The position numbers and the translations under genes are program-made. A model generated the notes under the pieces. The model was not told the origin of the DNA and searched no databases. It saw only the letters and a list, made by a program, of their open reading frames with translations. From positions 143,460 to 207,459 of the forward strand of contig CAVWLR010000002.1 of NCBI GenBank assembly GCA_963755855.1: a DNA stretch of 64,000 nucleotides. Reading direction: 5' to 3'. This document shows, one piece after another, positions 1 through 64,000 of this stretch; positions within the stretch are counted from its first letter, which is position 1; the number at the start of each line of letters is the position of its first letter. This DNA comes from an uncultured Actinomycetes bacterium. GTDB taxonomy: Bacteria > Actinomycetota > Acidimicrobiia > IMCC26256 > DASPTH01.

Positions 1-2
1 AG

Positions 3-1274
3 CACCCGCGTGCACTCGTGCTCGTGCCGACCCGTGAGCTCGCCGCTCAGGTGTGCGGTGAGCTCGAGTGGCTCGGCGGCGGCCGCAAGCTGCGGGTCGC
101 GGCCGTCTACGGCGGCGCCGGGTTCGGCGCGCAGTTCAAGGCCCTGCGGCGAGGCGTCGACGTGCTCGTCGCCTGCCCGGGTCGCCTCACCGACCTGATC
201 GAGCGCCGCGAGGTCCACCTCGACGAGGTCGAGATGGTCGTCGTCGACGAAGCCGACCGCATGGCCGACATGGGGTTCCTGCCTGCGGTCAAGGCGCTGC
301 TCGACCAGACGCCCGAGACGCGCCAGACGCTGCTGTTCTCGGCCACGCTCGACGGCGCGGTCGACCAGCTCGTCCGTCGCTACCAGAACGACCCCTCGCG
401 CCACCTGCTCCCCGAGACCGACCAGCTCGCGGCCACGCACCACTTCTGGGCGATCGACCGCGCCAAGCGCGTCGACCTCACCGCCGAGATCGTCGACGCC
501 GCCGGCCCGACCATCGTGTTCTGCCGCACCAAGCACGGCGCCGACGCGTTGGCCAAGAAGCTCGAGCAGCGTGGCGTCCGCAGCGCGGCCATCCACGGCA
601 ACCGCTCGCAGGGTCAGCGCGAGCGCGCGCTCGCCGCGTTCTCCGACGGCAAGGTGGCTGCGCTCGTCGCCACCGACGTCGCCGCCCGCGGCATCCACGT
701 CGACGCGGTCGCATGCGTGATCCACTTCGACCCGCCGGCCGACTTCAAGGACTACACGCACCGTTCCGGCCGCACCGCACGCGCCGGTGCCGAGGGCATC
801 GTCGTGTCGCTGGTGTCGCCCGACCAGAAGGGCGTCAACGCGCGCTTCCAGCGCGAGCTCGGCCAGCGACCCGGCCTCGGTCGGCCCGACGTGCGCCACA
901 TGAGCGACCGCACGGCGGAAGACGCTTCCACCACCTCGCGCCGCTCCAAGTCCACCGCCGCGTCGGCAGCACCCACGTCGGCGACGCCGTCGCTGCCGAC
1001 CGTGCACGCGACCACCCACACGACTTCCCACGCGATTGCCCAGGCGCCGACCACCGACGGGCGCCCGAGCGGCACCATCAAGTGGTTCGACGCCAAGAAG
1101 GGCTTCGGCTTCATCGAGCGCACGGAGGGTGGCACCGACGTGTTCGTGCACTTCTCCGAGATCGAGGGCGACGGGTACCGCCAGCTCGAAGAGGGCCAGC
1201 ACGTGGAGTTCGACCTCGCACCGGGCCGCAAGGGCGAGCAGGCCCAGCGGGTCCGGGTCCTCGTCGCCAGCTGA
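3..1274 (+). CDS. DEAD-box RNA helicase with C-terminal cold-shock domain (5' end outside window)
   Basis: Motifs PTRELA, DEAD, SAT, ARGIH and HRSGRTAR, then an S/T/A/P linker and a CSD ([15 protein letters not shown]...DVFVHFSEI). Confidence 0.95.
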
Positions 1275-1292
1275 CCCGCGTACGCTGACGCC

Positions 1293-1472
1293 GTGGGCCG
1301 GCTGCGCGCGATCCTGCTCCTGCGGGGCGCGCTCGCTGTGTTCCTGTTCGTCGTCGGCGTCGTGTTGCTCACCACGGACAGCCTGCTCTTCGGAGCGATC
1401 GCGATCGCGGCCGCGCTCGTGAACGCGGGCTTGATCGTGGTGCTCGCTCGACGCGCGCGCAGCGCGGGGTGA
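1293..1472 (+). CDS. Small 59-aa membrane protein with two TM segments
   Basis: Hand-translated GTG..TGA: MGRLRAILLLRGALAVFLFVVGVVLLTTDSLLFGAIAIAAALVNAGLIVVLARRARSAG; TACGCT -10-like hexamer 6 nt upstream. Confidence 0.7.
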   Translation: MGRLRAILLLRGALAVFLFVVGVVLLTTDSLLFGAIAIAAALVNAGLIVVLARRARSAG

Positions 1473-1496
1473 CGCGCACGCGATGACGAGGCGCGC

Positions 1497-2054
1497 GTGA
1501 CGCGGCCGGCGTTGTTCGACGGGCGTGATCCCACGCGCGTCGTCAGTCGCCGGTGCGTCGCGTTGCTGGTCGACGCGATGCTGCTCGCCGTGATCCCCGT
1601 GCTCACGGTCACCGTCGTGGGGCACGCGACCCTGCGCAAGGGCGACTGCCCGGACCCGCTCCCGTCGGGCCGCGACTGCGTCGGGTTCAAGAACCAGGTC
1701 ATGCTCGTGGACAAGGGGTCGTTCTTCCTCTTCTTCGGTCTGCTCCTGTTGCTCTACCTCGTGGTGTTCGTGGCGGTGCAGGGCGTCACCGGCACGTCGC
1801 CGGGCAAGGCGCTGGTCGGGATCCGGGTCGTCCGCGGCGACGGCACGGCACCCGGTACCTGGCGCTCGGCGGTGCGCGTGGTGGCCTGGCTCGTCGACGG
1901 CCTGGTGCTGCTGCTCCCCGTCGCGTTGTGGAGCGCCTGGATCAGCCCCGGCCACCGCCGCGTCGGCGACTGGATCGCCGGCACCTACGTGGTGCGCCAG
2001 CGGTTGCGCCCGGCGAAGGCAACGGCCGTCGGGAGTACCACTCTGAGTGGTTAA
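1497..2054 (+). CDS. RDD family membrane protein
   Basis: RR..ALLVD, G.SPGK..GIRVV and RRVGDWIAGTYVV signature segments. Confidence 0.9.
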   Translation: MTRPALFDGRDPTRVVSRRCVALLVDAMLLAVIPVLTVTVVGHATLRKGDCPDPLPSGRDCVGFKNQVMLVDKGSFFLFFGLLLLLYLVVFVAVQGVTGTSPGKALVGIRVVRGDGTAPGTWRSAVRVVAWLVDGLVLLLPVALWSAWISPGHRRVGDWIAGTYVVRQRLRPAKATAVGSTTLSG

Positions 2055-2904
2055 GCTCTCACTCGTGGCGGCAGATCTCGGGGCAGGGACGGGCGCGGGC
2101 GCAGCTTCGACGCGCGTCACGCTGGTCTGGAAGTGGTGCCGTTGGACCCGCTGGCCCCTCACCAGCACGATCGTCGCCATGGCTGCGCTCGTCGTGAGCT
2201 TCGACGTGCTGACCGCGTGGCAGAACGTGAACTTGGGCTCCCTCGGGGTGGTGCCGATCTCACCCACGCTCCCGCTGGAGCTGGCGTTGGTCGTCCTCCT
2301 CGGGTGGCGGAGGTTGGGGCTGGACCGGGCGAACCTCGAGGCGTGGCACGAGTTCCTCGCGGTCGCAGGCGCCGCGCTCCTGTTCGGCGTGATCCAGTAC
2401 TCCCTCCACATCGGTGGATTCGCCGAGGCGTGCGGGTTGGTGCTGGCCGCGCTCGACGAGGAGATCGTGTACCGGCTCGCGGTGCTCATCCTCGTGGGCG
2501 CCGTCGTCGCCAAGCTGACGGGTCGCAACTGGCGCAACGCCGAGGACTGGGGTGTGGTCGCCGGGCTCGCGGCGATCTTCGCGTCGGGCGCGATCTTCAC
2601 CGTCCTGCCCGGTCACGTGGCCCAGATCAGCGACACGTTGCACGCACTGCCGTTCGTGGCCCTGGGCATGGTGCTCGGCTACGCGATGCTGCGCACCGGC
2701 GCGCTGGTGCCCGCGGTCGTCGTGCACGCGCTGCTCAACATCGCCACCATCGCCGCGTTCAAGGGTGACCTCGAGCCGATCCTCCGCTCGACGCTCGCCG
2801 CCGCGCTGCTGGTCGCGTTGATCCTCGGCACGGTCGTCGCCGGACGCCGACTCGGCCTCTACCGGCTGGTGCCGGTGGTCGAGCGCATCCCCGCCGACGC
2901 GTAG
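2047..2904 (+). CDS. CPBP (CAAX/Abi) family intramembrane metalloprotease
   Basis: Multiple TM segments with EEIVYR, F....GH and HALLN motifs; start uncertain. Confidence 0.8.
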   Translation: MVKLSLVAADLGAGTGAGAASTRVTLVWKWCRWTRWPLTSTIVAMAALVVSFDVLTAWQNVNLGSLGVVPISPTLPLELALVVLLGWRRLGLDRANLEAWHEFLAVAGAALLFGVIQYSLHIGGFAEACGLVLAALDEEIVYRLAVLILVGAVVAKLTGRNWRNAEDWGVVAGLAAIFASGAIFTVLPGHVAQISDTLHALPFVALGMVLGYAMLRTGALVPAVVVHALLNIATIAAFKGDLEPILRSTLAAALLVALILGTVVAGRRLGLYRLVPVVERIPADA

Positions 2905-2914
2905 CGTCGCGCGC

Positions 2915-3568
2915 GTGCTCTTCACCGGTCCCACTCCCGCGTCCGACGCCACGCTGCGGGCGATGAAGATGGTGGCCACCGCGTCCGGCGCTCACCCGCT
3001 GACCGATCCCGACCGCGTCGCGCTCACCGCGGCCCACACCGTCGTCTTCGGTGGCGCGGGGACGCTCGATCCCGACGCCCTGCCCGACATCACCGGCGCC
3101 GAGCTGGCGGCGGCGGTCGCCGGCGCCGATCGCGACCACGCGGCGGCGTTCCTCGCGGTGATGGCCACCGTCGACGGTGTCGTCGACGCCGACCGCATCC
3201 GCACCGCGACCGAGTTCGCCGACGCGATGGCGCTCGACGAGCCCTACCTCCGTGACCTCGACGAGCTCGCCCAGCGCACGTTCGCCGAGGTGCGCGCCGA
3301 CGTCGCACGGCACAACGTGCGCAGCTTCACCGGCGTCGAGCTCGACGAGAGCATCGACGAGTGGCTCGGCGTGTACCGCGAGCACCCCGACCCGGAGCTG
3401 CACGCACGCTTCGACGCGTTGGGCACCACGCGAAAGGGCACGTTCGGGCGCACGTTCGCCGACTTCTACGCCGCCAACGGGTTCGTGTTCCCAGGCGTGC
3501 CCGAGTCGGCCAACCAGCAGTTCGTGGTGCCCCGACTGGTACCAGCCCAGCGCATGAGACGCGCATGA
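2915..3568 (+). CDS. Hypothetical protein, TerB-like N-terminus plus Coq4-like region, apparently truncated
   Basis: AVMATVDG and GTFGRTFADFYAANGFVFPG segments; ends without the HDxxH motif expected next. Confidence 0.5.
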   Translation: MLFTGPTPASDATLRAMKMVATASGAHPLTDPDRVALTAAHTVVFGGAGTLDPDALPDITGAELAAAVAGADRDHAAAFLAVMATVDGVVDADRIRTATEFADAMALDEPYLRDLDELAQRTFAEVRADVARHNVRSFTGVELDESIDEWLGVYREHPDPELHARFDALGTTRKGTFGRTFADFYAANGFVFPGVPESANQQFVVPRLVPAQRMRRA

Positions 3569-3957
3569 CCACCGACCCCGGCCCGGAGCTGCGCGTCACC
3601 GGGCTCGATCACGTCGTGCTCAACGTCGCCGACGTCGAGCGGAGCCTCGCGTTCTACTGCGACGAGCTGGGGCTCGCACCCGAGCGGGTGGAGGAGTGGC
3701 GGCGGGGCGAGATCCTGTTCCCCTCGGTGCGCATCGACTCCGACACGATCATCGATCTGCTCGCGGCACCGCGCACCGGCGAGAACGCCGATCACCTGTG
3801 CCTGGTCGTCGCACCGACCGACCTCGCGGCGCTGAAGGCGTCGGGGCGATTCGAGGTCGTCGACGGTCCCGCGACGCGCTTCGGCGCCCGCGGCAACGGC
3901 ACGTCGCTCTACGTGCGCGATCCCGACGGGAACACCGTCGAGCTGCGCCACTACTGA
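3565..3957 (+). CDS. VOC/glyoxalase family protein
   Basis: LDHVVLNVAD...FYCDELGL...DHLCL...YVRDPDGNTVEL. Confidence 0.9.
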   Translation: MTTDPGPELRVTGLDHVVLNVADVERSLAFYCDELGLAPERVEEWRRGEILFPSVRIDSDTIIDLLAAPRTGENADHLCLVVAPTDLAALKASGRFEVVDGPATRFGARGNGTSLYVRDPDGNTVELRHY

Positions 3958-3972
3958 GGTACGGTGCGACCC

Positions 3973-4426
3973 ATGCTTGACGTGGGAGACGTGGTCGACG
4001 ACTTCGAACTGCCCGACGAGACGGGGACGCCGCGCAAGCTGAGCGACCTGCTCGCCGACGGGCCCGTGGTGCTGTTCTTCTACCCGGCGGCGATGACGCC
4101 CGGGTGCACGAAGGAGAGCTGCCACTTCCGCGACCTCGCGTCCGAGTTCGCGGCTGCGGGCGGCCAGCGCGTCGGCATCAGCTTCGATGCGGTCGACAAG
4201 CAGCACCAGTTCTCCGAGAAGCACGGGTTCGACTACCCGTTGCTCTCCGACACCGACGGCACGGTCGCCCAGATGATGGGTGTCGCCCGCAAGAAGACCG
4301 CGAAGCGCGTGACCTTCGTGATCGGCCAGGACCGCAAGGTGGTCGAGGTGGTCAAGAGCGAGATCCGCATGAACGTCCATGCGGACCGCGCCCTCGACGC
4401 GCTCAAGCAGCTCCAGACAGAGCTAG
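3973..4426 (+). CDS. bcp: Peroxiredoxin, BCP/PrxQ type (1-nt indel just before the TAG)
   Basis: FFYPAAMTPGCTKESCHFRD motif; TAG at 4424-4426 lies one base out of frame. Confidence 0.85.
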
Positions 4427-4703
4427 TCGCTCGTCTCTCCTCGATCACGACGACGTCTTCCTCGATGGCGACGAGCTCGCCGTCGTCGTCGGCGACCGAG
4501 AGCACCTCGTCGATCACGATGGTGCCGTCCGGGCTCTCGACCGCGATGGTCTCGTCGGTGGCGAGCACGTTGCCGTCCTCGTCGACGAGCGCCTTGAGGT
4601 CGTCGACGACGACGGTGCCGTCCTCGTCGACCGCGGTGGTGACCACCTCGATCTCTTCGATGCCGGTGTCGTCGGCGGTGTCGTCGGTGGTGTCGTCGGG
4701 CAC
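4423..4703 (-). CDS. Small, highly acidic repeat protein (~93 aa; indel near 3' end)
   Basis: AGGAG RBS before GTG; MPDDTTDDTADDTGIEEIEVVTTAVDEDG...; GC-rich third codon positions. Confidence 0.7.
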
Positions 4704-4749
4704 GTTGGCTCCTCGTCCTCGGTATGGGGAGCCCGTAGTGTTCCACACC

Positions 4750-5551
4750 GTGGCGGTCCAACTTCCCGGCTTCACCGAGTCGACGTTCACACACGACGGG
4801 ATCACTCGACCGGTGTACGCGGGTGGGACCGGCCCGGCGGTCATCGTGATCCACGAGATCCCCGGCTTGCACCCGGAGGTCATCGCGTTCGCGCAGCGCG
4901 TCGTCGACGCCGGGTTCAGCGTGCGGATGCCGTCGCTGTTCGGCACGCCCGGCCGTGAGGTGAGCCCCAGCGTACGTGATCGAGCGCGTTGACCAGGCGT
5001 GTGCGTGGCCAAGGAGTTCACCGACGTTCGCGCTCGACCGCACGAGCCCGGTGATCGGGTGGCTGCGACGCCTCGCCGCCGAGGCGCACGAGGAGTGCGG
5101 CGGCCCCGGCGTCGGCGCGGTCGGCATGTGCTTCACCGGTGGGTTCGCGCTCGGGATGATGGTCGACGACGTGATGCTGGCGCCGGTGCTCAGCCAGCCG
5201 TCGTTGCCGTTCCCCGTCTCGGCGTCGCGCCGTCGCTCGGTCGGCATCAGCGACGCCGACCTCGCCCGGGTCAAGGAGCGGGCGGCCGGTGGTGCCTGCC
5301 TGCTCGGGCTGCGCTTCACCGACGACCGCGCCGTCCCCGAGGCCCGCTTCGACACCCTGCGCCGGGAGCTGGGCGACGCGTTCATCGCGGTCGAGATCGA
5401 CTCGTCGAAGGGCAACCCGCACGGGATCCCGCGCACCGCGCACTCGGTGCTCACCCTGCACCTCGTCGACGAGCCCGGCCACCCCACCCGGGAGGCCCTC
5501 GACCGCGTCCTCGCGTTCTTCGCCGAGCGTCTCACGCCGCCCGCGGCGTAG
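4750..5551 (+). CDS. Dienelactone hydrolase family protein (frameshifted near 4980-5030)
   Basis: VIHEIPG, GMCFTGG nucleophile elbow and AHSVLT. Confidence 0.85.
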
Positions 5552-5556
5552 CGCCG

Positions 5557-6733
5557 ATGGCGGAGTCGAGCCACCAGGTCTCCTCCTACACGCTCGAGCG
5601 GATGGGCGTGTGGGTCGAGCTGTTCTACGACCTCGTCTTCGTCGCCGCCATCCTGGTGTTCAGCTCGGCGGTGTCGCACCTCCACGACGCCGGCCGCATC
5701 ACGTGGGTGGTCGCCGTGTTCTGCGCGGTCTGGTGGATCTGGCTCTCCACCACGATGTTCACGAACCGCTTCCACGTGGCCGACGTCGTGCACCGCACGC
5801 TCGTCCTCGCGCAGATGATCATGGTCGCGCTCGATCGCGATGGAAGCGCGCGCCGGCGTCGCCGACGACGAGGTCCTGCTGCTCTGCACCTACGCCGCGT
5901 TGGTGGCGACGATCGCGCTCATGTACTGGCGTGCGGCGTACGCACGCGGTCCGCACGCGGCGTTCGCCCGCCACCTCGCGATCGATCCACGCCGTGTCGC
6001 GCGCTGTGCTTCGTCGCCGCCGCGCTGCTGCCGGAGCCGGGCCGCATCGCCGGTGCCGCAATCGGGATGACGGTGATGATCGCACCGGCGGCGTGGCGAT
6101 CGATCCGTCTGGTCGACTTCCCGCCGATCGACGAGGAGCACCTCGTCGAGCGGCTCGGCGCGTTCACGATCATCGTGTGCGGCGAGGCGTTCGTGAAGGT
6201 CGCGATCGCGGTGAGCGACAGCAAGATCGACGGCATCGACGTCGTCGCGCTCGACGTTCCAGTTCATCCTCACGTTCGCCCTCTGGGCGTCGTACTTCGA
6301 GGACATCCCGTTCGCGGGGATCGACCAGAAGCGCTTCGCGCCCTGGGTCTCGTTCCATCTGGTCATGCAGCTCGGGATCGCAGGCACCGCCATCGGGGTG
6401 TCGAAGCTGGTGGCAACCGACTTCTTCGACCACCTCCCGGCCGAGGACATCCTCGAGATCATGGCCACGCTCTGCCTGGTGTACATCGGTCTGGCCGGCA
6501 TCGGGTTCGCCACGCGCCGTCGACCGCGGAGACCCCTGCTCTTCCTGCGACTCGGCACCGCGTTGGTGGTCGCGATCATCGGCTTCGTCGCGTGGCAGGC
6601 GCCCTGGTTCGAGCTGCTCGAGGGGGTGGCGATGCTCACCGTCGCCGCGCTCGCGCACGCCGTCCTCGTCGCGAGGCTGCGGTCCCGGACCGAGCTGGTG
6701 CTCAGCCTCCTGATCCGACCCGACCGACGGTAG
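5557..6733 (+). CDS. Low temperature requirement protein A (LtrA) family membrane protein (frameshifted)
   Basis: WVELFYDLVFV and HLVERLGAFTIIVCGE motifs. Confidence 0.85.
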
Positions 6734-6743
6734 GGTCCCCGGC

Positions 6744-7728
6744 ATGCCGTACTCCGTGGTCCGCTTCAACTGCATCCAACCCGGGCTCGACCCCACCGAG
6801 ATGGCCGCGCGCTACCAGGCGTTCGTCGACATGGCGGGCTACGCCGACGAGCACGGGCTGCAGGCGATCTCGCTCGAGGAGCACCACGGTGCCGACAACG
6901 GGTGGAGCCCGTCGCCGCTCGTGATGGCCGGCCTCGTGTTCGGCCGCACGAAGACGGATCATGGCGACGCTCAACGCCCTGCTCGCTCCACTGCACGACC
7001 CGCTCCGGCTCGCCGAGGACATCGCGGTCCTCGACCTCGCGAGCGGCGGTCGGTTCGTCGTCACCGCCGGCATCGGATACCGCGAGAGCGAGTACGAGGC
7101 GCACGGCAAGGACTGGAAGGGTCGCGGCGCGCTGCAGGACGAGGCGATCGACACCATGCTCAAGGCGTGGACCGGAGAGCCGTTCGAGTACCGCGGCACC
7201 ACCGTCCGGGTCACGCCCCGCCCGTTCACCCAGCCCCACCCCACGCTGATGCTCGGCGGCTCGAGCAAGGTCGCGGTGCGCCGCGCCGCTCGCTTCGGCC
7301 TCCCGTACCTCCCGCCGGCGAACCTGCCCGAGCTCGAGGCCTACTACTACGAGCAGTGCGCCGAGTTCGGCACCCAGGGCTTCTGCGCCATGCCGCCCGA
7401 GCACACCGCGATGACGTTCGTCGCCGAGGACCCCGAGCGGGTCTGGCGCGACCTCGGCCAGCACTTCTTCGAGGAGTCGTCGACGTACGCGGGCTGGCAG
7501 CCGCCGGGGCAGACGTCGTCCGTGCACTCGCACGCGTCGAGCGTCGAGGAGCTGCGGGCCGAGGGCATCTACGAGGTGGTCACGCCCGCCGAGCTCGTCG
7601 ACCGCCTGAAGGATGCCGGCCCGAGCGCGACGTGCGCGCTGCACCCGCTCGTCGGCGGCATGCCGATCGAAGAGGGCTGGGGCTCGCTGCGTCTCTACGT
7701 CGAAGAGGTGCTGCCCGCACTCGGGTGA
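6744..7728 (+). CDS. LLM-class flavin-dependent oxidoreductase (frameshift near 6958)
   Basis: LEEHHG, PLRLAEDIAVLDLASGGR and GIGYRESEY. Confidence 0.9.
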
Positions 7729-7772
7729 GCAGCTGATCGATCTGCACGACCGGGCCACCAGCGGGGAGCGAC

Positions 7773-9421
7773 ATGGCCAGTCCGACGGTAGGAACGAATC
7801 GAGGCGCGGCGGGCGCGGCGGCGAAGGCCGTCCTCGTGACGCTGGCCGCGGCGCAGTTCGTGATGATCCTCGACTCGTCGGTCATGAACGTGTCGATCGC
7901 GACCGTCGCCAAGGACCTCGGCACCACCGTCACCGGGATCCAGACCGCGATCACGATGTACACGCTGGTGATGGCGTCGCTGATGATCACCGGCGGGAAG
8001 ATGGGCGCGATCCTCGGTCGCAAGCGGGCGTTCACCATCGGCTGCGTGATCTACGCGTGCGGATCGCTGACGACCGCGGTGTCGCCGAACCTGCCGGTCC
8101 TGCTCTTCGGCTGGTCGTTCCTCGAAGGAGTGGGCGCGGCGTTGGTGATGCCCGCGATCGTGGCGCTGGTGGCGTCGAACTTCGTGAAGTCGGAGCGGCC
8201 ACGCGCCGTACGGCATCGTCACCGCCGGCGGCGCGATCGCGGTGGCGCTCGGTCCGCTGATCGGCGGCCTGTTCACCACGTACTGGTCGTGGCGCTACGT
8301 CTTCGTCGGCGAGGTGCTCATCATCGGCGTCGTGCTGCTCCTCAACCGGCGCACCGCCGACACGCCGAAGGAGGAGGGAGCGCGCCTCGACCTCGTCGGG
8401 ACCGCGCTCTCGGCCCTCGGCCTCGGCCTGATCGTCTACGGGGTCCTGCGCGCCGGGAGCTGGGGCTTCGTGCGCCCGAAGCCCGACGCGCCGACGTGGC
8501 TCGGGCTCTCCCCGGTGATCTGGTTGCTCCTCGGCGGCGGTGTGGTGCTCCTGCTGTTCCTCGACTGGGAGAAGCACCGGCGCGACTCCGGCCAGGCGGC
8601 GTTGCTCGATCCCGCCATCCTCCGGGTCCGGCTGCTCCGCACCGGGCTCGGCGCGTTCTTCTTCCAGTACCTGCTCCAGGCCGGTCTGTTCTTCGCGGTG
8701 CCGCTGTTCCTGTCGATCGCGCTCGGGCTCTCGGCCATCGACACCGGGCTGCGCATCATGCCGCTGTCGATCACGCTGGTGATCGCGGCCGTCGGCATCC
8801 CCAAGCTCTTCCCGAAGGTGTCGCCCCGGCTCGTCACCCGCTTCGGGTTCCTCATGCTGTTCCTCGGCCTCGTCGTGTTCGTCGCGGCGCTCGACGAGGG
8901 CGCCGGGGCCGAGATCACGCTCTGGCCCATGCTCCTCGCCGGACTCGGCATCGGTGCGCTGGCGTCGCAGCTCGGCGCGGTGACGGTCTCCGCGCTCCCC
9001 GACGAGCTGAGCGGAGAGGTCGGCGGGCTCCAGAACACGTTCTCCAACCTCGGGCATCTCGCTCGGCACCGCGCTCTCGGGTGCGATCCTGATGTCCGCG
9101 CTCACCGCGTCGTTCTTCACCGGGCTCGCCGGCAACCCGGCGGTGCCGAACGACCTCACGTCGAAGGCGCAGACCGAGCTCACCAGCGGCGTGCCCTTCA
9201 TCTCCGACGCCGACCTCACGAAGGCGCTCGACGACGCCGGCGTCGCGCCGAAGACCGTCACCGCCGTGGTCGACGAGAACGCCCAGTCCCGCATCGCCGC
9301 GCTGCGCGTGACGTTGGCGGTGCTCGCCGTGCTCGCGTTGCTCGCGCTGTTCCTCTGTCGCAGCATCCCGACGTCCCCGGTGGGGTCCGAAGCGGAGGCG
9401 GCGTCACCGTCGACGGAGTAG
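7773..9421 (+). CDS. MFS transporter, DHA2-like (frameshifted)
   Basis: QFVMILDSSVMNV, GGKMGAILGRKR and LGPLIGG; about 14 TM segments across three frames. Confidence 0.85.
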
Positions 9422-10251
9422 TGCGCCACCTCGACCAGTCCTCGCTCGTGCTGTGCAGCGGCACCGTGCGCGACGCGTCGCTGGTCGACACGGTGCGCGC
9501 AGCCGCGGCGGCGGGGTTCGACGGCGTGTCGCTCTACCACCGCGAGTACGTCGCGGCTCGTGACGCGGGCTGGACCGATGCGGCGATCGTGGCGCTCCTC
9601 GACGGCGAGGGCGTCGCGCTCGCCGAGCTCGACGGCACGATGCGCTGGCTGCCCGGCGACCGTCGCGGCCCGGCGTTCGAGGAGTTCGTCGACGTCGCCG
9701 CCGGGCTGGGCGCGCGTTCGATCACCGTGATCGAGACCGAGGGCCGGGGGGTCGGCAGCGATCTCCCGCTCGACGTGGTGGGGGAGCGCTTCGCTGCGGT
9801 GTGCGATCGGGCTGCGCCGGCGGGGTTGCTCGCGCACGTCGAGTACTTCCCGACCTCGGGCGTGCCCGACTCGTCGACCGCCGCCGCGGTCGTGCGCGCC
9901 GCGAACCGCGACAACGGAGGCGTGCTGTGCGACCTCTGGCACCACGTGCGCGGCCCCGATGCGGGTGCGCCCGCGTTCGGCGACGCGCCGCTGCTCGGCG
10001 TGCAGGTGAGCGACGTCGCCAGCGTCGCGGCCGACGACCTCGGGTTCGAGATGATGCACGGTCGTCTGCTCCCCGGCACGGGGGTCGCCGACCTCACCGG
10101 CCTGTTGCACGCGCTGCGCGCGGCGGGATGCGCGGCGCCGATCGAGGTCGAGGTCTACTCCGACGACCTGGCCGCTCGTGACCCGGTCGACGCCGCCCGC
10201 CTCACCCACGTTGCGTTCACCGCAGTGCTCGAACGCGCTGGCCTCCGATGA
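9421..10251 (+). CDS. Sugar phosphate isomerase/epimerase (xylose-isomerase-like TIM barrel)
   Basis: AAAAGFDGV, HVEYF, DLWHH, QVSD, RLLPGTG and EVYS. Confidence 0.85.
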   Translation: MRHLDQSSLVLCSGTVRDASLVDTVRAAAAAGFDGVSLYHREYVAARDAGWTDAAIVALLDGEGVALAELDGTMRWLPGDRRGPAFEEFVDVAAGLGARSITVIETEGRGVGSDLPLDVVGERFAAVCDRAAPAGLLAHVEYFPTSGVPDSSTAAAVVRAANRDNGGVLCDLWHHVRGPDAGAPAFGDAPLLGVQVSDVASVAADDLGFEMMHGRLLPGTGVADLTGLLHALRAAGCAAPIEVEVYSDDLAARDPVDAARLTHVAFTAVLERAGLR

Positions 10252-10259
10252 CCAGTCAC

Positions 10260-10317
10260 CCTGCCAAAAGGTGGCGATCCGTTTCAGATCTGGAAGAGGC
10301 CGCTGCCTGTTGGCAGG
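10260..10317. terminator. 58-bp imperfect palindrome between convergent genes (terminator or REP-like)
   Basis: CCTGCCAA...TTGGCAGG ends, with inner AGGT/GCCT, GGCG/CGCT and TTTCAGA/TCTGGAA pairing. Confidence 0.55.
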
Positions 10318-10328
10318 AACCGATCCGC

Positions 10329-11386
10329 TCAGGTGTCGCTGGTCATCGGCGCCAGGCCGTGGAACGGGCTGCCCGCGGCCTGCCACTCCGCGAACAGCTC
10401 CATGAACTCGGGCCCGAACGGATCGCTCACCGAGCAGGGGCATGGCGGCGCGGCGCACGGTGAAGTCCATCGGCGCGAGCTCGCCGGCGCGTTCGAGGTG
10501 GCGACGGGCGGTGGTGTCGTCGCCGCGCCGCCGAGCCTCGACGCCCACGCGGAAGTGCAGGCGCGCCCGCACCTCGTCGTCGGAGAGGTCGGGCACCGCG
10601 ACGCGGGCCTCGTCCTCGCTGATCGTGGCGGCGCCGTCGCGCACCCAGGCGCGCACCGCGTCGAGGTGCGGTGCCGACTCCACGCCGGTGAACTCCTTGA
10701 ACGCGTCGTTGGAGAAGGCGACGCTGTTGGGCCGCACGATGTTGTCGTCCTCGTCGATCCACACCACCGCGGGCACGTTGCTGATCGCGTAGACCTCGGT
10801 GAGCACGTGCTGCGGGATCGATGAGCACCGGCATGGTGGTGACGTCGTCGGTCCACGGCCGCACGTCGTCGGGTGACTCGTCGATCGCCACCGCGATCAC
10901 GGTGAAGTTCTCGTCGCCGAGCTCGTCCTGCAGCGCCTGCCATCCGGGTAGGTCGTACCGGCACCCGCACCACGACGAGAACGCGTGCAGCAGCCGCTTC
11001 TTGCCCCGCCAGTCGGAGAGCGAGTGCGCGTCGCCGTCGAGGTCGCGGAGCGTCACGTCGGGCGCGGTGAGCGACTCGAGCGCGGCCCGGCGTTGCTCGC
11101 GGTCGAGCGCGACCGCGACGATCCCGGCGTCCGGTGTCGACGACGGTCGGACGACCGAGCGCGTCGGCGACCGCGACGAGATCGAGCCGGTCGCCGACGA
11201 ACAGCGCGGCGCGATCCTGCACCGGCACGCACGTGTCGGCACGACACAGGCCCTCGGGCTTCAACGTCCAGCCGAGCGCGCTGGGGCAGCACGTCGACGT
11301 CGAGCAGGATGCGCCCGTCGACGACGTCGGCCGTCGATCTCGGTCGTCTCGTCGCCCACGATCGTCACGGTCGTCGAGGTGCTCAT
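10329..11386 (-). CDS. ResA/AhpC-TSA-like redoxin with WCGC motif (several frameshifts)
   Basis: [12 protein letters not shown]-terminal domain, [17 protein letters not shown] and [10 protein letters not shown]. Confidence 0.8.
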
Positions 11387-11436
11387 CCGGGCGAGGCTAG
11401 ACCCGTCCCCGGGACGCGCTCCCGTAGCATCCGCCG

Positions 11437-12253
11437 ATGGACGCGAGCGAGTTCCTCGGGCTGCGCGCCACGCACAACCCGGTGCGGTGGTACCTCGACG
11501 TCGTGCCCGGGATCTGCACCGACGACCAGTTCCTCTTCGGCGGGCTGCGGCCTGGGCGCGGCCATCGAGGCGCTCGAGCGCACGACCGGCCGTCCCGTGG
11601 TGTGGGCGTCGGCGCAGTACCTGTCGTTCGCGCACCCGCCCGAGATCGTCGACATCGACGTGACCGTCGCGCGCTCCGGCCACCAGACCACCCAGGCACG
11701 GGCGGTCGCGCACGTGGGTGACCGCGAGATCCTCACCGTCAACGCCGCGCTCGGAGAGCGCGACCGCGGCTACGACGGGCAGTGGGCGCGGTTCCCCGAC
11801 GTGCCGATGCCCGACGACAGCCCGCTCCGTCAGCGCATCTCCCGCGTCGACGACTCGCTCGCGCAGCGGCTGGAGATGCGGCTCGCGCTCGGCCGCGACC
11901 TCGCCGCCCTCGACGGCGCGCCGCGACGACGGTCACAGCGCGCTCTGGGCGCGCTTCCCTGCAGGTCTCGACGTGTCGGCGGCGTCACTCGCGATCCTCG
12001 GCGACTACGTGCCCTTCGGTGTCGCACAGGCGCTCGGTCAGTTCGTGACCGGCAGCAGCCTCGACAACACGCTCCGCGTGTGCACGCTCGTGCCCACCGA
12101 GTGGGTGCTGATCGACGTCAGGGTGCACGCCATCGCGCACGGGTTCGGTCACGGTCGGGTCGAGCTGTGGGCCGAGGACGGCACGTTGCTCGCCACCGCC
12201 AGCCAGTCGTGCGTCGTGCGCCCGCGCACGCCGCGTACCCGGTCAGCCGGTGA
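11437..12253 (+). CDS. Acyl-CoA thioesterase (double hotdog; frameshifted)
   Basis: FLFGG, AILGDYVP, SSLDNTLRV and LATASQS. Confidence 0.85.
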
Positions 12254-12711
12254 CGAGCTCCTCGATGCGGGCGAGCGTCTTGTCCATGTTCTCGGCCGTC
12301 TTCTTGCCCGCGTTCTTCACCAGCGGCTTGCTCGAGGGCCGCCTCCTGGGAGATGTCCCACGTCTCGCGCACCCGCGTGCCGCCGTCGACCGGCTCGAGC
12401 TCGTAGCGCCAGATCCGGCCGCCGCCGAGCTTGGCGCCCCACGACACCGACGGCTTGGTCTGCCACGCGATCCGCCGGTTCTCCTCGAAGTCGATGACCT
12501 CGTTGAGCATCGAATAGGGGATCCCCATCTTCATCGACATCCCGAACTTCGACCCGAGGGCCAGGCGCTCCGAACCCGACTTGGCGTCGCGCACCGTGCC
12601 CGAGCCGTCGATCTCCTGGTGGCGGGCGGGGTCGGCGAGGAGGTCGAAGATCTTCTCGGGCGCGGCGGGGATGATCCGCTCGACCGAGACCGTGTCGCTG
12701 CTGGTGGCCAT
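12243..12711 (-). CDS. SRPBCC (polyketide cyclase/dehydrase-like) protein
   Basis: VSVERIIPAAPEKIFDLLADP...WRYELEP...TRVRETWD; indel near the 3' end. Confidence 0.85.
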
Positions 12712-12790
12712 GGCGCGGGAGCGTATCGGCACCGGTGGCAGAATGCTGGAGCAGCCGTGACGAGACGGCCGACGAGAGAGGGAGCGCACC

Positions 12791-13187
12791 ATGGCGCTGG
12801 CCGACCGAGGACATCCTCGCCATCCAGAAGCTGATCGCCGACTACAACCACGCGGTCGACGCCGGCGACGGGCCCGCGTTCGCGGCCATGTTCGTCGAGG
12901 GTGGATCGCTCGACAGCGGCTTCAACGTGCTCAAGGGCCGCGACGAGCTGCGCGACTTCGCGGGGATGGTGCCGTCGATGGCCCCCGGCGCGCGTCACCT
13001 CGTGAGCAACGTCTCGATCGACGGCGACGGCGACGATGCCACCGCGCGCCTCTACCTGCAGATGTGGACCACCGCCGGCGGCGCGGCGGAGACGAAGATC
13101 GTGATCTCCGGTCGCTACGAGGACACGCTCAAGCGCGACGACGGCACGTGGCGCTTCGTCACCCGCAAGATGATCCCCGACAGCTAG
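12791..13187 (+). CDS. SnoaL-like/NTF2 family protein (indel near start)
   Basis: DILAIQKLIADYNHAVD...GRYEDTLKRDDGTWRF; GGGAG RBS upstream. Confidence 0.85.
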
Positions 13188-13195
13188 GAACGGAT

Positions 13196-13214
13196 CGAGC
13201 GGAGCGAGCGAGGG
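13196..13214. repeat. REP-like 19-mer CGAGCGGAGCGAGCGAGGG, copy 1
   Basis: Identical 19-mer at 37830-37848; both lie just 3' of a minus-strand stop codon. Confidence 0.6.
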
Positions 13215-13217
13215 AGA

Positions 13218-13746
13218 CTAGGCGTGCTCCCAGTGCCACGGCTCGGGTGAGGAACCGCCGGGTTCCGCCCAGTCGGGGTGCACGAACCCGAAGCGCCCGG
13301 CGTTCGCCTGTCAGCCACGCGTACCCGGCCGACGAGAACGTGAGCTCGCCGGCGGCATCCTGGAAGTCGACGGCGCGGCCCCAGCCGTGGATGCTCGTGC
13401 CGGGGACGGCTGCGTACCCGCAGGTGCCGAAGAAGCAGTAGAAGTTGCGCCACCACTCCTGCATCTCGTACGTGCGGTAGCACGACTCGATCCGCGGCGG
13501 CCCCGGCAGCGGATCGGTGAACGAGCTCTCCTCCGGGAACACGGCGGCGCCGTCCTTCGAGGAGGCGTCGATGAGCTGGCGCAGCGGGTCGGCGACGTCG
13601 TTGGCGACGCGGCACGAGCTGTTGATCGTGGTGAGCGAACTGTCCGGAAGTTGACCGTTCTGGGCGGGTGGCGCCGGTGGCAGGCACGCCGCCGCCACTG
13701 CGGCCAGGGCGATCACGAGCGCGATCGTGGGAGCGAGTCGACGCAC
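13218..13746 (-). CDS. M15B (VanY-like) D,D-carboxypeptidase lipoprotein (frameshift near 3' end)
   Basis: Lipobox AAAC, YRTYEMQ, PGTSIHGWGRAVD and EPWHW. Confidence 0.85.
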
Positions 13747-13800
13747 GGCCCGAGCCTAGAGGCCGTCCGTCGTCACTTGCGCGGGGCGAGACTCCCTTCG

Positions 13801-14635
13801 TCAAGCGCCTTCGGGCCACGAGCGCATGAGGTTCTCCTGCACGAGGGTCGCCACGAGTCGCCCGCTCTGGTCGTGCACCGACCCGCGGTACACCCCGCGC
13901 GCGCCGGCGGCCGACACCGGTTCGAGCGCCATGAACATCCACTCGTCGGCGCGCACCGGTCGATGGAGGTAGACGGTGTGGTCGAGGCTGCTCCCGCCGC
14001 GGGGCAACCCGGGGACGTCGAGGTCGACGAAGCCGCTGCTCAGGTCGGAGAGGTACACGACTGCGGCGGCGTGCAGCATGCGGTCGTCGGAGAGGTGCTC
14101 GCGCGTGCGCGCCCACATCCATCGCGACGCGCGCTGCTCCTCGGGGAGGTCGGTCGGCGGGTCGACGGCACGCAGGTCCATGAGGATGTCGCGGCTGCGG
14201 ATGCGGTCGTCACCCAACACGTCGAGCTCGTCGGGTGACGGCACGTCCCGCATCGGCACCCCCGACCAGTCACCGCTCTCCTCGTCGACGTGGAACGACG
14301 CCGACATGGTGAAGATCGCCTTGCCCCGTTGCAGGGCCTCGACCCGCCGGGCCGAGAACGATCTGCCGTCGCGGTCGCGGATCACCTTCATGATCGTCGG
14401 GTGCTCGGCCTCGCCGGCGCGCAGGTAGTAGCAGTGGATCGAATGGGGGTGGCGGTCCTCGGGCACCGTGAGGCCGGCGGCCCGCAGCGCCTGCGCCGCG
14501 ACCTGGCCTCCGTAGAGGTGGTCGGTGAAGGGGTCGCCGGGGGTTGTGGGCCCGGTAGAGGTCGCGGTCGAGCTCCTCGAGGTCGAGGAGCTCCTCGAGC
14601 GTCTCGGCGCGGGGGAGCTCGGAGGGGTGCGCCAT
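13801..14635 (-). CDS. tesB: Acyl-CoA thioesterase II (frameshift near 14530)
   Basis: LLDLEELDRDLYR, YGGQVAAQ, HSIHCYYLR, RDGRSFS, YLSD, SLDH and QE. Confidence 0.85.
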
Positions 14636-14743
14636 CGGCGTGACCGTATCCGTTGCGAGCCGCATCCCTTGACGGGATGGTGGACCGGTGGGGTTGGTCG
14701 CTAGCCTCCCTCCCCGGACTGGCACCGACAGGGGAACGGATCG

Positions 14744-15665
14744 ATGGGACTCTTCGACGGCAAGGTTGCGATCGTCACCGGAGCAGGACGCGGCATCGGC
14801 CGCTCCGAGTCGCTCCTCCTCGCGAGCGAGGGCGCCAAGGTCGTGGTGAACGACCTCGGCGGCTCGGGCTCGGGTGAGGGCGCCGACAGCACCCCCGCCC
14901 AGGAGGTCGTCGACGAGATCACGGCCGCCGGCGGCGAGGCGGTCGCGAACTACGACGACTGCTCGAGCTGGAGCCGGCGGCGAGGCCATCGTCCAGCAGG
15001 CCATCGACAGCTTCGGTGGTCTCGACGTGCTCATCTGCAACGCGGGCATCCTGCGCGACAAGATGAGCTTCAACATGTCGGAGGAGGAGTTCGACGCGGT
15101 GATCCGCGTCCACCTCAAGGGCCACTTCGCCCCGATCCGCTTCGCGGCCTCGTACTGGCGCACGAAGGCGAAGGAGACGGGCGAGTCCGTCAACGCCGCC
15201 ATCGTCACGACCGCGTCGGAGTCGGGCCTCTACGGCAACGCGGGCCAGACCAACTACGCCGCGGCCAAGGCCGGCATCGCGAGCATGACCATCGTGCTCG
15301 CCCGCGAGCTCGAGCGCTCGGGCGTGCGGGTCAACTCGATCGCACCGGTCGCGGCGACGCGGCTGCTCGGCACGGTGGCCACCCCGGAGCTCACCGAGAA
15401 CCCGATGATGTCGCCCGACAACCCAGCCGCCGGCGCGGTGTGGCTGGCGTCACCGCTCGCCGACGGGATCACCGGTCAGGTGCTCAAGATCTCCGGCGGC
15501 GTCGCCCAGATCGTCGACGGCTGGCGTCCGGTCACCCAGATCAGCTCGGGCGACAAGTGGACCGTGCAGGCGCTGGCCGACGGCCGCGACCGCCTGTTCA
15601 AGGACCGCGACCCCGGCGTGCCCACCTTCCGCGCCTTCGACAAGTTCGACGACACGGTCCTCTAG
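14744..15665 (+). CDS. SDR family oxidoreductase (frameshift near 14975)
   Basis: TGAGRGIG, VVNDLG, CNAGILRD and NYAAAK. Confidence 0.9.
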
Positions 15666-15694
15666 ATCAAGCGCACGTCTCGATCACGCGGACG

Positions 15695-16123
15695 TCACGC
15701 GGGGGGCACCCACGCGGCGTCGTGGATGTCGTCGGCGACGACGGGCTCGACCAGCTCGTCGACGTGGAGGAACTCGAACCCGGCGAGGAGCGCGTAGCGC
15801 TCGTCGACGTCGGTGTCGCCCACGTGCACGTAGCGGTCGGCGGGGAACTGCGCCTTCACCTCGTGGAGGTGGTGCTTCCCGCCCACGAACTCCGGTTCGA
15901 CGCCGTGGCGTGACCACAGCGGCTGCTGGCTCGAGCGCGGCCAGTCGGATGCGACCCCGACGATGTACCCCCGGCCCACGAGCTCACGCGCCACCTCGGC
16001 CGGCACCGGGCCCGGCGGGTCGCCGAACTCCATGGTGCCGTCGATGTCGAAGCTGACGAGGATGCGGAGCTGCGCGCCCGGGGCGGGCTCCGGTGGGGTC
16101 GGCTCGGTGCCCGTGGTCGTCAC
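15695..16123 (-). CDS. Small HAD-superfamily hydrolase-like protein
   Basis: SFDIDGT (motif I) and HVGDTDVD (motif IV). Confidence 0.75.
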   Translation of the reverse strand: MTTTGTEPTPPEPAPGAQLRILVSFDIDGTMEFGDPPGPVPAEVARELVGRGYIVGVASDWPRSSQQPLWSRHGVEPEFVGGKHHLHEVKAQFPADRYVHVGDTDVDERYALLAGFEFLHVDELVEPVVADDIHDAAWVPPA

Positions 16124-17825
16124 GCCGTGGAGCGTACGCGCGGCCCGCCCGGCTCCGGGGTGTCGGACCCGCCGGCCCCGGTCGAGCCGGGATCCGGCTC
16201 GGCGGTGTCGGCGAAGACCGGCATCGCGCCACCGAGGCCGAGCTCGGCCGCGTTCTCGAGCGCCTCGACGCCGGAGTGCATCGGTCCGACCGGTGCCACC
16301 GTGCGGGGGAGGAACTTGCGGGTCACGAGCGCGGCGACGATGGCCAGCGCCACACCGAACATGGCGGCCACGTGGATGCCGTCGACGAACGCGGTCTGCG
16401 CGGCGGTCGCGAACGCGGCGCCGGCGCGTGCGGGGAGCTTCTCCGCCACCTGCAGCGCGCCGGCGATCGACGAGCTCGCGGTGCCGCGCACGGACACCGG
16501 GATCTTGCCGAGCGCGTCGTGGAGGTGGCTCGAGTACTGCGAGGCCGCGATGCTGCCGAGCACCGCGATGCCGAGCGCGGCGCCGAGCTCACGGGTGGCG
16601 TCGTTCATCGCCGAGCCGGCACCGGCGCGGCTCTCGGGCACGGCCGACATGATCGACGACGTCATCGGCGACATCGACAGCGACACGCCGGTCATCAGCG
16701 GCGTGAGGCAGAGCCAGCAGTACCAGAACGGTGTGTCGATGCTGAGCTGCGTGAACAGCCCGAACCCGAGCGCGATCAGGCACATGCCGAACCCGACCGA
16801 CCGGTTGCCGCCGAAGCGTTGCACGATGCGCGGCGTGAACGGGGTGACGATCAGCATGATCAGCGCGATCGGCAACAGCCGGATCGCGGTGTCGAGCGCC
16901 GAGAAGCCGAGCACGAGCTGGAAGTACTGCGTCATGAGCAGCATCACGCCGTACATGGCGAGGAACACCAGCATCATGGCGCCGCTGCCCACGCTGAACG
17001 CGGGGTTGCGGAAGTAGTGCATGTCGAGCATCGGCGACTTGGCGCGGAGCTCCCACAGCACGAAGAGCGTGAGCACGACGGCGGCGATCGCGAACGCGCC
17101 GATCGTCACCGGCGCGACCCAGCCCTTGTCGGGCGCTTCGATGAACCCGTAGACGAGCGCGGACGACGCCGACGATCGAGAGCAGCGCGCCGAGCGGGTC
17201 GATCGCGCTCTCGTTCGGGTCGCGCGACTTGGGCACGAAGAACCAGCCGCCGACGATCGCCAGCGCGATCACCGGGAGGTACACGAGGAAGGCCGATCCG
17301 AACCAGAAGTGGCCGAGCACGTAGCCGGTGATGACGGGCCCGATCGACCCGGCGATGCCGGTGGTCGTCGCCCAGATCGCGATCGCCTTGGCGCGTTCGT
17401 GGGGCGGGAACACGTTCACGAGGATCGACAGCGTCGACGGCATGATGAACGCGGCGCCCACGCCCATCGCGGCGCGGCAGGCGATGATCTGGCGCGACGT
17501 CGGTGGCCTGTGACGCGAGCAGGCTGGCGATGAAGAACGTGCCGAGGCCGAACTGCAGCGCGCCCTTGCGCCCGAAGCGGTCACCGAGCGCGCCCGACGT
17601 GAACAGCAGCCCGGCGAACACGAGCGAGTAGATGGCCACCACCCACTGCAGCTGCGACTCGCTGGCGCCGAGGTCGCGCGACAGCGTGGGGAGGGCCACG
17701 TTGAGGGTGGAGTTGCCGCCGAACACGATCAGCAGGCTGAGGCAGAGGACCGCCAGGGTCCACCACCGCCGGGCGTAGGCCTGCTCGTCGGTACGGCCAT
17801 CCGTGGGGGAGGTGAGGATCGCCAT
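16120..17825 (-). CDS. MFS drug efflux transporter, DHA2 (frameshifted)
   Basis: RRWWTLAVLCLSL, GALGDRFGRK and GSAMNDATRELG. Confidence 0.9.
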
Positions 17826-17833
17826 GCGCGACC

Positions 17834-17874
17834 ATTATGTCAGACAGTGACAGATTTCGCAAGTTGACAAACTT
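17834..17874. promoter_or_regulatory. Promoter and likely TetR operator of the divergent MFS/TetR pair
   Basis: Minus strand TTGCGA-17nt-CATAAT, 8 nt before the MFS ATG; palindromes TGTCA-N5-TGACA (17838-17852) and AAGTT-N4-AACTT (17861-17874). Confidence 0.65.
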
Positions 17875-17913
17875 CAGCTGTTGCCAACCGTCGCGATGTG
17901 TCAGAATGGTGCC

Positions 17914-18552
17914 ATGTCCACCGGATCGATGCGACCGGCTCGCGAGTCGGGCTGCGGGAGCGCAAGAAGGCGCGCACCCGGGAGGCCCTGCAGGAAGCGG
18001 CGATGGAGCGCTTCGCCCGCCAGGGCTTCGACGGCACGACCGTCGAGGAGATCGCCGAGGCCTGCGAGGTCTCGCCCCGCACCTTCTTCCGCTACTTCCC
18101 CACCAAGGAAGACGTGCTCTTCGCCGACGCCGCCGCGCGCCGTGAGCGGCTGCTCGCGGTGATCGCCGAGCGGCCGGCCGAGCGAGCCCGCCTTCGCCGC
18201 GCTGCGGGCCGCCATGCGCACGCTCGCCGCCGACTACCGCGACGACCGCGACGCGCTGGTGACGCGCTCCAAGATCGTCGCCGCCTCGCCGCACCTCCAG
18301 GCCTACAAGGCCGAGCACCAGCACGGTTGGGAGGCCGAGGTCGTCGACGTGCTCGAGCGACGCGCGCTCGTGCAGCACGACGCCGGTCACGACGCGACGA
18401 GCTGCATGCTCGTCACCGCCGTCACCACCGCGGCGTTGCGGGTCGCGCTCGACGCGTGGGTCGCCGACGCGTCGGCCCCCGACCTCGGCGTGCTGCTCGA
18501 CGACGCGTTCGCGCGCCTGGCCGTCGGGTTCGACGCTCGCCGTGCGGGGTAG
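17914..18552 (+). CDS. TetR family transcriptional regulator (frameshifted)
   Basis: GLRERKKARTR...GFDGTTVEEIA...VSPRTFFRYFPTKED. Confidence 0.9.
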
Positions 18553-18594
18553 CCCTCCCTCCGTCGACCACGACCCGACGGAAGGTGACGCGAC

Positions 18595-18762
18595 ATGGCA
18601 GGCAAGAAGGCCAAGGCGAGTGCACAGAAGGCGAAGGGCAAGGTCAAGGTCGCGGTGGGCGAGCTCACCGGGAGCAAGAAGCTCAAGGCCAAGGGCAACG
18701 CCGACAAGGCCAAGGCCGGAGCCAAGAAGACGAAGGAAAAGGTCAAGGACAAGCTCCGCTAG
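18595..18762 (+). CDS. CsbD-like small protein, very Lys-rich (55 aa)
   Basis: Hand-translated MAGKKAKASAQKAKGKVKVAVGELTGSKKLKAKGNADKAKAG...; fits the CsbD pattern KGKVK..VG.LTG...L...G; GAAGG RBS. Confidence 0.75.
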   Translation: MAGKKAKASAQKAKGKVKVAVGELTGSKKLKAKGNADKAKAGAKKTKEKVKDKLR

Positions 18763-18840
18763 CCACACCGCGTTCGCGCCCCTCGGCGTGAGCGTGGCCG
18801 CACCGGCTGCGGACACGGTCACGACGACGGGGGGAACGTG

Positions 18841-19565
18841 ATGGGCAAGCTCGACGGTCGGGTGGCGATCGTCACCGGCGCCGCGCGTGGTCAGGGCGCG
18901 GCGGAGGCCGCGTTGTTCGCGGAGGAGGGCGCGACGGTGTTCGTCACCGACGTGCTCGTCGACGCAGGCGAGAAGACGGCCGCCGAGGTGGGCGGCACGT
19001 TCGTCGAGCACGACGTCGCCGACCCGGCCCAGTGGGACGCCCTCGTGGCGCAGGTCGTCGCCGACCACGGCCGGCTCGACATCCTGGTGAACAACGCCGG
19101 GATCCTGCGCTGGGAGCGCATGGCCGACACGTCGTTCGAATCGTGGAACGAGGTCGTCGCGGTCAACCAGACCGGCGTGTTCCTGGGCATGAAGACGGTC
19201 GCGCCGCAGATGAAGGAGCAGGGCTCCGGCTCCATCGTCAACATCTCGTCGGTGGGTGGCCTGAGCGGCGCCAGCGCGTGCTTCACGTACGCGGCCACCA
19301 AGTGGGCCGTGCGGGGCATGACCAAGGGCGCGGCGATCGAGCTCGGTCCGCACGGCATCAAGGTGAACTCCATCCACCCCGGGATCATCGACACCCCGAT
19401 GATGGGGGCACCGACCTCGACGGGCTCGCGTCCGTCATCGGTGTCCCGCTGCAGCGCTACGCGCAGCCGGAGGAGGTGGCGAAGCTCGCGCTGTGGTTGG
19501 TGTCCGACGACAACTCGTACTCCACCGGCGCCGAGTTCGTCATCGACGGGGGCCAGACCGCGTGA
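18841..19565 (+). CDS. SDR oxidoreductase, 3-alpha(20-beta)-HSD-like (frameshift near 19408)
   Basis: TGAARGQG, NNAG, YAATKWAVRG, VNSIHPG and TGAEFVIDGG. Confidence 0.9.
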
Positions 19566-19578
19566 CGATCCTCGCCCG

Positions 19579-21291
19579 ATGAGCACGCCGGCGGTCCCCG
19601 CCGTTCCCGATCCGCGTCGTTGGATCACGCTGGCCGTGGTCGTCGTCGCCGCGCTGATCGTGGTGCTCGACAACTCGGTGCTCACCGTCGCGATCCCCAC
19701 GATCCTGCGCGACTTCCACACGACGCTGCCTGCGGTCGAGTGGGTGATCACCGGATACGCCCTGACGTTCGCCAGCCTCCTCATCATCGGTGGTCGCCTC
19801 GCCGACGTGTTCGGCCAACGCCGCATCTTCGTCATCGGTGCCGCGCTCTTCGGCAGCGGATCGCTGCTCGCGGCGCTGTCGTGGAACGTCCCGAGCCTCA
19901 TCGTCGGGGAAGCGGTGATCGAGGGCATCGGCGCGTCGCTGATGCTGCCCACGACGCTCGTCGATCATCTCGACCACCTTCCAGGGGCGCGAGCGGGCGA
20001 CGGCCTTCGGCGCGTGGGGCGCGACGGTCGGCGTCGGCGCGGCGCTGGGTCCGGTCGTCGGCGGGTTCCTCACCACCAACTACACGTGGCGCTGGGCGTT
20101 CGGCATCAACGTGATCGTGGCCCCGCTGGCGATCCTCGGTGCCATGCTCTTCGTGCGTCGTGACCAGCCGACGAAGCGCCGCATCAGCATCGACGTCCCC
20201 GGCGCGCTGCCTCATCGCCGTCGGGATGTTCCTGTTCGTGTTCGCGCTGAGCGAGGGCGCTCGCTACGGCTGGTTCCGTCCGCTCGAGCCGTTCAGCGTC
20301 GCCGGCGCCGAGGTGTGGCCGTCGCAGCTCGACGTCTCCGTGGTCCCCGTGGTCACCGTGATCGCCCTGGCGGTGCTGTTCGCGTTCTACAAGCTCGAGC
20401 GCTGGAAGGAGCGCACCGACCGCGATCCGTTGTTCGAGTTCGGCCAGCTGCGCCACCGAGGCTTCCGCTACGGGCTCGTCACCACCAGCGTCCTCGCCAT
20501 GGGCCAGTTCGGGGTGCTGTTCGTCGTTCCCATCTTCCTGCAGGACGCCAAGGGCCTCAGCGCCGAGACCAACGGGTTCTGGATGCTCCCGCTCGGGGTG
20601 TGCATCATCATCGGCTCGCAGCTCGGTGGTTGGCTCACCCGACGCATCAGCGTGGCGCGGGTGGTGCAGCTCGGCCTGGTCCTGGAGTTCGTCGGCCTGG
20701 TGATCATGGCGTTCGTGCTCGACCCCGGGATGCACTTCGTCGACCTGCTCCTCCCGTACGGGCTGTTCGGGTTCGGCATCGGGTTCGCCAGCTCGCAGCT
20801 CACCAACGTGATCCTGTCCGACATCCCCGCCGAGAAGTCGGGGGTCGCCAGCGGCACCAACACCACGGTCCGCCAGGTCGGCGCCGCGCTCGGCGTGGCG
20901 GTGATCGGCTCGGTGTTCGCCAGCCTCACCGTGTCGCGCACGGTCGACGCGGTGAAGTCGGCCCGGTTGCCCTCGGCGTTGCGCGAGGCGGCGGTGGCCG
21001 GGGTCCACGCCAAGGGGGCGTCGTTCCCGGTACCGCACAGCGCATCCGCCGGTCGACGCCGCGGCGCTCGGCCACGCGCTGTCCAGCGGCATCACCGACG
21101 CGGTGCAGCCGGCACTCCTGCTCGCGGCGGCGTTCGTGCTGATCGGCGCGTTCCTGTCGTTGCTGCTGCCGCGCACGCCGCCCGTGCTGGGTGCGCGCGA
21201 GCCGCTCGTCGAGACCCTCGTCGTGCTCGAGCCCGTCGAACCCGATCCGTCGGTGGTGCTCACGCCCGACCGAGGATCCGATCCACGCTGA
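19579..21291 (+). CDS. MFS transporter, DHA2 (frameshifted)
   Basis: VVLDNSVLTVAIP, GGRLADVFGQRR and SGTNTTVRQVG. Confidence 0.85.
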
Positions 21292-21648
21292 TCTCGATGG
21301 CGACGCGCTCGGGGTTCGGGCGCGGTTCCTGGTAACGGCCGGCGTAGCGAGCCACGGCATCGGCGACGGCGTCGGGGTCGCGCGTGACGCGCGCACGCAC
21401 CTTCCAGCGACAACCACCGCCCACCGTCGACCTGGGCCACCGCGGCGCGCCCGGTCCTCTCCACGTTGCGCACCTTCTGCGAGCCGTCGTTCGTGATGAC
21501 GCGCGCCAGCTGGGCGTCGGCGTCCCAGGTGAAGCCGACCGCGCACACGTGCACGGTGCCGTCGGCGCCGGATCGTGCTCAGCGTGCCGAGGTGCCGTTC
21601 GGCGAGGAACGCGTGCGTCTCGGGCGTGAGGTCGGCAGGGGACGTCAT
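21260..21648 (-). CDS. PPOX-class F420-dependent oxidoreductase (frameshifted)
   Basis: FLAERHLGTLST, AVGFTWD, SQKVRN, DGGRWLSLEG and RPNPERV. Confidence 0.8.
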
Positions 21649-21693
21649 CGCTCCAGTGGATCACAGCGCGCGCCGTGCGCCAGACTCCGCACC

Positions 21694-22155
21694 ATGGCAA
21701 CGACTGAGGCGCGCAACCGGCAGGTCGTGGAGCGGTACTGGGAGGCGCACTTCCTGCGCGACTGGGAGCGGATGACGACCTTCTTCTCCGACGACGCCCA
21801 CTACACCGACGTCGGCGTCGACGGTCAGGGCGCGCGAGGACCGCAGCAGATCGTCGACCGGCTCAAGATCGGCATCGAGCCGCTCTCGGGCTACTACCAC
21901 CACCCGCGTCACATGGTCGCGGAGGGCGACCTGGTGATCCTCGAGCACGTGGAGGAGTGGCAGTTCCACACCGGCGAGCGGATCCTGCACCCCTTCGTCA
22001 CCGTGATGGAGGTGCGCGACGGCAAGATCGTGCGCTGGCACGACTACTCCAACATCGGCAACGTCATCGACAACGCGCCGCGGTGGTGGCTCGAGCGGAT
22101 CGCCCAGGGCTATGCCGCCGTCGGCACCGGCCCCGACTCGGAGGCCGGAGCGTGA
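21694..22155 (+). CDS. SnoaL/limonene epoxide hydrolase-like protein
   Basis: VAEGDLVILEHVEEW...VMEVRDGKIVRWHDY. Confidence 0.85.
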   Translation: MATTEARNRQVVERYWEAHFLRDWERMTTFFSDDAHYTDVGVDGQGARGPQQIVDRLKIGIEPLSGYYHHPRHMVAEGDLVILEHVEEWQFHTGERILHPFVTVMEVRDGKIVRWHDYSNIGNVIDNAPRWWLERIAQGYAAVGTGPDSEAGA

Positions 22156-22433
22156 CGCTCGCCGTCGTCGACGTGCCGGACAAGTCGCGCTACGAGCTCC
22201 GCGACGACGGCACCCTCCTCGGCTTCACCGAGTACCAGGAGCGCGACGACGGCGTGCTCGTGTTCCCGCACACGGTGATCACCACGCCGAAGCGGGGCGC
22301 GGGCTACGGCGGAACCCTGGTGCAGGGTGCCCTCGACGACGTGCGGACCAAGGGTCGAACCATCGTCGCCGAGTGCCCGTTCGTGGAGCGCTTCGTCAGC
22401 GAGCACCCCGACTACGCCGACCTCCTGGCCTGA
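22152..22433 (+). CDS. Small GNAT acetyltransferase (YjdJ-like)
   Basis: SRYEL...FPHT...RGAGYG..LV..ALDD...CPFV..F...HPDY; GTGA overlap with the previous gene. Confidence 0.85.
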   Translation: MTLAVVDVPDKSRYELRDDGTLLGFTEYQERDDGVLVFPHTVITTPKRGAGYGGTLVQGALDDVRTKGRTIVAECPFVERFVSEHPDYADLLA

Positions 22434-22503
22434 CCTCCGCCGGGTCCTAGCCTGATGGGCATGACGGGCGCGAACGTGCTCGCGGGCCGGCCCGCTGGGC
22501 GGG

Positions 22504-23483
22504 ATGGTGCCCGACCCGGCGCTCCTGACGCCGGCGACCGAGACGGCGCTCGTGCGCGCCGACGGCCGTCCGCGAGCCGCGGTCCGAGACCGGCTGCGCG
22601 CGATCCCGTCCTGGCGCAACGCGCTGTCGGTGGCGTCGGTGTGGTTCCAGGCGATCGTGATCGTCGGGCGCCGCGGTCTGGTGGGGCAACCCGATCGGAT
22701 ACGTGCTCGCCTTCCTGCTCATGGGCCGCACCGACGCACAGCTGGCGTCGCTCATGCACGAGGCCGCGCACCGGTTGCTGTTCTCGAACCGTCGCGCCAA
22801 CGACTTCGTCGGACGATGGCTGCTCGGCTACCCCACCTTCACCTCGATCGACGCGTACCGACGGGTGCACATGGCGCACCACCGACAGGAGTTCGGGCCC
22901 GACGAGCCCGACATCCCTCTCTACGCCGGGTATCCGATCGGTCGAGCGAGCTTCCGGCGCAAGCTGGTGCGCGACGCGACCGGGCGCACCGGGCTCAAGC
23001 TCTTCCGTCAGCAGCTCGCCGGGTTCCGCTCGCCCGATGCGCGGGTGCGGCAAGACGCTCGGGAAGATCCTGGTCGTCCAGGCCGTGCTGCTCGCGGCCG
23101 CGGTCGTCGGCGGGGTGTGGTGGGTGTACCCGGTGTTCTGGGTGCTCCCGTACCTCACGGTCTGGAGGGTGATCAACCGGCTCCGCTCGATCGCGGAGCA
23201 CGGCGGCATGGACGCGTCCCCCGACCGTCGTGCCACCACGCACTCCGTCCGCCAGTCGTGGTGGTCGCGCACCTTCCTCGTGCCGTTCAACATCGGCTGG
23301 CACCTCGCCCACCACGTCGATGCAGGGGTCTCGATGCGTCACCTCCCGGAGTACCACCGGGCGCTGCGCGAGTCGGGCTACGTCACACCCGAGCTCGAGC
23401 ACCCGAGCTACCACGCGCTCTGGCGTGCCCTCCGGTCAGACCCCGCGTCGGGGAAACCGACGCCGAGGACGTCCAGTACGTAA
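22504..23483 (+). CDS. Membrane fatty acid desaturase family protein (frameshifted)
   Basis: Histidine boxes HEAAH, HMAHH, AEH and HLAHH. Confidence 0.85.
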
Positions 23484-23493
23484 GCTCAGGGTC

Positions 23494-23939
23494 GTGGAGC
23501 ACTGGTTCCAGAACACTCGCGGGCTGGTGATCATCGGGCTCGCCGTCCTCACGTGCGTCGTCCTGCTGGCGATCGAGCCCGGCGACGGCTTCCCCACGGG
23601 CGCGACGCAGCCCGTCGGGCGGTGGCGACACCACCGTCACCACGACCGTCACCACGGCGCCACAGGCGACCACCACCACCTCCGCGTCGGCCACGCCGCC
23701 GACGATCGCAGGAAGGCACCGCCGACACCGCCAACACGACGGTGCTGCAGCAGCGGCTGGCCGCGCTGGGCTACACGGTCACCCCCGACGGTGACTTCGG
23801 GCCCGCCACCACCACCGCGGTCAAGCAGTTCCAGACCTCGAAGGGGCTGCCGTCGACCGGCACCGTCGACGCCGCGACCTGGAGGGCCCTCCTGGCCAAC
23901 CCGTCGACGACCGGCGCGACGACCACCACCAAGCCCTGA
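23494..23939 (+). CDS. Membrane-anchored Thr-rich protein with peptidoglycan-binding domain (frameshifted)
   Basis: N-terminal TM; LQQRLAALGY...DGDFGPAT..AVKQFQ..KGL..TGTVD..TW. Confidence 0.8.
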
Positions 23940-23977
23940 CCCATCCCGTCCGGGTCTCACGGATCGGCCGCACCCGG

Positions 23978-24016
23978 GCCCGGACGCGACGACGGCGCCC
24001 GTCGGAACGGGCGCCG
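23978..24016 (-). terminator. Terminator-like hairpin
   Basis: CGGCGCCCGT-CGGA-ACGGGCGCCG stem; minus-strand tail TCGTCGCGTCCGGGC is identical to the tail at 43248-43262. Confidence 0.65.
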
Positions 24017-24075
24017 GAGGTTCGTCGACGTGCATCGTGCGCCGCGAGCGGCGCCGCCGTCGGCCGAGCGGGTGC

Positions 24076-24279
24076 TCAGTTCACCGAGGCGGCACCTGCG
24101 AGCACGAGGTCGGCGTGCACCCGGAAGTGGTTGGCCCTCGACACGCGAGGCGACCGGGGGGCGCACATCGCGAGGTAGTTGGCGAGGGGTCCGGACATCG
24201 GGCCGGGAGCTTCGAACACGGTGTCGTGCTCCCAGTGGGTGGGTGGGTACTCGGTCGTGGGCTCGAAGTCGTCGCTCAC
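24076..24279 (-). CDS. Small hypothetical protein (~67 aa)
   Basis: GAGAGGAG RBS before GTG; MSDDFEPTTEYPPTHWEHDTVFEAPGPMSGPLANYLAMC...; hairpin downstream. Confidence 0.6.
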   Translation of the reverse strand: MSDDFEPTTEYPPTHWEHDTVFEAPGPMSGPLANYLAMCAPRSPRVSRANHFRVHADLVLAGAASVN

Positions 24280-24407
24280 GATCGCTCCTCTCTGCAGGTT
24301 CACAAGGATCAAGATACGGAGGCCTTGTAAACGCAGCGTGTCCAGCCCGCGACGGGGCGTCGACCAGTGGGGAACGACTTCCTGGCGGTCGGCGCCCGCA
24401 TCGTCCG

Positions 24408-24472
24408 CCGATTCCACGCCGGATCCGAGCCGGATCCGAGCCGGTTCCGTGCCGATTCCGTACCGATCCGAG
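24408..24472. repeat. Six tandem degenerate 11-bp direct repeats in the divergent promoter region
   Basis: CCGATTCCACG CCGGATCCGAG CCGGATCCGAG CCGGTTCCGTG CCGATTCCGTA CCGATCCGAG. Confidence 0.75.
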
Positions 24473-24507
24473 CGTCGTCGTCACACCCAACCGTTACTGT
24501 CGCAACG

Positions 24508-25957
24508 ATGGAGCAGGCCATGGAGCAGGCGTCGTTCGGCTTCGCCGAGGAGGTCGAGGAAGAGACGACGTACTCGGTCGTCCAGCTCAACTCGATGGTG
24601 GGCGAGGCGGTGCGGCGGGCCCAGCCCGACGAGGTCTGGGTGAAGGGCGAGGTCCAGAACCTCCGCACCCGCAACGGTCACACCTACTTCAAGCTGGTGG
24701 AGAAGGCGGGCCGGGGCGACCGGATCCAGGGTCGCATCGACGTCGCCCTCTTCAGTGATGACGCGCCGAAGGTGCGCCGCGCGCTGAAGGAGGTGCCGGG
24801 CGCGCGCCTGGCCGACGACGTCGAGGTGCGCATCCGGGGGCGAGTGCGGATCTATCCGCCCACGGGCCAGTACCAGCTGGTGATGACCGGCATCGACCCG
24901 GTGTTCACGGTCGGCGCGCTCGCAGCCAACCGCGAGCGGGTCCTCCAGGTGCTCGCCGACGAGCGCCTGCTCGGGCGTCAACGCCGCCATCGACCTGCCG
25001 GTGGTGCCGTTGCGGATCGGGTTGATCACCAGCGAGGGCAGCGCCGCCTACCACGACTTCGTCGACGAGCTGCTGCGCTCGAGCTACGCGTGGAGGGTCG
25101 GCGTCGTCGACGTCGCGGTGCAGAGCGCCGGCGCAGCCCAGCGCATCAAGTGGGCGCTCGGTCAGCTGGCGCAGACGAACGTCGACGTCGTGGTGCTGGC
25201 ACGGGGCGGCGGGTCGCGTGCCGACCTCGCTCCGTTCGACACCGAGCTGGTGGCGCGGGCGATCGCAGCGATGCCGGTGCCGGTCTTCACCGGGGTCGGC
25301 CACGAGATCGACCGCAGCGTCGCCGACGAGGTCGCGCACACCGCGTGCAAGACACCCACCGCCTGTGCGCAGCTGCTCGTGCGTCAGATCGACGACTTCG
25401 TCGCCGGTCTCGACCAGGCGTCGGCGCGGGTCGCCGCGCGCGCCCGCCAGCGGATGGCCGTCGCCGGGCGCGAGCTCGACGACGCGGCCCGCCGGACGCG
25501 CCGGAGCGCGACCACCGCCGTCTCCCGCGAGCAGACCCGGCTCGACCGCTCGCACGGCCGGCTCGACGAGCTGGCCCGACGCCGCACCACCGAGCTCACG
25601 ACCGCGCTCGATGCGTGCGCGCGCCGGATGGCCGAGCTCGGCCGCCGCGCCACGCGCGACCGGCGCGCGGCGCTCGTGGCGCGGGAGCGCGCCGTCGTCA
25701 CGCACGCGCAGCACCACCTCGACCGGGCCGGGTTGCGGCTCACGTCGAGCGAGGCGGTCGTGCGCGCGCTCGATCCGCGCCGCGTGCTCGAGCGCGGCTA
25801 CTCGATCACGCGCGACGAGCACGGTCGTGTGCTCAGGAGCGCGGAGTCGGTGGCCGCGGGCACGCTCGTCGACACCGAATTGGCCGCCGGCCGCGTCACC
25901 AGCCGGGTCGAGTCCACTACTCCGCCAGAGGTCACCACGCAGGAGGGCACCAGTTGA
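24508..25957 (+). CDS. xseA: Exodeoxyribonuclease VII large subunit (frameshift near 24975)
   Basis: VWVKGEVQN..GHTYF OB-fold, IGLITS..SAAYHD, RGGGS, GVGHEID and KTPTA. Confidence 0.95.
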
Positions 25958-26166
25958 CTGACGAGATCGGGTACGCCGACGCCATGCGCGAGCTCGACGA
26001 CATCCTCGAGGAGCTCGAACGCGACGATCTCGACGTCGACATCCTCGCCACGCGCGTCCAGCGGGCGAGCGAGCTCATCCGTCTCTGTCGCGGGCGGATC
26101 GCCCGGGCCCAGGCCGACGTCGACCGCGTCGTCACCGACCTGGAGTCGCTCGAACAGGAATCGTGA
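25954..26166 (+). CDS. xseB: Exodeoxyribonuclease VII small subunit
   Basis: YADAMRELDDILEELE...L...C; TTGA overlap with xseA; AGGAGG RBS. Confidence 0.9.
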   Translation: MTDEIGYADAMRELDDILEELERDDLDVDILATRVQRASELIRLCRGRIARAQADVDRVVTDLESLEQES

Positions 26167-26192
26167 TCGCCGCCGTGCGCGGCGATCGGTGA

Positions 26193-26957
26193 CTACACCT
26201 TCTGGCCGGTGAGCTTCCGGTTCTTGAACTGCGCCTTCACGTAGTCACGGTTCAGGAGGGCGATGAAGTCGATGCTGATCTCCTTCGGGCACGCCTTCTC
26301 GCACTCACCGTGGTTGGTGCAGGAGCCGAAGTAGCTCTCCATCACCTCGACCATGTTGATCACCCGCTCGTAGCGCTGGGGCTGGCCCTGCGGCAGGAGA
26401 CCGAGGTGCGAGACCTTGGCCGCGGTGAACAACTGGGCGGCCCCGTTGGGGCACGCGGCCACGCACGCGCCGCAACCGATGCACGCCGCAGCGTCCATCG
26501 CGGCGTCGGCTGCCTCCTTGGGCACCAGGATCAGGTTGGCGTCCGGGGCGCTGCCGGTGGGGGCGCTGATGTAGCCGCCCGCCTCGACGATGCGGTCGAA
26601 CGCGCTGCGGTCGACGACGAGGTCACGGATGATCGGGAACGCGGCCGCCCGCCAGGGCTCGACCACGATCTCGTCGCCGTCGCTGAACTTGCGCATGTGG
26701 AGCTGGCAGGTCGCGGTGCCCTCGGACGGACCGTGCGCACGGCCGTTGATCATCATCGAGCACGAGCCGCAGATTCCCTCGCGGCAGTCGTGGTCGAACG
26801 CGATCGGCTCACCGCCTGCGGCGACCAACCGGTCGTTGATCACGTCGAACATCTCGAGGAACGACATCTCGGGGCTGATGCCGGTGGCGTCGATGTCCTC
26901 GAACGCGCCGGGGGCATCGGTGCCCGCCTGGCGCCAGACGCGGAGCTTGAGGTCCAT
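26193..26957 (-). CDS. sdhB: Succinate dehydrogenase/fumarate reductase Fe-S subunit
   Basis: [21 protein letters not shown] and [12 protein letters not shown]. Confidence 0.95.
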
Positions 26958-27002
26958 GGTGTGTGTCGGCCCTTCCGGATCTCGTGACTGCTGGTGCGCC
27001 GG

Positions 27003-28928
27003 CTACTTGTAGCTGCGCTGGGCGAGGTGGACGTACTCGAACTCGAGCGCTTCCTTGTGCAGCGTCGGTGCGCTGCCCACGCCCTCGAACTCCCACGCGG
27101 CGACGTGCGAGAAGTGCTCGTCGTCGCGCAGCGCCTCACCTTCCTCGGTCTGGTGCTCGACCCGCAGGTGACCACCGCACGACTCCTCACGGGTGAGGGC
27201 GTCGAGGCAGAGCAGCTCGCCGAACTCGAGGAAGTCGGCGACGCGGCCGGCCTTCTCCAGCGACTGGTTGAGCGTCGCAGCGCTGCCGGGGACCTTGACG
27301 TCGGCGTAGAACTCCTCCCGCAGAGCGCGGGGATGTCGGTGAGCGCCTTCTCCAGCGACTGCTGGCTGCGCGCCATGCCGCAGTTGTCCCAGAGGATGTT
27401 GCCGAGCTCGCGGTGGAAGTGGTCGACGGAGTGCTTGCCGTTCACCGACATGAACCGCTTGGTCTGGTCGGCGACGGCACCCTCGGCCTGCTTGAACGCA
27501 GGATCGTCGACCGGCACCGGTGCGGTGCCGAGCTGGGGTGCCAGGTAGTCGGAGATGGTCGACGGGAGCACGAAGTAGCCGTCGGCCAGGCCCTGCATCA
27601 GCGCGCTGGCGCCGAGGCGGTTGGCGCCCTGGTCGGCGAAGTTCGCCTCGCCGAGCACGTACAGGCCCGGGCACGTTGCTCATGAGGTTGTAGTCGACCC
27701 AGAGCCCGCCCATCGTGTAGTGGATCGCGGGGTAGATCCGCATCGGGACCTGGTACGGGTTCTCGTCGGTGATGCGCTCGTACATCTCGAAGAGGTTGCC
27801 GTAGCGCTCCTCGACCACGTCCTGGCCGAGACGCTCGATCGACTCCTGGAAGTCGAGGTACACGCCGTTCTTCTGCGGCCCGACGCCGCGGCCGGCGTCG
27901 ACCTCGGTCTTGATCGCGCGCGACGCGACGTCGCGTGGCACGAGGTTGCCGAACGCGGGGTAGCGGCGCTCGAGGAAGTAGTCGCGGTCGTCGAGCGGGA
28001 TCTGGTCGGGGGAGCGCGGGTCGTCGAGCTGCTTCGGGATCCACACCCGGCCGTCGTTGCGCAGCGACTCCGACATCAGCGTGAGCTTCGACTGGAAGTC
28101 GTCGCTGCGCGGGATGCACGTGGGGTGGATCTGGGTGAAGCACGGGTTGGCGAAGAGCGCGCCGCGCTTGTGGGCCCGCCACGCGGCGGTGACGTTGCTG
28201 GCCTTGGCGTTGGTCGACAGGTAGTAGGCGTTGCCGTAGCCGCCGGTGCAGAGCGCCACCGCGTGGGCCGACCACGACTGCACCGCGCCGGTGGTGAGGT
28301 CGCGGGTGACGATGCCGGCGGCGCGGCCGTCCTTCACGACGAGGTCGAGCATCTCGCTGCGGGTGAACAGCTCGACGGTGCCCCGGGCGACCTGGTGCGC
28401 GAGCGCCTGGTACGCGCCGAGCAGCAGCTGCTGACCGGTCTGGCCACGCGCGTAGAACGTGCGCGACACCTGCGCGCCGCCGAACGAGCGGTTGTCGAGC
28501 AGGCCGCCGTACTCGCGGGCGAAGGGCACGCCCTGCGCCACGCACTGGTCGATGATGTTGACGCTCACCTCGGCGAGCCGGTACACGTTGCCTTCACGGG
28601 CGCGGAAGTCGCCGCCCTTGACGGTGTCGTAGAAGAGGCGGTACACGCTGTCGCCGTCGTTCGGGTAGTTCTTCGCCGCGTTGATGCCGCCCTGCGCGGC
28701 GATGCTGTGCGCGCGACGCGGCGTGTCGTGGAACGTGAAGAGCTTCACGCGGTAGCCGAGCTCGCCGAGCGTCGCCGCGGCGGCGGCACCGGCGAGGCCA
28801 CTGCCCACGACGATGACCTCGAAGCGCCGCTTGTTGGCGGGGTTCACCAGCTTCACGTCGAACTTGTGCTGCGACCACTTCTCTGCGATCGGACCCTCGG
28901 GGATCCGGGCGTCGAGCTCACCGATCAT
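27003..28928 (-). CDS. sdhA: Succinate dehydrogenase/fumarate reductase flavoprotein (two frameshifts)
   Basis: [33 protein letters not shown] and REESCGGH. Confidence 0.95.
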
Positions 28929-29719
28929 TTCGTCACCACCCCGGTCGTGATGAGCAACGGCATGCTGATGTTGCCCACCGTGATGACGACCGCGAATGCG
29001 ATCGCGAAGTAGCGGCGCCAGATGTTCCAGCGCGGGTTGTTGAGGCCGAGGCTCTGGAACATGCTCCACGCGCCGTGGAAGATGTGGAACCCGAGCGCCA
29101 ACATGCAGACGATGTAGATGATCGCCACCGGCACGCGGTCGAAGCTGGCGAACAGGTTGTCGTAGGGATCGCCGCGCACGAAGTGCGGGTTCGCCGGACC
29201 CCACGTGAGGTCGGCGAGGTGGAAGATGATGAAGAGCCCGACGATGATCCCGGTCCAGCGCATCGTGCGCGACGCGAAGTTCGCGGCGACGTAGTCGCGC
29301 TTCGACTGGTACCGCGTGGGCCGCGCCTTCTGGTTCATCCGCGTGAGCTGGTACGCGGCGACGATGTGCACCACGAACGCGCCGATGAGCACGATCCGCA
29401 CGGTCCAGAGCAGCACCGTGCGCGGCAACGCCGGTTCGCCGAGCGTGCGCAGCCACTCGCCGTAGGTGTTCAGGTGCTCCTTGCCCAAGAACACCTTGAG
29501 GTTGCCGATCATGTGGACCAGCACGAAGCCGAGCAGGATGATCCCGCTGATGGCCATCAGCCACTTCTTGCCGACTGCCGATCGCCAGAAGCGCACCAGG
29601 AAGTGACCCTGGGGACGCGCGGACGGGACCGGGGGACCCGTGTACCGCGCCAGCACGTCGGCGTCGTCGGCGCCGGCGTTCTGAGCGGCGGTCGAGACCT
29701 CTTCCTCCACCTTCGCCAT
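28925..29719 (-). CDS. sdhC: Succinate dehydrogenase cytochrome b subunit (single-subunit b558 type)
   Basis: [23 protein letters not shown] and HIFHG; five TM segments. Confidence 0.9.
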
Positions 29720-29757
29720 GTCCCGAAACGTACCTGTCACCGCTTGTGAACAAGGGA

Positions 29758-29775
29758 TTGTGAGATTTTTCTCAA
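29758..29775. promoter_or_regulatory. Rex- or CRP-like operator upstream of sdhCAB
   Basis: TTGTGAGATTTTTCTCAA, two mismatches to TTGTGAA-N4-TTCACAA; extra TTGTGAA half-site at 29744. Confidence 0.55.
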
Positions 29776-30665
29776 ATGGCGGGTGCTCCGGTGCCCGGCC
29801 ACTGGTGGAGCGCGAGCCCGGGCGTGGGCATCCCGGACCAGCAGTAGACGTGGCCCGGGACCCCGGCGTCGACGGCGAACAGGGTGCGGAGATCGTCGCC
29901 GCCGAAGCACAGGTTCGTGCTCACCGGGTGGTCGCCCGGCGACTCCAGCACCTCGACGACGGTGCCGTCGGGCTCGTACACGGTCACGATGTGCCCGCCG
30001 CCGGCCATGTAGATGCGACCATCGGCGTCGACGGCGCCGCCGTCGCCCATGCAGCCGGGCGCGAAGGGCTCACGCGATCCGTCGGTGCGCAGGCGCACGA
30101 ACCCGTGGTGCTCCCCCTGGTGGCCGTTCTCGACGACGATCAGCGTCTCGCCGTCGAGGTCGACGATGATCCCGTTCGGGGCCCAGAAGTCGTCGGCGAC
30201 GAGCCGGAGCGTGCCGTCGGGGAGCAGGGACCAGATGCGTCCGTGCGGAGGATCCGCGGGCGGCCACTGCGGATCGGTGAAGAACACGGTGCCGTCGGCG
30301 CTCACGCAGAGGTCGTTCGGCTGCTGGAGCGGTTCGGGGGTGAGGTACGTCACGTCTCCGTCAGGTGCGACGCGCTGGACGCCCGATCGCACGTGCTCCG
30401 GCGGCGGGAGCTCGCCGAAGATCTGGAACACGGAGAAGTCGATGCCTCCGTTCTGCGTCACCAGGAACCCGCCGTCGGCCGCGAGTGCGGCACCGTTCGC
30501 GCCGCCACCGGTGTGGGCGATCGTCTCGCGCCGACCGGTCGCAGGCCAGACGCGCTCGAGCGTGCCGGCGAGCACGCTGGTGCACACGAGCGTGCCGTCC
30601 GACGGGCACCAGACCGGCCCTTCGCCGAACTCGGGTCCCTCGCAGATCACGTGCGGTCCGTCCAT
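29772..30665 (-). CDS. SMP-30/gluconolactonase family protein
   Basis: GEGPVW, PNDL, PNGI, GDGGAVD and TNLCFGG. Confidence 0.9.
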   Translation of the reverse strand: MDGPHVICEGPEFGEGPVWCPSDGTLVCTSVLAGTLERVWPATGRRETIAHTGGGANGAALAADGGFLVTQNGGIDFSVFQIFGELPPPEHVRSGVQRVAPDGDVTYLTPEPLQQPNDLCVSADGTVFFTDPQWPPADPPHGRIWSLLPDGTLRLVADDFWAPNGIIVDLDGETLIVVENGHQGEHHGFVRLRTDGSREPFAPGCMGDGGAVDADGRIYMAGGGHIVTVYEPDGTVVEVLESPGDHPVSTNLCFGGDDLRTLFAVDAGVPGHVYCWSGMPTPGLALHQWPGTGAPAI

Positions 30666-30799
30666 GCCTCATCCTCCCGCGTGCGCCGATCAGGTGCTGC
30701 GCACGGGTCGAGCACACCGGCGAGGTGCCCTCACCGTGCTCGGCGACCCCGCGGTACGGTGGCCACCGAAGGTCTTTCCCCCAGTCCAGGAGCGTGCGC

Positions 30800-32200
30800 A
30801 TGACCCGTCCGGGAACCCTCGGCGAGCTCAAGGCCGACGGGTGGGTGTCGCGCCCGGTCAAGGAAGAGGTGCGGGCGAACGCGCTGGCGCGCATCGCCGC
30901 CGGCCAGCCGCTGGTCGACGGCGTGATCGGCTACGAGGACACCGTCCTGCCGCAGCTCGAGAACGCGCTCATCGCCGGGCACGACGTGATCTTCCTCGGC
31001 GAGCGCGGCCAGGGGAAGACCCGCATGATCCGGTCGCTCACCGCGCTGCTCGACGAGTGGATGCCGATCGTCGCCGGCAGCGAGATCAACGACGACCCGT
31101 ACGACCCGATCTCCCACCACGCGCGCGTGCTCATCGCCGAGCGCGGCGACGAGACCCCGATCGAGTGGGTGCACCGCGACCGGCGCTTCGGCGAGAAGCT
31201 CGCGACCCCCGACACGTCGATCGCCGACCTCATCGGCGAGGTCGACCCGATCAAGGTCGCCGAGGGCCGCTACCTCTCCGACGAGCTCACCATCCACTAC
31301 GGGCTGGTGCCCCGCACCAACCGCTCGATCTTCTCGATCAACGAGCTCCCCGACCTCGCCGAGCGCATCCAGGTGGGTCTGCTCAACGTGCTCGAGGAGC
31401 GCGACGTCCAGATCCGCGGCTACAAGGTGCGCCTCCCGATCGACCTCATGCTGCTCGCGTCGGCGAACCCCGAGGACTACACGAACCGCGGCCGCATCAT
31501 CACGCCGCTGAAGGACCGCTTCGGGGCGCAGATCCGCACCCACTACCCGCTCGACGCCGAGCTCGAGGCCGCGGTCGTCGAGCAGGAGGCGCGTCCGCTC
31601 ACCGCCGACGGCCTCAACGTGCAGGTGCCGGCGTTCATGACCGAGATCGTCGCCGAGATGAGCCAGCAGGCCCGCCGCTCGCCGCACATCAACCAGCGCT
31701 CGGGCGTGTCGGTGCGACTCTCGATCGCCAACTACGAGACGCTCGTCGCCAACGCCACCCGTCGCTCGCTGCGCCACGGCGAGACCGAGGTCGTGCCCCG
31801 CGTGAGCGACCTCGACGCGCTGGTCGCGAGCACCGCGGGCAAGGTCGAGTTCGAGACCGTCGACGACGGTCGCGAGGAGCAGGTCCTCGACCGCATCGTG
31901 AAGGCGGCGATCCTCGAGACGTTCCGGGCCCGCACCCGGCCCGAGAAGCTCACCGACGTCGTCACCGCGTTCGAGAGCGGCCTGGTGGTGCACACCGGCG
32001 ACGACATCGCGTCGTCGGAGTACGCCAAGCTCCTCACCGACGTCCCCGCGCTCCGCACGACGCTCGCCGACCTCGAGGTGGGGGAGACGCCGGCCGGCGT
32101 CGCCTCGGCCACCGAGTTCGTGCTCGAGGGCCTGCACCTCTCCAAGCGGCTGAACAAGGACGCCCTCGGCGGGCGCGCCGCCTACCGCGGCCGGGGCTGA
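30800..32200 (+). CDS. Mg-chelatase/MoxR-like AAA+ ATPase (Rv0958-like)
   Basis: GERGQGKT, INELPDL and NPEDYTNRGRIITPLKDRF. Confidence 0.9.
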   Translation: MTRPGTLGELKADGWVSRPVKEEVRANALARIAAGQPLVDGVIGYEDTVLPQLENALIAGHDVIFLGERGQGKTRMIRSLTALLDEWMPIVAGSEINDDPYDPISHHARVLIAERGDETPIEWVHRDRRFGEKLATPDTSIADLIGEVDPIKVAEGRYLSDELTIHYGLVPRTNRSIFSINELPDLAERIQVGLLNVLEERDVQIRGYKVRLPIDLMLLASANPEDYTNRGRIITPLKDRFGAQIRTHYPLDAELEAAVVEQEARPLTADGLNVQVPAFMTEIVAEMSQQARRSPHINQRSGVSVRLSIANYETLVANATRRSLRHGETEVVPRVSDLDALVASTAGKVEFETVDDGREEQVLDRIVKAAILETFRARTRPEKLTDVVTAFESGLVVHTGDDIASSEYAKLLTDVPALRTTLADLEVGETPAGVASATEFVLEGLHLSKRLNKDALGGRAAYRGRG

Positions 32201-32233
32201 CCGACCGACCGACCCGGCGGACGAGCGGGCGGG

Positions 32234-32620
32234 TCACATCCCGCCGGAGCCGTCCTGGTTCTGCTTGTAGAGGTCGCAGCCGTCGGCGGCGCGCCGGTTC
32301 ACGTTCTCGACCGCGCTCTTGATCTTCGGGTTGTCGACGACGGTCTTGTCGCCGTCGGCGCGACGTTCCATCGCGTCGAGGTAGGTCTGCGCGTCGGACG
32401 CGATGTCCTTCGGCGCGTGCTCGGCCATCTCCCGCACGAGATCGGTCTGCCGGTCGATCTTCCCGATGAGCTTCGGGAGGTTGGTGTCGTAGTCGTAGGC
32501 GGCCTGGCAGAACGCCTTGCTCGGCGTGGGCAGCGACGACGAGTTGTCGTCGCCGGAACAGGCGGTGAGGGCGGCGGCGAGGAGCCCGAGGGCGACGACC
32601 GCTCGCAGCCAGCGCCGCAT
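32234..32620 (-). CDS. Lipoprotein of unknown function
   Basis: Lipobox LTAC; small helical domain with AFC...C cysteine pair. Confidence 0.75.
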   Translation of the reverse strand: MRRWLRAVVALGLLAAALTACSGDDNSSSLPTPSKAFCQAAYDYDTNLPKLIGKIDRQTDLVREMAEHAPKDIASDAQTYLDAMERRADGDKTVVDNPKIKSAVENVNRRAADGCDLYKQNQDGSGGM

Positions 32621-32674
32621 CCCCGCATTGTGGTCCCTGCCCGGGCCGGGAACGCGAACCGGTACGGTGGATCC

Positions 32675-34687
32675 ATGCCTCCGTCGAATCCCGTCCTGGA
32701 TTCCGGTACTCGCGCTGGGACGGCACGCAGACCGGCTTCGATCTCGACGCCGAGTCGCTGCTCGACGAGATGGCCGACGACCTGCTGTACCACGGCGACC
32801 TGAACGCGGCGCTGCGGCGGATGATGCAGCAGGGGTTCCAGGACCGCAACGGCGAGCAGCTCATGGGGCTCCGGGAGATGCTCGAGCGGCTGCGGGAGCG
32901 GCGCCGCGAGGAGCTCGAGCGCCGCGACCTCGGCGGCGTCTACGACGACATCGCCGACCAGCTCGACGAGGTCGCCGACATGGAGCGCGAGGGCATCGAC
33001 CGCCGGGTCGACGACGCCACCCGCTCGGGCGACCAGCGCCGCCAGGAGCTGGTCGAGGACGTCGCCGACGAGCGCCGCCGCCAGCTCGACGAGATGCCGC
33101 CCGACCTCGCCGGCCGCGTGCAGGCGATGCAGGACTACGAGTTCATGGACGACGCCGCGCGCGAGCGGTTCGAGGAGCTCATGGACCAGCTGCGCGAGCA
33201 GCTGATGCAGAGCTACTTCAACCAGCTCAGCGAGGGCATGCAGAACATGACGCCCGAGCGCATGGCCGCAGATGAAGGACATGCTCGACGAGCTCAACCA
33301 GATGCTCGAGCAGCGCGAGCGCGGCGAGGAGCCCGACTTCGACGGCTTCATGGAGCGCCACGGCGAGTTCTTCCCCGGCAACCCGCAGAACCTCGACGAG
33401 CTGCTCGAGCAGATGGCGCAGTCGATGGCGCAGATGCAGCAGCTGATGAACTCGATGTCGCCGGAGCAGCGCGCGCAGCTGCAGGCGCTGTCCGAGTCGC
33501 TGCTCGAGGACATGGACCTGCGCTGGCAGGTCGACCAGCTCTCGCGCAACCTGCAGCAGGCGTTCCCGAACATGCCGTGGCAGCGCTCGCAGAACTTCAG
33601 CGGCGACGACCCGATGCAGTTCGGCGACATGCCCGGGCTGCTCGACACGCTCGGCGACCTCGACGCGCTCGAGAACCTCATGAAGTCGGCGACCCAGCCG
33701 GGCGAGCTGGCCGAGGTCGACCTCGACCGCGCCCGCGAGCTGCTCGGCGACGACGCCGCGAAGTCGCTCGACCGCCTCCGCGAGCTCCAGCGGATGCTCG
33801 AGGACGCCGGGCTGATCGAGCAGCGCGAGGGTCGGCTCGAGCTCACGCCGCGTGCCATCCGCGCCATCGGCAACAAGGCGCTCTCCGACCTCTACCGCAA
33901 GCTGGTGAAGGACCGCGCCGGTCGCCACGAGCTCGAGCGCACCGGGTTCGGCAACGAGCACGCGCACGACCACAAGCCCTACGAGTTCGGCGACCCGTTC
34001 CACCTGAACGTGCAGGAGACGGTGAAGAACGCGATCTGGCGGTCGGGGGCGGGCACGCCGGTGCGCCTGAAGCCCGAAGACTTCGAGGTCGAGCGCACCG
34101 AGATGCTCACCCGCTCGGCCACGGTGCTGCTGCTCGACGTGTCGCTGTCGATGCCGATGCGCGACAACTTCCTGCCGGCCAAGAAGGTGGCGATGGCGCT
34201 GCACGCGCTCATCACCAGCCAGTTCCCGCGCGACTACTTCGGTCTCGTGTCGTTCGGGCGCGTCGCCCGCGAGGTGAAGCCCGAGCTCCTCCCCGAGATG
34301 AGCTGGGACTTCGAGTGGGGCACCAACATGCAGCACGCGTTGCTGCTCGCCCGCAAGCAGCTCTCACGCCAGACCGGCACCAAGCAGATCATCATGGTCA
34401 CCGACGGCGAGCCGACCGCGCACATCGAGGGCGGCGAGGCCTACTTCCAGTACCCGCCGTCGCCGATCACGATCGAAGAGACGCTGAAGGAGGTCATGCG
34501 CTGCACGCGTGACCGCATCCGCATCAACACCTTCATGCTCGACGAGAGCTACTACCTGCGGTCGTTCGTCGAGCAGATGATGCGCGTCAACGGCGGCGAG
34601 GCCTTCTTCACCAACGCCGACACGCTCGGCGACTACGTGCTGGTCGACTTCCTCGACCACCGCCGCCAGCAGCGACGCGCCGGCTGA
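32675..34687 (+). CDS. VWA-domain partner protein (Rv0959-like; frameshifted)
   Basis: RYSRWDGTQ, coiled-coil region, MIDAS DVSLS, TNMQH and VTDGEPT. Confidence 0.9.
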
Positions 34688-34696
34688 TCATCCCGC

Positions 34697-35912
34697 TCAT
34701 CCGCCGGGTTCCGGCCCGGTGTACGTGGCGCGGATGCGGTAGCGGAGGCGGTGCGGGTACTCCTCGAGGCCGTGGGCGATCCAGCCGGCCGAGCGCGCGA
34801 CCGCGAAGATCGTCTCGCCCGCACCGTGCACCATGCGGGTCGCCTCACCGAGCACACCGAGCGCGAAGTCGATGTTGGGGTACGGACCGCCGTCGTGCGC
34901 CATCACCTCGAGCACCCCCTGCGCGGCGCGCCACAGCTCGCCGCGGCGGCTTGCAGCGCTCGATCGCGTCGAGCAGCACCGGGGCTCGCGGGTCGGGACC
35001 CGTGTAGACCGAGTGCCCGAACCCGGGCACGTGCTCGCCGTCGCGCAGCGCCTGTCCGATCGCCGCCTCCGGGGTGGTCGCGACCGCGTCGCGCAGGAGC
35101 GTGCGGACGAACTCCGACGCGCCGCCGTGCAGTGGGCCGCCGACGACCGCGAGCCCGGTCAGCAGCAGCAGGTAGGGATCGGCCCAGGTGGAAGCGGCGA
35201 TGCGCACGCCGAAGGTCGAGGTCGCCAGCTCGTGGTCGGCGAGCAACGACAACGCCCGATCGAGCGCGCGGACGCGCGCGGTCGTCGGCTCGAGCGGTGA
35301 CACGCGCGTCCACAGCCGCCGCGCGATCGACCCGGTGGCCGTCGGCTCGTCCCGCGCATCGACGGGCGGCAACGCCTTGACCATGGTGGCGATGATGGTC
35401 CCGGCGCGCGCCGCCACCGATGCGGGCCGTCGGTCGTTGCGGAGCGGATCGGTCGAGCGCAGCGCGGCGACGGTCACACGCAGTCGATCGGGGAGTGGCG
35501 TGTCGGCGGGCAGCGCCGCCTGCACCTGTCGCGCGACTGCGAGCTCCGCGCGGTCCGAGCTCCAGTGCTCGTTCGGTCCGATGGTCGAACCCCAGAGCCA
35601 GGCCGCGACCTCCTCGTACCGGGCGCTGGTCGCCGCCTGCGTGACGTCCCATCCGCGGTACGTGAGGTGGCCGCCGGGGTCGAGCGACGTCACCGCCTGG
35701 TCGATCGCGATCTCGGGTGCGCCCTCGCGGGTTCGTGGCCGGCCGTGCTCGGCCAGCCGTTCGACGTCCGCACGCGAGTAGCGGCTCGTCCGGCTCCCCG
35801 GTGGGCGCTCCCGGCGCACCAGCCCGCGGCTCACGTAGGCGTAGAGCGTCTGCGGCTTCACCCCGAGTCGGGCCGTGGCCTGCGCCGCCGAGAGCCAGCG
35901 TCCGTCGCTCAC
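34697..35912 (-). CDS. HTH DNA-binding domain fused to citrate synthase domain (frameshift near 34940)
   Basis: WLSAAQATARLGVKPQTLYAYVSRG, then LADHEL, LHGGA, GFGH and PNIDF. Confidence 0.9.
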
Positions 35913-35925
35913 GTCGCCATCATAC

Positions 35926-35945
35926 TTGATACTGATCAACGTTGA
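35926..35945. promoter_or_regulatory. Likely operator between divergent citrate synthase genes
   Basis: TTGAT-ACTG-ATCAA overlapping the palindrome TCAACGTTGA in an AT-rich patch. Confidence 0.6.
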
Positions 35946-36001
35946 CAGGAGTGGGGACCAGGCGGACGCTCGGAGTGACTGACAACGACTCCAACGAGGA
36001 G

Positions 36002-37168
36002 ATGGCACCGATGACCATGACCGACGCCGCCGCCGACGCGGCGGTCCCCCGCGGCCTGAAGGGCGTGATCGTCGCCGAGACCGAGCTCGGCGACGTGCGC
36101 GGCCTCGAGGGCTTCTACCACTACCGCCAGTACTCGGCCCCCGAGCTGGCGGCGGTCCGGACCTTCGAGGACGTGTGGTACCTGCTCTTCGAGGGCGAGC
36201 TGCCCACGCGGGCGGCGCGTGAGGCGTACGCACGCCGCATCGCCGCACTGCGACCGATCCCTCCCGAGCTCGCCGGGCTCCTGCCCGCGCTGGCGGCAGG
36301 GCACCCGCACCCGCTCGCGGCCCTGCGGACCGCGCTCTCGCAGCTCGCAGCGATCGAGGGCATGCCCCCCACGTACGACGCCGATCCCGAGACCATCCGG
36401 AACAACGCGCTGCGGCTCGGCGCCGCCACACCGGTGCTGATCGCCGGCCTCCACCGCGCGTCCCTCGGGCTCCCAGTGGTCGAGCCGCGCGCCGACCTGG
36501 GCCACGCGGCGAACTACCTCTGGATGATCGACGGCGAGGACCCCGACCCGGAGCGGGCCCGTGCGGTCGAGCAGTACCTCATCCTCGGCATCGACCACGG
36601 GTTCAACGCCTCGACGTTCACCGCGCGCGTGGTGACGTCGACCGGTGCCGATGCCGGTGCGGCGGTGGTGGCGGCACTCGGGGCGCTCTCGGGGCCGCTG
36701 CACGGCGGCGCACCGAGTCGCGCGCTCGACACCCTCGACGCCATCGGCACTCCTGATCACACCGACCAGTGGGTGCGCGATGCAGTCGCCGGTGGTGACC
36801 GCATCATGGGATTCGGGCACGCGGTGTACAAGACCGCCGACCCGCGCTCCGTGATGCTGCGCGGCATCGCGCAGTCGCTGGGTGGCGAGCGCGTCGACTT
36901 CGCCGTGCAGGTCGAGGAGACGGTGGAGCGCGTGCTCGCGGAGCTGAAGCCCGGCCGCGAATTGCACACCAACGTCGAGTACTACGCCGGCGTCGTGATG
37001 GAGCAGTGCGGCATCCCGCGTGAGCTGTTCACGTCGACGTTCGCGGCGAGCCGCGTCGTCGGCTGGTGCGCGCACGTGCTCGAGCAGGCGACGGAGACCG
37101 CGATCATCCGTCCGAGCGCTCGTTACGTGGGCCCTGAGCCGCCGGCTCCCGTCCCTGCCGCCTCGTAG
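36002..37168 (+). CDS. Citrate/methylcitrate synthase
   Basis: GLKGVIVAET, DHGFNASTF, LHGGA, GFGHAVY and NVEYY; GAGGAG RBS. Confidence 0.9.
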   Translation: MAPMTMTDAAADAAVPRGLKGVIVAETELGDVRGLEGFYHYRQYSAPELAAVRTFEDVWYLLFEGELPTRAAREAYARRIAALRPIPPELAGLLPALAAGHPHPLAALRTALSQLAAIEGMPPTYDADPETIRNNALRLGAATPVLIAGLHRASLGLPVVEPRADLGHAANYLWMIDGEDPDPERARAVEQYLILGIDHGFNASTFTARVVTSTGADAGAAVVAALGALSGPLHGGAPSRALDTLDAIGTPDHTDQWVRDAVAGGDRIMGFGHAVYKTADPRSVMLRGIAQSLGGERVDFAVQVEETVERVLAELKPGRELHTNVEYYAGVVMEQCGIPRELFTSTFAASRVVGWCAHVLEQATETAIIRPSARYVGPEPPAPVPAAS

Positions 37169-37180
37169 CGAGGCTGGGGA

Positions 37181-37780
37181 TCAGGCCTCTCGGAGGTAGC
37201 GGCAGCAGAGCACGCCGGTGTTCGCCTGGACCATCGTGTCCAGGCGGAACCGGCGCGCCTCGCCGTCGCGCGGGAAGATCGTCTTCCCGCCGCCGAGCAT
37301 GATCGGCTCGATCATGAGGTCGACCTCGTCGACGAGGTCGGCGGCGAGCAGCGCCTGCACGAGCTGCACGCTGCCCATGATGTTGATGTCACCGCCGTCC
37401 TGCTCGCGCAGCGCGGTGACGTCGTGCACCAGGTTCGCGGGCCGGATGATCGTGGTGGGCGACCAGCGGGCGACGTCGTCCTCGCTCAGGGAGTCCGTCA
37501 CCACGTACTTCGGGACCGTGTTCATCCACTCGGTGAACGGGTCGTCCTCGCTGCTGCGCGACGGCCAGGCGTCGGCCATGACGTTCCAGGTGCGCCGACC
37601 CTGCATGATGGCCTCGGTCCGCGACGACGCCTCGCCGATGAACCCGCCCATCACCTCCGGGTCGAAGAACGGCATCGACCAGCCGCCGTGCGTGAACCCC
37701 CCGTCGGTGTCCTCGTCGGGGCCGCCGGGGGCCTGCACCACTCCGTCGAGGCTGATGAACTCGCTGATGACGATCCGCAT
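37181..37780 (-). CDS. Dihydrofolate reductase-like (RibD C-terminal) protein
   Basis: ISLDGVVQAPGG, GRRTW, GSVQL and DLVDE..L...P..LGGG. Confidence 0.9.
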   Translation of the reverse strand: MRIVISEFISLDGVVQAPGGPDEDTDGGFTHGGWSMPFFDPEVMGGFIGEASSRTEAIMQGRRTWNVMADAWPSRSSEDDPFTEWMNTVPKYVVTDSLSEDDVARWSPTTIIRPANLVHDVTALREQDGGDINIMGSVQLVQALLAADLVDEVDLMIEPIMLGGGKTIFPRDGEARRFRLDTMVQANTGVLCCRYLREA

Positions 37781-37829
37781 GCAGGTACGACGATGCCACG
37801 GATCCGAACTCATCGCTCGTGGACGCGAG

Positions 37830-37848
37830 CGAGCGGAGCGAGCGAGGG
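37830..37848. repeat. REP-like 19-mer CGAGCGGAGCGAGCGAGGG, copy 2
   Basis: Identical to 13196-13214. Confidence 0.6.
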
Positions 37849-37863
37849 TGTGAGAGGGCGTGC

Positions 37864-38367
37864 CTAGGTGATCGCGATCTCGCGCTCGTACCGCTCGTGC
37901 ACCGCGGGGTCGAAGCACACGAACCGCACCGTGCGCACCTCGGTCAGCGTCGTGCGCACGGCGTCCACCGCGATCCTCGTGGCCTCCGGCACCGGATATC
38001 CGTAGGCCCCCGTGCTGATGGCGGGGAAGGCCACCGACTCGGCCCCGATCTCGTCGGCGATCTCGAGGCACCGCCGGTAGCAGCTCTGGAGCAGTCGGGC
38101 CTCGCCGGCGTGGCCCCCCTGCCAGATGGGACCGACGGTGTGGATCACGAAGCGGGCGGGGAGATCGAAGCCCGGCGTGGCCTTGGCGTCCCCGAAGGCG
38201 CACCCGCCCAGGCCCCGGCACGCCTCGAGCAGCTCGGGGCCCGCGGCCCGGTGGATGGCACCGTCGACACCCCCGCCCCCGAGCAGGGAGGGGTTGGCCG
38301 CGTTGACGATCGCGTGCACGTGCTCGGTGGTGATGTCGCCCAACGCGACCTCGAGACGGGGTCCCAC
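37864..38367 (-). CDS. Macro-domain O-acetyl-ADP-ribose deacetylase (YmdB-like)
   Basis: [27 protein letters not shown] and [12 protein letters not shown]. Confidence 0.95.
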
Positions 38368-38580
38368 GAGGCGGAGCGTAGGTTCCCGGACCGTGGCGCT
38401 ACAGGGTCCGAGCGCGCGGACGCCGTGCTGGGCCCGTGCCTCGCTGATCCCCGCGGCTGCTCCCGACGCGAAGAAGAAACCCCTTGCGCTCGGGTTCACG
38501 ACCCTGCATAGTAACACCACTGTAATTCCAGAGGCGTCATTTCGGCGTCCGCCGCGTCTGCTTGGCAAGGGAGCACGCCG

Positions 38581-38919
38581 ATGCCCGAACCCCTCACGAT
38601 GAATCCGAGCAATCCGATCACCTCCAGCCTGGCTGCATTGGTGGCCACCCAGCGCTTCACGTCGCCCGACGGCGAGCGTCGTTGGCAGGAGGAGGCCAAC
38701 TGCCTGGGCGTCGACCCCGACCTCTTCTTCCCGGAGCGGGGGGCATCCACGCGCGAGGCCAAGGCGGTGTGCCGGAGCTGTGAGGTGCGGGTCGACTGCC
38801 TCGAGTACGCCCTCGCCCACGGCGAGAAGTTCGGGATCTGGGGTGGTCTCTCCGAGCGCGAGCGGCGCCGGGTGCGCCGCCAGCGCGCGCTCGAGCGGCG
38901 CACGGCCCTGGGCGCCTAG
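38581..38919 (+). CDS. whiB: WhiB family regulator (WhiB/WhiB2-like)
   Basis: [17 protein letters not shown]...CRSC...CLEYAL...[11 protein letters not shown]. Confidence 0.9.
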
Positions 38920-38950
38920 CGCCGGTCGGAGCGATCCGGGCGCGTCGGCA

Positions 38951-39805
38951 TCACGGCCGGCGCGCCACTTGCGCCTCGATCGAGTCGTCGGGCCCGACGC
39001 CGGACCACGCGAGGAACTCGTCGTCACACTTGGCCAGCTCCGCGGCGGGGAGCAGGCCCACGAGCTCCACGCGCGCGACGGAGGTCCCGGCGTCGCGCGC
39101 CAGCGCGTCGACGGCTCGGCACGCGGCCTGGAGGCCGGTGCGCCCGAGCGCGACCAGGTTCATCGACACCTGCGCGCGCCCGACCGAGTCGAGGTGCAGA
39201 CCGAGGGCGCGCACGCCTGGCAGCCCGCCGTCGCGCTCGCGGACGCGGGTCGCGATGGCGCGGGCCAACGGCAGGTCGTCGCGCGCGAGCTCGCAGTTCA
39301 CGGCGACCAGCGGATCCCGTGCGCCCACTGCCACCGCACCCAGCGACGGGTGCGGGACCGCCGGCCCCAGGTCGGGAGCCCGGGCGCGGAACGCGTCGCG
39401 GCGGGTGGCGGGGAGGGTCCGGCCCTCCGGATCGGCGTCGTCGTAGAGGAAGACGGGGAGCGCCAGCGCGTCGACGACCCACGTCGCGAACGCGCGGGCG
39501 GCGTCCATCGCATCCACCCGTGTGCTGCCGGTGAGCGCGACGAACGGCACCACGTCGAGCGCACCCAGCCGAGGGTGCACGCCCGTGTGCGCGCGCAGGT
39601 CGACGAGCTCGGCAACGGCCAGTGCGAGCGCACGCACCGCTGCGGTCGGATCGTTCCCGGTCGCACGACCCGCCAGGGTGAACACCGAGCGATGGTGGTC
39701 GGTGTCGACGTGACGATCGAGCAGCGCGTCGCCGCACGCGGCGGAGAGGCCGTCGAGCACGGTGCGATCGCGTCCCTCCGACACGTTCGGCACGCACTCG
39801 AGCAC
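38951..39805 (-). CDS. Glutamate formiminotransferase-like protein
   Basis: [31 protein letters not shown] and QVSMNL. Confidence 0.85.
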
Positions 39806-39857
39806 CCCCGCAGGGTACGACGACTCAAGCGCGCGGCCACCGGTAGAGTGCCGCGGG

Positions 39858-40847
39858 ATGCGTCTCGGTCTCGCGCTCCCGCAGTACGACGACTCGATCG
39901 CGGGAGAGTCCCCGCTCACGTGGGCGAGCGTCGTGGAGTGGGCACGCGCGGCAGAGGCAGCCGGGTACGACTCGGTCTGGTTGTCGGACCACCTGTTCCT
40001 CGACGTCGGGAAGTACGGCGGGCCCACACACCGGCAAGCGTGCCTCGATCCGATCGTCGCGCTCGCTGCGCTCGCCGGCGAGGTCACGCGCGTGCGCCTC
40101 GGCACGCTCGTGCTGTGCGAGGCACTGCGCCCGGCTGCCGTCCTCGCCAAGGCGCTCGCGGGTCTCGACGTCGTGTGCGAGGGTCGGCTCGACGTCGGCA
40201 TCGGCGCCGGGTGGTACGAGCCCGAGTACGCCGCCATCGGCATGGAGATGCCGCGACCGGGCGAACGGCTCGATCGGCTCCGCGACGCGATCGCGGTGCT
40301 GGCCGGTCTGCTGGGTGGTGGGCCGTGCACGGTCGACGGCCGCCATCACTGCGCTGCGGGCGCGGTGAACGAGCCGGCGTCGGTGCAGCAGCCCCGACCT
40401 CCGATCATCGTGGGCGGCAAGGGCGATCGCCTCCTCTCGCTCGTTGCCGAGCTCGCCGACGGCTGGAACACGTGCTGGGTGTGGACCCCGGCGGCGTACG
40501 CCGAACGCCTCGAGGTGCTGACGCGCGCCTGCGAGCGGGTCGGGCGCGATCCGGCGTCGGTCACCCGCTCGCTCGGGCTCTACACCCTCTGCGGCGAGGA
40601 CGAGCGAGACCTCGAGCGGCGCTTCGAGCGCCTGCGAGACCTGTCCCCGCCCGGGGTCCTCGACGCGGTGACGCTCGAGCAGTGGCGGGAGGGTCGGCTC
40701 GTGGGGACGGTCGAGCAGGTGCGGGAACAGGTGGAGGGATGGGAGGCGCTCGGCGTGGAGACGTTGATCATCGGCCTCGGAGCCGTCCCCTTCGCCGTGA
40801 CCGAGCTCGACGACCTCGAGCTGGTGGCCCACGCCGTACGAGGCTGA
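39858..40847 (+). CDS. LLM-class (probably F420-dependent) oxidoreductase
   Basis: VWLSDH, RLGTLV, GIGAGWYEPEY and VGGKG. Confidence 0.9.
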   Translation: MRLGLALPQYDDSIAGESPLTWASVVEWARAAEAAGYDSVWLSDHLFLDVGKYGGPTHRQACLDPIVALAALAGEVTRVRLGTLVLCEALRPAAVLAKALAGLDVVCEGRLDVGIGAGWYEPEYAAIGMEMPRPGERLDRLRDAIAVLAGLLGGGPCTVDGRHHCAAGAVNEPASVQQPRPPIIVGGKGDRLLSLVAELADGWNTCWVWTPAAYAERLEVLTRACERVGRDPASVTRSLGLYTLCGEDERDLERRFERLRDLSPPGVLDAVTLEQWREGRLVGTVEQVREQVEGWEALGVETLIIGLGAVPFAVTELDDLELVAHAVRG

Positions 40848-40901
40848 CCATGGTCTCCGACACAGGTAACCTGGTGGGATTCCCTCGAAAGGGTCCTCGC
40901 C

Positions 40902-41069
40902 ATGAACCTCGGCGCAACCGAGCTCCTCATCATCCTGGCCGTCGTCCTCCTCCTCTTCGGCAGCACGCGCCTCCCGAAGCTGGCCAAGTCCCTCGGGCAG
41001 GCGAGCAAGGAATTCAAGAAGGGCGTCGACGGCGAAGACGAAGACGCCGGCGAGACCAAGAGCGCCTGA
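40902..41069 (+). CDS. tatA: Twin-arginine translocase TatA
   Basis: Hand-translated MNLGATELLIILAVVLLLFGSTRLPKLAKSLGQASKEFKKG... Confidence 0.9.
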   Translation: MNLGATELLIILAVVLLLFGSTRLPKLAKSLGQASKEFKKGVDGEDEDAGETKSA

Positions 41070-41112
41070 GTCGAGCCGTTCCCCCGCCGGTCCCCACACG
41101 GGCTGACCGCCC

Positions 41113-41140
41113 GGGAACCGAGTACCCCCGTCGCGTCGTT
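41113..41140 (+). promoter_or_regulatory. SigE/SigH-type ECF promoter upstream of the sigma gene
   Basis: GGGAACCG-N16-CGTT, 7 nt before ATG 41148. Confidence 0.65.
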
Positions 41141-41147
41141 CTGATCC

Positions 41148-41660
41148 ATGGCTGACGGTGTCCCCACCTGGGAAGAGGTCGCGCGCGACTACGGGCGCTT
41201 CCTCTACAGCGTGGCGTACCGCCTGGCCGGCAACGACGACGACGCACAGGATCTGGTCCAGGAGTCGCTCATCAGGATCCGCAGGGGTCTCGAGCGCTAC
41301 GAACCCGGGTCGCTGGAAGGCTGGTTGGCTCGGATCGTGACGAACGTGTTCCTGGACGAGGTCCGTCGGCGCAAGCGTCGACCTGCTGACGCGCTCCCCG
41401 ACGATCCCGAGCGCGTGCTCCCCCCGAGCCCGGCGGCCGACGAGGTCCCCACCGGCCTCTCCGACGAGGTGCAGCGAGCCCTCGGTTCCCTGCCCGACGA
41501 CTTCCGCGTCCCGGTCGTCCTCTGCGACGTCAGCGACCTCTCCTACGAGCAGATCGCCGACGCCACCGGCGTGCCCATCGGCACCGTGCGATCGCGCATC
41601 CACCGGGGGCGGCGACTCCTGCGTGCCGCGCTCGTCGCCGACGGGGTGACCGGACCGTGA
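41148..41660 (+). CDS. sigE: ECF RNA polymerase sigma factor, SigE-like
   Basis: AYRLAGN..DAQDLVQE, YEPGSLEGWL.RI.TN.FLD and GTVRSRIHRGR, resembling mycobacterial SigE. Confidence 0.85.
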   Translation: MADGVPTWEEVARDYGRFLYSVAYRLAGNDDDAQDLVQESLIRIRRGLERYEPGSLEGWLARIVTNVFLDEVRRRKRRPADALPDDPERVLPPSPAADEVPTGLSDEVQRALGSLPDDFRVPVVLCDVSDLSYEQIADATGVPIGTVRSRIHRGRRLLRAALVADGVTGP

Positions 41661-42154
41661 GCGACGTGCAGCCCGAGCTCCAGCCCGATCTCCTGTCGGC
41701 GTACCTCGACGGCGAGCTCACCGACGCCGAGCGTGCCGCGGTCGAGGCCCGCCTCGAGTCGTCGGCGGAGTGGCGCGACGAGCTGGCCGAGGTGCGCGCC
41801 GCGCGCGACGCCCTCCGGGGCGTCGCGCACCGTGACGCGCCACCCGGGTTCTGGGACGCCGTCCTCGTGCACGTCGGGGCCGACGACGACGTCGACGAAG
41901 CTCCCGACGAGGTCGTCGTGCCGATCACCAGGCCGACCAGCGGGGCGCGCGCTTCTCGTCGCCGCTGGAGCTGGGTGGCCGCTTCGGTGGCGGCGGTGGC
42001 CGCCGTCGTCGCCATCATCGTCGTGCCGCACCGAGGCGAGGTCTCGCCCAACGTCGCCGCGGTCGTGGCGCAACACGGAGCGCAGGGCTCCGACAACGGT
42101 GATCCGATCAGCATGCTCGCACCGGTCGGACCGCTGGCCGGGTTCCGCCGGTGA
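41657..42154 (+). CDS. Membrane anti-sigma factor (ZAS-like fold with degenerate Zn ligands)
   Basis: LLSAYLDGEL...ERAAVEARLESSAEW plus one TM; coupled to the sigma gene. Confidence 0.85.
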   Translation: MSDVQPELQPDLLSAYLDGELTDAERAAVEARLESSAEWRDELAEVRAARDALRGVAHRDAPPGFWDAVLVHVGADDDVDEAPDEVVVPITRPTSGARASRRRWSWVAASVAAVAAVVAIIVVPHRGEVSPNVAAVVAQHGAQGSDNGDPISMLAPVGPLAGFRR

Positions 42155-43200
42155 CCTCGACGAGCTGGGTGCTGCTGCGCCGACCGGCAACGGTCGCGCT
42201 CTGTGCCCTGGCAACGGTCGCGGTGGCGTGGCCGATCGCAGCATCGGCCGGCGCCACGAGCGATCCCGACGCGCGCGAGGCCGCCCGCCTCGTCCGCGGG
42301 ACGCGCGACGCGGCGCGAGACCATGACTTCACCGGGTCTGCGAGCATCGCCTGGGCGACGGCGGCGGGCCGGCAGCAGGCTCGGGTGCACGTCACCGGCG
42401 CGGACGGGGCGGTCGAGATCGCCGCCACCGACGGCGACACGGTGCTCGACGACGGCCGGCGCACCTACTTGAAGGACCGCCTGGGCTGGACCGGGCTGGT
42501 GGTCGAACCGACGGCGCACGATCTTCCGCAGCCCGGCCGGCGGTGGACGCTGGCGACCGCCGGCACCCGCACGGTGGCGGGCCGCCCGGCCACGGTCGTG
42601 GTCGCCACCCGCCCCGACGGCACGCCCGCGCAACGACTGGTCGTCGACGACGCGACCGGGCTGCTGCTGGCCCGTGAGGTCCTCGGACCCCGGGGTACGG
42701 TCGAGCGCTCGGTCCGCTTCTCGAGCATCGACATCGGTGCGCGCGCCGCGGGTGACACCGCCGCGAGCCCGGTCTCGGCACCCACGGGCGTGAAGAGCAC
42801 CTCCGCCGAGAACCTGACGTCGGTGCCCGACGGCTACCGCGCGCCGGGCGCGCTGTCCGGTTTCGAACTGGTGACGCGCTCGCGGCACCCCGACGGCGTG
42901 CTGCTCTTCTACAGCGACGGTGTCTTCACCGCCTCGGTGTTCGAGCAGCGCGGCGATCTCGACTGGGGCGCGCTCCCCGCCGGTGGCACCGACACGCAGC
43001 TCGCCGACACGCGCACGCGCACGTACCACGAGGCGAGCGGCGACGTCGCGGTCTGGGAGCGCAACGGACTCGTCTACACGTGTGTGACCGACGCGCCGAG
43101 CGACGTGTTCGCGACGATGGTCGGCGCGCTCGCTTCCGATGGCCGCAGCACGCCCGAGGCGGTCGTCGACTTCGTGCTCGGCCCGTTCGGCTGGGGCTGA
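42151..43200 (+). CDS. Exported MucB/RseB-like sigma-E regulatory protein
   Basis: Signal peptide; VAGRPA.VV, VDDATGLLL and YSDGVFTASVFEQ; follows the anti-sigma. Confidence 0.7.
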   Translation: MTSTSWVLLRRPATVALCALATVAVAWPIAASAGATSDPDAREAARLVRGTRDAARDHDFTGSASIAWATAAGRQQARVHVTGADGAVEIAATDGDTVLDDGRRTYLKDRLGWTGLVVEPTAHDLPQPGRRWTLATAGTRTVAGRPATVVVATRPDGTPAQRLVVDDATGLLLAREVLGPRGTVERSVRFSSIDIGARAAGDTAASPVSAPTGVKSTSAENLTSVPDGYRAPGALSGFELVTRSRHPDGVLLFYSDGVFTASVFEQRGDLDWGALPAGGTDTQLADTRTRTYHEASGDVAVWERNGLVYTCVTDAPSDVFATMVGALASDGRSTPEAVVDFVLGPFGWG

Positions 43201-43247
43201 ACCGCACCACCAGCAGGGTCACGGACCACGCCTGTGGGCGCGTCCGA

Positions 43248-43310
43248 GCCCGGACGCGACGAACCGGCGCCGTTCACCGGGGTCAAGACCCCGGCGTCGA
43301 CGCCGGTTCG
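43248..43310. terminator. Terminator-like hairpin between convergent rseB-like and whiB genes
   Basis: CGAACCGGCG...CGCCGGTTCG outer stem and CCGGGGTC-AA-GACCCCGG inner stem. Confidence 0.65.
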
Positions 43311-43321
43311 GACGAAGGGTG

Positions 43322-43600
43322 TCAGCGGGCGAGGGAGACGGGGGTCTCGACCCGGCGGCGACGCGCGATGCGGCGACGCTCACGCTCGGAGGCCCCACCC
43401 CAGACGCCGTGGTCGATGCGGTAGGTGAGGGCGTACTCGAGGCACTCGGGCTGCACCGTGCACTGCGCGCAGATGCGGCGGGCCTTGTCGACGCCGACGC
43501 CGTCGGAGGGGAAGAACTCGCCTGGTGCGAGGGATCGGCAACGGGCGTGGAGCATCCACTCCTGCTCGTTGTGATCGGGGGGAGGGTTCAGGTCGTCCAT
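43322..43600 (-). CDS. WhiB family transcriptional regulator (second paralog)
   Basis: WMLHARC...FFPSDG...CAQC...CLEYAL...GVWGG.SERER. Confidence 0.9.
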   Translation of the reverse strand: MDDLNPPPDHNEQEWMLHARCRSLAPGEFFPSDGVGVDKARRICAQCTVQPECLEYALTYRIDHGVWGGASERERRRIARRRRVETPVSLAR

Positions 43601-43650
43601 GTGCACCCCAGTGCTTCGGCCAAGAGTCGAGTGGAGCGGGTCGCCTGTTC

Positions 43651-43677
43651 AACGGTCCGGACCGCGGTCCGGTTCCC
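43651..43677 (-). promoter_or_regulatory. SigE-type ECF promoter for the whiB paralog
   Basis: Minus strand GGGAACCG-N15-CGTT, about 50 nt before the start. Confidence 0.6.
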
Positions 43678-43738
43678 GTAGCCTGACAGAGATCGTACGC
43701 CGCGTCCCATCAGGTCCCGGCAACACTCCAGGAGCCCA

Positions 43739-45022
<1,284 letters not shown>

Positions 45023-45090
45023 GCGTCGGCCGCTGGTGGCCGGTGCCGACCTCTGAGGGTGGCGAAACCCCGGCCGCTACGCTGGCCTGC

Positions 45091-45363
45091 ATGTCGATGC
45101 AGTCCGAAGAGCTCGAGCAGGTACCGCCGCAGGGTCACGTGAAGGTCGTCTACCTCGGCCCGGTCGCCCCGCACTGGGAGGTCCACGGCGTCTTCGGAGA
45201 CGGTCGCATGATCGACGAGTTCCGCCAGCGGGCGGTTGCCCGACTGCAGCTCCTGCCGCCGCACGACCCGCAGTTCCGCCGCAACCGCGAGCGCGTCGCG
45301 CGCGACGCCGAGCGCGAGCACCTCATCCTCGAATGGGACCTCGGCTACGACGAAGGCAGCTGA
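45091..45363 (+). CDS. Hypothetical protein (~90 aa)
   Basis: Good codon bias; VVYLGPVAPHWEV...LLPPHDPQFRRNRER; TACGCT 6 nt upstream. Confidence 0.75.
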   Translation: MSMQSEELEQVPPQGHVKVVYLGPVAPHWEVHGVFGDGRMIDEFRQRAVARLQLLPPHDPQFRRNRERVARDAEREHLILEWDLGYDEGS

Positions 45364-45369
45364 CCGGGA

Positions 45370-46077
45370 CTAGACCGCGGAGGCGGCTTCCCCCGGGTGC
45401 TCGCCCGTCACCATGAAGCCGACGCGCTCGGCGATCGTGACGGCATGATCGGCGATGCGCTCGTAGTGGCGACCCACGAGGGCCATCTGCACCGCGAGGA
45501 GCACGGCGCCCTCGTCGCTGCCGTCGCCCGCGAGCACGTGACGGAAGAGGCTCTTCGTGAGCTCGTCCATCGCGTCGTCCATGTCGGCGAGCGCCGCGGC
45601 CCATGACGGATCGGAATCGGCGAACACGTCGATCGCGACGCGCGTCTGGTTGCTCGCCTGCGTACCCATGCGGTCGATGATCCCGCGCAGCTTCGGGTCG
45701 AGCTGGTGCGGATAGAGACGGCGCGTCGTCTTCGCGACGTTCACCATGAGATCGGCGCTGCGCTCGAGCTCGTGCGCGACGCGCATCACGGTGACGAGGA
45801 AGCGCAGGTCGGTGGCGATCGGCTGTTGACGCGCGAGCAGGAGGAACGTGCGGTCCTCGATCGTGTGCGTGAGCTCGTCGATCACGTCGTCGGCCTCGAT
45901 GACCTCCTCGGCCGCATTGAGATCGCCGTCGAGCAATGCCTGCGTGCCGCCGGCGATCGCCTCGGTGGTGAGCGCGGCCAGGCGGATGACGTCGGTGCGC
46001 AATTCGTCGAGGTCTTCGTGGAACGACTTGCGAGCCTCTTCGGGGGGCTCGCCGTCGGGGAGTGGTGCAATGGTCAC
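45370..46077 (-). CDS. phoU: Phosphate signalling protein PhoU (copy 1)
   Basis: DDVID, QQPIATDLR, ELERSADL, DDAMD and YERIADHA. Confidence 0.95.
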   Translation of the reverse strand: MTIAPLPDGEPPEEARKSFHEDLDELRTDVIRLAALTTEAIAGGTQALLDGDLNAAEEVIEADDVIDELTHTIEDRTFLLLARQQPIATDLRFLVTVMRVAHELERSADLMVNVAKTTRRLYPHQLDPKLRGIIDRMGTQASNQTRVAIDVFADSDPSWAAALADMDDAMDELTKSLFRHVLAGDGSDEGAVLLAVQMALVGRHYERIADHAVTIAERVGFMVTGEHPGEAASAV

Positions 46078-46253
46078 GACGCCTCCGGTGGGGGTGCGAA
46101 CGAAAGGGAACGGCCGGTCGCGGCCGAGTGTGTCGCGCGCGCGGCGGGTTCGTGTCGTTCGAACCCTAGGGTGCGCGCAGTCTTCAGTGCCCGTTTACCT
46201 GCCCGCCACACAAGGGCAACGGCATGGAAACCGCGCGCTCGTAGTGTGACTGT

Positions 46254-46710
46254 CAACCGAGAGCGGCTCTTGGATCCCCCCTCCGAGAGCAGTTCCGGGA
46301 TCTGGCTCTTCTCGGTTGGGAGTGCGTGGCCGACGAAGAGTCGTACGGAGAGTGCGGGGCCGGGAAATCCCCCCTTCCCGGCCCCTCGCTCTCCGAGGGT
46401 CACGTTCGAGGAACGCGGTGGGAAATCCCCCGCCACCTTCTCGTGCTCGGCCCCTCGCTCTCCGAGGGTCACGTTCGAGGAACGCGGTGGGAAATCCCCC
46501 GCCACCTTCTCGTGCTCGGCCCCTCGCTCTCCGAGGGTCACGTTCGAGGAACGCGGTGGGAAATCCCCCGCCACCTTCTCGTGCTCGGCCCCTCGCTCTC
46601 CGAGGGTCACGTTCGAGGAACGCGGTGGGAAATCCCCCGCCACCTTCTCGTGCTCGGCCCCTCGCTCTCCGAGGGTCACCGGCTCTCCGCAGACCACTCG
46701 TGCGGCGAGG
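46254..46710 (+). ncRNA. Candidate 6C-like structured RNA with six C-rich loops
   Basis: TAGTGT -10 at 46242-46247; hairpin 46266-46290 (loop UCCCCCC); 21-bp hairpin 46346-46395 (loop AUCCCCCC); four repeat hairpins with loop GAAAUCCCCCG. Confidence 0.55.
46379..46679. repeat. Perfect 69-bp tandem repeat, about 4.4 copies
   Basis: Unit CGGCCCCTCGCTCTCCGAGGGTCACGTTCGAGGAACGCGGTGGGAAATCCCCCGCCACCTTCTCGTGCT starts at 46379, 46448, 46517, 46586 and 46655 (partial). Confidence 0.97.
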
Positions 46711-46714
46711 GCAG

Positions 46715-47419
46715 TCATCGGCGGAACCTCGAGCTGCGGGTGTGCTCGCCGGTGGCGACGTAGTGGACCTGCTCCGCGATCGTCACCGCGTGATCGCCGA
46801 TGCGTTCGTAGTGACGCGCCACCAGAGCCAGCTGCACCGCCGCGTTGAGGCGTGACTCGTCGACCACTGTGCCTCCGTCGACTTCGAGCACGTGACGGAA
46901 CAGCCGGCGCTCGATCTCGTCCGTGGTGTCGTCCATGTCGGCGAGTGCAGCAGCCCACGACGGGTCGCGGTCGACGAACGCGTTCACCGCCACCCGGAGC
47001 TGCACGGTGACCTGCCGGCTCATGCGGTCGACGAGCGGGCCGGCGATGGCGTCGAGCCGCGCTGGGTGCAGCCGCCAGGTGGTGCGGGCCACGTTGACCA
47101 TGAGGTCGGCGCTGCGTTCCAGCTCGTGCGCGACCCGCAGGGCCACACCCACGAACCGCAGGTCGGCGGGGCAGAGACCGGGGGTGGAGATGATCCGGAG
47201 GCAGTCGTCCTCCACCGCATGGCGGAGCGAATCGATGGCATCGTCGTCGGCGACGACCCGGTCGGCGTGCTCGAGGTCGGCGGCGATCAGCGCCTCGGTG
47301 CCGGATCGGACCGCGTCGAGGGTGAGTGATGCCAGACGCACGACGTCGAGGCGCACGTCGTCGACGCGTTCGCGGACGTGCGGATCCGACTGGCCGGGCA
47401 CGACCTCCGAGGAGACCAC
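46715..47419 (-). CDS. phoU: Phosphate signalling protein PhoU (copy 2, more divergent)
   Basis: DDAID, ADLR, ELERSADL, DDTTD and YERIGDHA; divergent from pstS. Confidence 0.9.
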   Translation of the reverse strand: MVSSEVVPGQSDPHVRERVDDVRLDVVRLASLTLDAVRSGTEALIAADLEHADRVVADDDAIDSLRHAVEDDCLRIISTPGLCPADLRFVGVALRVAHELERSADLMVNVARTTWRLHPARLDAIAGPLVDRMSRQVTVQLRVAVNAFVDRDPSWAAALADMDDTTDEIERRLFRHVLEVDGGTVVDESRLNAAVQLALVARHYERIGDHAVTIAEQVHYVATGEHTRSSRFRR

Positions 47420-47458
47420 GGGGTGATCATGGTGGTGCTGACCAGCCCATCTGCGGCG

Positions 47459-47535
47459 TTCCACCCACTGTTTCCCGCCTGTTCACCTTCGCGCCACCGC
47501 GACGCCACAGCGCGTCCAGGGTGCCTTCGTACGCT
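47459..47535 (+). promoter_or_regulatory. PHO-box array and -10 of pstS
   Basis: 11-nt units TTCCACCCACT GTTTCCCGCCT GTTCACCTTCG CGCCACCGCGA CGCCACAGCGC GTCCAGGGTGC, then TACGCT at 47530. Confidence 0.75.
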
Positions 47536-47580
47536 CCGCGCCGTACAACGACCAGTCCACGTTCCAGGAGGAACACCCAC

Positions 47581-48642
47581 ATGCTCCGTTCGTTCGCTCG
47601 TCGCGGCGGGATCGTGCTCGCCGCGTTGGCGCTGCCGGTGCTGTTCATCGGCAACGCCGCGACAGCCAGCACGCCGACGCAGGCGAAGCTCTCCTCCGCC
47701 ACCATCAACGGTGACGGCTCCACCTTCCAGCTCGGTTTCAACCAGGTGTGCATCGGCGGCTTCAAGCAGCAGCAGAAGGCCGTGACCATCAACTACCAGG
47801 GCAACGGCTCGGGCGCCGGCCGCACCGACTTCGTCAACGGCGTCGTCGACTTCGCGGGCACGGATGCGGCGTACAAGTCGACCGACCCCCAGCCGCCGAA
47901 GCCGTTCCTCTACTTCCCGACGGTGGTGGCGCCGATCACGGTGTCGTACAACCTCTCGGGTGTGAAGCTCAACCTGTCGCCCGAGACGGCGGCGAAGATC
48001 TTCTCGGGTGCGGTGACGACCTGGAACGACGCCGCGATCAAGGCCGACAACCCCAAGGCGAAGCTGCCCAGCACGACGATCACCGTCGTGCACCGCAGTG
48101 ACAGCTCGGGAACCACCGCCAACTTCACCAGCTGGCTGACCAAGGCCGCGCCCACCGACTGGACGCTCGGCAGTGGTTCGACCGTGAGCTGGGGCTCGAG
48201 CACCCAGGGTGCCACCGGCAACTCGGGTGTGGCGAAGCTGGTCAAGGACACCGATGGCGCGGTCGGCTACGTCGACTTCTCCGACGCCAACGCCAGTGAC
48301 CTGACGTACGCGGCGATCAAGAACTCGGCGGGCAAGTTCATCACGCCGAGCCTCGACTCCGCCGCCGCCGCCGCTCAGGGTGCCTCGGTCAACGCCGATC
48401 TGACGTACGACCCCATCAACTCGGATGGTGCGGCTGCGTACCCGATCACCTCGCCGACCTGGATCATCGTCTACACCGACCAGACCGACGCGGCCAAGGG
48501 CAACGCCATCAAGGGCTTCCTGAACTACATCTACAGCGACGGCCAGAAGCTGGCATCGTCGGTGGACTACGCGGGTCTGCCCAAGGGTCTGCTGAAGCAG
48601 GCCAAGGCGCAGGTCAAGCAGATCACCGTCCCTGCGTCGTGA
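47581..48642 (+). CDS. pstS: Phosphate ABC transporter substrate-binding protein
   Basis: GSTF, GSGAG, DFAGTD, HRSDSSGTT and YPI; AGGAGG RBS. Confidence 0.95.
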   Translation: MLRSFARRGGIVLAALALPVLFIGNAATASTPTQAKLSSATINGDGSTFQLGFNQVCIGGFKQQQKAVTINYQGNGSGAGRTDFVNGVVDFAGTDAAYKSTDPQPPKPFLYFPTVVAPITVSYNLSGVKLNLSPETAAKIFSGAVTTWNDAAIKADNPKAKLPSTTITVVHRSDSSGTTANFTSWLTKAAPTDWTLGSGSTVSWGSSTQGATGNSGVAKLVKDTDGAVGYVDFSDANASDLTYAAIKNSAGKFITPSLDSAAAAAQGASVNADLTYDPINSDGAAAYPITSPTWIIVYTDQTDAAKGNAIKGFLNYIYSDGQKLASSVDYAGLPKGLLKQAKAQVKQITVPAS

Positions 48643-48645
48643 TCT

Positions 48646-48700
48646 CGGGCGGGTCGTGCACGGGACGGGTGTCCCCCCGTCCGTCCCGTGCCCCCGCCCG
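48646..48700 (+). terminator. Stem-loop between pstS and pstC (mRNA stabiliser or attenuator)
   Basis: GCACGGGACGG-GTGTCCCCCGT-CCGTCCCGTGC, with an outer CGGGCGGG/CCCGCCCG stem. Confidence 0.65.
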
Positions 48701-48734
48701 ACGACCGCAACTCGCGTAGATTCCGGGTCTCCAC

Positions 48735-49739
48735 ATGGCAGTCACGGCTCCGCCCCGATCGAGTGATCCGTCACCGGCTCCTGCCTCACGGGGGCTGGGG
48801 ACCGGACCGCGACCGCCCGGGATCGTCACCGACCGCATCTTCAAGTGGATCGCGCTGGCCGCGGGTCTCCTCGTCCTCGCCATCCTCGGCCTGATCGCGT
48901 ACACGACCACGAAGAACGCGTGGCCGTGGTTCCGCCAAGAGGGCTTCGGCATCTTCTCCGACAACTGGGACCCGGCGAAGGGCCAGTACGGCGCCGGGGC
49001 GATGATCTACGGCACCTTCCTCGTGGGCATCATCGCCCTCGTGATCGCGGTGCCGGTGAGCATCGGCATCGCGCTCTTCGTCAACGAGATCGCGCCGCGC
49101 AAGCTCAGCAAGCCGGTCATCTACGTCGTCGACCTCCTCGCCGCGATCCCGTCGGTCGTCTACGGCCTCTGGGCCCTGGCGGTGCTCACGCAGCCGTTGG
49201 CCGACATCTACCAGAGCATCTCCGACGCCACGAGCGGCATCCCGATCATCGGCGACCTGACTGCCGACCCGAGCAAGACCGGTCTCAGCTTCATGACCTC
49301 GGGGATCATCGTCGCGATCATGATCACGCCGATCGTCACCTCGCTCACCCGCGAGGTGTTCGCGACCACGCCCTCGTCGCTGAAGGAAGCCGCCTACGGC
49401 ATCGGCGCGACGCGGTGGGAGATGATCAAGGGCTCGATCATCCCGCACAGCCGTGGCGGTCTCGTGTCCGCGGTGATCATCGGTCTCGGTCGTGCCATCG
49501 GCGAGACCATCGCGGTGGCGCTCCTGATCGGCAGCTCGCAGCACATCAGTGCGCACGTCTTCGGCCCCGGTGACACGCTGGCGTCGATCATCGCCAACCA
49601 GTTCAACGAGGCCACGGGCATCCAGCGCGCCGCGCTCATCGGCATGGGTGTCGTGCTGCTGGTGCTCACGGTCGGCGTCGGCATCCTCGCCCGCAGCATC
49701 GTCAACCGGTACGACCGCAAGGCGGGAGTGGTGGCATGA
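48735..49739 (+). CDS. pstC: Phosphate ABC transporter permease PstC
   Basis: LLAAIPSVVYGLW, EAAYGIGATRWE and RAIGET. Confidence 0.95.
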   Translation: MAVTAPPRSSDPSPAPASRGLGTGPRPPGIVTDRIFKWIALAAGLLVLAILGLIAYTTTKNAWPWFRQEGFGIFSDNWDPAKGQYGAGAMIYGTFLVGIIALVIAVPVSIGIALFVNEIAPRKLSKPVIYVVDLLAAIPSVVYGLWALAVLTQPLADIYQSISDATSGIPIIGDLTADPSKTGLSFMTSGIIVAIMITPIVTSLTREVFATTPSSLKEAAYGIGATRWEMIKGSIIPHSRGGLVSAVIIGLGRAIGETIAVALLIGSSQHISAHVFGPGDTLASIIANQFNEATGIQRAALIGMGVVLLVLTVGVGILARSIVNRYDRKAGVVA

Positions 49740-50623
49740 CCGCAGTCGCTCCCAACCTCGCACGGCCGCCGAAGTCGACGTCGCGCAAGGTCAAGAACGC
49801 GCTCGCCACCGTGCTGATCGCGATGGCGTTCCTGATCGCCCTCATCCCGCTCGTCTTCCTCGTCGTGTACGTGGTGCAGCAGGGTCTCAAGGTCTTCAGC
49901 TGGAGCTTCCTCACCGACGACCTGCCCTTCGTCGACCGGTTGCCGGGCGGCGGCATGGGCCCCGCGGTCGTCGGCACACTGGTGATCACCGGCGCGGCGT
50001 CGTTGATGGCCATCCCGCTCGGCATCCTCGGGGGCATCTACCTCAACGAGTACGGCGGTCGGAGCCCGCTGGCGCGCTTCATCCGGTTCCTGTCCGAGGT
50101 GATGACCGGCGTGCCGTCGGTGGTCATGGGTCTGTTCATCTACACGTTGGTCGTGCTGAACACGAAGGAGCGCACCGGCCTCGCGGGTGCGCTCGCGCTG
50201 GCGTGCCTGATGCTGCCGATCGTCATCCGCACCACCGATCAGATGCTCTCGCTGGTGCCGCGGGAGCTGCGCGAGGGCAGCTACGCGCTCGGCAGCCGCA
50301 AGGCGCGCACCATCCGCACCGTCGTGCTCCCGAACGCGGCCCCCGGCATCGTGAGCGGCGCGTTGCTCGCGGTCGCCCGCGCCGCGGGTGAGACCGCACC
50401 ACTGCTCTTCACCATCGGGACCGTCACCGAGACCAACACCAGCCTCCTGAAGGGCCAGAACACCGCCCTGTCGGTGCAGATCTTCCGCAACGCCATCTCG
50501 CCGTTCTCGGTGCAGCAGGACCGGGCCTGGGGCGCGGCGTTGACGCTCATCGGGATCGTGTTCATCGTGACCATCGCCGCCCGTCTGGTGACGGCCTTCT
50601 TCTCCCGCCGGCAGGCGGCATGA
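49736..50623 (+). CDS. pstA: Phosphate ABC transporter permease PstA
   Basis: [16 protein letters not shown] and RAAGETAPL. Confidence 0.95.
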
Positions 50624-51558
50624 CCCCCGAGGACGGATCCGTGCCCACGCTCACCGACCCCACCGCTAACGTCATCGACGTGACCACCGAGGTCGACGCC
50701 ACGCCCGCCGACGTCGAGACCCCCACCGCTCCCGATGCTCCTGACACCCACGCGGCGGACGAAGAGCCGGAGCGCGAGCGCGAGCTCGTCTTCGAGCTGC
50801 GCGACCTGGAGGTGCAGTACAGCGGGCACACCGCGGTGCGCGAGGTCAACCTCGACATCGCCGCCCACGAGATCACCGCGTTCATCGGGCCGTCGGGGTG
50901 CGGGAAGACGACGGTGCTGCGGTGCCTCAACCGCATGCACGACCTCACGCCGGGCGCCAAGGTGATGGGCCGGGTGAGCTACCACGGCGAGAACCTCTAC
51001 GGCGGGAAGGTCGACCCGGCCGAGGTGCGCCGTCGGATCGGGATGGTGTTCCAGAAGCCGAACCCGTTCCCGAAGACGATCTTCGACAACGTCGCGTACG
51101 GCCCCAAGCTGAACGGCAAGAAGCGCTCGGAGCTCAGCGACATCGTCGAACACGCGCTGACGCGCGCTGCGCTGTGGGACGAGGTGAAGGACAAGCTGAA
51201 GCACAGCGGCTTGTCGCTCTCCGGCGGTCAACAGCAGCGTCTCTGCATCGCACACGCCATCGCGGTGCAGCCCGACGTCGTGCTCATGGACGAGCCGTGC
51301 TCCGCGCTCGACCCCATTGCGACCGCGCGCATCGAGGACCTGATGGAAGAGCTCAAGAGCGAGTTCACCATCGTGATCGTCACGCACAACATGCAGCAGG
51401 CGGCGCGCACGTCCGACCGTACGGCGTTCTTCACCGCCGAGGTCGACGACCAGAACCGCCGGGTCGGGCGGCTGGTCGAGTACGACGTCACCGAGAAGCT
51501 GTTCACCGCTCCGAGCGATGCCCGCACCGAGGGCTACATCACAGGTCGGTTCGGTTGA
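50620..51558 (+). CDS. pstB: Phosphate ABC transporter ATPase PstB
   Basis: [33 protein letters not shown] and YITGRFG. Confidence 0.97.
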
Positions 51559-51562
51559 CCGG

Positions 51563-52678
51563 ATGAGTCCGCAGCGACGCGACCAGACGGCCGAAACCGA
51601 ACTGGCACTGGCCAAGGCGCTCCAGCAGTCGGAGACCGTCATCAGCCAGCGGGACCGGCTGCTCGCCTCGTTCGACGAGTTGCAGCAGGGCGTGCTGGTC
51701 CTGGACGCCGACGGGAACGAGGTGTTCCGCAACGCTGCGGCCGAGCGCTACCGGGATGCCCGGCATGCCGATGCGGTCGTTGCCGGAGCGTTGGATGCCC
51801 TCGTCCTCCGTGCCCTGGAAGGTGAGCGTTGCGAGCGCGAACTGCAGCTGCACACGCCGCCCCGCTCGGTCGTCCGGCTCACCGCCGTGCCCATCCGGAT
51901 CTCCGACCGCGCGCTGGGAGTGGCAGCGTTCGTGAACGACGTCTCGGAGATGCACCGGGTCGAGAGCGTGCGGCGCGACTTCGTGGCCAACGTGAGCCAC
52001 GAGCTGAAGACGCCCATCGGTGCCCTGGAGGTGCTCGCCGAGATCCTGGTCGGCGAAGAGGACCCGGCCGTGATCCGCCCTCTCGCGGAGCGCATCGTGA
52101 AGGAAGCCGAGCGACTGGCGCGCATCGTCGACGATCTCCTCGATCTCAGCCTCATCGAGACCCAGGAGACGCCTCCCCGTGCGCCGATGCCACTCGAAGT
52201 GCTCGTCGACGACGCCGTGGATCAGTTGCGCCCGGCGGCCGCCGCCAGTGGGATCAACCTGCAGGTGCACCCAGGCGTCACCGGCGCCCTCGTGTCGTGC
52301 GAACGCCGGCAGGTGGTGAGCGCGCTCGCGAACCTCATCGACAACGCGGTGAAGTACTCGGAGCCCGGATCACCCGTGACGGTCGGTACCGCACTGCTCG
52401 ACGGTGAGGTCGAGGTGTCGGTGCGCGACGCAGGAATCGGGATCCCGAGCCGCGACCTGGAACGCGTCTTCGAACGGTTCTACCGCGTCGACCAGGCGCG
52501 CAGTCGTGACACCGGCGGCACCGGTCTCGGCTTGTCGATCGTGCGCCACGTGGCGCGCGCCCATGGTGGCGACATCACGGTCGAGTCGGTCGAGGGCCAG
52601 GGCTCCACGTTCCGCTTCGTGCTCCCGCTCGAACCCGAATCGGTCGCGGTGCGGTCACCGCAGCAGGAGAACGTCTGA
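51563..52678 (+). CDS. phoR: Sensor histidine kinase, PhoR/SenX3-like
   Basis: RRDFVANVSHELKTP, NAVKYS, FERFYRVD and GGTGLGL; follows pstB. Confidence 0.9.
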   Translation: MSPQRRDQTAETELALAKALQQSETVISQRDRLLASFDELQQGVLVLDADGNEVFRNAAAERYRDARHADAVVAGALDALVLRALEGERCERELQLHTPPRSVVRLTAVPIRISDRALGVAAFVNDVSEMHRVESVRRDFVANVSHELKTPIGALEVLAEILVGEEDPAVIRPLAERIVKEAERLARIVDDLLDLSLIETQETPPRAPMPLEVLVDDAVDQLRPAAAASGINLQVHPGVTGALVSCERRQVVSALANLIDNAVKYSEPGSPVTVGTALLDGEVEVSVRDAGIGIPSRDLERVFERFYRVDQARSRDTGGTGLGLSIVRHVARAHGGDITVESVEGQGSTFRFVLPLEPESVAVRSPQQENV

Positions 52679-53379
52679 TGCCGGAGGCGCCGCTGATCCT
52701 CGTGGTGGACGACGAGCAGTCGTACCGCGATGCGCTCCGGATCGCGTTGGAGCGGGAAGGGTTCCGGGTCGAGGTCGCCGCCGACGGCGCGGAGGCCATC
52801 GCGCGCTTCGACGCCGTGCGCCCTTCGTTGGTGCTGCTCGACGTGATGCTGCCGCGCATCTCCGGCGTCGACGTGTGCCGTGAGCTGCGGACGCGCTCGC
52901 AGGTGCCGATCATCATGGTCACCGCACGCAATGCCGAGATCGACGCCGTGGTTGGCCTCGAGGTGGGTGCCGACGACTACGTGACCAAGCCGTTCCGGCT
53001 GCGTGAGCTCGTGGCGCGAGTGCGCGCCGCGTTGCGACGTGGTCGGGGCGAGGAGACCGGTGCCGCGCTGCCCGACGAGGTGATCGAGATCGGCGCCGTG
53101 CGCCTCGACGCCGCCCGCCACGAGGTCGCCGTGCGCGGCGAACGCGTCGCGCTGCCGCTGAAGGAGTTCGAGCTGCTCGAGCTGCTGCTCGCCAACGCGG
53201 GGCGGGTGCTCACGCGCGACGTGTTGATCGACCGCGTGTGGGGTCCGAACTACTACGGCGACACCAAGACCCTCGACGTGCACGTGAAGCGCCTGCGGGC
53301 GAAGGTCGAGGACGACCCCGGTCATCCGGCGCGCATCGTCACCGTGCGCGGCGTCGGCTACCGCTACGAGAAGGTCTAG
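52678..53379 (+). CDS. regX3: OmpR-family response regulator, PhoP/RegX3-like
   Basis: Receiver domain plus PLKEFELL and YYGDTKTLDVHVKRLR. Confidence 0.9.
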   Translation: MPEAPLILVVDDEQSYRDALRIALEREGFRVEVAADGAEAIARFDAVRPSLVLLDVMLPRISGVDVCRELRTRSQVPIIMVTARNAEIDAVVGLEVGADDYVTKPFRLRELVARVRAALRRGRGEETGAALPDEVIEIGAVRLDAARHEVAVRGERVALPLKEFELLELLLANAGRVLTRDVLIDRVWGPNYYGDTKTLDVHVKRLRAKVEDDPGHPARIVTVRGVGYRYEKV

Positions 53380-53389
53380 CTCCTCGGAA

Positions 53390-53429
53390 CGCGGTCCGGT
53401 CGGGGCGCGGTTCGGTCGGGGCGCGGTTC
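53390..53429. repeat. Short 16-bp tandem repeat between convergent genes
   Basis: CGCGGTCCGGTCGGGG CGCGGTTCGGTCGGGG CGCGGTTC. Confidence 0.6.
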
Positions 53430-53823
53430 AGCCAGGGACGCGCGCGGCGATCGCGTCGTCGATCTTCGCGTGCAGCGACGGAACCTCGCCTGCGAGCTTG
53501 GCGAAGTCGGCGCCGAACATCGCCAACAGGGTCGTCGGCTCGGTCGTCGTGACGGTGGCGGTGCGACGGCGGGTCTTGAAGATCGCCGCCTCACCGAAGA
53601 AGTCCCCCGGCCCGAACTCGGCCAACGTCTCTCCGTCGCGGGTCACGGTGGCCGCGCCCGACTCGATCACGAAGAAGAAGTAGCCGGCGCCGCCTTCGTG
53701 CGCCAGGTGCTCTCCGGCCTCGGCGTGCCGTACCTCGAACCGGTCGGCCGCTTTCGATCGCTGGTCGTCGGTGAGATCGGCGAAGAGCGGGATGTCGGTG
53801 AGTCGGGTGGCGTCGACGGCCAT
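53428..53823 (-). CDS. Stand-alone cyclic nucleotide-binding domain protein
   Basis: IPLFADL, FFVIESG, GDFFGE and RRTATV; GGAGG RBS. Confidence 0.9.
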   Translation of the reverse strand: MAVDATRLTDIPLFADLTDDQRSKAADRFEVRHAEAGEHLAHEGGAGYFFFVIESGAATVTRDGETLAEFGPGDFFGEAAIFKTRRRTATVTTTEPTTLLAMFGADFAKLAGEVPSLHAKIDDAIAARVPG

Positions 53824-53889
53824 GGTGCGGGCACCTCCTGTGCGCGGGCGTGCGGGATGCTACGACCAACGCTCCGGGCGATCGCCCGC

Positions 53890-53911
53890 GTTCACCGGAA
53901 GTTCACCGCCT
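53890..53911 (+). promoter_or_regulatory. Perfect tandem PHO box upstream of the cNMP-binding gene
   Basis: GTTCACCGGAA GTTCACCGCCT (11-nt spacing), oriented opposite to the gene. Confidence 0.7.
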
Positions 53912-53935
53912 GGTTGCCGGCTCGTCCCCGGGTGC

Positions 53936-54394
53936 TCAGCCGACCTTGGCCAGCGCGTCCTCGTACTCCGACTTGGCGCGCGGGGTCCCGAGGTCGGGGG
54001 AGGAGAAGGTGGAGCTGACCACGCCTTCCTTGTCGAGGACGAACGTGGCGCGGTTGGCGCACCCGAGCGCGTCGTTGAACACGCCGTACTCCTTCGCCAC
54101 CGCACCGTGAGGCCAGAAGTCGCTCAGCACGGGGAACGTGAAGCCCTGCTCCTCGGCCCAGATGCGTTGCGAGTGGCGGGAGTCGCACGAGATCGCGAGC
54201 ACCTGAGCGCCACCGCGTTCGAAGGCCGACGGGTCGTCGCGGATCTCGCAGAGCTCACCCTGGCAGGTGCCGGTGAAGGTGAACGGATAGAAGACGATCA
54301 CCACCGGCTTGCCGCGCAGCTCGGAGAGCGTGACGTCGTTGCCGTGCTGGTCCTTCAGGGTGAAGTCGGGCGCGGTGTCGCCGACTGCAGGCAT
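53936..54394 (-). CDS. Peroxiredoxin, AhpE-like
   Basis: FYPFTFTGTCQGELC and LSDFWPHGAVAKEYG. Confidence 0.9.
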   Translation of the reverse strand: MPAVGDTAPDFTLKDQHGNDVTLSELRGKPVVIVFYPFTFTGTCQGELCEIRDDPSAFERGGAQVLAISCDSRHSQRIWAEEQGFTFPVLSDFWPHGAVAKEYGVFNDALGCANRATFVLDKEGVVSSTFSSPDLGTPRAKSEYEDALAKVG

Positions 54395-54430
54395 GGGGGT
54401 CTCCTGTGGGTGAGGGAACGGGCGCGGACG

Positions 54431-55213
54431 CTACCGAGCGACGTCGAGGCCCAGCGCGTCGGTGATCGCGTCGGCGGCGCCGCGCGCCGGACCGCGCACG
54501 ATGCTCATCAACGGGGTGACCGACACGTAGCCGTCCTTCACGAACGCGACGTCGGTGCCGGGCGCGGAGTCGGCCCGTCCGGTGATCTCGATCTTGAGGT
54601 CGCCCTGCGACACGTCGGCCGACGCCACCCAGACCTCACCCGCGGGTGCGAGCTCGGCTTCGACCACGCCCTTGATCTCGGCGAGCGGCACGTTGGGCAC
54701 GTTGATGTTGAGGACGCGAGCGTCGCCGTCGGGCTTCGCCACCCACTCGACCGCCGACGCCGCCATCCGGGCCGCGACGTCCCAGTGGTACTCGCGCTCG
54801 ACGCTCCAGTCGATCGACACCGCCACGCCGGGGATGTTGTAGCCGGCGCCGGTGAGCGTCGCCCCCACGGTGCCCGAGTGCAGCACGAGGTGGCCGGTGT
54901 TGGCGCCCGGGTTGATGCCCGAGGCGATGACGTCGGGGAGGTCGCCGAACGCGCCGAGACACGTGGCGAACACGGCCATCGCCGGCGGCGCGTCGATCGC
55001 GTGCACCGGGAGGTCGGGGAGCTCGTCCCACACCCGTTGCTCGACGGGCGGGGGGCCGGCACCGATCATGCGGCCGATCGACGCACCCGCGCCGCTGCGG
55101 TCGTCGGTGGGTGCGACCACGAACACGTCGTGGCCGTCGGCGACGAGCGCACCGGCGAGCGCGTGGATCCCGGGGGAGTCGACGCCGTCGTCGTTGGTCA
55201 CGAGGATGCGCAT
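54431..55213 (-). CDS. surE: 5'/3'-nucleotidase SurE
   Basis: MRILVTNDDG, SGAG, SGINPGAN, SGTVGA and VSVTPL. Confidence 0.95.
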   Translation of the reverse strand: MRILVTNDDGVDSPGIHALAGALVADGHDVFVVAPTDDRSGAGASIGRMIGAGPPPVEQRVWDELPDLPVHAIDAPPAMAVFATCLGAFGDLPDVIASGINPGANTGHLVLHSGTVGATLTGAGYNIPGVAVSIDWSVEREYHWDVAARMAASAVEWVAKPDGDARVLNINVPNVPLAEIKGVVEAELAPAGEVWVASADVSQGDLKIEITGRADSAPGTDVAFVKDGYVSVTPLMSIVRGPARGAADAITDALGLDVAR

Positions 55214-55264
55214 GAGCCCACCGTACCTGCGGGTTCGCGGGGTTCCGCCGTCCGCCGACCGACG

Positions 55265-55297
55265 ACGAGGTGAACGGGCGGTGAACCTCGGGTGCGC
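55265..55297 (-). promoter_or_regulatory. PHO box upstream of surE
   Basis: Minus strand GCGCACCCGAG GTTCACCGCCC GTTCACCTCGT; TACGGT -10 lies 6 nt before the surE ATG. Confidence 0.75.
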
Positions 55298-55334
55298 CGC
55301 GGTCCGGTCCGGTCTGGACGGGGAGAGGGTCCGT

Positions 55335-55796
55335 TCAGACCTTCGGCGGCGGCACGTACCTGGCCCGCCGGACCTGTTCGTCCTCGATGTCGAACACCCA
55401 GATGGAGCCCTTCTCCATGCGGTGGTCGCGCAGCTTCACGCCGTGACGCCCGAAGTGGTCGAGCAGGTCCTGCATGACGTCGCCGTGGGTGCAGAGCACC
55501 GCCTCACGATCCTGCACCTTCTCGAACAACCGGAGCGCCTGCGACAGGCGGGCACCCTCGGCGAGCGCGTCGCTGGTCTCGACGTGGGTGCCGAGCTTCT
55601 CGGCCAGCGGTTCGACGGTGTCGACACAGCGGACGTAGGGGCTGCTCACGATGAGGTCGACCGGTTCGTGCGCGAGCCGCTTGGCGATGCCGTCGGCCTG
55701 CGTGCGCCCGACCTTGGAGAGCGGACGCAACGAGTCGTCACCCTTCCAACGGCTGCGGGATCCGGCGCGCGCGTGGCGCACGAGGTGGATGGTCAC
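55335..55796 (-). CDS. Histidine phosphatase (SixA / MutT1 C-terminal-like)
   Basis: LVRHARAG, RPL, SSPYVRC and CTHGD. Confidence 0.9.
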   Translation of the reverse strand: MTIHLVRHARAGSRSRWKGDDSLRPLSKVGRTQADGIAKRLAHEPVDLIVSSPYVRCVDTVEPLAEKLGTHVETSDALAEGARLSQALRLFEKVQDREAVLCTHGDVMQDLLDHFGRHGVKLRDHRMEKGSIWVFDIEDEQVRRARYVPPPKV

Positions 55797-56221
55797 GAGG
55801 GAACCGGTGCCTTGGCCAGCAGCTTGCGGTCGTGGGAGTAGCTGAGTCGATCGGCGGCCTCGGGGACCGTGCACCAGTGCACGGCGTCGACCTCGTCGTT
55901 GGGGACGAACGCGTCGTCGGATGCGGCCGCTGCGACCGAGTCCGGGCGCATCAGCCAGTAGTGCACGACCTTGTCCCGACCCTTCGAGTCGCGGTAGCGG
56001 GTCCGTCCCGCCGGCGCACCGAGCGTGCAACGGAGGCCCGTCTCCTCCTCGACCTCGCGCAGCGCGGTCTCTTCGTCGCTCTCGCCCTCGTCGGCCTTCC
56101 CCTTGGGGAGGCTCCAGTCGTCGTAGCGGGGCCGGTGCACCAGGAGCACCTGCCACCCGCCCTCGGGAGAGGGCCGGAGCACGATCCCACCCGCCGCCCT
56201 GATGGTGGTGCCCGAGCTCAC
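55793..56221 (-). CDS. NUDIX hydrolase (MutT1 N-terminal-like)
   Basis: HRPRYDDWSLPKGK and Nudix box G.....ALREVEEETG. Confidence 0.9.
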   Translation of the reverse strand: MSSGTTIRAAGGIVLRPSPEGGWQVLLVHRPRYDDWSLPKGKADEGESDEETALREVEEETGLRCTLGAPAGRTRYRDSKGRDKVVHYWLMRPDSVAAAASDDAFVPNDEVDAVHWCTVPEAADRLSYSHDRKLLAKAPVPS

Positions 56222-57726
56222 ATCCACCGCCTGAGCGCCTTGCGTCGGGCACCCTTCCATGCGGCGGGCCACGCCTCGCGTGACGCCTGCGCGGCGGCGG
56301 CCTCGACCACCGCGAGCTCCCCGGCCACGAACGCGGCCTCGCCGTCGTGGGGCGGTGCGTGCTCGCGGAGCCACTCACCGGCGACCACGGCGTCCTGGTG
56401 CTCGCCGAGCACCTCCTGGAGCTCGGCGACCGCCTTGGCGAAGCGCTTCGGCCCCTTGCCCACCGCGGGGACCACGGCTTCGGCGGCGTAGCGGGCCCGC
56501 TTGGCCCGGATGCGCACCTGGTGCAGCTCGGGATCGGGCGGGTCGTCGCCGAGCTCGTGCACCGCGTCGCGCAGCTTCTTCCACGGCTTCACCGCGAGGT
56601 CGCTCACGTCGAGGTCGAAGTCGTCGCCCTCGGGTGAGGCGGGCACCGCGCGCGACGCGAGCAGCAAGCGTTCGATCAGGGCGAAGTAGCGCTCCGAGCG
56701 CATGGCCTCGAGCAGCTCCTCGCGCGCGCCCGAGCGCTTGGCGCGGAGGATGTCGAGCACACGCTCGCCGGCGGCGCGGTCGCGGCCCACGAGCGCGCCG
56801 ACGCGCCCTTCGAGCCGTGCGAGCAGGACGTCGGCGTCGCGCACCTCGCCCAGCATGGCGCCCAGCCACTTGAGCTCGGCCCGGAGCGACTCGTCCCACG
56901 CGGGGTCGAGCACCCGCCGGAACGTGCGCAGGTCGGATCGCATCCGGCGCGTCGCGACGCGAGCCTGGTGCACGTCCTCGTCGTCGCCCCCGCGTCGCAC
57001 GCCGGGGTCGTGCGCGAGCAGCCGTGCCGTCGACCGTGCGATCGCCGCCCGCAGCACCTCGGAGGGGGTCGACGCGAAGTCGAGCTTCGGGGGCGCCACG
57101 AGGTCGGGGGCGTCGAGCGCGCGGGCTCCGAGCGCCCGCGCGATCTTCGACAGGTGCTCGGGCCGACCGGCGCCGCCGTCGTGCAGCAGGTCGGCGACGC
57201 GCCCGACCACCTTCGCCGACACGTCGTCGGCGAACTCCACCTCGATCTCGCGGAACTCGGTGTCGGGGCAGATGCCGTCGTGCACGGTCACGGTGTCGTC
57301 GACCGCTTCGGCGACGAGCGTGCCCTCGGCGTCGCGCAGCACCGTGGTGTGGCGCACCGTGTCGACGTGCGCGGCGAGGTGCAACGGTTCGTCGCGGATC
57401 AGGGCGTGCACGAGGTCGACGGCCTCGGTCGGCGGATCGCCCGCCGGTCCGTCGACGTGCAGCTCCGTGCGCACGAGCGCGACGTCCGACGTGCCGGCGA
57501 GCTTGACCGTCCAGCCGTCCTCGCGGTGGCGGAGGCTCGCGCCCGAGCGCGCCAGGCGAAGATCGGTGGTGTCGAAGTAGGTCGCGTGCAGGCGCTTGGT
57601 CGTCGTCGCGTCGGCGGTGAGCTCACCGCCGAGGTCGGTGCTCAGACGGGCGAGGACGGCGGCGAGGTCGAAGTCGCCGGCAGGCAGGAACTTGAGCTCG
57701 CGCTCTTCGTGGGACTGTCGGGCCAC
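56218..57726 (-). CDS. CYTH plus CHAD domain protein
   Basis: ERELKF, YFDT, LRHR, EIEVE; then VHQARVATRRMR, RDADV, HQVRIRAKRARY and LGEHQD. Confidence 0.9.
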   Translation of the reverse strand: MARQSHEERELKFLPAGDFDLAAVLARLSTDLGGELTADATTTKRLHATYFDTTDLRLARSGASLRHREDGWTVKLAGTSDVALVRTELHVDGPAGDPPTEAVDLVHALIRDEPLHLAAHVDTVRHTTVLRDAEGTLVAEAVDDTVTVHDGICPDTEFREIEVEFADDVSAKVVGRVADLLHDGGAGRPEHLSKIARALGARALDAPDLVAPPKLDFASTPSEVLRAAIARSTARLLAHDPGVRRGGDDEDVHQARVATRRMRSDLRTFRRVLDPAWDESLRAELKWLGAMLGEVRDADVLLARLEGRVGALVGRDRAAGERVLDILRAKRSGAREELLEAMRSERYFALIERLLLASRAVPASPEGDDFDLDVSDLAVKPWKKLRDAVHELGDDPPDPELHQVRIRAKRARYAAEAVVPAVGKGPKRFAKAVAELQEVLGEHQDAVVAGEWLREHAPPHDGEAAFVAGELAVVEAAAAQASREAWPAAWKGARRKALRRWM

Positions 57727-57736
57727 GTCGTGCCGG

Positions 57737-59836
57737 TCAGGAGGCGTGGGCCCGGGCAATGGCCTGGTCCTGGAGCTCACGATGGGTGGAGACGTCGACC
57801 GTGGTCGGGATCTTGCGCCAGGTGCCGTCGGCCTCGAGCTCCCAGGCCAGCACGTCGTCGGTGAGGTCGAGCTCGAGCATCTCGGCGAGCCGGGCGCGCA
57901 GCCGCGGGTCGGTGACCGGTGTGAGCGCCTCGACACGGTGGTCGAGGTTACGGGGCATGAGGTCGGCCGACCCGATGAGACACTCGGCGGTTTCGGGCTC
58001 CCGTCCGAAGCGGTACACCCGGGAGTGCTCGAGGAACCGACCGATGAGCGAACGCACGCGGATGTTGTCGGACAACCCCGGCACCTGTGGGCGCAGGCAG
58101 CAGATCCCACGGACGATGAGGTCGATGCGCGTGCCGCGCTGCGACGCGTCGTAGAGCGCGTCGATGAGCGCCGGATCGACCAGGCTGTTCATCTTCAGGG
58201 TGATGCGGCCCGCCTCGCCCAGGTCGGCCTGCTGCTCGATGCGATCGGCGATGGCGCGGCGGAGGTGGACCGGAGCGACCAGGAGCTTCCGGTACGTGCC
58301 CTGGTGGCTGTAGCCGGTGAGGTGGTTGAACAGGTCGGTGAGGTCGGCACCGAGCTCGGGGTCGGCCGTGAGGAGCCCGACGTCTTCGTAGAGGTCGGCG
58401 GTCTTGGGGTTGTAGTTGCCGGTGCCGATGTGGCAGTAGCGGCGGATGCCGTCGGTCTCCTGGCGCACCACCAGGAGCACCTTGGCGTGCGTCTTCAACC
58501 CGACCAGGCCGTAGACGACGTGCACGCCGGCCTCTTCCAACGCGCGTGCGCGGGCGATGTTGGCCTGCTCGTCGAAGCGCGCCTTCAGCTCGACGAGCGC
58601 CACCACCTGCTTGCCCGATTCGGCCGCCTTCACCAGCGAGCTGACCAGCGAGCTCTCGGCGCCGGCGGTGCGGTAGATGGTCTGCTTGATCGCGAGCACC
58701 TGGGGATCGGACGCCGCCTGCTCGACGAACTGCTCGACCGACGTGGAGAACGAGTCGTAGGGGTGGTGCACGAGCACGTCGCTGCTGCGCAGGAGCCGGA
58801 AGAAGTCGGGCGCGGGGTCGGTGCCCTGCAGTACGACAGGGGTCTGCGGGACCCAGGCCTCGTCCTTGAGCTCGGGACGTTCGAGCGCGTAGATCGACCA
58901 CAGCCCGCCGAGATCGAGCGGGCCGTCGATCACGTTGACGTCGGAGTCGGAGAGCTCGAGCTCACGGCAGAGCAGCTCGAGGACCTCGCTCGTCATCTTG
59001 GCGTCGACCTCGAGCCGCACGACGCGACCGAACTTGCTGCGCCGCCGCAGCACCGACTCGATCGCCTCGAGGAGGTCCTCGGCTTCGTCCTCGAGCTCGA
59101 AGTCGGCGTCGCGGGTCACGCGGAACGGGTGGTGCGCGAGCACCTCCATGCCGGGGAAGAGGGCATCGAGCTTGGCTGCGATGACCTGCTCGAGCAGCAC
59201 GAAGCGCTCGCCGTCGGGCAGCGGCACGAAGCGCGGCAGCGGCGGTGGCACCTTCACCCGCGCGAACCGCTCGTCGCCGCTCGTCGGGTCGCGCACGGTG
59301 ACCGCGAGGTTGAGCGACAGGTTGGAGATGTAGGGGAACGGGTGCGCGGGGTCGACCGCCAGTGGCGTGAGCACCGGGAAGATCGAGTCGGCGAAGAAGG
59401 CCTCGAGGTGGGCGCGGTCGTCGCCGCCGAGGTCGTCCCAGTCGACGAAGCGGATGCCGGCGGCGTCGAGCGCAGGGATGACCTCGTTGGCGAACACCGC
59501 CGCCGACCGGGCGACGAGACCGTCGACCTGGTTGCGGATCGAGCGGAGCTGGCCGACGAGGTCGAGGCCGTCGGCGGTGGTCGTGCGGAGCCCGGCGTCG
59601 AGCTGCTCCATGAGCCCCGAGACCCGCACCTCGAAGAACTCGTCGAGGTTCGAGCTGAAGATGGCCAGGAACTTGGCGCGCTCGAGCAGCGGCAGGCGAT
59701 CGTCCTCGGCGAGGGCGAGGACGCGGGCGTTGAAGTCGAGCCACGACAGCTCGCGGTTCAGGAAGCGCTCCGAGGCGTCGGCGAACGGCGGGTGCACGTG
59801 CGCGGGGTGCGCGGAAGCAGTCTCCAGGCCAGCCAC
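57737..59836 (-). CDS. ppk1: Polyphosphate kinase 1
   Basis: NRELSWLDFN, HHPYDSF, KTHAK, GTGNYN and FLEHSR. Confidence 0.97.
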   Translation of the reverse strand: MAGLETASAHPAHVHPPFADASERFLNRELSWLDFNARVLALAEDDRLPLLERAKFLAIFSSNLDEFFEVRVSGLMEQLDAGLRTTTADGLDLVGQLRSIRNQVDGLVARSAAVFANEVIPALDAAGIRFVDWDDLGGDDRAHLEAFFADSIFPVLTPLAVDPAHPFPYISNLSLNLAVTVRDPTSGDERFARVKVPPPLPRFVPLPDGERFVLLEQVIAAKLDALFPGMEVLAHHPFRVTRDADFELEDEAEDLLEAIESVLRRRSKFGRVVRLEVDAKMTSEVLELLCRELELSDSDVNVIDGPLDLGGLWSIYALERPELKDEAWVPQTPVVLQGTDPAPDFFRLLRSSDVLVHHPYDSFSTSVEQFVEQAASDPQVLAIKQTIYRTAGAESSLVSSLVKAAESGKQVVALVELKARFDEQANIARARALEEAGVHVVYGLVGLKTHAKVLLVVRQETDGIRRYCHIGTGNYNPKTADLYEDVGLLTADPELGADLTDLFNHLTGYSHQGTYRKLLVAPVHLRRAIADRIEQQADLGEAGRITLKMNSLVDPALIDALYDASQRGTRIDLIVRGICCLRPQVPGLSDNIRVRSLIGRFLEHSRVYRFGREPETAECLIGSADLMPRNLDHRVEALTPVTDPRLRARLAEMLELDLTDDVLAWELEADGTWRKIPTTVDVSTHRELQDQAIARAHAS

Positions 59837-59928
59837 CTCGCAAGGTTACTCCCCGGATCGATGTGCCGAATCGGACCGACACGCGGCCCGGGATCCCGCG
59901 AGGTGACGGGTATCGTCCCCACAGGGAC

Positions 59929-61305
59929 ATGAGCACTGACCCCCGGTTCGCCGAACCCACGCCGTTCGCCCGGCTCGTCTACGCGCAGGCCGCCGGTGCA
60001 TGTGGTGACGCGTGCATCCTCGTGTCGATGGCGGGGTCCATCTTCTTCTCGAGCCCCACCAGCGCCGCGCGCGGCAAGGTGCTGCTGTTCCTCCTGATCA
60101 CGATGACGCCGTTCATGCTCATCGCCCCGGTGCTGGGTCCGGCGCTCGACCGCATGAAAGGAGGTCGGCGCCTCTTCCTGATCGCGTCGGCGGGGGGCCG
60201 CGCGCTGCTGTGCGTGTTCCTCGCGATGTACATCAGCAAGTCGGCGCCGGAGGGCCTGCTCGTCTACCCGCTCGCGTTCAGCGTCCTCGTCCTCCAGAAG
60301 GGGAGCGCGATCGCCAAGAGCGCGCTCGTCCCCGCGCTGGTGAAGGACGAAGCCGAGCTGGTCACCGCCAACTCGCGCCTGGCGCTCATCAACGCGATCG
60401 GCGCAGCCGTCGGTGCCGCGCCCGCGGTCGTGGTGTACCAGCTCTTCGGCGCGGACTGGTCGCTGCGCTACGGCGCTGTCGTGTTCGTCGTCGCGACGAT
60501 CCTCGCCATCCAGATCCCGCGTACGAAGGTGAGAGTGCCCGCCGACGCGCAGGAGCAGCGACTCGAACGCGAGGAGATGCACACTCCGAGCATCCTGCTC
60601 GGGTCGAGTGCGTTCGCAGTGCTGCGCGCCAGCGTGGGCTTCCTCGTGTTCTTCGCCGCGTTCTCGCTCAAGGGCGACCTCTTCGCGTTGGGCGCCGCCG
60701 GCGCTGCCGCGTACGCGGGGAACTTCGGGGGCGTGATCGTCGCCCCCGTGCTGCGCCGCTCGATGCGCGAGGAGGTGATCCTCGCGTCGTCGCTGGTGCT
60801 GCCCGCCGTGTTCACGCTGCTCGGCGCGTTCTTCGCGGGCGCGATCGGCTTCGTGCTCGCTGCGCTCACCATCGGCATCGGTGCCGCCGCCGGCCGGCTC
60901 GGGTTCGACAGCCTCCTGCAGCGCGACGGCCCCGATGCCGCCCGGGGACGTGCGTTCGCCAAGTTCGAGACCCGGTTCCAGCTCGTGTGGGTGCTCGGCG
61001 GCGTGTTGGCGATCATCCCGTTCGCCAAGCAGATGGGGCTGTTCCTCCTCGCGGTGGTGCTGGCGTTCGCGGCGGTGTCGTACGTCGCCGCGCTCCGCGC
61101 GGCACGCGGCCGCACGATGCGCACGAAGCTGCTCCCGGAGCGGGTCGACCGCACGATCGCCCAGACGCGCGACCACGCCGTCGACCGCGTGAAGCGTCGT
61201 TTTCGCAAGCCGGCACGCGAGTCGCGGGAGTCGCGCTCGGCGAGGCGCGCCCCGACCAACGACCCGCCCACGCCGGCACCGCCTGAGACCGAATCCCAGA
61301 CCTGA
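59929..61305 (+). CDS. MFS transporter
   Basis: About 12 TM segments; GPALDR and RGRAFAKFET. Confidence 0.8.
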   Translation: MSTDPRFAEPTPFARLVYAQAAGACGDACILVSMAGSIFFSSPTSAARGKVLLFLLITMTPFMLIAPVLGPALDRMKGGRRLFLIASAGGRALLCVFLAMYISKSAPEGLLVYPLAFSVLVLQKGSAIAKSALVPALVKDEAELVTANSRLALINAIGAAVGAAPAVVVYQLFGADWSLRYGAVVFVVATILAIQIPRTKVRVPADAQEQRLEREEMHTPSILLGSSAFAVLRASVGFLVFFAAFSLKGDLFALGAAGAAAYAGNFGGVIVAPVLRRSMREEVILASSLVLPAVFTLLGAFFAGAIGFVLAALTIGIGAAAGRLGFDSLLQRDGPDAARGRAFAKFETRFQLVWVLGGVLAIIPFAKQMGLFLLAVVLAFAAVSYVAALRAARGRTMRTKLLPERVDRTIAQTRDHAVDRVKRRFRKPARESRESRSARRAPTNDPPTPAPPETESQT

Positions 61306-61316
61306 ACCTCCGGGGA

Positions 61317-62054
61317 CTACTGACCCCAGCCGCTCGACGCGCCCTGCACCATCCCGAACGGACCGACCGGCCAACGGAAGCAGTCGACCATCAGCGCGTC
61401 GACCTGCTCGCGCGTGGCGATGCCCTCGTCGATGCAGGCGTTCGCCTCTTTGATCATCCGCATGTACACGCGGTTGGCGACGAAGCCCCACGTGCCGTCG
61501 GGTGAGTCGTGGATGACGACCGGGTTCTTGCCGCACGCGGTCGCGAGCTCGACGATCGTCTGCACCGTCGCGTCGCTGGTGTCGGGGCCGCGCACGATCT
61601 CGGCCAGCCGCATCACCGCGGGCGGTGACGCCCAGTGCCACCCGATCACGAGCTCGGGGCGCTTCGTGACCTCGGCGATCTGCCCGATGGGGAACCCCGA
61701 CGTGTTCGACGCCAGGATCGTTCCCGCGGGGGCGGCGGCGTCGAGGTCGCGGAAGACCTGCTGCTTGAGCTCGAGCTTCTCGGGGACGGCTTCGACGACG
61801 ACGTCGACGTTCGCGGCCTCCTCGAACGACGCGGTGAACGAGAGGCGGGCCCGTGCGGCGTCGGCCTCCTCGCGCGTGAGCTTGCCGCGCTCCACGCCAC
61901 GCTCGAACCCGTAGCGACCGGTGGTCACGTGCTCCGCCCCGCTCGCCAGCGCGGCGGCGTCGACGTCGTAACAGACCGTCTCGTGTCCTGCCGTGGCGGT
62001 GATCTGCGCGATCCCCGCGCCCATCACGCCTGCTCCGAGAACTCCGACCTTCAT
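61317..62054 (-). CDS. 3-hydroxyacyl-CoA dehydrogenase family protein
   Basis: GAGVMGAGIA, EAVPEKLELK, SNTS and GFVANR. Confidence 0.9.
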   Translation of the reverse strand: MKVGVLGAGVMGAGIAQITATAGHETVCYDVDAAALASGAEHVTTGRYGFERGVERGKLTREEADAARARLSFTASFEEAANVDVVVEAVPEKLELKQQVFRDLDAAAPAGTILASNTSGFPIGQIAEVTKRPELVIGWHWASPPAVMRLAEIVRGPDTSDATVQTIVELATACGKNPVVIHDSPDGTWGFVANRVYMRMIKEANACIDEGIATREQVDALMVDCFRWPVGPFGMVQGASSGWGQ

Positions 62055-62159
62055 CCGATCCTCTTCCGCCGTTCCGCCGTTGCCGTGTCCAGTGTCCCGT
62101 GGTGTGCGGAGGACGGAGGTCCTCGGGCACCGAGACGGGCACTGGGATGGAGTGCGGCG

Positions 62160-63503
62160 TCAGTCTGGGTCGGGCAGGTCGATCCGGGCCAGCCAGAGAC
62201 CGGGGGCGTCGAGCTCGTTCGGTGTCGGGAGCATCTCGGGCGCGTCCCAGAGCCGGTTCAGCCCGTCGAGCCCGGCCCGCTCCACCACGCCGTCGACGAA
62301 CGCCTGGCCCCGCTCGTAGTGGGCCCGCTCCAGCTTCAGCCCGAGGAGCCCCTCGATGAAGCGCTCCGCCTCGCCCCGCTCGACCCGGTGGCGCTGCATG
62401 GCCTCGTGGATCTGGTCGAAGGTGGGGATCAGGCGGTGGCCGACGAGCCCCATCACGTGGTCGGCGTACCCCTCGATCACCGACGTGAGCCGCTGCAGCT
62501 CGTCCCGGGGCGCCACCTGGCGGGCCGACTGCATGGCGCCCAGGACCCGCTCCGGGCTCTGCGTGAGCTGCTGCAGCGCCTCCGGGTCCTGGATGTCGAT
62601 CGTCCCGAACTCGGCCTCGAACGCCGACGGATCGATCTCGTAGTTCGACACGTACTGCGTGGCGAGGTCGACGAGGCGCTCGCGCACCCACGGCACCGAG
62701 CGGGTGGCGGCGTGCACCACCTCGTGCAGCGCCACGTAGAAGCGCAGGTCGTCGCGGGGGAGCGACCACTCCGACTCGAACGTGTCGATGTTCTCGACGA
62801 CGAAGCAGAGGCTCGGCGCGTCGCTGGTGGGCAGGGGCAGGTCGTAGCGCCCCAGCGCGTGCTGCGCGAGGTACCCGATCATCGAGCCGGCCTGCACGCC
62901 GAGGAGCGCGGGCGCCAGCATCGACATCATGTTGCCCATGCCGGGCATCCCGGCCATCGCCGCGAACGGCGTGCCCGCCAGCCCCGGAAGGTCGCCGAGC
63001 TCGTCGAAGCCGGCGTCGGGATCGTCGTCGCCCGCCTGCATGGCGGCGCCCAGCGTGGTGGCCATCGCCTCGAGCACGGGCTTGAGCGCGACGAGGTGGA
63101 GGTCGACCCAGCCCTGGGGCCCGACGGTGCTGAGCGTGGTGGCGAAGGTGGCGGCGAGGCCGGTCTCGCCCACGACCAGGGTCTGGGCCGCGTGCGCGAG
63201 CTCTTCGAACTGGGTGCGATCGGCGGGGGCCACCGGCCGCTCGGGCCGGCCCTCGAGCGCGACGCCCTCTGCGGTCTGGCGCGCCACCTCCCAATTGACG
63301 GGTCCGGTGGACTGCAGGATCCGCATCACCTGGTTGAGGTCGATCTGCGAGAAGTCGACGTTCGCGGGGTCGAACTGACCGCCACCGGGTCCGCCGAGTC
63401 CGCCGGAGCCACCGAAGAGGAAGTTCGGGAGTCCCGGAACACCGGCCTCGTCGGGCCGTTCGTCGGGCTCTTCGGGGTCTCCAGGTTGAGACGGATCGGC
63501 CAC
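62160..63503 (-). CDS. Actinobacterial zincin-like metalloprotease (DUF2342 type)
   Basis: GPVNW, LGRYD, LHEVVH, IEGYAD and LPT..EL..P..W. Confidence 0.85.
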   Translation of the reverse strand: MADPSQPGDPEEPDERPDEAGVPGLPNFLFGGSGGLGGPGGGQFDPANVDFSQIDLNQVMRILQSTGPVNWEVARQTAEGVALEGRPERPVAPADRTQFEELAHAAQTLVVGETGLAATFATTLSTVGPQGWVDLHLVALKPVLEAMATTLGAAMQAGDDDPDAGFDELGDLPGLAGTPFAAMAGMPGMGNMMSMLAPALLGVQAGSMIGYLAQHALGRYDLPLPTSDAPSLCFVVENIDTFESEWSLPRDDLRFYVALHEVVHAATRSVPWVRERLVDLATQYVSNYEIDPSAFEAEFGTIDIQDPEALQQLTQSPERVLGAMQSARQVAPRDELQRLTSVIEGYADHVMGLVGHRLIPTFDQIHEAMQRHRVERGEAERFIEGLLGLKLERAHYERGQAFVDGVVERAGLDGLNRLWDAPEMLPTPNELDAPGLWLARIDLPDPD

Positions 63504-63514
63504 GCGGTCAGTGT

Positions 63515-64000
63515 ATGGGGGTGCATTCCGTTGCGGTCACCGGTGCCGCGGGCCTCGTCGGCCACCATCTGCTCCCCGTCCTCGCTGCGCACCCCGACGT
63601 CGATCGGGTCGTCGGGCTCGACGTCCGCGAACCCGAACGACGGCCCCGAGCGGTGGAATTCGCCCGTGTCGACATCGCCGGCACCGAGCTGAAGCCGCTG
63701 CTCGAGGGCATCGACGTGGTCGTCCACCTGGCGGGAGTCGTCGACCCGGTGCCCGACGTCGCGCTCATGGCCCGTGTGAACGTCGAGGGCACGCGGCACG
63801 TCCTCGACGCCGCGGCGTCGGTCGGTGCGCGACGGGTCGTCCGCATCTCGAGCGCGACGGTGTACGGCGCGTGGGCCAACAACCCGCTGCCGCTCACCGA
63901 GGACGTCGCCCTGCGCCCGAACCCCGACTTCTCACCCGCGGTGCAGGGCGCCGAGGTCGAGCGGTTGTTGGCCGAGTGGCGCGGCGATCACCCCGAGGTC
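63515..64000 (+). CDS. NAD-dependent epimerase/dehydratase (runs off window)
   Basis: VAVTGAAGLVG, VVHLA, NVEGT and SSATVYG. Confidence 0.85.
   Translation, partial: MGVHSVAVTGAAGLVGHHLLPVLAAHPDVDRVVGLDVREPERRPRAVEFARVDIAGTELKPLLEGIDVVVHLAGVVDPVPDVALMARVNVEGTRHVLDAAASVGARRVVRISSATVYGAWANNPLPLTEDVALRPNPDFSPAVQGAEVERLLAEWRGDHPEV

Follow-up and report, generated by a model that had tools for sequence, protein, structure and literature searches.

The C-rich loops of 6C RNA are described as binding G-rich ribosome-binding sites without a chaperone, and stem-loops with C-rich loops in high-GC Gram-positives have been proposed as alternative terminators (PMC6486639). In C. glutamicum, 6C is described as being driven by SigA/SigB (PMC5014011). 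Within phosphate regulation, PhoS of Bacillus is reported as a 66 nt RNA from the phoR 3' UTR that responds to phosphate scarcity, being induced via the response regulator PhoP, and activates phoP translation (PMC11522486). The operators of Streptomyces PhoP are described as composed of 2 to 8 repeat units of 11 nt with the consensus G(G/T)TCAYYYR(G/C)G (PMC2275107). PhoS of Bacillus was the sole PhoP-dependent sRNA found in our literature search, in which no published sRNA of Acidimicrobiia was found. To our knowledge, almost nothing is known of RNA regulators in this class. Sponge RNAs such as CsrB and RsmZ present GGA loops that bind CsrA/RsmA, and the number of their hairpins differs between species.

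Within the window, meaning the whole 64-kb stretch of DNA analyzed here, the region between two phoU genes contains a previously undescribed putative sRNA gene that, to judge from its sequence, is apparently induced by phosphate starvation. The reading we favor, and hold to be reasonably probable, is that of a non-coding sRNA of ~140 nt which is specific to one family of uncultured Acidimicrobiia (f1), is driven by a PHO box and pairs with mRNAs through its C6 loops, while the tandem units that follow it are a recent accessory amplification.

Locus and promoter

The features of the locus are collected in Table 1. At this locus pstS encodes a PBP_like_2 protein, and pstCAB, a histidine kinase and an OmpR/PhoB-type response regulator are encoded downstream of it. 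The likely start of phoU-2 is at 47401, and a hexamer on the - strand may be the -10 element of phoU-1. In relatives the sRNA is always located immediately upstream of phoU-1. It was found at 24 of 80 loci with a phoU-1 homologue, all of which have a phoU-1 identity of ~81% or more.

Table 1. Positions of the sRNA features and neighboring genes within the window
Feature	Position	Strand	Remarks
phoU-1	45370..46077	-	Pfam PhoU, E = 1e-35; divergent from sRNA
Candidate -10 TAGGGT of divergent phoU-1 promoter	46163..46168	-	ACCCTA kept in same-genus intergenic regions
PHO-box array, five 11-nt direct-repeat units	46182..46236	+	CTTCAGtgccc, GTTTACctgcc, CGCCACacaag, GGCAACggcat, GGAAACcgcgc
-10 hexamer TAGTGT of sRNA promoter	46242..46247	+	TAnnnT, same spacing in compared family members
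H1	46257..46299	+	loop UCCCCCC 46275-46281; in MFE fold
H1b	46303..46343	+	apical loop GGAGUGCG; GUGCGU 46322-46327
H2	46346..46395	+	20 bp + one mismatch, loop AUCCCCCC 46367-46374
Four identical 69-nt units + 8 nt of a fifth	46396..46679	+	TRF
Unit boundaries	46396-46464, 46465-46533, 46534-46602, 46603-46671	+	
phoU-2	46715..47464	-	Pfam PhoU, E = 1.2e-32; convergent with sRNA
pstS PHO-box promoter	47470..47535	+	template-like paralogue of sRNA promoter; top PWM match, 70.9 bits
Candidate response regulator	52678-53379		Trans_reg_C domain; same locus as sRNA

The TAGTGT hexamer, which the preliminary description had placed ahead of the structured region, is indeed present there. It stands behind a PHO-box array of tandem 11-nt repeats like those of the genome's own pstS operator, at a fixed distance from the -10. 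This layout of four units, 5 nt and TAnnnT, with a fifth unit upstream, is that of the pstS promoters of the same genome and of relatives across the class. When a PWM derived from 45 promoters of the pstS type was used to score ~10.2 million positions of the 5.09-Mb genome, the sRNA promoter ranked second genome-wide with 23.7 bits, pstS itself reaching 70.9 and the third place 14.9. Sequence conservation within the family begins at CAACCGAGA, just downstream of TAGTGT, and the sRNA would start at ~46254-46256. Its predicted activator under phosphate shortage is the local OmpR/PhoB-type response regulator.

RNA-library contigs cover parts of the locus. All four RNA runs consist of contigs, from which strand, ends and level are not readable, and such libraries may contain DNA. 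A contig of run X18 covers 46283-46399, and a 99-nt contig of X17 matches 46423-46521 without a difference. Three contigs (X14, 46092-46303; X16, 46054-46279; X18, 46180-46286) run across the predicted promoter and start, which two divergent transcripts alone would not give and which implies DNA carry-over or a read-through transcript. Over the 2.4-kb stretch contig cover is patchy, and the gaps, which take in most of the array in X14, X16 and X18 and all but 46423-46521 in X17, are uninformative.

Because they span the phoU-1 leader, the promoter and H1, these contigs would fit a read-through transcript of the - strand, and this bears on an explanation in cis that we consider unlikely, namely that the + strand transcript acts mainly on the phoU genes. 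It could run antisense into phoU-2, or pair perfectly with a read-through mRNA from phoU-2 to phoU-1, so that starvation would lower PhoU, with H2 doubling as a two-way terminator. The element is convergent with phoU-2, and in most relatives some 20-90 nt separate the end of H2 from the stop codon of phoU-2; H2 also lacks a U-tract, which makes read-through plausible. However, phoU-2 is absent or deleted at two loci (L015 and L028) and another gene occupies its place at a third (L023), and the sRNA including H2 is retained in all three, so the element is not tied to phoU-2. Moreover, a purely antisense role needs neither strong covariation nor invariant loops.

Structure, strand and distribution of the core RNA

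The core RNA (46254-46395, + strand) has a conserved structure of three hairpins, H1, H1b and H2. A 148-nt core folds with -89.9 kcal/mol (z = -5.7, 0 of 200 shuffles as good), and 481 nt of the + strand fold with -262.3 kcal/mol (z = -8.0, 0 of 100 shuffles as good); this structure is more than chance. H1 has the form given to it in the preliminary description, with GCTCTTGGA (46266-46274) pairing with TCCGAGAGC (46282-46290) around the C-rich loop. In the 17 sequences compared, compensatory change occurs at 5 of the 9 pairs of its inner stem. H2 lies where it had been placed; its 21 bp turn out to be 20 pairs with one C/U mismatch and one U.G pair. The C-runs of both hairpins are predicted to be exposed, with unpaired probabilities of 0.94-1.0 in H1 and 1.0 in H2. 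Complementarity of 9 bp between 46254-62 and 46310-18 is present, yet the outer stem that had been drawn from it was rejected: none of its 9 pairs shows compensatory change, one of them is not formed in 13 of 17 relatives, and the stem is in competition with H1b (46303-46343), which covaries and which the earlier reading had overlooked.

Consensus folding on a MAFFT alignment alone, which was out of register, recovered only H2, and a model-based alignment was used instead. The resulting alignment of H1b and H2 comprises 28 sequences. In it, paired cells make up 91.5%, and compensatory change occurs at 19 of 31 pairs, these being counts across family members that are related to one another and thus overstate independence. 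None of 500 shuffles reached the observed level, and slid controls gave 40-56% paired. By hairpin, compensatory change was seen at 7 of 10 pairs in H1b and 12 of 21 pairs in H2, where 93.8% of cells are paired (28 sequences each). The GTGCGT of the H1b loop is the same in all 24 aligned sequences and invariant or nearly so family-wide. Conserved secondary structure with covariation in a putatively non-coding sequence, as looked for in a trans-acting sRNA, is therefore found. Relatives also differ by 1-nt indels and by the presence or absence of a whole hairpin.

The hairpins are nearly palindromic and fold on the - strand as well (-73.4 kcal/mol against -89.9 kcal/mol for the + strand of the window core; z = -2.4), and RNA-library contigs run across the promoter region. 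Both would agree with a structure belonging to the - strand, either within a phoU-2/phoU-1 mRNA, as its leader or an intercistronic element, or as a plain phoU-2 terminator. That assignment is hardly probable in view of several strand-specific features. The + strand folds more stably in 29 of 30 members, with a mean difference of 10.5 kcal/mol. Read on the + strand, there are 60 G.U pairs versus 25 A.C pairs (30 versus 8 in H2). The pstS-type promoter points rightwards, and the element is kept at loci without phoU-2. Covariation, strand asymmetry and the conserved TAnnnT behind a pstS-type PHO-box array thus support the original idea of a structured RNA gene with its own promoter on the + strand.

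H2 is followed by no T-run that would make a U-tract, nor is any of the tandem units. It therefore lacks one of the two parts of an intrinsic (Rho-independent) terminator, the GC-rich hairpin and the U-tract. A terminator scan of 45900-47700 gave one terminator-like site only, on the - strand at 46126-46111. H2 probably forms the 3' end of the RNA or a hairpin of terminator type.

The element is confined to family f1 in the genomes searched, Acidimicrobiia being represented by metagenome-assembled genomes only. A covariance model of H1b and H2 matches 29 of 32 genomes of the family. After rebuilding, the model matched the window's own genome and 16 of the 17 f1 genomes sampled, versus 0 of 133 genomes in 22 other families of the order. 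In a sample of the class, the own genome and 2 of 2 f1 genomes were matched, and no match was found in the 148 other Acidimicrobiia genomes searched.

Tandem units and C-rich loops

TRF reports a period of 69 bp with 4.4 copies at 100% identity (46379-46679, score 602), and every 69-nt unit bears GGGAAAUCCCCC and repeats the H2 3' arm. In the 5.09-Mb assembly the unit matches only five adjacent places, all at its own locus, and a generic REP or MITE was rejected for this reason, as the preliminary description had anticipated in treating the unit as something other than a scattered repeat. Its expectation that unit number varies among relatives also held, the range being 0 to 4 between species. 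Of 30 family loci, five have homologous units (4, 3, 1, 1 and 1 copies), every one of them belonging to genus g1, and the other 25 loci have no extra unit. The GGUGG/CCACC stem that had been assigned to each unit can pair, but the MFE fold pairs GGUGGG with CCCGCC instead. The claim of six exposed C loops is not supported, as prediction leaves the C-run of each of the four units largely in paired form (unpaired probability 0.01-0.26), exposure costing 4.9 kcal/mol.

At two loci (L015 and L019) the 3' arms of the units share species-specific substitutions with that species' own H2 arm. Together with the variation of module number from 0 to 4 between species and the invariant H1b loop, this might suggest an RNA that binds protein, in which the repeated modules or the GUGCGU loop titrate an RNA-binding protein and the number of units sets the capacity. 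Such a sponge, which takes up the multivalent regulator of the preliminary description, is quite unlikely here. The extra unit is lacking in 25 of the 30 family loci, no candidate partner protein is known, and the C-runs of the units are predicted to be paired. In addition, the 100% identity of the four units in the window indicates very recent slippage more than a selected dosage. On the favored reading, the four units, which may form part of the RNA, are with reasonable probability an accessory module that stems from H2 and was amplified recently in this species alone, sister species having 0 to 3 copies of it.

The number of C-rich loops differs between genera as well. The sequence of H2 is conserved in all seven genera, and only its C6 loop is universal in the family. 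Two hairpins with C-run loops occur at 17 loci of genus g1 and at 3 loci of g8, where the C6 loop of H1 is carried on different stems, while in g2, g3, g4, g5 and g7 only H2 has the C6 loop. The H1 C6 loop is weak or absent in g2, g3, g5 and g7, and in g4 the whole of H1 is absent, so that 5 of the 7 genera having the RNA show a weak C loop on H1 or none. Runs of C6/G6 are ~25-fold depleted in the genome (781 positions versus 19,692 expected), and because of this two C6 loops within 100 nt are unusual.

Membership of the 6C family, as first suggested for this locus, was rejected on the basis of covariance-model searches. RF01066 had no match at E<=10 in 45800-47000 of the window, and no match at the gathering score of 47 bits anywhere in the 64 kb. 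The own genome and 151 genomes of the order likewise gave no 6C match, genome-wide negatives that are weak either way since the same search matched just 1 of 14 control genomes, below the cut-off. All Rfam families searched against the loci of 16 relatives gave no match at E<=1. A true 6C homologue that has diverged strongly and moved into the Pho locus is highly improbable. The phylum is Actinomycetota, g1 and g8 have the two C6-loop hairpins, and with canonical 6C not found in the 151 genomes its niche could be vacant. Against this stand the lack of an RF01066 match even at E<=10, the additional conserved hairpin H1b, the single C loop in most genera, and a promoter of another type than the SigA/SigB promoter described for 6C (PMC5014011).

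Possible action and comparison with known systems

On the sRNA reading, phosphate scarcity would lead an OmpR/PhoB-type regulator to act on the PHO box, and transcription would proceed from ~46254 to about 46395. H1 and H2 would then expose UCCCCCCU loops and H1b its invariant GUGCGU. Most likely the RNA would act on mRNAs by base-pairing through its single-stranded loops, and the partners of the C6 loops would be rare G-rich ribosome-binding sites, as for 6C RNA. The H1b loop could be a second seed or a protein-binding site.

In silico, the UCCCCCCU of the H1 and H2 loops is complementary to AGGGGGGA, which is present at many RBSs. In the own genome 25 of 49 genes for Peripla_BP_6 binding proteins have a G6 run in their RBS window versus 89 of 8,494 ORFs, a striking enrichment in which, however, the choice of start codons favored G-runs and the Peripla_BP_6 genes are paralogues. 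In families without the RNA, G-runs in Peripla_BP_6 RBSs were of similar frequency (8 with G6 and 10 with G5 out of 30, compared with 13 and 7 out of 30), which shows no specific co-occurrence with the RNA. A regulon specific to the RNA was rejected for these genes, the same feature being found in five genomes from families lacking it. A scan of duplex energies between the loops and the 5' regions at 4,691 crude ORF starts gave no standout target. Neighboring Pho genes did not stand out in it either, the best being the pstA start with the H1b loop (2.4th percentile, 42 tests). Long C6-loop hairpins also lie 16-53 nt downstream of at least five other genes, pstS included, and the C-rich loop of H2 may therefore be a general style of terminator and not a seed.

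A more far-reaching proposal, which we think improbable, is that the Pho regulon acts post-transcriptionally through this RNA. Under phosphate starvation the rare G6-type Shine-Dalgarno sequences that about half of roughly 50 LivK-type (Peripla_BP_6) genes possess would be clamped by the two UCCCCCCU loops, and the 69-nt modules would alter dosage or stability between species. If true, uptake of amino acids and nitrogen would be coupled to phosphate supply, and on a wider scale G6 RBSs and the C6-loop hairpins found behind genes could make up a genome-wide regulatory code of C-loops and G-sites in Acidimicrobiia.

Returning to the sRNA itself, the in-silico case is unusually complete, with a promoter comparable to that of pstS, strong covariation, a clear strand bias and natural variation in the modules. 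Confirmation would mean that phosphate control in a widespread soil lineage has an RNA layer as well, and the natural series of 0, 1, 3 and 4 units could then serve to ask what tandem growth does to an sRNA.

The described systems each share part of this picture. CsrB/RsmZ likewise have repeated hairpin modules in species-variable number, whereas here no GGA-type motif or partner was seen and most family members are without an extra module. PhoS resembles the present RNA as a small RNA within a phosphate-regulation locus (PMC11522486). The two were compared by description only, and differ in that the present RNA has its own PHO-box promoter, a length of ~140 nt and C-rich loops. The C-loop terminators, as proposed, are like H2 in combining a long GC-rich hairpin with a C-rich loop and no U-tract; H2, however, is conserved across seven genera and belongs to a promoter-driven non-coding unit, not to the region behind an ORF.

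6C RNA (RF01066; B11 in mycobacteria) is similarly described as a small RNA of Actinomycetota with six-C hairpin loops. The present RNA differs from it in having a third conserved hairpin with a GUGCGU loop, in that only the C loop of H2 is universal in the family, and in the tandem accessory units of some species. It also has a PHO-box promoter in place of the SigA/SigB control described for 6C (PMC5014011), and its hosts are Acidimicrobiia; the RF01066 model gave no match in the searches above. The Streptomyces PhoP PHO boxes described for pstS and phoU are, like the sRNA promoter, tandem 11-nt direct repeats near the -35, and the unit GTTCACCTTCG of the window's pstS promoter fits the published consensus (PMC2275107) at 10 of 11 positions by our count. 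In contrast to those boxes, one such promoter here would drive a non-coding RNA, and the local regulator is predicted to bind this promoter.

Structure and distribution of the element

The core element (46254-46395, + strand) consists of three putative hairpins, H1, H1b and H2, and every sequence feature listed in the preliminary description was found in its place. Folding of 46240-46720 on the + strand gave z = -8.0. In a model-based alignment of 28 sequences, a procedure that favours structure, 91.5% of cells were standard pairs and 19 of 31 pairs had compensatory double changes; slid controls gave 40-56% pairing and 0 of 500 shuffles reached any of the five measures. The effect size is large all the same, and compensatory changes are also seen in the raw sequences. 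The inner stem of H1 has 5 compensatory pairs out of 9 (17 sequences). However, the outer stem described around H1 did not hold up, as it has no compensatory pair, one pair is broken in 13 of the 17 sequences, and it overlaps H1b. The + strand is favoured by the excess of G.U over A.C pairs (60 vs 25), by its greater stability in 29 of 30 family members (mean 10.5 kcal/mol) and by the energies of the window core (-89.9 kcal/mol on the + strand vs -73.4 on the - strand).

In a DNA search of 61 genomes, all 15 from the same genus matched 46163-46395 (76-93% identity), and the H2 portion was matched in other genera of the family as well. Intergenic regions of relatives run from the phoU-1 start through an 11-nt direct-repeat array, TAnnnT and a variable H1 to H1b, with an invariant GTGCGT in its loop, and a long H2 with loop CCCCCC, after which the phoU-2 stop usually comes. 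A covariance model of H1b and H2 matched 29 of 32 family genomes and was later rebuilt on 28 sequences. The rebuilt model matched our own genome (G000) in both samples, together with 16 of 17 family genomes in the order sample and 2 of 2 in the class sample, but 0 of 133 genomes from 22 other families of the order and 0 of 148 others in the class sample; these are genome samples with several incomplete assemblies, so that absence means not found among those searched. Among 80 loci retrieved via phoU-1 homologues, 24 had the element at the expected place, and a further, diverged copy (locus L075) was missed by the model. Judged from sequence, the element is a genuine gene for a structured RNA, conserved within this family and specific to it; its predicted promoter is of the PHO-box type, and the gene is new to Rfam.

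Predicted promoter and transcription within the phosphate locus

The element occupies an intergenic gap flanked by two - strand PhoU-domain genes. Gene order continues rightward with pstS (PBP_like_2), two permease genes, an ABC ATPase, a histidine kinase and an OmpR/PhoB-type response regulator. In other families of the class, a lone phoU and pstS diverge from an intergenic region that lacks such an RNA.

Repeats at 46182-46236 are in the same register as those of pstS promoters in our own genome and in relatives across the class, where four 11-nt units, preceded by a fifth, stand 5 nt ahead of TAnnnT. A scan of G000 (5.09 Mb, both strands) with a weight matrix derived from relatives' pstS-type promoters (45 in all, none of the sRNA type) placed pstS first (70.9 bits) and the element's promoter second (23.7 bits). 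In Streptomyces, pstS and phoU are known to carry 11-nt PhoP repeat units near their -35 positions (PMC2275107). On account of the register, the matrix rank and the Streptomyces units, we read the repeats with TAnnnT as a Pho-controlled promoter facing right. Conservation sets in immediately downstream of the predicted start. The sites ranked third (C13:300972, - strand, 14.9 bits) and fourth (C9:2251159, - strand, 10.0 bits) may represent further Pho-regulon genes; the latter precedes a leader with CCCCCGGGGGAGGAA right before a start codon.

On the - strand, TAGGGT (46168-46163) is conserved and is a candidate for a divergent phoU-1 promoter. Within the window, ACCCTAGGGT at 46163-46172 is palindromic and reads TAGGGT on both strands, the - strand reading alone being conserved in relatives. 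The sole terminator-like site in 45900-47700 (46111-46126, - strand) combines a 6-bp GC stem with TTCCCTTTCG after it. Its place in the phoU-1 leader, past the candidate promoter but ahead of the gene's start, could make it an attenuator; the surrounding stretch is poorly conserved in relatives.

Six RNA-library runs contained part of the stretch. Four of them, from four studies, were compared, each represented by contigs, which carry no strand, ends or level. All four have matching contigs, which places the sequence in the RNA libraries of four studies. The predicted promoter is crossed by three contigs, a pattern that a pair of divergent transcripts would not produce; it could come from DNA carried over or from transcriptional read-through, e.g. 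from phoU-2 into phoU-1. It is mainly these contigs that keep alive a cis-antisense role of the element's RNA. However, a role confined to phoU-2 is argued against by relatives that retain the element without that gene. Locus L015 has only the first codons of a deleted phoU-2, L028 lacks phoU-2 so that the element directly adjoins the pstS promoter, and L023 has another + strand gene in its place. Additionally, phoU-2 homologues of L011, L019 and L022 and phoU-1 of L018 align in two frames, which genuine frameshifts or misassembly could explain; marker completeness is low in several of these assemblies although their contigs are few.

Coordinates of genes, RNA-library contigs and C6-loop hairpins
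Feature	Position	Strand	Details
phoU-1	45370-46077	-	Pfam PhoU, E = 1e-35
phoU-2	46715-47464, likely start 47401	-	Pfam PhoU, E = 1.2e-32
Contig, run X14	46092-46303		0 differences
Contig, run X16	46054-46279		3 differences
Contig, run X18	46180-46286		12 differences
Contig, run X18	46283-46399		3 differences
Contig, run X17	46423-46521		0 differences
pstS 3' hairpin	48658-48691	+	13 bp, GC-rich, C6 loop, no U-tract, 16 nt past pstS stop
C6-loop hairpin	G000:C9:1165262		after Peripla_BP_6 gene
C6-loop hairpin	G000:C4:167119		loop GGAUCCCCCCUCC, identical to H1's loop

Tandem units and C-rich loops

Tandem Repeats Finder reported a 69-bp period at 46379-46679, with 4.4 copies and 100% identity. 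Each 69-nt unit carries GGGAAAUCCCCC and a copy of the H2 3' arm, while its 5' half differs from H2. The tandem expansion is real but young. Identity of the window's four copies indicates recent amplification, and the X17 contig, 99 nt long and identical to the window across more than one unit, shows that the array is not an artefact of our own assembly alone. As had been anticipated, the unit occurs nowhere in G000 but at the element's locus, and its number varies among relatives from 0 to 4. Homologous units were seen at five of the 30 family loci, which belong without exception to genus g1 (four in the window, three in L007, one each in L011, L015 and L019), and at none of the other 25. The proposal that they add four exposed C loops fared less well. 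The window's unit pairs GGUGGG with CCCGCC, leaving the C-run unpaired with P = 0.01-0.26, and exposing it has a predicted cost of 4.9 kcal/mol, against 0-3.4 kcal/mol in relatives' units.

The C-runs of H1 and H2 are predicted to be unpaired (P = 0.94-1.0). A C6 loop tops H2 in 28 of 28 aligned members. H1 has such a loop in genus g1 as well as in g8, whose H1 stems are quite unlike those of g1; in g2, g3, g5 and g7 the loop is weak or missing, and g4 has no H1 hairpin. The earlier argument that one C-rich motif shared by different stems points to selection stands in part. It has weight because C6/G6 runs occupy 781 positions in G000 vs 19,692 expected from base composition (~25-fold rarer), yet it is weakened by long C6-loop hairpins that follow at least five other genes, including pstS, at distances of 16-53 nt. 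C-rich loops may thus be customary in the 3'-end hairpins of this genome, an idea also brought up in the discussion of PMC6486639.

Candidate targets and relation to 6C RNA

We favour a model in which the element encodes a Pho-induced, trans-acting RNA whose exposed loops would pair with targets. H1 and H2 share UCCCCCCU, which is exactly complementary to AGGGGGGA. G6 runs fall in the ribosome-binding-site (RBS) window of 25 of 49 Peripla_BP_6 solute-binding-protein genes, vs 89 of 8,494 crude ORFs in G000, counts to be read with the caveats that these genes are paralogues and that start-codon choice favoured G-runs. This suggests the G6-RBS Peripla_BP_6 genes as a possible regulon; Pfam confirmed 10 of the 10 checked. 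A G6 RBS also precedes Peripla_BP_6 genes in sister families without the RNA, and no specific target for the loops emerged from a scan of duplex energies. The G6 runs left in G000 are concentrated in ribosome-binding sites.

The preliminary description called the element 6C-like. With the Rfam 6C model (RF01066), no match was obtained locally at E<=10, nor any in our own genome or in 151 genomes of the order, in a search that gave a signal in just 1 of 14 control genomes; 16 relatives' loci matched no Rfam family at E<=1. By this sole formal test, a covariance-model search of limited sensitivity, the element is not 6C. What it has in common with 6C, as described in PMC6486639, is a working principle, C-rich loops, and the label '6C-like' holds as an analogy only.
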